From positions 1 to 34,097 of the IMG/VR virus record IMGVR_UViG_3300042938_000405: DNA of 34,097 nt; one strand, 5' to 3'. The DNA is from a virus. Lineage: Duplodnaviria; Caudoviricetes. Within the stretch, counting starts at the first letter, position 1. Each line of letters opens with the position of its first letter. The notes beneath the pieces are model-generated. The model worked only from the letters and a program-made list of their open reading frames with translations, searched no databases and was not told the DNA's origin. Shown one piece after another: positions 1 to 34,097 of the stretch. The translations under genes were made by a program, and so were the position numbers.

Positions 1-296
1 TCAGATTCTTGTTCTTTACTTTTTATGTACCGCAAACTTTCAAAATATGATCTGTTGCTCATTTTCATTACTAATTCTTGTAGGTTAGCCACTTGTTGGC
101 ATCCAAAACAAAAGAACAATCCACTTTCTTTTGATACTTCTCCAGCAGGAGTCCTGTTGTTATTATGATATGGACAGAAAATTATGTAGTCGGAATCTAC
201 TTCTGATTGTATTGTGATTCCAGAGCCGATGAGAACTCTTTTAATTTGGTCTTCTGTGTATATATCGGATTGTACCCGTCTGCTGCGATCATCCAT
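1..296 (-). CDS. dnaG: DNA primase, N-terminal CHC2 zinc-binding domain (partial, runs off the left edge)
   Basis: Not in the ORF track. Manual translation from ATG at 296: MDDRSRRVQSDIYTEDQIKRVLIGSGITIQSEVDSDYIIFCPYHNNNRTPAGEVSKESGLFFCFGCQQVANLQELVMKMSNRSYFESLRYIKSKEQES, open to the window edge. CPYH...CFGC is the primase zinc-finger signature, and the gene lies just downstream of DnaB. Exact start uncertain. Confidence 0.88.
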   Translation of the reverse strand, partial: MDDRSRRVQSDIYTEDQIKRVLIGSGITIQSEVDSDYIIFCPYHNNNRTPAGEVSKESGLFFCFGCQQVANLQELVMKMSNRSYFESLRYIKSKEQES

Positions 297-538
297 TCAA
301 TATTCTTTTTCCCTACGTAGATTCCATATACCGTCAATTTAAATTCAAACCAGTTTTTGCTTTCATTGTAGTATACCGTAAAGTCTGGGTCTATGTCAAT
401 TCTTGGAACATAGGCACTTTCTCTCATTTGTACTAACAATATTCTAATATATTCTTCTTTTAGTCTATAGATGTCTGACTCATCCTTGATGTTGCCATCT
501 AGTTTAAAACATTTTATAGGCTTATGATGAATTGACAC
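197..538 (-). CDS. Hypothetical phage protein (113 aa) between helicase and primase
   Basis: GTG start 6 nt after the helicase stop and 5 nt after TATAAT; fills the gap in the operon; no recognisable motif. Confidence 0.75.
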   Translation of the reverse strand: MSIHHKPIKCFKLDGNIKDESDIYRLKEEYIRILLVQMRESAYVPRIDIDPDFTVYYNESKNWFEFKLTVYGIYVGKKNIEWMIAADGYNPIYTQKTKLKEFSSALESQYNQK

Positions 539-543
539 ATCTT

Positions 544-552
544 ATTATAACT
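544..552 (-). promoter_or_regulatory. Putative -10 promoter (AGTTATAAT) for a leaderless transcript
   Basis: TATAAT overlaps the helicase stop codon, 5 nt before GTG at 538; no clear SD; AG instead of the TG extension. Confidence 0.45.
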
Positions 553-1771
553 GCTTATCTTCATAATCCTTGTAGCGATAATAACCTTTGTCAAAGTCAA
601 CTTGAACTAGGAACTCACCCATAAAGCCATTTCTATTTTTTCTAAAGGCACATTCAATAATATCGCTGTTAGTTGCTCTACCAAGTGCAATTACCCAGTC
701 TGCATCATAGGCAATCTGTCTTGACCAGGCAGTTTGTCCAAGTGTTGGAACACTACTAAGGTCATTTACATCATCTGGAGTTGCAGAAGATATTGCAATA
801 ATAGGAACTTCTTCTCCAATAGCCATTAGTTTTAGTTCACGAGAAAGATTTTTCATTCTTACTGTTTCATTATCTGACTTCTGGTTTGGACTCATTAACT
901 GTAGGTAGTCAACAATAACAAAATCTGGACGGTATTGATCTATCTTTCCACGTAGAACTGACGGGCTAATCTCTCCACCCTGATCATTTGAAATGATATG
1001 AAATGGACTCTTTCCAGTAACTTTATCTTTGTGCCAAGTTTTAAACATCTCTGGCTCAACATGACCCTGACTAATTTTTCTGTGTGACCAAAGACCTTCG
1101 CCCATAATTGTAAATACACGATTTCTAACTTCTGTCTCAGACATTTCAAGGCTGATTACTAATGGGGTTTTGCCTTGTTTCCATGCCTGTACCGCAAAAT
1201 AAAGAGCAAGCCATGACTTACCAATGCCTGGATAGGCTAAAAACACTCCCAGTTGGCCTGGAGCGATACCACTTGGAAGGTAGTTATCAAATCCTGGCAA
1301 GCCAGTTTTAATACCTGTAATCCCAGCCTCTTCCATTTTACGCAAGTGATCAAAATATGCAGCAGCGGACTCAAAATCAGTAGCATCAATATCTCTAACA
1401 GATGATGTATTCTTTTTAAGTTCTGAGGTCTGAGTAATCAGAGAGTCTAAAGCAACTACTGAATTGCCACTTTGTACTTCTCCTGCTGCAGATCGTAATA
1501 TTGTTTTAAGACTATCGTTTAGGTAGTCTCCTTGTAGTTCTGAAAGGTGATGTTTTGTTGCCCCAATATCTTCAACTACCTCGAAATCTCTAAACTTTTC
1601 AATTACTAAGGATAGTGGTGGAACGGAACTGTTTGCCTCAAAATATTTTCTAATGAATGTCCATACATCTAAATGTGTTCGTAAAAGTCCATCAATATTT
1701 GCTTGTAGCAAAACGTGAATCTGTTTATCTTTTAAGACTGCATTTAATACCTTTGATTCAATGCTAGCCAT
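545..1771 (-). CDS. dnaB: DnaB-like replicative helicase (SF4)
   Basis: Walker A AYPGIGKS, SLEMS, Walker B VIVDYLQLM, IAYDADWVIAL and arginine-finger KNRNG; also IKTGLPGFD. Confidence 0.96.
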   Translation of the reverse strand: MASIESKVLNAVLKDKQIHVLLQANIDGLLRTHLDVWTFIRKYFEANSSVPPLSLVIEKFRDFEVVEDIGATKHHLSELQGDYLNDSLKTILRSAAGEVQSGNSVVALDSLITQTSELKKNTSSVRDIDATDFESAAAYFDHLRKMEEAGITGIKTGLPGFDNYLPSGIAPGQLGVFLAYPGIGKSWLALYFAVQAWKQGKTPLVISLEMSETEVRNRVFTIMGEGLWSHRKISQGHVEPEMFKTWHKDKVTGKSPFHIISNDQGGEISPSVLRGKIDQYRPDFVIVDYLQLMSPNQKSDNETVRMKNLSRELKLMAIGEEVPIIAISSATPDDVNDLSSVPTLGQTAWSRQIAYDADWVIALGRATNSDIIECAFRKNRNGFMGEFLVQVDFDKGYYRYKDYEDKQL

Positions 1772-2072
1772 TCAGCCACTCCTTTGCCATCAATCTTCTT
1801 TCTGCACGTTCTCTATCATCTTCGTCTTTATCTTTTTTAGCCTTAATAATTTTTTCTGCCTGGTATGCAAAAGTATTCCAAGACGGACTCTCAGTAACCT
1901 TAAAATAGTATTCTAAAATATCGTAACATCCTTCAATTCCATACGACTGAATAAGAGCATCTGCTGCCCATTGTTCAACGTTAAGATTCATTGATGGCTT
2001 TACATCATATCTTTCTTTGTGGTATTTACTATACCTTGAAAGCAAAGCCATTCGGTCTTTGCGGTCTGGCAT
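1764..2072 (-). CDS. Hypothetical protein (102 aa), possibly helicase-associated
   Basis: Overlaps the helicase start by 8 nt and the upstream stop by TAATG; function inferred from position only. Confidence 0.8.
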   Translation of the reverse strand: MPDRKDRMALLSRYSKYHKERYDVKPSMNLNVEQWAADALIQSYGIEGCYDILEYYFKVTESPSWNTFAYQAEKIIKAKKDKDEDDRERAERRLMAKEWLNG

Positions 2073-2278
2073 TACTCAGAGATTTCTGCTTTGGCTTCGT
2101 TAATTTTATCAGTTAGTTTATCTTCAACAAACTTGTAAACACGTTCCATTGCTTCGTTAGTTGTCTCTCCATCTTTCTTAGAGTCAACAACTCCAAGATC
2201 AAGTCTTAATGATTGGAAGTTTCCAAGATTAAGTGTATAGCCTAAAGTTACAGAAACCTTAGTGTTATCGTTTTCCAT
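2072..2278 (-). CDS. Small hypothetical phage protein (68 aa)
   Basis: Beta-hairpin-like TKVSVTLGYTLNLGNFQSLRLDLGV followed by a helix; coupled to the next gene. Confidence 0.8.
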   Translation of the reverse strand: MENDNTKVSVTLGYTLNLGNFQSLRLDLGVVDSKKDGETTNEAMERVYKFVEDKLTDKINEAKAEISE

Positions 2279-2296
2279 TTTACATCCATTCAGTAG

Positions 2297-2839
2297 TTAG
2301 ATAGATTCAGACCAGATAGGAATGAAGCGTCCATCTTCAGTTCTCGTATATGTAAGTATACCATCGCCCATTCTCCTAGTCAACTCTTGTTTAGTAGGAG
2401 TCATGTTGTTTGTTACAAGGCCATCTTTTCTTGGTTGACCAATATGAATTGATGCCAATATGTCCCTTATTTCCCTTATGTGACTTTCTGAATAATAACA
2501 TCTTATCTGCCAGCCACGCTTTCCACCTATGCTAGATCCTATTGGTGCTGGAATTGTTCCACGTTTAATAAGAGTAGGAATATACTTTTTATGTCTGTTA
2601 ATAAGTATAGCAGTTTCTCCAATAGTATATGCCTTTTCTCTTTTCTTTTTAAATTCTGCAATAAAACAAGTTTCAATCCTGTCTTTATTTATATTATAAA
2701 GCGCAACAATTCCGTCTGATCTGTTTCTGTGATGCACCTTGACTAAATCATTATTTAAAAACCAAATAGTTTTATTACCTGAAACTATAGCGGACTGATT
2801 GTAGTTTTGGCCCTCAATATTTCCTGTTGTAGAATCCAT
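2297..2839 (-). CDS. MerR-like helix-turn-helix DNA-binding protein
   Basis: AYTIGETAILINRHKKYIPTLIKRGTIPAP...RCYYSESHIREIRDI fits the MerR/excisionase winged-HTH pattern; SD-like GAGGGA before ATG. Confidence 0.72.
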   Translation of the reverse strand: MDSTTGNIEGQNYNQSAIVSGNKTIWFLNNDLVKVHHRNRSDGIVALYNINKDRIETCFIAEFKKKREKAYTIGETAILINRHKKYIPTLIKRGTIPAPIGSSIGGKRGWQIRCYYSESHIREIRDILASIHIGQPRKDGLVTNNMTPTKQELTRRMGDGILTYTRTEDGRFIPIWSESI

Positions 2840-2973
2840 GATCCCTCTTTGCTGCTGTCTGGTGGATGGTAAAATTTTCTTTTACCACAAATTACACAGT
2901 ATACTTCAATATGTTCTTTTGTACTGTACTGTCTATCAACAAAAACAATACCGCCACATCTTGCACACTTCAC
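2785..2973 (-). CDS. Small zinc-ribbon protein (62 aa)
   Basis: CARCGG...CVICG (two CxxC pairs); GTG start overlaps the upstream TAG. Confidence 0.78.
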   Translation of the reverse strand: MKCARCGGIVFVDRQYSTKEHIEVYCVICGKRKFYHPPDSSKEGSWILQQEILRAKTTISPL

Positions 2974-3410
2974 TAATTTGGTATTCCAATTGCAAGAACA
3001 TTAACATCAACAGTTGCCACTCCAGTAGTATCAAATCTTACAAGAAACGAAGCGCTAGTGTTTGACACTTGAGTAATAACCACTGTAACATTTTTTCCAG
3101 CATCTGTATTTCCTGTGTTAAAAGGAGTTGCTACTACAATTGGTGGATACTGAAAACTATAATTAACTGTAAATGGAATTTGATTTTCACTGGTAGTAAT
3201 AGTTTTAGAACTTGCTACGTTTGTTGTAATACCAACAATTCCTGCTCTTCCAGTTGCAACTGTATTACTTTTTCCATTGCTTGCTACAATTTGTGTTACA
3301 TTTTGAGTCGTTCCAACAATATCGCTTAGTTGATTAACTGTTTCAACCAAAGAATACATATAAGAAACATCTAAAGGTTGCCCTCTTTGTGGTACTGTTA
3401 GTTTTGCCAT
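2973..3410 (-). CDS. Putative virion/tail-tip protein (145 aa), beta-rich C-terminal domain
   Basis: SD GGAGGA; C-terminal FQYPPIVVATP...VSNTSASFLVR...VNVLAIG resembles small tail-fibre/H-type-lectin-like beta sandwiches; last gene of the tail module. Confidence 0.7.
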   Translation of the reverse strand: MAKLTVPQRGQPLDVSYMYSLVETVNQLSDIVGTTQNVTQIVASNGKSNTVATGRAGIVGITTNVASSKTITTSENQIPFTVNYSFQYPPIVVATPFNTGNTDAGKNVTVVITQVSNTSASFLVRFDTTGVATVDVNVLAIGIPN

Positions 3411-3419
3411 TATTCCTCC

Positions 3420-3428
3420 ATTATATCA
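3420..3428 (-). promoter_or_regulatory. Extended -10 promoter TGATATAAT
   Basis: Perfect TGnTATAAT in a 24-nt intergenic gap, 9 nt before ATG 3410. Confidence 0.7.
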
Positions 3429-3434
3429 TTTAAC

Positions 3435-4214
3435 TTAAGGTATTGTAATTGTTCCAGATTCATACAACTTTAATGCTGGAACTACAATTTTAGAAATTCC
3501 CTCTGGCTGAATTAAAATTTTTATTGTTGAAGTTGCTGTGTTTGGTATTGTATAAGTAATAACTGCTGGTTGAGATCCTTTATCAGGACTTGCAATTGCA
3601 GTACCGTGATAAGAATAATTAGTTGCTGAATTAATTTTAACAAAAATATCATACTTTAATCTTTTAGGCATATATTCTATAACTTCCATATACACCATTC
3701 CTTTTTCTGGTGTTCTGCGCTCAGAAACCATTACAGAGTCTGTCCAAGTAACTGAAAAACTTCCTGCTGGAGCAGTGGTTACACCTATCTTAGTTACTGT
3801 TGCAGCAACTGTTTCAATTGGTTCTGCGTCTACATAATAAATTGGGGACCATGCAGAGGCTCTGTTAAGATCATCAGAAACAACTCTATATCTAATACTG
3901 TGTTTATTAGAATCATTAACTGGTGGCAAATCTTTTTTTAATAATAAAGATTTTTTAATATTTTTATCTTTAGAAATCCATTTGGCATATAAAGTTATAT
4001 TTGCTGCTGCTGCTGTATAAGTACTTGCTAGTCCTGGGCCATAAAGAGTTCCATAACCGAGAGGATTAGTTGTCCATCCAAGAAAATTATAGCCAGTTTT
4101 AATAAGATTTCCAGTATTGCCAAGAATAGTTATGGTGGCTGCTACGCTATAATTGGTTGCATCTACTGGAACTGATCCTGATGTAGGAAAAGATCCATTG
4201 TAAGTCACTATCAT
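3435..4214 (-). CDS. Tail-associated protein with an N-terminal Listeria-Bacteroides (InlB B-repeat/Flg_new) domain
   Basis: VTYNG...SGSVP...KTGYNFLGWTT...ITLYAKW matches the B-repeat pattern; the rest is beta-rich and Fn3-like (VTW...YDIFVK). Confidence 0.8.
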   Translation of the reverse strand: MIVTYNGSFPTSGSVPVDATNYSVAATITILGNTGNLIKTGYNFLGWTTNPLGYGTLYGPGLASTYTAAAANITLYAKWISKDKNIKKSLLLKKDLPPVNDSNKHSIRYRVVSDDLNRASAWSPIYYVDAEPIETVAATVTKIGVTTAPAGSFSVTWTDSVMVSERRTPEKGMVYMEVIEYMPKRLKYDIFVKINSATNYSYHGTAIASPDKGSQPAVITYTIPNTATSTIKILIQPEGISKIVVPALKLYESGTITIP

Positions 4215-5329
4215 TATACAACGTTACCAATATCTAAAGACATTCTAAATTCAACATAATTGTTTGTGTTTGGAGATTTTTCAATTGGCTCTGCATTAGC
4301 ATTTTTAATAACAGAATATCCAACTAGTCCATACAGAGGATTAACAGTACTTATATTATCAAATCTAATTGCATCAAAAGCAATATAATGTGTTGCAACT
4401 GCTGCTCCTGAAGTTACTACAGAGGAGTATATTTTAACAGAGGTAATAGATTCCCAAGAAAAGCCTTCTTCTTGAACAAAATCTTGTAATGTTTTTTCAA
4501 CTACAAAATATCTATTAGTATCAAAATCAATTCCACCTGATCCTTGAACTAAATCAACCAAACATCTTGCATATTTGTTATTACTAATAAACTCTAAAAC
4601 AATTTTTAAACTACCTGGTTTTAAATGGGCTGCAGCAGCATCTTTGTTTACAAGAGAAAATGCAATTTTAATTTTATCTGATAATGAATTTTGAGATAAA
4701 TCAATATTAAGTCCATTTTTTATTATGTAATTTTGTCCAGATAGGCCTGTTGTAACATTAGTAACATTTTTAATATCACTGTAATTTCCTTTTACTAAAA
4801 GCATATTATTAAAAAATCTACATCTTTCATTTTTTGTATTTCTATATTCTTTGTAGAAAATTCTATTATCTGCTGCTGCTTGAAACACACTGTCTGTTGT
4901 TGAAATAATGTTGTCATTATTTGTATCAAGTGCTGAACTTATTGATGGAATTGCTTTTTCTGTAGTGTCAAGATACTTCCATTGCTCTTCTTCTGTAAAC
5001 AATAATAAACTTCTACTATCAAATCCTGAAGCGGATGGATTTCCTCCTGCAGAGTAAAGACCTATTTCTGTAATTTCATATCTTTCTTGTGTTGGAAGTT
5101 CTGCAGTAAATACTATTTTGTTAACACCCTCTTCTTTTACATACCCTCTTGAAGAAATTGGAACCCTAAACATTTCAAAATTTAATACTTCTTTTTCTGA
5201 ATAGTCTACGGCTCCAGCACCATCTGCTAGTGGTTTTTGACCACAGCCAAAAGCCATATACGATGCATAGGCAGGGGTTGTTCCAAGCAAGTATTTTGCT
5301 ATAATTTCTTTTCCTTTATTTGTTATCAT
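4214..5329 (-). CDS. Putative baseplate/tail-tip structural protein (371 aa)
   Basis: N-terminal MITNKGKEIIAKYLLG...YMAFGCG...EMFRVPI...FTAELP...ITEIGLY resembles baseplate/tail-fibre attachment domains; position in tail module. Confidence 0.7.
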   Translation of the reverse strand: MITNKGKEIIAKYLLGTTPAYASYMAFGCGQKPLADGAGAVDYSEKEVLNFEMFRVPISSRGYVKEEGVNKIVFTAELPTQERYEITEIGLYSAGGNPSASGFDSRSLLLFTEEEQWKYLDTTEKAIPSISSALDTNNDNIISTTDSVFQAAADNRIFYKEYRNTKNERCRFFNNMLLVKGNYSDIKNVTNVTTGLSGQNYIIKNGLNIDLSQNSLSDKIKIAFSLVNKDAAAAHLKPGSLKIVLEFISNNKYARCLVDLVQGSGGIDFDTNRYFVVEKTLQDFVQEEGFSWESITSVKIYSSVVTSGAAVATHYIAFDAIRFDNISTVNPLYGLVGYSVIKNANAEPIEKSPNTNNYVEFRMSLDIGNVV

Positions 5330-5952
5330 AACTCATCAACTCCAAGATCTGTTTCATATATTGTACCATTTTGCAGCGTTTCAATTTCAATTTTCTCTCC
5401 TGGGTTTAAATTTATGCTTTCTATGACTAAGTTTCCAGTTGAAAAATTAATATAAACATTTGTTCCCGCAGGCCCATTCCCACTATTTGGAATCTTTGTT
5501 TCTAACTTTATAGGAAAATTTAAAAAATATTTGTCAGATGTGTTTTGAAGAGCCAAAATACCTTTTGGATCTAAGGCTTTTTGTATTTCTGCCATATTAA
5601 TAATTGGTTGATAGTTTACGCTATCGGTGTTTAAATTTGCATTGTTTGTAAGTGACAAAAGCATAGTGCCGTTAATTTGTTCAAAATACAACATCTTTAA
5701 AAAATCTGCGTCTTCTGCATTTATATCATTTTGAAAATTAACATATTGCGGTGTTGCAATTTTTACTGGTTTTTTTACAGAAGATTCAACGTTTGTTCGT
5801 AAACTTGAAGTTGGCGGTATTGGACTAACTGTTGATTTTCCTGCTGTCATATCTAAAAATTCTTGTTGCCAACTTTCTATTTTTTGAGGAGAAGAAGCCA
5901 TCATTCCTTGTTTGTCATTGGTCATATCTAAAAATTCTTCTTCCCAACCCAT
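5326..5952 (-). CDS. Putative tail-tip protein (208 aa)
   Basis: Start moved to ATG 5952, which follows SD GAGGTG and lies 1 nt after the upstream stop; ATGA overlap with the next gene. Confidence 0.72.
   Translation of the reverse strand: MGWEEEFLDMTNDKQGMMASSPQKIESWQQEFLDMTAGKSTVSPIPPTSSLRTNVESSVKKPVKIATPQYVNFQNDINAEDADFLKMLYFEQINGTMLLSLTNNANLNTDSVNYQPIINMAEIQKALDPKGILALQNTSDKYFLNFPIKLETKIPNSGNGPAGTNVYINFSTGNLVIESINLNPGEKIEIETLQNGTIYETDLGVDEL
5846..5939. repeat. Exact 19-bp direct repeat GTCATATCTAAAAATTCTT (5846-5864 and 5921-5939)
   Basis: Read directly; copies 75 bp apart, encoding WEEEFLDMT and WQQEFLDMT. Confidence 0.9.
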
Positions 5953-5953
5953 A

Positions 5954-8900
5954 TTACACCTCACTCAAATATATAGTCATTTTTGGTCCATCTAATCCTC
6001 TTGAATATTCTATATTATAAACAACAAAACGTGAACTAGAAGATGTAACAAGATCTAAGTTGTCATTATTCTTATAGTCAATTGAAACAATATCGCCAAG
6101 TTGAATTGTGGTATTTGCAAAAATTTCTAATCCAATTGCTTTTCTTGGAACCATTAATTTATCTACTAGCCATCCCATTAAGTTTTCTGCATCTTCTGTA
6201 GTTTGTATATAATCTGTATCTATAGAAAAAGCGCTTTTACCATAATTCATTCTACTTAATTTAACATTATTGTATTTTTCTTTTTCTATATTTGGAGAAT
6301 AAACCACTACATCTCCGACAAGTTCAGGATCTGAAAAACTTGATTTCTTTTTAAAGTAATCATCTACTGTAAGTTCATTACTGCTATCGCTTGTAAATGC
6401 AATACCTTGAATTTTTAAAAAGTTTGAAGTGGTTGTGCTTACATCTAATAAAGTGTCTGTTGCATTAAATATTAAAAATTCTGCTCCATAAGCATTTGCT
6501 TGGAAACCAGAAATTGTATATTCTTTTACTTTGTCTGGCGCACTCACCATTTTGGCGTATAGTGCTGGATATGCATTGTCAAATTTAGCATTAATGTATG
6601 AACACTCTCTCATAATAGTTCCAAATTCTTCAAAATAAATACTATAAACTGGAGTTGTAAAAGTACTCAAACCAGTTAGGTATGCTTCTTGTAAAATTCC
6701 GCTCATTGCATATTTTTTTAATGATTGGTTAGCAGTAATTGGTGTTGATGAAAAAACCTTTCCAACTTGATTGTTTATTACAAAACCAGAGTTTTGTGAG
6801 TAATTGTTGGTTAAAGCATAAAAATTTTCAAACATACATTTAGAAGATCCTCTAATAAATAAAGCAGTATTCTGATATACGGGAAGTGGTGAAGTATCAT
6901 CAACCTGACCAATTAAAACATCATTTACATATAAATAAAATCTTCTTGTATTTTTATTTGCTAAATCTTCATACTCTACTGCTAAATCATATACTGTTGT
7001 ATATTGTTCATTATGTTTTCTTGATATTCCAGCAAAATCTCCAGAGTCATATTGAATTTGTTCATTAAATGCATTAAACAATAATGTTGGAATAGCATTT
7101 GCTTCTCCAGTACCTTGTTCAATTTTATAAAATATAATATTTGAAGTATCTGTAGTTGCCCCATCTAATGCAATAACTTCAAAGTAATATCCATTATTAG
7201 TTTCTGGATTAAGAAGAACTGCAAGTCCTCCAGAGTTTCCAGATATGTTAACATTTTGTTCTGGCGAAGTAGAGTTATTTTTATAATATGTCATTCCAGA
7301 AAGTGGAACTGCAGTAGAAATTACACTACCACTTTGTGTTTTTAATTCTCCGCCAATGTCACCAATAATACGTATTCTAGTTCCAAAATGTTTAAATACT
7401 GCTTTGTCTAGTGTTTTGTAAACATAGGATATGTGATCAATTGGTTTTGGATCTGTTGCAATAAAGTCTTTACCTTTAAAAACAAGTGCTGATGATTGAA
7501 CCAATCCTTTATTTTTTGCAGGATCTATAGACTGTATAGATGCTCTTTCTGTTTCTGTTAACTGATACTCTGATAAAAATCTTTTAATTACACCATTAAC
7601 AAATGCTGAATTAGCAACAGTATTTGAAATACCCGCAGAGCCAGCAACAGTAGTTCCTTCAAAGGTGGTGTCTCCAAATAAATATTTAGAGTCCATTAAA
7701 CAACCTCTACGATTACTAGTGCTAACCCAATATGGATCTAGGGCTGCTTTATGGGAAACAATCACTGTTCCAAACTGAGCCCTTCCATGTTGTGCTACTG
7801 CACCATTTTTCATTCTTGTCACTCCAGATACCGTTTCATAATAAGGCTCTGAGTATATTCTAACTTTTCCATTTGGATATATTTTGCCATTATATTTTAA
7901 TTTATTTAAATAATTTTTGTATTCAGAATCACTACTTATCCATACGTTTCCAATTCCCTCAACAAAATATTGAACTGCATCATATTTAATAACTTCACCA
8001 TTAGCATAAAAATATCCTTGATTTCTTGAAATTAAATAAATACTTTCTCCAAAATCAATAATGTTATTTATTAATTGATTGGCAACTACAGTTGGGGCTG
8101 CCCCTGCAAGTGGCGAGTTTAATGCAAGTGCTGATAATGTAAATCCACTTGATTTTTGATTTGATCCCTTTAGTTCTTCATAATTAGATATTTCCCACAG
8201 GAGAGATGGTTTATATACCCAAAATTTATTTTCTGCACTTGATATAGTCTCTTCTCCTATTGCTGAATAGGTTTTATCAATATACCGTGATGTATAATTA
8301 ATTTTTCCATCATTATAAATCTTTTTATCTTGAGAAGCAATTGCAATAATGTTAGGAAGTTTTTTACCAGTAATTAATTTATTTTTAATTATTTGCACAG
8401 AATTTTCCGAAAGGGATGGACTATTTCCACCAAGTTCATCTTCCCAATATTCAGTACTATAAAGACCACCATCAAAAAATTCTTCTGCAGCGTTAGTATA
8501 TGCACCTGCATCTTCTGAATTTGAATCTATCTCTACTACAACATCATTTGTTTTTGATCCAATTAATGTGGTGTCTATTGACCTTTGTCCTGCTGCTGGC
8601 ATTAAATAATTTTTACTCATTGCAATAAAATTATTATATTCATCAAAGAACATTGCTGTTTGTGTTGATACTGCTAAATCATTTAATACTTGTGCAACAC
8701 TTTCATCTGGCCCCACAAAAAAATATGGAATAACTGGATCGATTTCTCCTTCTATTCTTTTATAAACATAGTTACTAAATCCAATAGCATCTAATAAAAT
8801 AGATATTGCATAACTTACTGATATGTTTGTAAGAAAAAGTTTTGGAGCAAGCATTGATTCAAAATAAAAATAAAAATCTCTTAACTCTAAAGATATAGTT

Positions 8901-10600
8901 CCACCAGTTACATCTGCTTGTGGGAAACCTTCTGAATATAAAGTTTTGATTGGCACACTGTAATCATTTTCAGATATATTTAAAAATGTTTCATAAAAAT
9001 TAAACTTAATGTTTTTTGTAACATATTTAGAAATAATACTATTTGTATTATTTTCGTTAAATGCTTGGTCATCATCAAATATTGAAATATTTCCAGTTGA
9101 GGCTAAAAGTTGTCCCACTGGCAATGATGTTGAGCCAAGATCAGATAGTTGTTTGGTTACTTTGTAGTCAATGGTTTTATCTGATATGTCTGCAATTAAT
9201 CTTGGTGACATTTCAATTAAATCAAATGTTGCATCAAATTTATTCATTGTTTCTGCAACAATTCTTATTCCTCTAACATATTGAAATTCACGGTATGTAG
9301 TAATGTTATCTTTAATAAAATATTCTGGTGATGTAAAATCAGTGACAAAGTTTGTTTCTTTGGTTAAGTCTGAATTAGTTAATTTCCATCCATATTCAGG
9401 AATAAAGGTTTCATAAACTTTTGTTGTGTTGTTCCAAATATAATAAAGTCCTTTGTCAGTTGATGATGTAACAAGTAAATAAGCATACCCATCAATTGAT
9501 CGTGTTGGCAATAATGTTGTAGAAGATATTTTTTCAACATGAATAAATTTAGTTTTATATTCAATTGGAGTTATTAATCCATATGATAACTCTACGTATC
9601 CGTCTTCGTTAATTACTGGTGTTCCATCGTCTCTTAAAGAATTAGCATTAAAAGTTTTTGCTGATACCCACGAATTTCCAGATAAGTATTCTACTCTCCA
9701 ACTAATAGGAACCTGCTTGTTGGAGTTTCCATAAAGTGGATCTGAAATACTTGTTGTGTTTGTTTTAAATGGACCTAAATTTTTAGTTCCAACATGTGTT
9801 TGCATTTTAACAATAAGTCTGTTGGCTGGAACATTTTCTTTATATACTACAAATGGTGACGCATCTTCAATTGGATATTGATTATTTGCAGATGCCTTTG
9901 ATATTCCTCGTTCTTTTGTAACATAGGCTGCATCGTTATCTTTTTCTGTTCTATAAGAAGTCCAATATTTAAATTGATCATCTCTTGATGCCATATAATA
10001 TCTTGGTCTTTGTGTAAAAGAACTGACTCCATTAATAGAATTATTAACTACAATATTTTTTATTTTTTTAATAGGTAAATTGTTTGAATCATTTTTTACA
10101 ACACCATTAGCATATTTTTCATATACAAAGTTTCCCTGAGAATCTTTTTCATATTCATAAATAAGTGCTCCGTTGCCATCATAAGCAAAAGTTGCAGATT
10201 CTTGATTTTCAATTAGGTTAGTATTAAAATTATGAAAATGTCTTCCTGGAATGTAAAGGGCTTTGTTGATTCCAGATCTTGGACGAAAAGGTTTAACACA
10301 ATCCTCTAACGAATAAAACATATTATATTGTTCTTTGGTTTTAGAAAATAGTGATGGAACATCCTCATTGTCATACCCATTATCAACTACAATATCTGCA
10401 TCTGTTGCTCCTGTATATAAGTTTGCAACATCGTCCTTATCAAATGACAAAGATGCCTTGGCTGTATCTCTATTTCTATAGTTGCCCAATTTAAAAATAT
10501 TATCTGGAACATTCATATTCCACTCTGCTAATATTGTTGCACGAGTTTGAATTGTTGGAGAAGTTTCTATATGGTTTTTTAATGTTGTATTTACAAACAT
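5954..10600 (-). CDS. Large minor tail / tail-tip hub protein (1548 aa) with a ConA/LamG-like domain
   Basis: Second gene after the TMP (hub/Tal position); QVLNDLAVSTQTAMFFDEYNNF and IQLGDIVSIDY resemble hub motifs; about 6815-7395 is a lectin-like beta sandwich (YDLAVEY...FYLYVNDVLIGQVDD...CMFENFY). SD GAGG. Confidence 0.75.
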   Translation of the reverse strand: MFVNTTLKNHIETSPTIQTRATILAEWNMNVPDNIFKLGNYRNRDTAKASLSFDKDDVANLYTGATDADIVVDNGYDNEDVPSLFSKTKEQYNMFYSLEDCVKPFRPRSGINKALYIPGRHFHNFNTNLIENQESATFAYDGNGALIYEYEKDSQGNFVYEKYANGVVKNDSNNLPIKKIKNIVVNNSINGVSSFTQRPRYYMASRDDQFKYWTSYRTEKDNDAAYVTKERGISKASANNQYPIEDASPFVVYKENVPANRLIVKMQTHVGTKNLGPFKTNTTSISDPLYGNSNKQVPISWRVEYLSGNSWVSAKTFNANSLRDDGTPVINEDGYVELSYGLITPIEYKTKFIHVEKISSTTLLPTRSIDGYAYLLVTSSTDKGLYYIWNNTTKVYETFIPEYGWKLTNSDLTKETNFVTDFTSPEYFIKDNITTYREFQYVRGIRIVAETMNKFDATFDLIEMSPRLIADISDKTIDYKVTKQLSDLGSTSLPVGQLLASTGNISIFDDDQAFNENNTNSIISKYVTKNIKFNFYETFLNISENDYSVPIKTLYSEGFPQADVTGGTISLELRDFYFYFESMLAPKLFLTNISVSYAISILLDAIGFSNYVYKRIEGEIDPVIPYFFVGPDESVAQVLNDLAVSTQTAMFFDEYNNFIAMSKNYLMPAAGQRSIDTTLIGSKTNDVVVEIDSNSEDAGAYTNAAEEFFDGGLYSTEYWEDELGGNSPSLSENSVQIIKNKLITGKKLPNIIAIASQDKKIYNDGKINYTSRYIDKTYSAIGEETISSAENKFWVYKPSLLWEISNYEELKGSNQKSSGFTLSALALNSPLAGAAPTVVANQLINNIIDFGESIYLISRNQGYFYANGEVIKYDAVQYFVEGIGNVWISSDSEYKNYLNKLKYNGKIYPNGKVRIYSEPYYETVSGVTRMKNGAVAQHGRAQFGTVIVSHKAALDPYWVSTSNRRGCLMDSKYLFGDTTFEGTTVAGSAGISNTVANSAFVNGVIKRFLSEYQLTETERASIQSIDPAKNKGLVQSSALVFKGKDFIATDPKPIDHISYVYKTLDKAVFKHFGTRIRIIGDIGGELKTQSGSVISTAVPLSGMTYYKNNSTSPEQNVNISGNSGGLAVLLNPETNNGYYFEVIALDGATTDTSNIIFYKIEQGTGEANAIPTLLFNAFNEQIQYDSGDFAGISRKHNEQYTTVYDLAVEYEDLANKNTRRFYLYVNDVLIGQVDDTSPLPVYQNTALFIRGSSKCMFENFYALTNNYSQNSGFVINNQVGKVFSSTPITANQSLKKYAMSGILQEAYLTGLSTFTTPVYSIYFEEFGTIMRECSYINAKFDNAYPALYAKMVSAPDKVKEYTISGFQANAYGAEFLIFNATDTLLDVSTTTSNFLKIQGIAFTSDSSNELTVDDYFKKKSSFSDPELVGDVVVYSPNIEKEKYNNVKLSRMNYGKSAFSIDTDYIQTTEDAENLMGWLVDKLMVPRKAIGLEIFANTTIQLGDIVSIDYKNNDNLDLVTSSSSRFVVYNIEYSRGLDGPKMTIYLSEV

Positions 10601-11236
10601 TTAAACCTCTTCCAGTGATACCGTAATATCCCAAAGATCATGATTGCTTTGTCCACGTTTAGATACAGTATATGAAAAATCAGAAACGTAAACTTGAACA
10701 ATTTGGTTATATTGTTCTAAATGTGTATATGGTGCTGAGGTTCCATCTTGTGCATAGTTATTAAATTTGTCATAGGCTAGAAACATCCAAAATGGTCCCG
10801 TGTGGTTTTCATACCAGTCTAGCATTTCTACTCCGCCTGCACCCCCATCAGCGGTGTATTCAGGGGACTGTGCGGTTGTTCCAGGACTGCCTCCAGTAGT
10901 AGCCCAGTTTGGTATAGAATAATAAGATCTTGATGGAAGGTTTTGCCAACTCACACTTAAAGTATTTTTATCAGCAATATGAAAAGACCTCATATTACCA
11001 TTTATCATTCTTTGTCTTTGCTCAATTCTTTGTGAGTTAAATTGAAGAGGACCACGATTGTGATCGGATAAAATTAAAAATTGATTTAAATTGGTAGTCT
11101 CTGTAGTATATGATCCTATTTCAAATCCTTCTGGCACGTACATTCCGCTTTGCAAAGTTCCTGGATTTTCTGACCAAAGAATTCCTTGTGGTCTAGAATA
11201 GCGTTTTCTTCCACTCATATATGCTGCGGTAGCCAC
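10601..11236 (-). CDS. Putative distal tail (Dit-like) protein (211 aa)
   Basis: Immediately after the TMP, TAGTG overlap, SD AGGAG; RMINGNMR...LSVSWQNLP...WDITVSLEEV pattern typical of Dit-position proteins. Confidence 0.68.
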   Translation of the reverse strand: MATAAYMSGRKRYSRPQGILWSENPGTLQSGMYVPEGFEIGSYTTETTNLNQFLILSDHNRGPLQFNSQRIEQRQRMINGNMRSFHIADKNTLSVSWQNLPSRSYYSIPNWATTGGSPGTTAQSPEYTADGGAGGVEMLDWYENHTGPFWMFLAYDKFNNYAQDGTSAPYTHLEQYNQIVQVYVSDFSYTVSKRGQSNHDLWDITVSLEEV

Positions 11237-14200
11237 TATAAACTCCTAATTCTTTGATTATCAATTTGTTTAATTTGATTGATAACTGTTCGTGCAATAT
11301 CATTTGGATTGGCATTACTGTTAGAAACATTAACGCTAAGGTTATAATTATACAGGGTTTTGGAATTATTTACTTCTGTTTGTGATCCACTAAGATTTTT
11401 AATAGAGGACATTGCTTCAGGAGTTTTAAATGTTGGGGAATTAATAGCACTAAGTAATGGACCAAACTCTTGAGTTGCTTTTCTATTTATTACAAACTCT
11501 CCAGGAGTAAGCATTGCGGGAACAGTATCAGTTCCACGAGCCAATCCACCAGATGCCATATATTTAGGAATCAATCCACCCATTGATTTAAAGATTGGAA
11601 GATGTAAATAATTGCCATAATTGATTGCTGTTACTGGGTTTTTAGTTGATGTTGTAGGTTTTTTTAATTCTGGCATTTTTTTGTCAATTCCAGCAAAATA
11701 TCTACCTAAACTTACATCGATTGCATCTTGTTTAGCCTTTTCTGCAGCAAGAAAGGCTTCTGTTGCTTTAGTCTCAGCATCTTGATTATAACCAGCATAA
11801 AGTCCTTCGTCATCATTATAGGCAGGTGGAGTAGTAACTAGTGATCCGCTTCCAGTTGGTGTGCCAACTGGTGGTGTTGGTGTAAATGGTGTTGGTGTTG
11901 GTATGTTGTCTAGAAGTGGATCTTTTCCTGCTTTTTCTCTTGCTTTATCCATTTTTGCTAAAAACGTATCTAAATCTCCATTAAGTTTTATAACAGTCTG
12001 TCGGGTTGTTTCAGCATTTCCGTCTAAAACAGTAAAAATATTTTTTAAATATGATTTTGCAGCCTCTGGACCTAATGCTTCAATTGCAAGATTAATTGTC
12101 GAAATTGCTGAATCAATTTGATCTCTTGTTAGTTTCATTTTTGTTTGAGTAATTTTATCTAATTCAATCTTCTTTTCTCTAATTTCATTTTCTATATCTA
12201 CACGTCTTTGCTCTATGTCTTGATTTAATTTTTCTAGTTCAGTTCTAGATTTTCCGTCTGGAGAAGTTACACTCTTAATAGCATTTTCTTTTGCTTTTTG
12301 TAATGCTTCCATTCTGGTTCTTGCATTTTGTGCAATTCTTGCTTCTCTATAGTCTTGCATTGCCGTTGCTGCAGCGGACATGTCTCCACTTGAAAGCGCA
12401 GCAGCAATTGACATTTTTTTAGAAGTTAACTCATTTTCTTTTTCTCTGAGTCTGTTAATTTCTTCAAGGGCAGTAATTTGTTTATCATAAGATTCATTAA
12501 TCTTTTCTTCTTGTCGTGAAATTAATTCTAAAGCATAATCGTTATTTCCTTCCTGCATGTCTAGTATAGTTTTTTCTTTAACGTATTCATTCTCAATCAT
12601 TTTTTCTTGTAATTCAATATACATTCTTGCCATTTGAAGTGTTTTACTTTGTGATTCTGCTGCATCTAATTGTGCTACATCTGTAAATCTTTTTTGTTCA
12701 AAATTAGCCTTTCTTTGTTCTTCAGAAAGTTTAACAAGATTTTTTACTTGTTCTTTAGTAAATTCTCCTTTGTTAATTGCTATAGCAATTCCTTCAGTAC
12801 TAACAAAATTTATTGCCTCTTCATATCTCATTCCAGACACTCTTAATTTATTTACAGCCTCATTAATATTTTTTTGTTTTTGCAAATTTTTTACAATGTC
12901 ATTTACTTGTTGACCCGTTTGTCCAGCAACCAAACCTTTTTCTATAACATTTACTCTTGCTTCATCAAGACCAGTAACCTTGCCTTTTTTATCAGTTTGA
13001 AGTCCATACTTTTTTAATATTTTAGGATCTTGTAATTCTTCTGGACTTAAGTTTTCAATTAAATCTTGATATTCAGCACTTACTTGTTTACCACCAACAA
13101 GTGCTGTTTCTTTTTTGCCAACTTTCTTTTTAGCAAGTTTTCTTATTTGTCCCAAAGTTCCTTCAAATTTCATCCAAGCAGATCCACCGCTTTTAGGTTT
13201 TGAGTTCATAACTCTTTCTAATTCTTTTAATCCACCAGTAGCCTTTACAGATGCTAGTTGAAAGAGTTTAAGTTTTTTAAGCATGTCATCAAATCTGTCA
13301 TCACGTTTTGCTGAACCACCAGAACCAGGAGGTTTTGGCGCACCTATACCTTCTGCTTTGGCTACTTCTGTTTTAACATTGCCCATATACTCAGCATATT
13401 TTTCAACTTGAAATCCTGGATCTTTGCCTTTATGCTCTTTTCCTTTATCTTTCAACCATGCTTGAAATTCTGGACTATTTACTACTGTTGCCACATCTAT
13501 TGTTAATACTTTTTTAATTGTTTGTAAATAAATTTTTGCTTGCTCATCTGTTAAACCTTGTAAATATTTTTGGTCGACTGCATTTTCTGATATTTTAACT
13601 TCTGATAAAAATTCTATTTTCTTTACTTTTTTTGTGTCTTTAATTTTTTGTAAATCGTTTGCAAGTTTTAACTTATCTTCATCTGGCATTTTTAAGAAAA
13701 ATTCCATTTCAGTATCTAACTTCATAGGTCCATTAAGTTGAGTAAATTCTTGAACCAAGTTTGCAAAATCTTGTGCTTCTTTGTCAGTTCCTTTTGTTTT
13801 TAATTCAAACATAAACTCCTGTTTGTTTCTTTCATTCAAAGCCGTATTTGGACCCTCATTCATGGCATTAGTAACGCCTATTGCCTGAGTTGCTACTTGT
13901 CCCCCAAAGTTTTTTACAACATCAATAGCGTCGGCCTGATATTGACCTGACATTTGATTGGTAATAGCACTTTGAGCCTGCGGAGAAAGAGTTCCACCCA
14001 TACTTTCTGCTATTAATACTCCTCTTTCCTCATCAGTCAAAATCTTTTCTGTGACCTGTTTTCCAGTTTTTTTATCTGTTTTTGTAAATGTTTTATCTTT
14101 TAAATCATCCATGCCTGTTATTGCTGCGTCAACATATGCTTCATCAGCCGTACCTTTATATTTGGATTTAAGTGCTTTCTTGTATCCTTTATCTAAAGAT

Positions 14201-17200
14201 CCTCTAAAAGTGCCTGTTGAACCTGCATAGGCTTTAGAAAAATCTTCTCTTTGAGATTTTGTCTGTGCTGTCAGATCCGCTCTTTCTTTTTCATATTTTA
14301 ATTGTAATTTTGTTGCCTCACCGATTTTATTTTGAAGTATAAGTTCTTGTCTTTTTGATTCATATTGCTCTTGATGAGCATCTAATAATTGTTTAGATTG
14401 TTCAAACATTCCTTGTGCATCAGCAATTGCTGCACCAGAAAGAGCACCCATTTTTTTAACATTTTTCTTATTGGCAAAGAATGCTCCTACGCCACCGACA
14501 ATTCCACCAACTGCTGTTCCAACTAATGCTCCAATAGCAGTACCAAGCACTGGTACAGGTATAAAACTACCTATTCCTGCACCTATTGCAGCACCCGCAC
14601 CCGCACCTGCTGCCACCATTCCACCAACATTAGTCTTAGTACCAAATGCAGACAAGCCTTTTTCAGATTGTTGGTTTAATTTATCAAAATTTGAATTTTT
14701 ACTAGTAAAGTTTTTTGATGAATCTGCCATTAACCTAACCTGAAGATCAACACCTTCTTTTAAAAGATCTTTTCCATCTTTACCAAATATGCCTTGAATT
14801 TCTGCTGCAACAGTCATTCCAATTGTGTGATCTTTCATTTGCACCCCAATGTTTGCTGCAATGGATTGTGCTTCGCTTGACGAAAGCGCTCCTGATAAAA
14901 CAGAAGTAATTAATTGTGCTGAAAGATCTTTAGTTGCTTTTTCTCTTCCCCCCTTTTTATCATTTATTATTGTTTGTCCTATGGCAGCAATTGATTCTTG
15001 ACCTTCTTTGGTTTGAACATATGCTTGCCCAAATGTTGTTTTTCCTGGTTTTATTGGTAGGCCAGAGGCTTGCTCGATTCTTTTTCTGTTTTGAATTTCT
15101 GATCCAGTTACTCTGTTTGAAAATTGTGCATATTGATTAATTGCTTTTGTGCTAGTCCCAGTAGTCTCTCCTAATTTTAATGCTGCTGCTTGTGCGTTAT
15201 CAAATATTACATTTAATGCAATAACTGCAGCACCAAATGCTGCAAGAGGGGCAACAACTGCTCCTAATGGTGATCCAATCATAGGCGCTACCATTGATGC
15301 TAAACCAACAATTGGCATGATGGTTTGTGCAATTTCACCAGTTTTTCCTGGAGCCATACTTAGTGCACCCATAGCCATGCTGGCACCCATCATTGCGCCA
15401 CCAGCACGTTGCCCAATCTGTCTTCCTTTTTCTCGTCTCTGCATTTTTGCATCTTTTTTTGCGTCTTTGTTTGTTTGGGGTAGCAGTTGCGGACTATTCA
15501 TTTCTCTGTTCAGTCTTGCCGTTTCACGTGCGCTATTCATTGCCTGACCTGCATTTTTTCTTTCTTGAACAGCATTTTCTCTTGCTCGTTTTAAAGACGC
15601 TAGTCTGTCAGTATCTCCTGCTTTTTTTGCTTCAGCAATTTGATAATCTATTTTTTTAATTTTATTTTTGTGTTTAATTAATTCTTTTTCTGCTTTTTGA
15701 ATTGTATCCTTATCTTTTATTTCGTCAACTGCTCTTTGGTTTGCTCTTTTTATTTCGTCTTCTTCTTGTTTTTGTCTATCTTCTTCTTGTTGTTGTTTGG
15801 CTCTATGCTTTTCTCCAATTGGTGTTTTCTCAACAATAGCATCTATTTTGTTTATTACTTTAGTGGTTCTTACTCGTCTTGCTATTTCTCTATTACGTTG
15901 CTCAGTATGCTTACGTTGTTCTGGAGTCATATCAGGAGTAATTGTTTCTAATTGATCTGGATCATATACCCCAACATTGTCGAACGGATTGCCTTCACCA
16001 CGTAAAACAAATCCACCTTTATTTAATCTTTGTAAAAATCCTTTATTTTCCTCTGTTGATCCTTTATTTACAACAAAAGATCCTTTACTTAAAATCATTG
16101 GAACTGTATCTTTATTTCCCGTTCCTGGAACTATTGTTCCATTAGAACGTTGTTCAATTTTTCCACCGGCATTTATATATTGCAATGCTGGACCAACTTT
16201 TTGTGCTAATGCTGGAGATGCAATAAACTCTCCTGGAGTTAATAATGCTGGTACGGTTTCTGGTTCACCATAACCTGGTGTTCCTAATGATCTTCTTCTT
16301 GTTGTATATGGAAAAGCAAAAGCAATTCCAGATCTTGTTGCTAAAGCCTCTCTTGCTTTAGTAAGTACAAGACTTCCTGTTGGACCAAATGTACGACCAG
16401 ACAGAGCCAGCAAAGATCTAATTTTTTGATAATGTTCTTCTTGATTACCTCTTCCATTTCTTATTGCTGTAAGTCGTGATGCAATTTCTTCTTCTAATAT
16501 ACCACCAAGTCTAGAACCTGGATTTGATTTTGGACTACCCATTGCAAGTTTACTGCCAAAACTTTTCTCACGGGCGGATGCACTTTTATCACGAAGAAGA
16601 GCGGGTACTTTTCTACCAGAAGCATCAGTAGTTTCTTGCCAATCACTTAATGCAACTGTTTGTAAATGACTTCTTAAAGCATTACCCCTTAGTCCTAAAC
16701 CTCTTGGCGGTGGAGCAATTGCGTGTTCAAAGTCTCTAACCTTTTTTGCATAAATAGAATTTGCTTGACCTCTTCTGGTTGGGTCTTCTCCTTCTAGAGC
16801 AGCAGTTGTTAAACCATATCTATTGGAAATAGCGCTATTCCATGCTTTTTCTGGAGTTGGCTTTTTACCAATTGTTCTTGCATCTGCAACTAACTCTGCT
16901 AAAGCAATTCTGGCTAATTTTTGTCTTGATGTTATTTTCAGTATTTCTTCCTTCTTTGCTCCTTCTAAAATTGCCCTATCATAAAGTATTTTGTCATAAC
17001 GTATTCTTGCCTGTAATGCATGTTTTGTTTTTACAGCATCTTTGTATGTTAGAGGATATGGTTCTGAGATATTACCAAGGGGTATCTTAGGATTTGACCC
17101 ATTCAATGCATTAGTTAATTGGTTATATCCTTCTGGGCCAATAATTGTAACACCAGACGATATTCTATTATTAAATTTAGCACTGGTTGGGTCATCGTTA

Positions 17201-20200
17201 TAAAAATTATGATATAGTCTTGGATCAAGTTGTTGATGTGCATCTTCAAAATGCATCATTACTGTTTTTGAAACCCCCGAACTTGCAGATACAGTAGGTG
17301 TTATAAAATGTTTTGGATCTACAAAATCATAATCTGTGCCAAACGCTCTTTCAACAAACCCGCCTTTATTTAATGCAGCAGCATGAATTGCTTGAAATTT
17401 TGACCAATCAACTTTTGATCCAGCCTCTAGTCTGGCAATCATTGCCTCATATACTGGAATCTCTTCTGGAGTTAAATTCATGCCTCCTATTTTGGTTTTT
17501 AATTTTGGTAAAATTTCATTAATTTCTTTTCTCATTAACCTGTCATATTCAACTGGAGACATTTGTTTTGCAATACCTGATGTTGATTGAGCAAAAAACT
17601 TTCTAGCACCACCACTAACACCGAGCAGGTTGACCATTGCTTGTTCTTCCATTGATGGCATTTTTGCTGCATATTCAGTTTTTGGACCTGATGCCCTGCT
17701 AAATACACCAGCAGGACCTGTATCTGCTAAAACATTTCCACCAATATTTCCTGGTGCCAAGTCTTTATCGCCACGTAGAGTTGAAGCAACCAATTGTTTA
17801 ATTGTTTGTTCTTTAGTAAATTCTTGTGGTACGTTTGCAATTCTTGGATCAACTTTAGATTCTAAAGCAAAATACCTTCTATGTCCAGTTGGGTCATTTG
17901 GATCTGCAATCAAAGTTAGTTTTTGTTGTGGAGAAACAAGACCATGAACATCTCTAGCAATTTCTGTTGCTCTCATTTCTGCTAATGCTGCTTTTTCACT
18001 TACCATTGGTTTAACAAAAACCATATCTCCATTTGGTTTTCTGTAAACGCCTCCAACAGAAGAACTTGGGAAACTACGTCCAGTAGAAGGAGAAACTCTT
18101 TCACCAGGATTTGTAACTAGCATAGTTTTTGCTCTAGGAGACTTATAGGTTTCGGTTGCTATTTTATCAAGTTCTACTTGTTTTGTTTGTCTTTCTTGAG
18201 CCTTTTTTACATTTTGAGCAGGCATTCCAAGAAATGATTGTTGGGCTTTTCGTTTTGCAACAAATGCTTTAGCGTATTCAATTGATCCTGGACGCATTTT
18301 TGGCAATGATCTATCATAACCATTAAGCATTTTAGTTCCTAAACTACGTAAAGCAAAACCACCTTTATTTAACGCTGGTAATAATCCCCGATTTTCTTGT
18401 GCTGCTTCTTTATTTACAACAAACTCTCCAGGAGTTAACATTGCTGGAACAGTATCCGTGTTTCCAGTTCCTGGAACAACTCCTCCTTCATTAAATTTTC
18501 TTGGTGTAAATCCTGGTCTCATCATTCCTGGACTTGTTCTAGCAAAATTATTTGCTGCTACCACTCCTCTTTGATACGCTATTGTTAATTGATTTGCAGC
18601 CTGCGCTTCTAATAGAAAGGTTTGTCGTAATCTAGAATGTGCTTGATCTAAAGATGCTGCGACTGTTGTTGCTTCAATTTGCTCTGATGTCATATACTGA
18701 GTTTGATTGCCAAGCATTTTAGACTGCCCACCAAGATTTGCAAATCCTTTTCGCAGGGTAACAAATAATTTAATAATATTTGCTACTCCGTTTGCAACTA
18801 AACCAAATGTCATTAACAATGCAGGACCAACAAGACCAACAAGGCCAATAAATTTTACAATTCCACTTTTTACTCCATCACTAAGTCCATTAAATTTTTC
18901 AATTATTTTGCCAATAAACTCTACTATTGGGGTAACTGCTTTTAAAAATTGTTCTCCAATTGGTGCTAATGTTAATTTAAGATCTTCCATTGATTTCTTA
19001 AATTTTGTACCAGTTGCATCTTCTACTTTTTTAAGTTCTCGTTCAGATAAGATAGCAAGTTCTTGTACTGAGGCCCCTGATAATTTTAATGTTCTAGATG
19101 CTTGGGTTCCATCTTTAGTTATGTTTTGAAATAAAGTTGATAATCTTGAAAATTGAAATTTTCCAAATAATTGTTCAATTGCTCTTGCTCTATTTAAAGG
19201 GTCAAGAGTATCTAGTGCTTGTGCAAATTCAACAACGGTTGATTGAATGTCTCCTTTGTTTGATTCAACAATTCCATTGATATTAACGCCTAAATCTAAA
19301 AGAAATGCTGCTGCTTTTTTAGAAGGGTTAATCAATGATGCAAGTCCAGACTTAAGTGCGTTAGCGCCTTCTGAAGCGTTAATACCACCTTCTTTCATGG
19401 CGGTCATAAAGAATGCAAGATCTTCTACATCTCCACCAAGTTGTCTAATAACTGGGGCAGCCTTTGGAATTGCAATAGTTAAATCTTCAATATTTAAAAC
19501 TGTTTGGTTTTCTACAGCGTTAAGAAAATCAATTTTGCTTCTTAATTTGTCTGCTTCAATTCCAAAAGCATTTGTTAAAGATATTGTTGTTTCTAATGCC
19601 TGTTCTTGTTCAACTCCTCCAAGAACTGCAAGTCTTGTTGCTTCTGCAACCTGTGCTATTAAATCGGCACCCATTTTTCCTGTTGCTGCAGCATCTGCTG
19701 CAATTTGCATAGTTTTTTCAACAGCAACTCCATACTTAGTAAACTGTTTTGCTAATAATTCAACTTCTCTTAATGCTTTATTAGTTTCATCAGTAGTTGT
19801 AAACATTTCTCCATATACACGTTTAAATCTAATGGCTTGTTTTTCTAATGCCATAAATGTTTTTCCTGCAGAAACTGCCAACATGCTAAGTGGAACTGTG
19901 AAACCAACCATGAGTTGGCGACCTGCCCACTGAGTATTTTTACCAAAATTTAAAAGATTGGTCGATCCTTGTTTTAATAATTGATTTAGCAATTGTTGTT
20001 TTTGTGCTGCAAGAGCAGTTTTAGTAGCAAGATTATTCATGTCTAAAGCAAGTGGTTTTACGGCTATAGCCTTAATTGCACCATTTGCATCTCTACCCAT
20101 TTTAATATATTGGGTTTGCATTGTTTTAACACGTTCTTCTGCTACCTTGCCAATTGTGTTAAACTCTGTTTTAAAAAGTCTTCCAAAAGATTTGGTTGCA

Positions 20201-20490
20201 CCACCAGCATACCTAAAATATTCACGAGTTGAAAATTTATTTCGCTCTAAAGAATCAGTAAAGGCATCGCTAGAACTTTTAATATCTTTAATACTTGCTT
20301 GAAATTTTCCAGTTGCATTTACACTATTTATAAGATTGCTTGTTAAGTTGGCTTGAGCCCTTGCTGCCGCTTTGTTGCTTGTTGCAATTGCGTTATTAAA
20401 CTGAGCAAGTTGTGCTTGAAGTGATTTTAGTTGTGCAAGCGCTTGAGAGGCATCAAGGTTAACTTGAATATTCGATTGTACATCAGCCAC
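11236..20490 (-). CDS. Tail tape measure protein (3084 aa) with inserted cargo domains
   Basis: Longest ORF, directly after the tail tube and chaperones; TP901-type core (DFLNAVENQT...DVEDLAFFMTAMKEGGINASEGANALKSGLASL...RARAIEQLFGK), coiled coils, hydrophobic and Gly-zipper segments; SD GAGGTG before GTG. Confidence 0.95.
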   Translation of the reverse strand: MADVQSNIQVNLDASQALAQLKSLQAQLAQFNNAIATSNKAAARAQANLTSNLINSVNATGKFQASIKDIKSSSDAFTDSLERNKFSTREYFRYAGGATKSFGRLFKTEFNTIGKVAEERVKTMQTQYIKMGRDANGAIKAIAVKPLALDMNNLATKTALAAQKQQLLNQLLKQGSTNLLNFGKNTQWAGRQLMVGFTVPLSMLAVSAGKTFMALEKQAIRFKRVYGEMFTTTDETNKALREVELLAKQFTKYGVAVEKTMQIAADAAATGKMGADLIAQVAEATRLAVLGGVEQEQALETTISLTNAFGIEADKLRSKIDFLNAVENQTVLNIEDLTIAIPKAAPVIRQLGGDVEDLAFFMTAMKEGGINASEGANALKSGLASLINPSKKAAAFLLDLGVNINGIVESNKGDIQSTVVEFAQALDTLDPLNRARAIEQLFGKFQFSRLSTLFQNITKDGTQASRTLKLSGASVQELAILSERELKKVEDATGTKFKKSMEDLKLTLAPIGEQFLKAVTPIVEFIGKIIEKFNGLSDGVKSGIVKFIGLVGLVGPALLMTFGLVANGVANIIKLFVTLRKGFANLGGQSKMLGNQTQYMTSEQIEATTVAASLDQAHSRLRQTFLLEAQAANQLTIAYQRGVVAANNFARTSPGMMRPGFTPRKFNEGGVVPGTGNTDTVPAMLTPGEFVVNKEAAQENRGLLPALNKGGFALRSLGTKMLNGYDRSLPKMRPGSIEYAKAFVAKRKAQQSFLGMPAQNVKKAQERQTKQVELDKIATETYKSPRAKTMLVTNPGERVSPSTGRSFPSSSVGGVYRKPNGDMVFVKPMVSEKAALAEMRATEIARDVHGLVSPQQKLTLIADPNDPTGHRRYFALESKVDPRIANVPQEFTKEQTIKQLVASTLRGDKDLAPGNIGGNVLADTGPAGVFSRASGPKTEYAAKMPSMEEQAMVNLLGVSGGARKFFAQSTSGIAKQMSPVEYDRLMRKEINEILPKLKTKIGGMNLTPEEIPVYEAMIARLEAGSKVDWSKFQAIHAAALNKGGFVERAFGTDYDFVDPKHFITPTVSASSGVSKTVMMHFEDAHQQLDPRLYHNFYNDDPTSAKFNNRISSGVTIIGPEGYNQLTNALNGSNPKIPLGNISEPYPLTYKDAVKTKHALQARIRYDKILYDRAILEGAKKEEILKITSRQKLARIALAELVADARTIGKKPTPEKAWNSAISNRYGLTTAALEGEDPTRRGQANSIYAKKVRDFEHAIAPPPRGLGLRGNALRSHLQTVALSDWQETTDASGRKVPALLRDKSASAREKSFGSKLAMGSPKSNPGSRLGGILEEEIASRLTAIRNGRGNQEEHYQKIRSLLALSGRTFGPTGSLVLTKAREALATRSGIAFAFPYTTRRRSLGTPGYGEPETVPALLTPGEFIASPALAQKVGPALQYINAGGKIEQRSNGTIVPGTGNKDTVPMILSKGSFVVNKGSTEENKGFLQRLNKGGFVLRGEGNPFDNVGVYDPDQLETITPDMTPEQRKHTEQRNREIARRVRTTKVINKIDAIVEKTPIGEKHRAKQQQEEDRQKQEEDEIKRANQRAVDEIKDKDTIQKAEKELIKHKNKIKKIDYQIAEAKKAGDTDRLASLKRARENAVQERKNAGQAMNSARETARLNREMNSPQLLPQTNKDAKKDAKMQRREKGRQIGQRAGGAMMGASMAMGALSMAPGKTGEIAQTIMPIVGLASMVAPMIGSPLGAVVAPLAAFGAAVIALNVIFDNAQAAALKLGETTGTSTKAINQYAQFSNRVTGSEIQNRKRIEQASGLPIKPGKTTFGQAYVQTKEGQESIAAIGQTIINDKKGGREKATKDLSAQLITSVLSGALSSSEAQSIAANIGVQMKDHTIGMTVAAEIQGIFGKDGKDLLKEGVDLQVRLMADSSKNFTSKNSNFDKLNQQSEKGLSAFGTKTNVGGMVAAGAGAGAAIGAGIGSFIPVPVLGTAIGALVGTAVGGIVGGVGAFFANKKNVKKMGALSGAAIADAQGMFEQSKQLLDAHQEQYESKRQELILQNKIGEATKLQLKYEKERADLTAQTKSQREDFSKAYAGSTGTFRGSLDKGYKKALKSKYKGTADEAYVDAAITGMDDLKDKTFTKTDKKTGKQVTEKILTDEERGVLIAESMGGTLSPQAQSAITNQMSGQYQADAIDVVKNFGGQVATQAIGVTNAMNEGPNTALNERNKQEFMFELKTKGTDKEAQDFANLVQEFTQLNGPMKLDTEMEFFLKMPDEDKLKLANDLQKIKDTKKVKKIEFLSEVKISENAVDQKYLQGLTDEQAKIYLQTIKKVLTIDVATVVNSPEFQAWLKDKGKEHKGKDPGFQVEKYAEYMGNVKTEVAKAEGIGAPKPPGSGGSAKRDDRFDDMLKKLKLFQLASVKATGGLKELERVMNSKPKSGGSAWMKFEGTLGQIRKLAKKKVGKKETALVGGKQVSAEYQDLIENLSPEELQDPKILKKYGLQTDKKGKVTGLDEARVNVIEKGLVAGQTGQQVNDIVKNLQKQKNINEAVNKLRVSGMRYEEAINFVSTEGIAIAINKGEFTKEQVKNLVKLSEEQRKANFEQKRFTDVAQLDAAESQSKTLQMARMYIELQEKMIENEYVKEKTILDMQEGNNDYALELISRQEEKINESYDKQITALEEINRLREKENELTSKKMSIAAALSSGDMSAAATAMQDYREARIAQNARTRMEALQKAKENAIKSVTSPDGKSRTELEKLNQDIEQRRVDIENEIREKKIELDKITQTKMKLTRDQIDSAISTINLAIEALGPEAAKSYLKNIFTVLDGNAETTRQTVIKLNGDLDTFLAKMDKAREKAGKDPLLDNIPTPTPFTPTPPVGTPTGSGSLVTTPPAYNDDEGLYAGYNQDAETKATEAFLAAEKAKQDAIDVSLGRYFAGIDKKMPELKKPTTSTKNPVTAINYGNYLHLPIFKSMGGLIPKYMASGGLARGTDTVPAMLTPGEFVINRKATQEFGPLLSAINSPTFKTPEAMSSIKNLSGSQTEVNNSKTLYNYNLSVNVSNSNANPNDIARTVINQIKQIDNQRIRSL
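11440..11565 (-). repeat. TMP repeat copy, C-terminal (KYMASGGLARGTDTVPAMLTPGEFVINRKATQEFGPLLSAIN)
   Basis: Protein repeat; 11492-11529 matches 18419-18456 at 35 of 38 nt. Confidence 0.9.
15991..16299 (-). repeat. Two tandem TMP repeat copies (ETVPALLTPGEF...INAGG; VPGTGNKDTVPMILSKGSFVVN...LNKGG)
   Basis: Visible in the translation; shares CCTTTATTTAA (16016-16026) with other copies. Confidence 0.88.
17335..17376 (-). repeat. Partial TMP repeat (junction ALNKGGFVERAFGT)
   Basis: Matches ALNKGGFALRSLGT and RLNKGGFVLRGEG; CCTTTATTTAA at 17363-17373. Confidence 0.8.
17385..18110 (-). other. PI3K/PI4K/HipA-like kinase domain embedded in the TMP
   Basis: Ordered motifs: SVGGVY (Gly loop), VFVK827, E838 (helix C), GDKD910LAPGN915 (catalytic loop), LAD923TG (DFG equivalent), C-lobe ending MIARL. 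Confidence 0.72.
18334..18498 (-). repeat. TMP repeat copy 1 (KFNEGGVVPGTGNTDTVPAMLTPGEFVVN...LNKGGFALRSLGT)
   Basis: Visible in the translation; CCTTTATTTAA at 18362-18372. Confidence 0.9.
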
Positions 20491-20509
20491 TCATAACACC
20501 TCTTCTTGT

Positions 20510-20827
20510 TTACATATTTAGTAAAGAACCATCTGGAAGACTATTTCCAGACGCTGCCTCAACAATTTTATAAACTGTAGGCAAATCTAAGTTTTCCTCA
20601 AGGGCCTTTAGGTCTTCTGACAATTCAGGTTTATACTGTTGCATTGCAATTTGAACACATTCCATAAGAATGTTCATTGATTTCTCGTTATCTTCTGCTA
20701 CTGCTGCAATACCCTCAAACTTTTTCATAAAAGGACGAAGTAGTGAAATCTTTAACGGTCTAACGGAAACCTTTGTTCCGTCAATAAGAACAACTACATT
20801 CTCGTCTGTTTTTGTTGCTGCTGCCAT
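20510..20827 (-). CDS. Tail assembly chaperone, short (gpG-like, 105 aa)
   Basis: Between tail tube and TMP; SD AAGGAG; aligns with the N-terminal part of 20873-21580. Confidence 0.78.
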   Translation of the reverse strand: MAAATKTDENVVVLIDGTKVSVRPLKISLLRPFMKKFEGIAAVAEDNEKSMNILMECVQIAMQQYKPELSEDLKALEENLDLPTVYKIVEAASGNSLPDGSLLNM

Positions 20828-20854
20828 TTCTTTCTCCTTTTGTTAAGTTAGTCA

Positions 20855-20863
20855 ATTATATCA
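20855..20863 (-). promoter_or_regulatory. Extended -10 promoter TGATATAAT
   Basis: Perfect match in an intergenic gap upstream of SD AAGGAG (20834-20839). Confidence 0.72.
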
Positions 20864-20872
20864 TGAATACGT

Positions 20873-21580
20873 TTATTTTTTAGTTAAATCTTCATAATCT
20901 AAGCCCATTCCAATACCAAACCCTGCTCTTGCTGCATTAGGACCTTGCAATGATAATACGTCATTACCGTCACTTGTTTGTCCACCACTAAAGACTCTTG
21001 CTTTCATGTCTTCCCATTCTTTTTGTCCCCTGCCACTTTCACTGTTTTTATCTAAATCTACTCCTTGAATTGCTGCCAAAAACTTTTTTTCTTCATAATC
21101 TAAATCTCTTTTTGAAGACAAGGTTTGCATTAATTCTGGAATAGAAAGAGATGCCTCTAACTCTTCATAGTTTTTCCATATCCCTAAAGTAAAAACTTCT
21201 GCTTCTAATTTTGCTAAATCTAAATCAAGCCAGCCTTGATCTTTCTCTTTGCCTTTTGATATTTCTTTAATTGGCGCCTCTTCTTCTTTTGTTGTTTGTG
21301 GCTTTATCTTAATTCCGGCTGCAATTTCAACAATATCATAAAGGGTATTAAGATCAACATGTTCTTCTAAATCTAAAAATAAACCAGGATTGTATTGTTT
21401 CATGCAGACCCTAGAACATTCTAATAAAATTTCAATAGATTCATCATCATTTTTTGAACTTTCCATGCCAATAAATATATCCATAAACTCTCTCATGTAT
21501 TTAATCTTTAAAGGAGAGCACTCAAGAACTTGATTGTTTAGTAATACAATTTGAGATGTTTTAAAAACTTTTGTAGCCAT
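20873..21580 (-). CDS. Tail assembly chaperone, long (gpGT-like fusion, 235 aa)
   Basis: Directly after the tail tube gene; G-like N-terminal domain, charged linker, then helical WKNYEELEASLSIPEL domain in the gpT position. Confidence 0.75.
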   Translation of the reverse strand: MATKVFKTSQIVLLNNQVLECSPLKIKYMREFMDIFIGMESSKNDDESIEILLECSRVCMKQYNPGLFLDLEEHVDLNTLYDIVEIAAGIKIKPQTTKEEEAPIKEISKGKEKDQGWLDLDLAKLEAEVFTLGIWKNYEELEASLSIPELMQTLSSKRDLDYEEKKFLAAIQGVDLDKNSESGRGQKEWEDMKARVFSGGQTSDGNDVLSLQGPNAARAGFGIGMGLDYEDLTKK

Positions 21581-21586
21581 TAGTTA

Positions 21587-21595
21587 ATTTTAGCA
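21587..21595 (-). promoter_or_regulatory. Extended -10 promoter TGCTAAAAT, leaderless
   Basis: 6 nt before ATG 21580 with no SD; immediately after a terminator. Confidence 0.68.
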
Positions 21596-21596
21596 T

Positions 21597-21636
21597 AAAA
21601 CAACAAAACCCACTCCCGTTATGAGAGTGGGTTATT
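21597..21636 (-). terminator. Rho-independent terminator after the tail tube gene
   Basis: Minus strand ACCCACTCTC-ATAAC-GGGAGTGGGT hairpin followed by TTTGTTGTTTT. Confidence 0.85.
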
Positions 21637-21650
21637 GTTTACTTTTTTAC

Positions 21651-22316
21651 TTAGGCACCGACGTAGTTAGTACCAGATCCATCATAGAAGGTACGATCAA
21701 CGATCTTACCGTATGTTGCTGTTGAATCATCTGGAAGCATACGGAATGAAACTTCAAACATAGAAGCCTCTTCACGCTTTGCTGAAACTGTAACTGCCTC
21801 AATTGAAAGAGCACGATATCCAACATATACACGCTCTACTGAGTCAGACTTGTCTCCATCACCAGTTCCTGGACCACATGCAACAAGACCACGCTCAAGT
21901 GGTACTTCTCCAATATCTCCTGCTGAGAGTTGAAGAGTACGACCTGCTGATGTATTCTTTGTTCCAGTTAATGCTGCATCTTTTCCTGCGGTTGCAAGAA
22001 GTAAATTTTCTAATGTTGCTTCGGCAAAAGCGGTAGCAAGAGAAACTTGCATTCCCTGCTTGTATAGTTTAGCAACGTCAAGAACCTGATCTACGGCTAC
22101 CTCGCCGAAATCTGGTGTGAAGGTCAATTCAAGACCATTCATTGTATAGCCAACATTTGTAAAGTCTGGGTCTGCAGAAAGTGTAGATTTGTAAGACTCT
22201 GTAGCAACAAATGATGGAATTGCTGTTGCACCTGTTGGTGTAAGTTTGTAGTCTGCAACGAAAATTGCTGCTGCACCTACGATAATATTTGTAGACGTAC
22301 CACGTGAATATGCCAT
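21651..22316 (-). CDS. Major tail (tube) protein (221 aa)
   Basis: NIIVGAAAIF...VGYTMNGLELTFTP...VDQ...FAEATLENL...FEVSFRMLPD siphoviral tube pattern; own promoter, strong SD and terminator; capsid-like codon usage. Confidence 0.88.
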   Translation of the reverse strand: MAYSRGTSTNIIVGAAAIFVADYKLTPTGATAIPSFVATESYKSTLSADPDFTNVGYTMNGLELTFTPDFGEVAVDQVLDVAKLYKQGMQVSLATAFAEATLENLLLATAGKDAALTGTKNTSAGRTLQLSAGDIGEVPLERGLVACGPGTGDGDKSDSVERVYVGYRALSIEAVTVSAKREEASMFEVSFRMLPDDSTATYGKIVDRTFYDGSGTNYVGA

Positions 22317-22386
22317 TTTTAACTCCTTTTTTCAATTTTTTTTCTATATTAAGTTATCAAGACATTATTAGTGCCTTCTCTAAACT

Positions 22387-22395
22387 ATTATATCA
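22387..22395 (-). promoter_or_regulatory. Extended -10 promoter TGATATAAT for the tail tube gene
   Basis: Perfect match 6 nt after the upstream stop; followed by an A-rich leader and SD AAGGAG (22323-22328). Confidence 0.72.
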
Positions 22396-22401
22396 GCCTT
22401 T

Positions 22402-22986
22402 TTATGTATAATATGGGGCTAGGTCATTTATAGTATGATAGTCATACTCAATAATAAACTTATTCAAGGTAAGCCCACGTAGGGAAGATAGTTCTGTTAG
22501 GTCTCTAACTTCTTCTAGTTGGTAGACCTTTATGTCATGGAAATAGACATTTCTAATCAAAGGCACTGATAAATCTAAAAGAGGAGTTTCTCCATCTTGT
22601 TTTTTCATTGTCCATCTATTTAGGTCTTCGGCTGCTGCATCTGCTCTATCTAGTAATTGAGATAAAATTGTGCTAACATCTAAAATTTTGCTGGGAGTTG
22701 AATATACATAATACAACAACTGCTCACACTTGAGAGGATACAAACCACTTCTTCTATACCTAATAAGTCTGTCATATTGAACAATTACGTCTGGCTGTGT
22801 ATTTAATGCAATGCCTTCATCATCATATTGCGTTGGTATGTCCACTCTGTTTTTGCTTAAGTCATCAATTGCTGCTGCGTTAGATGGTATTGTCAAAACA
22901 CTAAGGCCGTATTCATTTAATGCTGCTTGAATAAAAGCATTTATCCAAATTGGTGGAAAGGGTAAGTTTATTATATCTTTTGCCAT
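22402..22986 (-). CDS. Putative tail terminator/completion protein (194 aa)
   Basis: Directly upstream of the tail tube gene; SD GGAGGT; assignment by synteny. Confidence 0.62.
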   Translation of the reverse strand: MAKDIINLPFPPIWINAFIQAALNEYGLSVLTIPSNAAAIDDLSKNRVDIPTQYDDEGIALNTQPDVIVQYDRLIRYRRSGLYPLKCEQLLYYVYSTPSKILDVSTILSQLLDRADAAAEDLNRWTMKKQDGETPLLDLSVPLIRNVYFHDIKVYQLEEVRDLTELSSLRGLTLNKFIIEYDYHTINDLAPYYT

Positions 22987-22987
22987 T

Positions 22988-23665
22988 TTACTCTACCTCC
23001 ACATTAATGTTTGTAATCCAACGATAGCCAACTTCTCTACCCTTTGATTTTCCAATATTTGATCCTGCCCTTAAATTCTTTTTGTATACTTGTGGATTGC
23101 TTAAATGATCATAAATTCCAGAAGCCCTTAAGAATGTTTGTTTAAAATAATAATTCATAAAGTTATCAAATGTTTTTTCATAGGAACCTTGAACCCAGTC
23201 TCCTCCAGGATTTGAAACATTGACTGGATTTTTTGTAAAAATTTGTTCTCCACCAACATTAAAAGAAAGTACAGAAGCGTTTCTCGGTTTAATCACAACT
23301 GGTTGACCATACTCCATAATTCTTGCCTTGTTGTAGAACGGAACCAAAGAACCTTGCTTAATTGATGTTGATTGTTTGAAATCAGACTTAATAGACAATC
23401 CAAGATTGCTTACGGTATGTGTAACTTCAAAAAGTCTTTTAGACGCCATTCCAACCTTGCCCCATTCATAAACGTGGTGCATAGACATTGGATCCATTTT
23501 TGCATTTGCATCAACAAACATCTTTAATGCTTCTACTGTGTCTTTTCCTAAGTTATTTAAAAATACCGTTTTTCCTTTTTGTGCCCCTTCAAAAAATCCG
23601 AAAGAGTAATTAACAATATTATTCATCTTTTTCATAAATTTTTTATCATCAAATTTAACTTGCAT
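22988..23665 (-). CDS. Putative neck/tail completion protein (225 aa)
   Basis: Basic protein with HHVYEW, KARIMEYG and VSNPGG motifs in the HK97-gp10-like position; synteny. Confidence 0.62.
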   Translation of the reverse strand: MQVKFDDKKFMKKMNNIVNYSFGFFEGAQKGKTVFLNNLGKDTVEALKMFVDANAKMDPMSMHHVYEWGKVGMASKRLFEVTHTVSNLGLSIKSDFKQSTSIKQGSLVPFYNKARIMEYGQPVVIKPRNASVLSFNVGGEQIFTKNPVNVSNPGGDWVQGSYEKTFDNFMNYYFKQTFLRASGIYDHLSNPQVYKKNLRAGSNIGKSKGREVGYRWITNINVEVE

Positions 23666-24111
23666 TAGTCAGCCCCACTTTGATTTTCTGTTCTTCGTAA
23701 AACAACCTTATAATAATCTATTGTACCGAAAGGGTTTACAACTGGATCGTAGGTGGCAATTTCATAGATTGTGCCTTTTCCAGAACGTTCTCCAGAAGTT
23801 TCTTGATATATAAGTTCATCCATACTGTTTCTTATGTTTGTAATAATAATGTTTGTAATTGAGTTATTATCTTTATTTGTTGATTTACGAATGTCATTTT
23901 TAATTCTTCCAATAAGCATGTTTTCATTTTTTGTAAAAACCTTTGCCTTAATATCTTCTGCTAATGCAGTTCCGCCTGGAGTAAAATTAACAATAACGCT
24001 TTTGTCAAAAATCCAATTCTTTAAACCAGAGCCATACATATCACGCTCAATAGTTGGATAGTATATATCTGCAATCATTGGATACAAAAAGTCTGTTGCT
24101 CCGCATGACAT
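23665..24111 (-). CDS. Putative head-tail stopper (148 aa)
   Basis: Size, beta-rich character and position after the adaptor; TAATG overlaps on both sides. Confidence 0.62.
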   Translation of the reverse strand: MSCGATDFLYPMIADIYYPTIERDMYGSGLKNWIFDKSVIVNFTPGGTALAEDIKAKVFTKNENMLIGRIKNDIRKSTNKDNNSITNIIITNIRNSMDELIYQETSGERSGKGTIYEIATYDPVVNPFGTIDYYKVVLRRTENQSGAD

Positions 24112-25037
24112 TACAAGACTCCGATTTTAACTCTGGAATCTGCTATATACTTTGAAAGGATTTTATCAACTAAAAGATTTCCAGTACCATTTAATATTGA
24201 TTTATCAAATTGAAGTCTAAATTGGTCTGTATTGTAACTAGTTACGTATCTCTTATAGTAATCAAGTTTGCCACAACGAATGTCATCTATTAACATTAAT
24301 GTTGCTTCTTTAATGTCAAGAGGAACTACTTTAAATCCCGTTTCTAAAACAAAAGTAAAATCTGATTGGTTGTCAAAAGAGTTGCCGTAGCCGATTGGTC
24401 CAAGCCAGTCTGACTGGGCAGTTGGTAAAAACAAAGGAGCCTGCTCTGATCTGTTATATTCTTCTCCTGGCAAATCTTTAATAACCGCAGTTCCATTATC
24501 ACTTAACTTAAAGGTAATTCCAAAAATTGCTGGGGTTGCTAGACTGCTGTCATAATGAAGAATGTTGTCTTGATATACTTTTAAAACTTTATGACTTTTA
24601 TAGTTAATTGGTGCATAGTCAGTTCCAAGTCCTACATACTCAATTATTTTCTTTTTATAATAAAATCCCTCTTCAAGAACTGCGTCAATAATAGATCTTG
24701 CTAAAAATTCTTGTTTTTTATATTCTGCAATTTCAGTTGCTGTAGTTGCTAAATCATTTGGATCAGCATATGGTCTATAAATTTCAAGGCTATCTTGAAC
24801 AACAATGTCTGCGCCTGCTCCACTTTCGGCTTCATAGATTGTAAGGGTATAAGATCCATCATATTTTACGTAGTCGTCATCTAAAACATAAGATATTTTT
24901 TTGTTGGCATTTGAGGTAACTTCTTCTTCAATTTCTGTAAAGTCTGGGCTTTCAATAACTAATAAATAATCAGCATAGGCACTTGGAACATCATAGGTAA
25001 TAGTGATTGGGTATGGCGGAAGTCTCAGTACTTGCAT
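24111..25037 (-). CDS. Putative head-tail adaptor (308 aa)
   Basis: ARSIID...ETGFKVVPLDIKEATLMLI...TGNLLVDKILSKY matches gp6/gp15-like adaptor termini. Confidence 0.72.
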   Translation of the reverse strand: MQVLRLPPYPITITYDVPSAYADYLLVIESPDFTEIEEEVTSNANKKISYVLDDDYVKYDGSYTLTIYEAESGAGADIVVQDSLEIYRPYADPNDLATTATEIAEYKKQEFLARSIIDAVLEEGFYYKKKIIEYVGLGTDYAPINYKSHKVLKVYQDNILHYDSSLATPAIFGITFKLSDNGTAVIKDLPGEEYNRSEQAPLFLPTAQSDWLGPIGYGNSFDNQSDFTFVLETGFKVVPLDIKEATLMLIDDIRCGKLDYYKRYVTSYNTDQFRLQFDKSILNGTGNLLVDKILSKYIADSRVKIGVL

Positions 25038-25261
25038 TATTTAATACCATAGTGCTTTGCAAGTTCTAAAGCGCTGGCCTCTCTAACTGATTTGTGTTGT
25101 AAGTATATATCAACAAACTCTGTTTTAACAATATTATAGCCTTGATCTATGTGTCCATACTTATCAAAATAAAGGTTTTTATCAGAGTAGATTACTGCCT
25201 GACTGTTTTGTTCTTTTACTTCAACAATCTTTTCTTGAGTTGTTTTCTTTACAGTTGACAT
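25037..25261 (-). CDS. Small hypothetical protein after the capsid gene (74 aa)
   Basis: SD AAGGAG, own promoter, TAATG coupling to the adaptor. Confidence 0.8.
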   Translation of the reverse strand: MSTVKKTTQEKIVEVKEQNSQAVIYSDKNLYFDKYGHIDQGYNIVKTEFVDIYLQHKSVREASALELAKHYGIK

Positions 25262-25278
25262 TTTACTCCTTTGTTATT

Positions 25279-25287
25279 ATTATATCA
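25279..25287 (-). promoter_or_regulatory. Extended -10 promoter TGATATAAT
   Basis: Perfect match right after the capsid terminator. Confidence 0.72.
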
Positions 25288-25294
25288 GATTTAA

Positions 25295-25326
25295 TTAAAA
25301 AGGGCAGAGAACGAATCCCCTGCCCT
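25295..25326 (-). terminator. Rho-independent terminator after the major capsid gene
   Basis: Minus strand AGGGCAGGGGA-TTCG-TTCTCTGCCCT followed by TTTTAA. Confidence 0.9.
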
Positions 25327-25343
25327 AGATAATTGCTTAATGA

Positions 25344-26456
25344 TTAGGAAGCAGCAATGTCCTTGTAGGCAATTGCATCTTCTTCTTCAATTTGAACACC
25401 AAAACGTACGAATACGGTGTATTCAATTGTATCTTTCTTTGGAACATATTGACGATTGACGGTAATATCCCGTTGGAATCCCCAAATACGGTTCTGTGGG
25501 AAAGTGAGATCGACATAATCTGCTGGGTAGTAAGGAACTTCCATTACGTCAACGCCAAGTACACGAGTGGTACGGGCTCCTCCGAATGTTTGTCCTACGC
25601 CATCAAGATAGTCTTGACGATTTGCTTGTGTGCTACCGTTACGGCTTGAGAAAGCCTCAGAAATAGCATCTGCAAGAGTACCGTTGTTACGTACGATGCT
25701 TTGGAAAACATCTGTACCTGCATAGAACTTAAGATTGTTCTTAAGTGCACGATACTTACGTGGCATTGCATTGATAATGCCTTGCATAACTGGAGTTGTC
25801 CAGTTATCGCTTGTAACTGCTGGAAGAACTGAATCGTGTGCATCTCCATTAGTTGTAGTTTTCTTAACAAAGCCTTCCATAATAGAAAGGAATGATCCTG
25901 TTGAACCATCTCCGTTAATAGCCAAGTCTTCGATATCATTACCGAATGCGTTGGTCATCAAACGAACAAGATGATCTTCAAGAGCAGCCCCTTCAATATT
26001 ATCTTCTAGACCTTCTGATGTAACTTCCCAATCAAGACGAATCTTTTTGGTTGTCAATTCTACTTTAGAAAAAGTAGCACCAGCGTTTGTATATGCACCA
26101 CTGCCTTGAGCAGCAGCACGAATTACACGCTCACCAACGTTAACTTTTTCAAGTTCCATTGTATTTGCTCGCATTGTAACTCTACGTCCGTCTTTTGCAA
26201 GAACAGTTGCATCCCAAACATAGTCAATAAATTGACGAGCCTGTTCAGGTCGTAGAATTCCACTACCTGCTGCACCCGAAGGATTTACAGCGTTTGGTCC
26301 GGATGTGATTCCAGAAAGAGCCGTAGGAATATTTCCTAAGATTCCTGATGCTGGAGTTGATACTCCACCAATTCCACCGGAGGCAAATCCACCCTCAGCG
26401 TTATAAGCGCCTGGTACGGAAACTCCTGGTTGATTTTTAATGATTTCTTCTGACAT
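25344..26456 (-). CDS. Major capsid protein, HK97 fold (370 aa)
   Basis: GILRPEQARQFID, VTSEGLEDNIEG, FGNDIEDLAINGDG, QRDITVNRQY; start moved to ATG 26456 behind SD GGAGGTG; follows protease/scaffold. Confidence 0.93.
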   Translation of the reverse strand: MSEEIIKNQPGVSVPGAYNAEGGFASGGIGGVSTPASGILGNIPTALSGITSGPNAVNPSGAAGSGILRPEQARQFIDYVWDATVLAKDGRRVTMRANTMELEKVNVGERVIRAAAQGSGAYTNAGATFSKVELTTKKIRLDWEVTSEGLEDNIEGAALEDHLVRLMTNAFGNDIEDLAINGDGSTGSFLSIMEGFVKKTTTNGDAHDSVLPAVTSDNWTTPVMQGIINAMPRKYRALKNNLKFYAGTDVFQSIVRNNGTLADAISEAFSSRNGSTQANRQDYLDGVGQTFGGARTTRVLGVDVMEVPYYPADYVDLTFPQNRIWGFQRDITVNRQYVPKKDTIEYTVFVRFGVQIEEEDAIAYKDIAAS

Positions 26457-26479
26457 ATTGTTCACCTCCAAGTGAATTT

Positions 26480-27016
26480 CTACTTAAACAGGTCGGAGTC
26501 TGTGAGGAACCGTCCGCCCCATATTGATTTTTGAACCATCTCTGGTTCCTGAACAATCTCACCGAGATCGCCAGACTTGCGGAAAGCGGTGTCTTGCTCT
26601 ACAGCATCCACTCTCTTTCCAAATTCATTGTAAGAATCCTTAACTTCTTTAACCTCACCGGAAATGTTTTGGATTGACTTACTTAGATCAGCAATTTGAG
26701 CCTGTAGGCTTAATACAGTCTCTTCATTTAATGATTTAACCATTGCTGTTAGATCGCCAAAGGCATTAGCAAGAGTATTCTTGATTTCAGCAATTGCTTC
26801 AACTGCAGTGTCATCAGATTTAGCGATCTCTTCTGTTTTTTCAACAGTCTCGACAACTTCTTCTGATTTAACAATCTCAGTTTCAACAACTGCCTCATTT
26901 GTTTCAACTGCAACAGTTTCTGCAACTTCAGCATCTACGCTTTTAGTTACAACTGTCTCAGTTGCCTCTGGTACGACCTCAACATTATCAACAACGTTTG
27001 TTGTCTCTTCTGTCAT
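26480..27016 (-). CDS. Nested in-frame scaffolding protein (178 aa) from an internal start
   Basis: AAGGAGGT at 27024-27031, 7 nt before in-frame ATG 27016 (MTEETT...), where composition switches to E/V/T-rich. Confidence 0.72.
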   Translation of the reverse strand: MTEETTNVVDNVEVVPEATETVVTKSVDAEVAETVAVETNEAVVETEIVKSEEVVETVEKTEEIAKSDDTAVEAIAEIKNTLANAFGDLTAMVKSLNEETVLSLQAQIADLSKSIQNISGEVKEVKDSYNEFGKRVDAVEQDTAFRKSGDLGEIVQEPEMVQKSIWGGRFLTDSDLFK

Positions 27017-27778
27017 AGGACTTACCTCCTTTTGCATCTTAATTGCACTAATGCCTTTTGCACTATCAACTAAGAACTTTATCATTTTATCTTTGTCTGT
27101 ATCAGACTTTTCAACAAAACCTATATTTTTCATCTGACTTCCACTTGTAGGACTTAATTCAAAATCATTATCTGAAATCATAATTAGTCCAGATTCTTTA
27201 TCCCAAAAAACATTTTCTACGGCTAAATCGGCAATATCGCCTTTCATAATGTTTACGCCGTCAACTTTTTCAATTGATACAACACTAGCAAATTGATTTG
27301 CTGGACTATCGACAAGGGATAGTTCAAATAAATCATAATCTTTAATAATTCTAATTGGGCGATCTACCTTTTCATCATATCCATCATCCCATTTATTCAT
27401 AATTCCACCGATTGAAAATCCAGAAAGGGTGCCATCTAAAACCTTTTCCCAAGTGTTTTGCGCTCCTTTTGAAACGTAAGCAGAAACAAAAACTCCTGAG
27501 TAAAACTTTTTTGAGTCGGCATCAAAGTACTTATCTTCTTTAAATGAAACCATCTTGCCAACTGCAGATGGTTGATGCATTTCTCTTATATTTCCTTTAA
27601 AAGCAGCAAATGCTTTTATGCTTGCATCGCTTGTTACAATGTCATTTTGTTTGTCTAAATTATCAAGAGTTGCAAATCCCGAAACAATTCTGCGCTCTTG
27701 ATCAATCTTTGAGATTGGCATAGACAATCTAAGATTGTTGCCATCCGATTTCCAATGCGCTTTATTAATGATATCCAT
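26480..27778 (-). CDS. Prohead maturation protease (HK97/XkdF-like) fused to scaffold (432 aa)
   Basis: IREMH (His), GFSIGG (Ser), ELSLVDSPAN; acidic/coiled-coil C-terminal part; between portal and capsid. Confidence 0.9.
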   Translation of the reverse strand: MDIINKAHWKSDGNNLRLSMPISKIDQERRIVSGFATLDNLDKQNDIVTSDASIKAFAAFKGNIREMHQPSAVGKMVSFKEDKYFDADSKKFYSGVFVSAYVSKGAQNTWEKVLDGTLSGFSIGGIMNKWDDGYDEKVDRPIRIIKDYDLFELSLVDSPANQFASVVSIEKVDGVNIMKGDIADLAVENVFWDKESGLIMISDNDFELSPTSGSQMKNIGFVEKSDTDKDKMIKFLVDSAKGISAIKMQKEVSPMTEETTNVVDNVEVVPEATETVVTKSVDAEVAETVAVETNEAVVETEIVKSEEVVETVEKTEEIAKSDDTAVEAIAEIKNTLANAFGDLTAMVKSLNEETVLSLQAQIADLSKSIQNISGEVKEVKDSYNEFGKRVDAVEQDTAFRKSGDLGEIVQEPEMVQKSIWGGRFLTDSDLFK

Positions 27779-27787
27779 ATCCTTACT

Positions 27788-27796
27788 ATTATACCA
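27788..27796 (-). promoter_or_regulatory. Extended -10 promoter TGGTATAAT
   Basis: Perfect match 9 nt before ATG 27778. Confidence 0.72.
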
Positions 27797-27815
27797 ACTA
27801 TTTTAATACTTTTTA

Positions 27816-29423
27816 TTAATTAGAAGATCTGCCTTCGCCTTGTGCATTTCTTCCAGAAATTGTGGATGGGCTATCAGAATTATTGTTTGCTCTTTGTGAA
27901 TCTCTTTCTCTATTCCCTGCTAAGTTTGCTCTAGCATCTGTTTCTTGTCTTGGACTCATTTCAAATGGGATATCTCCATCTTTAATTTGTGGCAATCCAA
28001 GTTTCTCTCTTGCTTCATTTGGCATCATTACTTGGGTTTTAACATACCGTTCAAGAATTTGAGACTGAGCAATTTCATCGGTAAGCGTAAGTTCGTTAAA
28101 TTTAAGTTCAAGAATGTCGGTTTTTTCACGAACAATTTTGCTAATTAGTTTTGATATTTCGTTCTGTGCTGGACGAGAAACCTGTTCTTTAAATGTACGA
28201 TCTTGTGCCAGTGCGTTAGCAATTGACCCAGAATCTCCCCCACCTAATTTAGACAATGGCACTTGATGGGCTACTAAAATATCATTTCTATTTTGAAGTC
28301 TGTATTCTTTAAAAGATCCTTCTTGAACGCCATTTTCAATTGGCTTCATGTCAAACTCAACCTTACTATTTTCAGTATCTCCTGGAAGCGGAATATACAA
28401 AGTTCTGTGAGACTGACCCTTTAATCCAGTTTGTAAAAATCTAAACATTTTGTCTTCTGCATCTGCACTTAACTTAGCACCTTTAAGTGTAATGATGTAT
28501 CTTGGCACTGCCTTGTTTTCAAAATAATCAATATTGTAGTTTGATGCAAGTTGATCACCAATAAGTGAAGAGAGGGCTGAAATAATATCTGGAACTCCAT
28601 AATAAGTATTTAATGGAGAGTATTGTTTAAAATGAATAACCTCATTTGGTCTCGTATCTGTTGTTACAGGATTTTGATTCTTTGCCCCAAAATTTCTAAA
28701 GTATGTAACTGATGGCTGAATAATCTGAACATATCCGTCATTTAATCTGCGAACACGCATTGTTGTTGATGGAATATGACCAATGTAACCAATCTCTCCT
28801 GTTACTTTACGACCAATTTCCATGTATCCATTTCCAGTTGCCTGTACATCTACATAAATTTTTTCCATAATTTTTGTAAAACTGTCGTCATCGTTAAGGT
28901 TTTCTAACCAATCACGCATTTCAATTTTTGCTCTTTCAATTCTTTTACGAGCACGACCAAGAGAATTTTCATCTTCAACATTTTCAAGTTTTAGCATGGT
29001 ACGTGAAGAAACAACAAAATCATAACCAAGACCAACAACATTCTCTACTTTAGCGTCAATCGCAGCATGGTTTGCAAAAGATGTATCGTAAAAGTTTGCC
29101 AATTCATAAAGGTTGTAAGGAGGTGTAATTACATCAAAAAGTCCATAACCATTTCTAACTGCTGTTCCTGGATTTATGGCTTTTGATTTTGTATTATCTG
29201 TACCAGACTGAACTGCATTTGCGCTATCTAAATATGCGGAAGTTGGATCTACTGCCTTGCCAAGAGTACGAGCAGTGCGCCTTTTAAAATTTTGATCAAG
29301 ATTGTTTAAATTTTTAATAAAATCCCAGTTTTTATTAAAAGGATCGTTCTTTTTAAATTCATCCTCTTTGTCTGCAAGATTATCAATACTTGCTCCAAGA
29401 TAGTACTCTTCTTCATCAATCAT
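27816..29423 (-). CDS. Portal protein (535 aa)
   Basis: TGNGYMEI, NEVIHFKQYSPLNTYYGVP, YFENKAVP, ILVAHQVP, MMPNEAREKLGL are HK97/PBSX-type portal motifs; start moved to ATG 29423 (SD AAGGAG 10 nt upstream, versus 1 nt for 29432). Confidence 0.94.
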   Translation of the reverse strand: MIDEEEYYLGASIDNLADKEDEFKKNDPFNKNWDFIKNLNNLDQNFKRRTARTLGKAVDPTSAYLDSANAVQSGTDNTKSKAINPGTAVRNGYGLFDVITPPYNLYELANFYDTSFANHAAIDAKVENVVGLGYDFVVSSRTMLKLENVEDENSLGRARKRIERAKIEMRDWLENLNDDDSFTKIMEKIYVDVQATGNGYMEIGRKVTGEIGYIGHIPSTTMRVRRLNDGYVQIIQPSVTYFRNFGAKNQNPVTTDTRPNEVIHFKQYSPLNTYYGVPDIISALSSLIGDQLASNYNIDYFENKAVPRYIITLKGAKLSADAEDKMFRFLQTGLKGQSHRTLYIPLPGDTENSKVEFDMKPIENGVQEGSFKEYRLQNRNDILVAHQVPLSKLGGGDSGSIANALAQDRTFKEQVSRPAQNEISKLISKIVREKTDILELKFNELTLTDEIAQSQILERYVKTQVMMPNEAREKLGLPQIKDGDIPFEMSPRQETDARANLAGNRERDSQRANNNSDSPSTISGRNAQGEGRSSN

Positions 29424-29784
29424 CGGAACCATGCTCCTTTATTGTTTGCTGTGCTGCATGAACTGCGCCCAAATCATTCATATTAGGAATGAGTCCTTCT
29501 TTCATTCTGGCAATCTGCTCAGAGTATTCCATCTCACTTACACGGTTTACACCAGGATGAAAAACTGGTTTTCCTTCTGGCTGACCCCAATATTCTGCTG
29601 CTTTGCGTAATTCCATGATTTTTTCAAGATCACCTTTACGTGCAGGAATGTTTAAAAGGTTTCCGTGACCATCTCCAAAGACCTTGCCATTAGGTTTTTC
29701 CCAGAAATACAAACCCCAGTCATAGTTTTTTTCAATAAGTTTGATCTTGGACTTACCAACTTCTCCTGGTTTTTTCTCTCTCAT
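29416..29784 (-). CDS. Hypothetical protein upstream of portal (about 122 aa)
   Basis: Coupled to the portal by overlap; start at 29784 preferred because it is 7 nt after a promoter motif (track start 29790). Confidence 0.75.
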   Translation of the reverse strand: MREKKPGEVGKSKIKLIEKNYDWGLYFWEKPNGKVFGDGHGNLLNIPARKGDLEKIMELRKAAEYWGQPEGKPVFHPGVNRVSEMEYSEQIARMKEGLIPNMNDLGAVHAAQQTIKEHGSDD

Positions 29785-29791
29785 AACCATT

Positions 29792-29800
29792 AGTATACCA
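29792..29800 (-). promoter_or_regulatory. Extended -10 promoter TGGTATACT, leaderless
   Basis: Fills the short intergenic gap; no SD present. Confidence 0.65.
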
Positions 29801-29802
29801 TA

Positions 29803-32800
29803 TTATGCTACAGTTGATATAGAACTTTGCCAAGTGGCGTCTTTAAATACCTTCAAATAGTCAGTCTCCATATAAATACCTTCATTGTCATCTACAATAA
29901 TTTTATTTGTGCCAACGTAATTCTTATAAACCTCTGCAGGATTAACAATATACCTGCTGTCCCTACTCTTAACTAAAACGTTATCCCAATTTGAATCGTC
30001 CCAATAGTTCCAATTTTGATCGTTTATTTCTCCCCACGTTCTAAACAAAATCTGTTGTTCAAGTTGTGAATTGGTTCCTTTATAAAAAGATATGTTATTA
30101 AAAGTCATTAGATGTTTTAAATTTATTTTTCCATTGTAAGAATTTAAATTAAGGTTAACTGGAAAAGACATACCTAAAACTGCCCATCTTTGAATTGACA
30201 TAGTTGGCTCTGCCACATAAAGTCCATCTAAATAATAATACAATTCTGTAAATGGTAGGCCATCAGATTTTGTTTTAGCAGAAATAGTTGCTCTGTCTGC
30301 ATTCAACGAGTTGGCTTGAATATAAAATTCTATTGTATCGTTTGCATACTCTATTTCAAATATTAAAACTGGATCTTCAGGAAATGCCCATAAATCTGAC
30401 CTAATAAACATTTGAATAGCACTTAAAGAATACTTAAGGTCTAAGCCTGGATTAATGTCAATACTGAATCCACGACTTAAATTGTTTAGTCCGTCTCTTA
30501 ATTCAATCCCGCTTTTTCTTGTAAGATATAAATATGGAACACTCTCTTTGTCAATAACATATGGATTTACTCCTTTGTAATCAGCAACACCACTTGCCAA
30601 TTTGTATGGAATTAAATCTATTCCATATCTACTTGTTACTGGATTTGAATCATTTGCATTTAAACTTTTTGCTGCAAACTCTATTTTTCTTAAAGAAAGT
30701 TTATTATGTAATATACCAAACACTTTAAACCTAATGGAGTAAACCATTGATATAGTGTTAAAATCAATATTTTTTGATGGATAAATTAAATAATTATCAA
30801 CAATTTCAAACCTTTCAGTTTGCCAATCCGCTTCAGTATTTAAATTTAATATTCTTTTTTTAATTGCTGGGTTTGTTGTTGCATAGTCTGAGTCTGTCTG
30901 CGTAATGCCTTGAGAAATATCTTGAAAAGTAACATATACTCTTACGTTTGAATCGTTAGTATTTAATGAATCGGAATTGTCTACCCAATAGGTGTCTCCC
31001 TCTTCTTTTACTTCAGATGGTGCTGGATAGTCAATATTAAACTGAATAAAATCAATATCTGTTATAGTTTCTTCGTCTTCATCTAAAACATCTTTTGCAA
31101 GTACTGATAGTGGAATATAATCTTCCCAATAACCAAAAACTGAAATATCAATAAAAAACTTTCCATAATCTTCAAAAGAAAATAAGGTATAACTAGAAAC
31201 ATGATTAATGGTAGAGTTTGCAAAATTAAAAGTTCCATCATCGTAGAAGTATGAGTCTAGCGTAAAAGATGTATGCTTATATGTATTAATTCCAACATTA
31301 TATATATTTCCAGTAAACATATTTTCTTTATTTGGTTGGCTTCCAATATATAGTTTTAATGATCCTGGATTTGCAAAAAATTGAGCAAGCCCACCTGTTG
31401 TATTGTTTGCAATTAATTTTGAAATTTGAATTCCGGCAGTAAAAGTTGTAACGGGACAAGTATGCGATCTAATCGTAGTTGAAACTCCAGCATAAGTAAA
31501 AACATAATTTAGTAGAGTAGATTCTTTTTTAATGGCAAAACTGTTTACTCCGTCTGTTATGTACAAGAACATAGCATTTTGATTTTCTTCTAATTTAAAT
31601 GTTCCAACAATAGAATCTATAGTGTTTGAAATAAACGAAAGATTTTCAAAATATATATAAGAATTTGTGTCCCAGGTTCCGGATGGTTTCAAACTAAAAA
31701 ATTTTGACCCTGTGGTTTGAATCAATTTATTAGCAGCCTCTAGTTCAGTTATAGTTTTATTTTCAGGTAGAACAAAGTTAGGCAATTGATAGTCTGGGGT
31801 TTTAAGTGTTGATATTCCAGGAATCAAATTATCCTCAATTCCAGAATCCCAAGACCTTGTAGTTGGATATGTAACGTTATTGCTATATCCTGCAAATGGA
31901 TAGTCTATTTCTACTGTTGATCCACCATAATAATTATCTATAATTTCTGGTGTTGTTGGTATACCCTGACCTAAAATATAATGAACTTTTGCTGCATTTG
32001 TTGAAATAGAATATGGATATAAAGAAATACAATCAATCTTAATTTGATCCACATATGTTTCATATGCATAGAAAGCAATCCAGTCATTACTTTCGGTTGT
32101 GTGTATTTCATCATATTGTGAAGGAAGATTCATTAACAATGTATCAAATATTAATGATCCAACCTCTTCACCATTAACTAAAAGAATTGCCTTATTTTTA
32201 ATAAGTTTAATATGAATAAGCATTGGTCTATACCATTCGCCAACAAAATGTGAAATAAAATTTCCATCAATTGCCAAAGTTAAAAAACAATCTTTTACAT
32301 ATAGACCATCTGTTGATCCTATTGGTCCCAAAATTCTTTTTGCATCTGATGTATTTACATCTGCCTGCAACCAAACCTCTAAAGTATAATCATTGTGTCT
32401 ACCAGATTCATTTAAAAATCCATAGCCTGGAAAAATAAAAGATGGTTGAGTATTTGTAATTAAATCTGCTTCATCTACAAAATAATTTATATCTGTCCAA
32501 GAGTCTTCTGTATTTTTCCAATAAGACCAACTTTCTTCAGCAACCTGTTCCCAAGTTCTATAATCAATTATTTCTGAGTGTGGGATTAACTGAACTGCTC
32601 TGTCTGATCCATAAACAAGCGGTACACCAAAATTTTTACCAGCCAAAGAATTGTTGTCAACAACATAATATCCGCTATTTGCATTAAGACCATAAGCATT
32701 TGCTTCAACTACTCCATCTAAAGATAAATTAATAGTTGCTGGACTTGAAAGTTTTGTTTGACCTAATGATGTTGCATTAAACTCTTCACTGTGTTGACCT

Positions 32801-33375
32801 GCAGTAATCCCATTAAAATGAATATTATAATCTGCAATAGTTGCTCCTCCTGGAGAGGAAACAACTTTTATAACAAATTTAAATTCTTTGTCAAGGTCTG
32901 GAAAAGTAAATGTTGCTGAAATTGGAGTCCAAACTTCTGATTCAATAATTGTAAAATCTTTAAACTGTGATCCTCCATCATACTCATAACCAATAGATAT
33001 TGAAACAATGTTTGCACTTGCTGTATAGTAGTATGTGCTTAAAGCAAAAGTTTGTAGTGTAGGATTTAAAGATTGAAAATTTACCAAGTTTGGACTTTTT
33101 ATATAGTATGTTGTATTTGTACTAGAAGGAAGCGTTGATCTAAAAACTTTGCGATAACTATCTGGAAATGGTTGAACTTGGTTTTCTCCATTAAAAACTG
33201 GAGTTGATCCAGCAATAACTGTCCCACCTGTTAATGTCCAGTTGGTGGCATTACTAATATCCCTTTGTGCTTCTGATATTAAAGAGATATAGTCTGCTGA
33301 ATCATCTAATGGCCAAATTGCAAGCGGATGCTCGGCAAAAATTTTTTCGGCATATAAATTAGAAGGAGTATTCAT
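29803..33375 (-). CDS. Large putative virion protein (1190 aa) with LamG/ConA-like and CBM-like beta sandwiches
   Basis: HPLAIWPLDD start, YTLEVWL...IHIKL...LLVNGEEV...IDCISLY (LamG-like), WTPISATFT (CBM4/9-like); aromatic, Asn/Ser/Thr-rich. Confidence 0.65.
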   Translation of the reverse strand: MNTPSNLYAEKIFAEHPLAIWPLDDSADYISLISEAQRDISNATNWTLTGGTVIAGSTPVFNGENQVQPFPDSYRKVFRSTLPSSTNTTYYIKSPNLVNFQSLNPTLQTFALSTYYYTASANIVSISIGYEYDGGSQFKDFTIIESEVWTPISATFTFPDLDKEFKFVIKVVSSPGGATIADYNIHFNGITAGQHSEEFNATSLGQTKLSSPATINLSLDGVVEANAYGLNANSGYYVVDNNSLAGKNFGVPLVYGSDRAVQLIPHSEIIDYRTWEQVAEESWSYWKNTEDSWTDINYFVDEADLITNTQPSFIFPGYGFLNESGRHNDYTLEVWLQADVNTSDAKRILGPIGSTDGLYVKDCFLTLAIDGNFISHFVGEWYRPMLIHIKLIKNKAILLVNGEEVGSLIFDTLLMNLPSQYDEIHTTESNDWIAFYAYETYVDQIKIDCISLYPYSISTNAAKVHYILGQGIPTTPEIIDNYYGGSTVEIDYPFAGYSNNVTYPTTRSWDSGIEDNLIPGISTLKTPDYQLPNFVLPENKTITELEAANKLIQTTGSKFFSLKPSGTWDTNSYIYFENLSFISNTIDSIVGTFKLEENQNAMFLYITDGVNSFAIKKESTLLNYVFTYAGVSTTIRSHTCPVTTFTAGIQISKLIANNTTGGLAQFFANPGSLKLYIGSQPNKENMFTGNIYNVGINTYKHTSFTLDSYFYDDGTFNFANSTINHVSSYTLFSFEDYGKFFIDISVFGYWEDYIPLSVLAKDVLDEDEETITDIDFIQFNIDYPAPSEVKEEGDTYWVDNSDSLNTNDSNVRVYVTFQDISQGITQTDSDYATTNPAIKKRILNLNTEADWQTERFEIVDNYLIYPSKNIDFNTISMVYSIRFKVFGILHNKLSLRKIEFAAKSLNANDSNPVTSRYGIDLIPYKLASGVADYKGVNPYVIDKESVPYLYLTRKSGIELRDGLNNLSRGFSIDINPGLDLKYSLSAIQMFIRSDLWAFPEDPVLIFEIEYANDTIEFYIQANSLNADRATISAKTKSDGLPFTELYYYLDGLYVAEPTMSIQRWAVLGMSFPVNLNLNSYNGKINLKHLMTFNNISFYKGTNSQLEQQILFRTWGEINDQNWNYWDDSNWDNVLVKSRDSRYIVNPAEVYKNYVGTNKIIVDDNEGIYMETDYLKVFKDATWQSSISTVA

Positions 33376-33384
33376 TATTACTCT

Positions 33385-33393
33385 ATTTTACCA
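33385..33393 (-). promoter_or_regulatory. Extended -10 promoter TGGTAAAAT
   Basis: 9 nt before ATG 33375 in a 33-nt gap. Confidence 0.65.
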
Positions 33394-33408
33394 CACTAAG
33401 GCTTAATT

Positions 33409-34097
33409 TTAGTTGCTAGTTTCTAATTTTATTTCACAGTAATCTGTTGTGCAATACATTTCTCCAACGGAATCAAGATTCTCAATACCGTCATAAATTG
33501 CATCAAAGTTAATATGAGCAACCTTTCCAACATAACCATCGTACTCTTCTTTAGTGATTTGTGTGTATGGCTGTTGTGGATAAGTGTGATTTCCCATTGG
33601 AAGGAAAGAAACTGCTTTCAATTGACCCTCGTACATATGAAGTGCTGGAGCAATATGTTTTGTTTCTGTTTCTTTGTCAAAAGATAAAGTCACAGACACT
33701 CCATTATCTGACCAATATTTTTGTGTAGTTGCAGCAAGACCAATCTTTTCAAACAAACTTACATCTTTCTCTGATCTTGGATGTCCTGAAGATACTGGGA
33801 AATATACTACACTAGTATTTGCTGATACTAAATCATCTTCAATTTTATACCCTGCCGCTTTAAATAAATGTAGCATTGGATCTGTATTTCCAAAACGAAT
33901 TGCACGTAAGAAATATTCTCCACCAACAGACCAGTGAACTCCTGGAGATGCTCCAGAAAGTAATGAAACTGATCCTGAAGGTTTTACTGTAGTTACACGA
34001 ATTGATTCACGAACACATAGCCATTCTGAATACTGCTTGTCGTAGTGACGAATCTTATTGTATCCTTCGTCCATCCATTCTCTGGTTGTTGGCATTC
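33409..34097 (-). CDS. nrdJ: Class II adenosylcobalamin-dependent ribonucleotide reductase, C-terminal part (5' end outside window)
   Basis: TTVKPSGSVSLLSGASPGVH, WSDNGVSVT, LKAVSFLP, YPQQPYTQIT and C-terminal redox pair CTTDYC, as in monomeric RTPR enzymes. Confidence 0.92.
   Translation of the reverse strand, partial: MPTTREWMDEGYNKIRHYDKQYSEWLCVRESIRVTTVKPSGSVSLLSGASPGVHWSVGGEYFLRAIRFGNTDPMLHLFKAAGYKIEDDLVSANTSVVYFPVSSGHPRSEKDVSLFEKIGLAATTQKYWSDNGVSVTLSFDKETETKHIAPALHMYEGQLKAVSFLPMGNHTYPQQPYTQITKEEYDGYVGKVAHINFDAIYDGIENLDSVGEMYCTTDYCEIKLETSN

Follow-up and report, generated by a model that had tools for sequence, protein, structure and literature searches.

Introduction

Tape measure proteins (TMPs) have been proposed to pass into the host envelope on ejection and to make up a channel there for the phage DNA (PMC10770324). 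In the Thermus phage P23-45, the giant siphophage TMP gp96 likewise contains a folded enzyme, is found at full size in virions and has been proposed to function at the entry pore (PMC10770324). The enzyme of gp96 is an RNA polymerase, conserved in relatives and shown to be active, whereas the module described here has a predicted kinase fold and is optional and repeat-bounded. The polyvalent proteins of phages are also large and virion-linked. They are mosaics of enzyme domains, and for one of these, a kinase, an action on host proteins in the manner of the T7 kinase has been proposed (PMC5512222). In that polyvalent kinase, which occurs in phages of the Verrucomicrobia-Chlamydia group and of Bacteroidetes, the C-terminal subdomain has been lost and a conserved His precedes the catalytic Asp (PMC5512222); unlike it, the present module keeps a helical C-lobe and has no conserved His in the loop.

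The T7 kinase gp0.7, an early phage kinase directed against host defences, shows that such an enzyme can disarm defences broadly and serves as a working functional analogy (PMC13645617). It is expressed after entry and carries a DNA-binding shut-off domain and a DPV motif (PMC13645617), whereas the module lies in a late structural gene and reads D-[VTP]-G. Sle1/Tme effectors of actinobacterial contractile injection systems also combine a TMP-like scaffold with exchangeable domains (PMC13277306, PMC11126660), but these are bacterial machines with the domains at the C-terminus, and the word 'kinase' does not occur in the main text of the Sle1 paper (PMC13277306).

A first-pass annotation of the present locus knew of no characterised TMP kinase, and our search of the main texts of openly available papers, with most matches judged by their listing, turned up no paper on a kinase within a TMP either. 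The word 'tape' is absent from the main texts of PMC5512222, PMC9503650, PMC5576092 and PMC13645617 and from the available part of PMC3482391, and PMC7824862 mentions the TMP once and not with a kinase. The supplementary alignments of PMC5512222 could bear on novelty. The module we describe here is real, conserved and widespread.

Results

A tape measure gene in a single block of phage genes

The window, the whole 34,097-nt stretch of DNA analysed, is a 34-kb virus record with one minus-strand gene block that holds genes for ribonucleotide reductase, portal, protease, capsid, major tail protein, two chaperone-like genes, TMP, minor tail genes and DnaB helicase. The top PHROG for the 3,084-aa ORF is 10030, tape measure protein (E 1e-93). 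The product is a long helical protein with a PF10145 core, and its gene follows the tail tube and chaperone genes and precedes the minor tail genes. Streptomyces phages of the Stanwilliamsviridae are the nearest cultured relatives (about 33% identity in the TMP N-terminus, about 45% in the portal), and synteny with their tail genes supports the TMP assignment. The parts of the gene are as follows.

11236..20490, minus strand: tape measure protein gene, 3,084 aa (PF10145, PHROG 10030, synteny)
19162..19752, minus strand: PhageMin_Tail (PF10145) TMP core, residues 247–443 (Pfam E 2e-23)
18754..18873, minus strand: first hydrophobic block, residues 540–579, predicted membrane segment (hydropathy)
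18361..18477, minus strand: fence peptide copy 1, residues 672–710, DTVPAMLTPGEFV motif (repeat families D1, D3)
17353..18373, minus strand: kinase cassette with its bounding 22-nt repeats (repeat family D5; identity junctions in relatives)
17371..18180, minus strand: predicted atypical kinase-fold domain, residues 771–1040 (predicted structure and structural matches)
18043..18075, minus strand: Gly-rich loop region S806–Y816 (S806 in 133/135, G814 in 135/135)
17977..18012, minus strand: beta-3 Lys827 and helix-C Glu838 (135/135 and 139/139; model strand 53–58, helix 62–77)
17746..17772, minus strand: catalytic loop G907–N915 with D910 (145/146) and N915 (146/146)
17689..17724, minus strand: metal-binding D923-x-G925 and activation segment to S934 (D923 in 146/146; S/T at position 934 in 146/146)
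16297..17334, minus strand: second cassette, residues 1053–1398 (junctions in relatives)
16015..16281, minus strand: fence peptide copies 2 and 3, residues 1404–1442 and 1454–1492 (repeat analysis)
15193..15333, minus strand: second hydrophobic block, residues 1720–1766 (hydropathy)
14470..14628, minus strand: third hydrophobic block, Gly-rich, residues 1955–2007 (hydropathy)
11437..11538, minus strand: fence peptide copy 4, close to the C-terminus, residues 2985–3018 (repeat analysis)

The second cassette gave a model with a pLDDT of 51.9, its structural matches are generic helical hairpins and its Atlas lookup was blank. A His-Me nuclease, suggested for it by eye, is unsupported.

The module is predicted to fold as an atypical kinase

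The kinase-like domain had been annotated at 17377..18333 (residues 720–1038), a range that holds it, although the folded domain is narrower (approximately residues 771–1040). An AlphaFold2 model built with 55 sequences has a pLDDT of 89.9 and a pTM of 0.89. The N-lobe is a beta-sheet, E838 lies in a long helix, a low-confidence segment follows D923 and the C-lobe is helical, with five helices downstream of D923. The model thus has the bilobal organization of the atypical kinase branch (an N-lobe sheet with helix C, and a helical C-lobe) along with its beta-3 Lys, helix-C Glu, catalytic D-x4-N and metal-binding Asp.

All 50 matches listed by a wider structural aligner are kinase folds, and among them atypical kinases outrank ordinary protein kinases. 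CotH is the top match (Z 12.4, rmsd of 3.9 over 217 residues, 9% identity), and PI4KIIalpha (Z 10.7), MavQ (10.6), CtkA (10.3), Fam20C and Vps34 (both 9.1) and HipA (8.4–8.8) are also among the matches. The matches listed by Foldseek against the PDB are likewise all kinases, the best being CtkA at E 2e-3, with none reaching E 0.001 and with TM-scores of 0.24–0.41. The nearest named Atlas clusters are LepB_N, HipA_2 and PI3_PI4_kinase at 0.92–0.93, which we treat as a lead only. Searches of solved structures by sequence, with a single sequence or a profile, gave best E values of 0.12, 1.0 and 0.46, none significant. The structural matches imply that the five catalytic residues would cluster in one active site. 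The proposed fold held up in these checks: as modelled, the module almost certainly adopts a kinase fold, and the predicted kinase is very probably catalytically active.

The closest predicted structures come from phages. Among the BFVD viral models, seven matches have E≤1e-3 (TM 0.33–0.56). Each of them is a large protein of a phage, with a description that reads portal, ADP-ribosyltransferase, PI3/4-kinase-domain or unnamed. Examples of such proteins are the portal fusion A0A6J5S481, the ADP-ribosyltransferase A0A6B9L6W7 (Mycobacterium phage Onyinye) and A0A4D6E245 (Gordonia phage GodonK). They are 15–18% identical to the module and, as portal, ADP-ribosyltransferase or unnamed proteins, are not TMPs by description.

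With CotH (5jda), CtkA (3akj), PI4KIIalpha (4hnd), MavQ (7m7a) and HipA/HipT (4pu3, 5k98, 7ab3) the module has in common a fold (Z 8.4–12.4) and a motif order of Gly loop, Lys, Glu, D-x4-N and D-x-G. It differs from CotH, CtkA, PI4KIIalpha, MavQ and HipA/HipT in being 9–15% identical to them, without a sequence or profile match, in lacking a His after the catalytic Asp, and in being a domain of about 270 aa embedded in a virion protein with no adjoining antitoxin gene. The label 'PI3K/PI4K/HipA-like' therefore stands as a placement by predicted structure and fails as sequence membership, with no Pfam match and an hhalign probability of 0.2% against E. coli HipA. Pfam HipA was not matched by any of 37 members, and the genes next to the kinase-bearing TMP are tail chaperone-like and tail genes, with no antitoxin gene among them. 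The HipA sequence reads D309-x-H311-x-K-N314 and D332, so the register given in the annotation was right; the module has no D-x-H-x-K-N, but does have the serine beside the Gly-rich loop (S806) that is a feature of HipA and HipT.

Neither the CotH family nor PI3/PI4 kinase PF00454 gave a Pfam match. The PI3/PI4 kinase motif is DRH, and the module loop instead reads D-L-x. Type II PI4Ks also lack that His, so its absence is compatible with a lipid substrate. Judged by sequence and on the features compared, the module lies outside the HipA, PI3/4K, CotH and polyvalent kinase families.

The catalytic residues are conserved across diverse relatives

The motifs that the first-pass annotation had listed in order are present at the residues it gave: SVGGVY at 811–816, VFVK at 824–827, GDKDLAPGN at 907–915 and LADTG at 921–925 of the TMP, with K827, E838, D910, N915 and D923. 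A loose kinase-motif pattern occurs once in the real TMP and in 0/2000 shuffles, a weak control, the pattern having been fitted afterwards to the same sequence.

The module is not an assembly artefact, since the identical domain occurs at 4 of 11 viral loci, two of which encode the whole same 3,084-aa ORF, and a contig of one run (X9, which may be the window's own source) covers 16003–19300 with zero differences.

A search with residues 775–1040 identified 601 TMP-length proteins among 2,562 candidates, and K827, E838, D908, D910, N915 and D923 are invariant in the 120 of these that were listed (120/120, the window's own included). Searching 1.84 billion representatives with a profile brought up 172 clusters (50% identity level). 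Conservation of the five residues named in the annotation was borne out: among the 150 of 172 matches listed, all five are intact in 133 of the 134 clusters that cover them, down to below 30% identity, the sole exception having Val at D910 (P0211). In a further alignment the five residues and D-[VTP]-G are intact in 37/37 members. No Pfam or PHROG model matched the kinase; no Pfam kinase family matched any of the 37 members at E≤0.1, and none was found in 56 cargo zones.

Position 912, equivalent to HipA His311, had been read as Ala in place of His. That is so in the window; among relatives the Ala is not conserved, and the position varies among S, Q, G, A and K, with His in 4/146. S806 is kept in 133/135 and position 934 is S or T in 146/146. 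A serine beside the Gly-rich loop is autophosphorylated in HipA and HipT (PMC8262856), and by this analogy S806 is a candidate regulatory switch. Kinase dN/dS is 0.22–0.31 in five comparisons, two of them identical; scaffold dN/dS is lower (0.10–0.15 in the two alignable comparisons).

The kinase-fold module is an optional cassette bounded by repeats

The annotation had not mentioned that the domain is a cassette, one that is optional, lies between repeats, can be exchanged and is common among these phages. A 39-residue fence peptide occurs in four copies in the TMP, starting at residues 672, 1404, 1454 and 2985, in addition to shorter LNKGGF ends. Two 22-nt repeats (18352–18373 and 17353–17374) bracket the kinase in frame, 999 nt apart, and both encode LNKGGF. 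Directly past the downstream copy, identity falls from 80–96% to 24–26% in 7/8 closest relatives. The relative P0113 is 91% identical at the N-terminus and only 28–66% in the kinase. Near-identical scaffolds can carry different kinase alleles, as in one pair (L120/L118) with the scaffold 96% identical and the kinase 50%.

We surveyed presence at 80 loci picked by TMP N-terminus alone; 13 were dropped where the downstream scaffold marker was not reached (two of these had the kinase, and two were complete TMPs without it). The kinase is present in 34 of the 67 related TMPs that remained, or 29/56 without near-copies. On the scaffold tree its presence requires nine changes, at least eight of these being forced by well-supported branches, and it is clustered relative to shuffles (nine changes vs a mean of 22.6). 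Scaffold and kinase identities correlate weakly (rho 0.29; 30/36 carriers). Two of two Streptomyces phage TMPs tested, of about 2,090 aa, lack the kinase. Median TMP length is 2,967 with the module and 2,574 without, approximately 390 aa longer.

Among the 150 of 172 clusters listed, 138 have the TMP N-terminus or the fence peptide: 114 have both, and 24 have just the fence. The remaining 12, of 144–1,267 aa, lack both and look like fragments. No free-standing small kinase family was found among proteins of 148–473 aa, where there were 12 matches, 44–98% identical. Cassette and scaffold do not differ in codon usage or GC, and so there is no sign of a foreign donor.

Hydrophobic blocks and other cargo suggest a defined zone for the kinase

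Topology was read from hydropathy alone, in which a single pass and a hairpin are indistinguishable. Of 102 full-length TMPs, 101 have exactly one hydrophobic block in the stretch from residue 400 to the kinase, and a block after the kinase is seen in 90/102 and absent in 11/102. In P0256 the kinase follows the second block, beyond an M23 peptidase. The block at 540–579 is about 40 residues long; a hairpin is possible there and would leave the module outside.

Pfam matches in 27 carriers identified further cargo: HAD phosphatases, M23, CHAP, LysM, CW_7, NlpC/P60 and OmpA. A cytidylyltransferase-like domain occurs in one of 56 cargo zones. Wall-acting domains (CHAP, LysM, CW_7, NlpC/P60, M23) lie after the second block in the four proteins where both are seen, and HAD phosphatases lie before it in two proteins. 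This order fits a cytoplasmic kinase zone, against which stand two OmpA carriers with no second block seen, the kinase position in P0256 and the ambiguity between pass and hairpin. Depletion of Ser/Thr/Tyr beside the kinase, in the cargo zone of carriers, is not clear (0.155 vs 0.167, p 0.06, in related sequences).

The phage group is found in lakes and likely infects Actinobacteria

The window's DNA was found in lake and freshwater metagenomes, with all sampled words present in 16 DNA runs, each a possible source. In 2/2 metatranscriptomes, short contigs with few differences touch the kinase region, which does not show transcription. whiB, an actinophage marker (PMC6802176), is above cut-off in 5/5 related records at least 90% complete, so the host is likely a freshwater actinobacterium; it is above cut-off in 0/5 closest relatives, whose records are only 35–45% complete.

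No tblastn match to the module was obtained at E≤1 in 50,697 records of cultured phages. It occurs at two loci in 185,579 species genomes, both in metagenome-assembled bins and both left out of the host evidence. One bin, labelled Bifidobacterium, was rejected as evidence of host: the sole whiB match lies on the first contig of the bin, and this contig bears the accession number of the 85-kb kinase-bearing contig, so it is probably a mis-binned phage.

Discussion

The reading we prefer, at a probability of roughly 0.42, is that residues 771–1040 are an optional, repeat-bounded, predicted atypical kinase that is likely active, is likely ejected with the TMP and would phosphorylate host proteins at entry. 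By structural analogy the module resembles kinases of the CotH/CtkA/HipA/PI4KII type, and we propose that its mode of action is that of an enzyme delivered by the virion, as for gp96 or the polyvalent proteins. A folded domain of 270 residues would hardly fit into the tail, so the module would probably ride in the lumen unfolded, as part of the TMP, and refold after ejection; we infer the same delivery route as in P23-45 because virions of that phage hold an active RNA polymerase in a full-size TMP. Given a single pass of the first hydrophobic block through the host membrane, the module would come to lie on the cytoplasmic side, where ATP is, and could phosphorylate its targets in the first minutes of infection, ahead of phage gene expression. 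By analogy with the T7 kinase and HipA, these targets may be proteins of host defence or gene expression that lie close to where the phage enters. Cassettes would be swapped by recombination at the repeats, and the optional presence and allele exchange fit a role in conflict.

Several observations weigh against this delivered protein kinase. HipA has a His after its catalytic Asp that is shared by only 4/146, the best Foldseek match in the PDB has an E of only 2e-3, and three of the top eight structural matches are known lipid kinases (PI4KIIalpha, MavQ, Vps34) that tie with protein kinases. The kinase dN/dS is above that of the scaffold, the cultured-phage records searched gave no match to the kinase, and P0256 and the 11/102 TMPs with no later block depart from the common arrangement. 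Few TMP copies enter per infection, which limits how broad an effect could be.

The substrate is the point at which the nearest alternative departs. Protein kinases and lipid kinases both occur among the structural matches, with scores about 2 Z units apart at most, so that these matches fit either a protein or phosphatidylinositol as substrate. The module might be delivered with the TMP as a membrane-tethered lipid or small-molecule kinase that phosphorylates phosphatidylinositol, or else a related precursor of membrane or wall, and so eases DNA passage at the entry site. The Z scores of PI4KIIalpha, MavQ and Vps34, the Atlas neighbours LepB_N and PI3_PI4_kinase, the constant position within a predicted membrane-anchored protein and the HAD phosphatases in the same zone of relatives all favour it, and Actinobacteria have phosphatidylinositol. 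We nevertheless consider it improbable: the protein kinases CotH, CtkA, HipT, Fam20C and HipA score as high or higher, bacteria are not known to use phosphoinositide signalling, and rapid allele exchange would suit an arms race among proteins more than a lipid target that does not change. That the top structural match is a spore-coat kinase brings up a role in the producing cell instead, where the module, CotH-like, would phosphorylate the TMP, chaperones or other virion proteins at tail assembly, or host proteins before lysis, and would be silent or cut away in the virion. The TMP is a late product made amid plentiful ATP, the conserved S806 and S/T934 could be self-targets and proteases might cut at the fence repeats. 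The module is, however, missing from half of the related TMPs and from the 2/2 Streptomyces phage TMPs tested, so tail assembly does not need it. A late function would not call for fusion to the TMP, no free-standing copy was found among the clusters listed or the small proteins searched, and we regard such a role as unlikely.

Conservation of the active site bears on the idea that the fold is a weak or dead kinase serving as a nucleotide-binding or structural spacer that alters tail length. The variable His position, the roughly 390-aa greater median length of TMPs with the module and the lack of a Pfam kinase match in 37 members at E≤0.1 agree with a spacer, but a spacer would not keep Lys, Glu, Asp, Asn and Asp intact in 133/134 clusters, and we think this account quite unlikely. 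Least probable is a 'Trojan horse' toxin aimed at the flagellate grazers that eat infected cells, with phosphoinositides or proteins of the eukaryote as its target. Such a role has been proposed for ADP-ribosyltransferases of freshwater actinophages (PMC6802176), and some of the structural neighbours (MavQ, LepB, CtkA) are effectors from bacteria that infect eukaryotes. A common fold does not show a common target, however, there is no evident route into the eukaryotic cytosol, and placement in a TMP points to the bacterial envelope.

More tentatively still, and with considerable doubt, the delivered kinase may be one case of a wider arrangement, in which the TMP of a large group of freshwater actinophages serves as a programmable cargo bay. 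Repeat-fenced enzyme cassettes would be recombined and sorted by membrane side, kinase or phosphatase after the first segment and wall hydrolases after the second, and the commonest would be a new His-less family of atypical kinases, injected with the DNA and rewiring the host before phage expression.

The phage kinases known so far, T7 gp0.7 among them, are produced once the phage has entered. If the module is delivered as we propose, a kinase would come in together with the DNA and might act ahead of restriction or abortive defences. Nor is the family rare, with 601 TMP-length proteins and 172 clusters, and its phages probably infect dominant lake bacteria. The domain is small and predicted to fold alone, so that its activity and substrate could be assayed without phage culture, and the module bears on how folded enzymes are carried in the tail lumen.

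Other variable segments and genes of the window

The tape measure protein (TMP) contains two variable segments besides the predicted kinase cassette, and further genes of the window are listed with them:

29803-33375, minus strand: ORF of 1190 aa, situated between the ribonucleotide reductase gene and the portal block
20873-21580 and 20510-20827, minus strand: chaperone-like gene pair 5' of the TMP gene, both matching phrog_10504
16297-17334, minus strand: second TMP cassette, with the conserved pattern H...GYNQ.T...PYPLT
~15420-15990, minus strand: third variable TMP segment (residues 1500-1690), 3' of the double fence (copies 2 and 3 of a repeated 39-residue peptide)
3435-4214, minus strand: 259-aa ORF in the tail region, Listeria-Bacteroides repeat (PF09479, E 2e-6)

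The second cassette, with this pattern, is present in 19 of the compared proteins. The third segment is highly charged and is common to just a few close relatives. The 1190-aa ORF gave only weak lectin/CBM matches, under the cut-off, and a PHROG search with it returned no match.

The first chaperone-like gene encodes 235 aa, and the same frame also matches phrog_10474. It looks as if the long chaperone form were made here without frameshifting and the short form from a separate gene. In phage Yaboi a joined (frameshifted) gene is annotated at the chaperone position.

Unusual and possible free-standing relatives of the kinase

The kinase lies well away from its usual slot in two relatives, at residue 2860 in P0256 (4468 aa), where an M23 peptidase precedes it, and at residue 2206 in P0220. 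In P0211, alone among the relatives compared, Val replaces the catalytic Asp, and this kinase is possibly a dead copy.

One TMP kinase lies on an 85-kb contig (locus L081, G011:C1) binned under an 'uncultured Bifidobacterium' genome. Apparently the sole whiB match of that bin falls on the same contig, which is probably a mis-binned phage. The closest clusters to the kinase by features (Atlas, 0.96) are unnamed proteins of 286-321 aa, chiefly bacterial and most frequently from Spirochaetota; these may be free-standing relatives of the kinase.

Other modules accompanying or replacing the kinase

The cargo zones (variable, module-bearing TMP stretches) of the related loci L089, L099 and L146 hold ~300-aa modules upstream of the kinase or in its place. 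A Pfam scan of these modules gave no match; by eye, their His...Asn patterns resemble those of His-Me nucleases. Another related TMP carries the following domain:

L110:11000-13597: cytidylyltransferase-like domain (PF01467, over the cut-off), immediately upstream of the kinase

A HAD acid-phosphatase domain (PF03767) occurs with the kinase within one TMP in P0030 and P0157, and this pairing was found in 8/120 among the matches listed in the kinase-domain protein search. Such a TMP is a single virion protein with both a phosphatase and a kinase.
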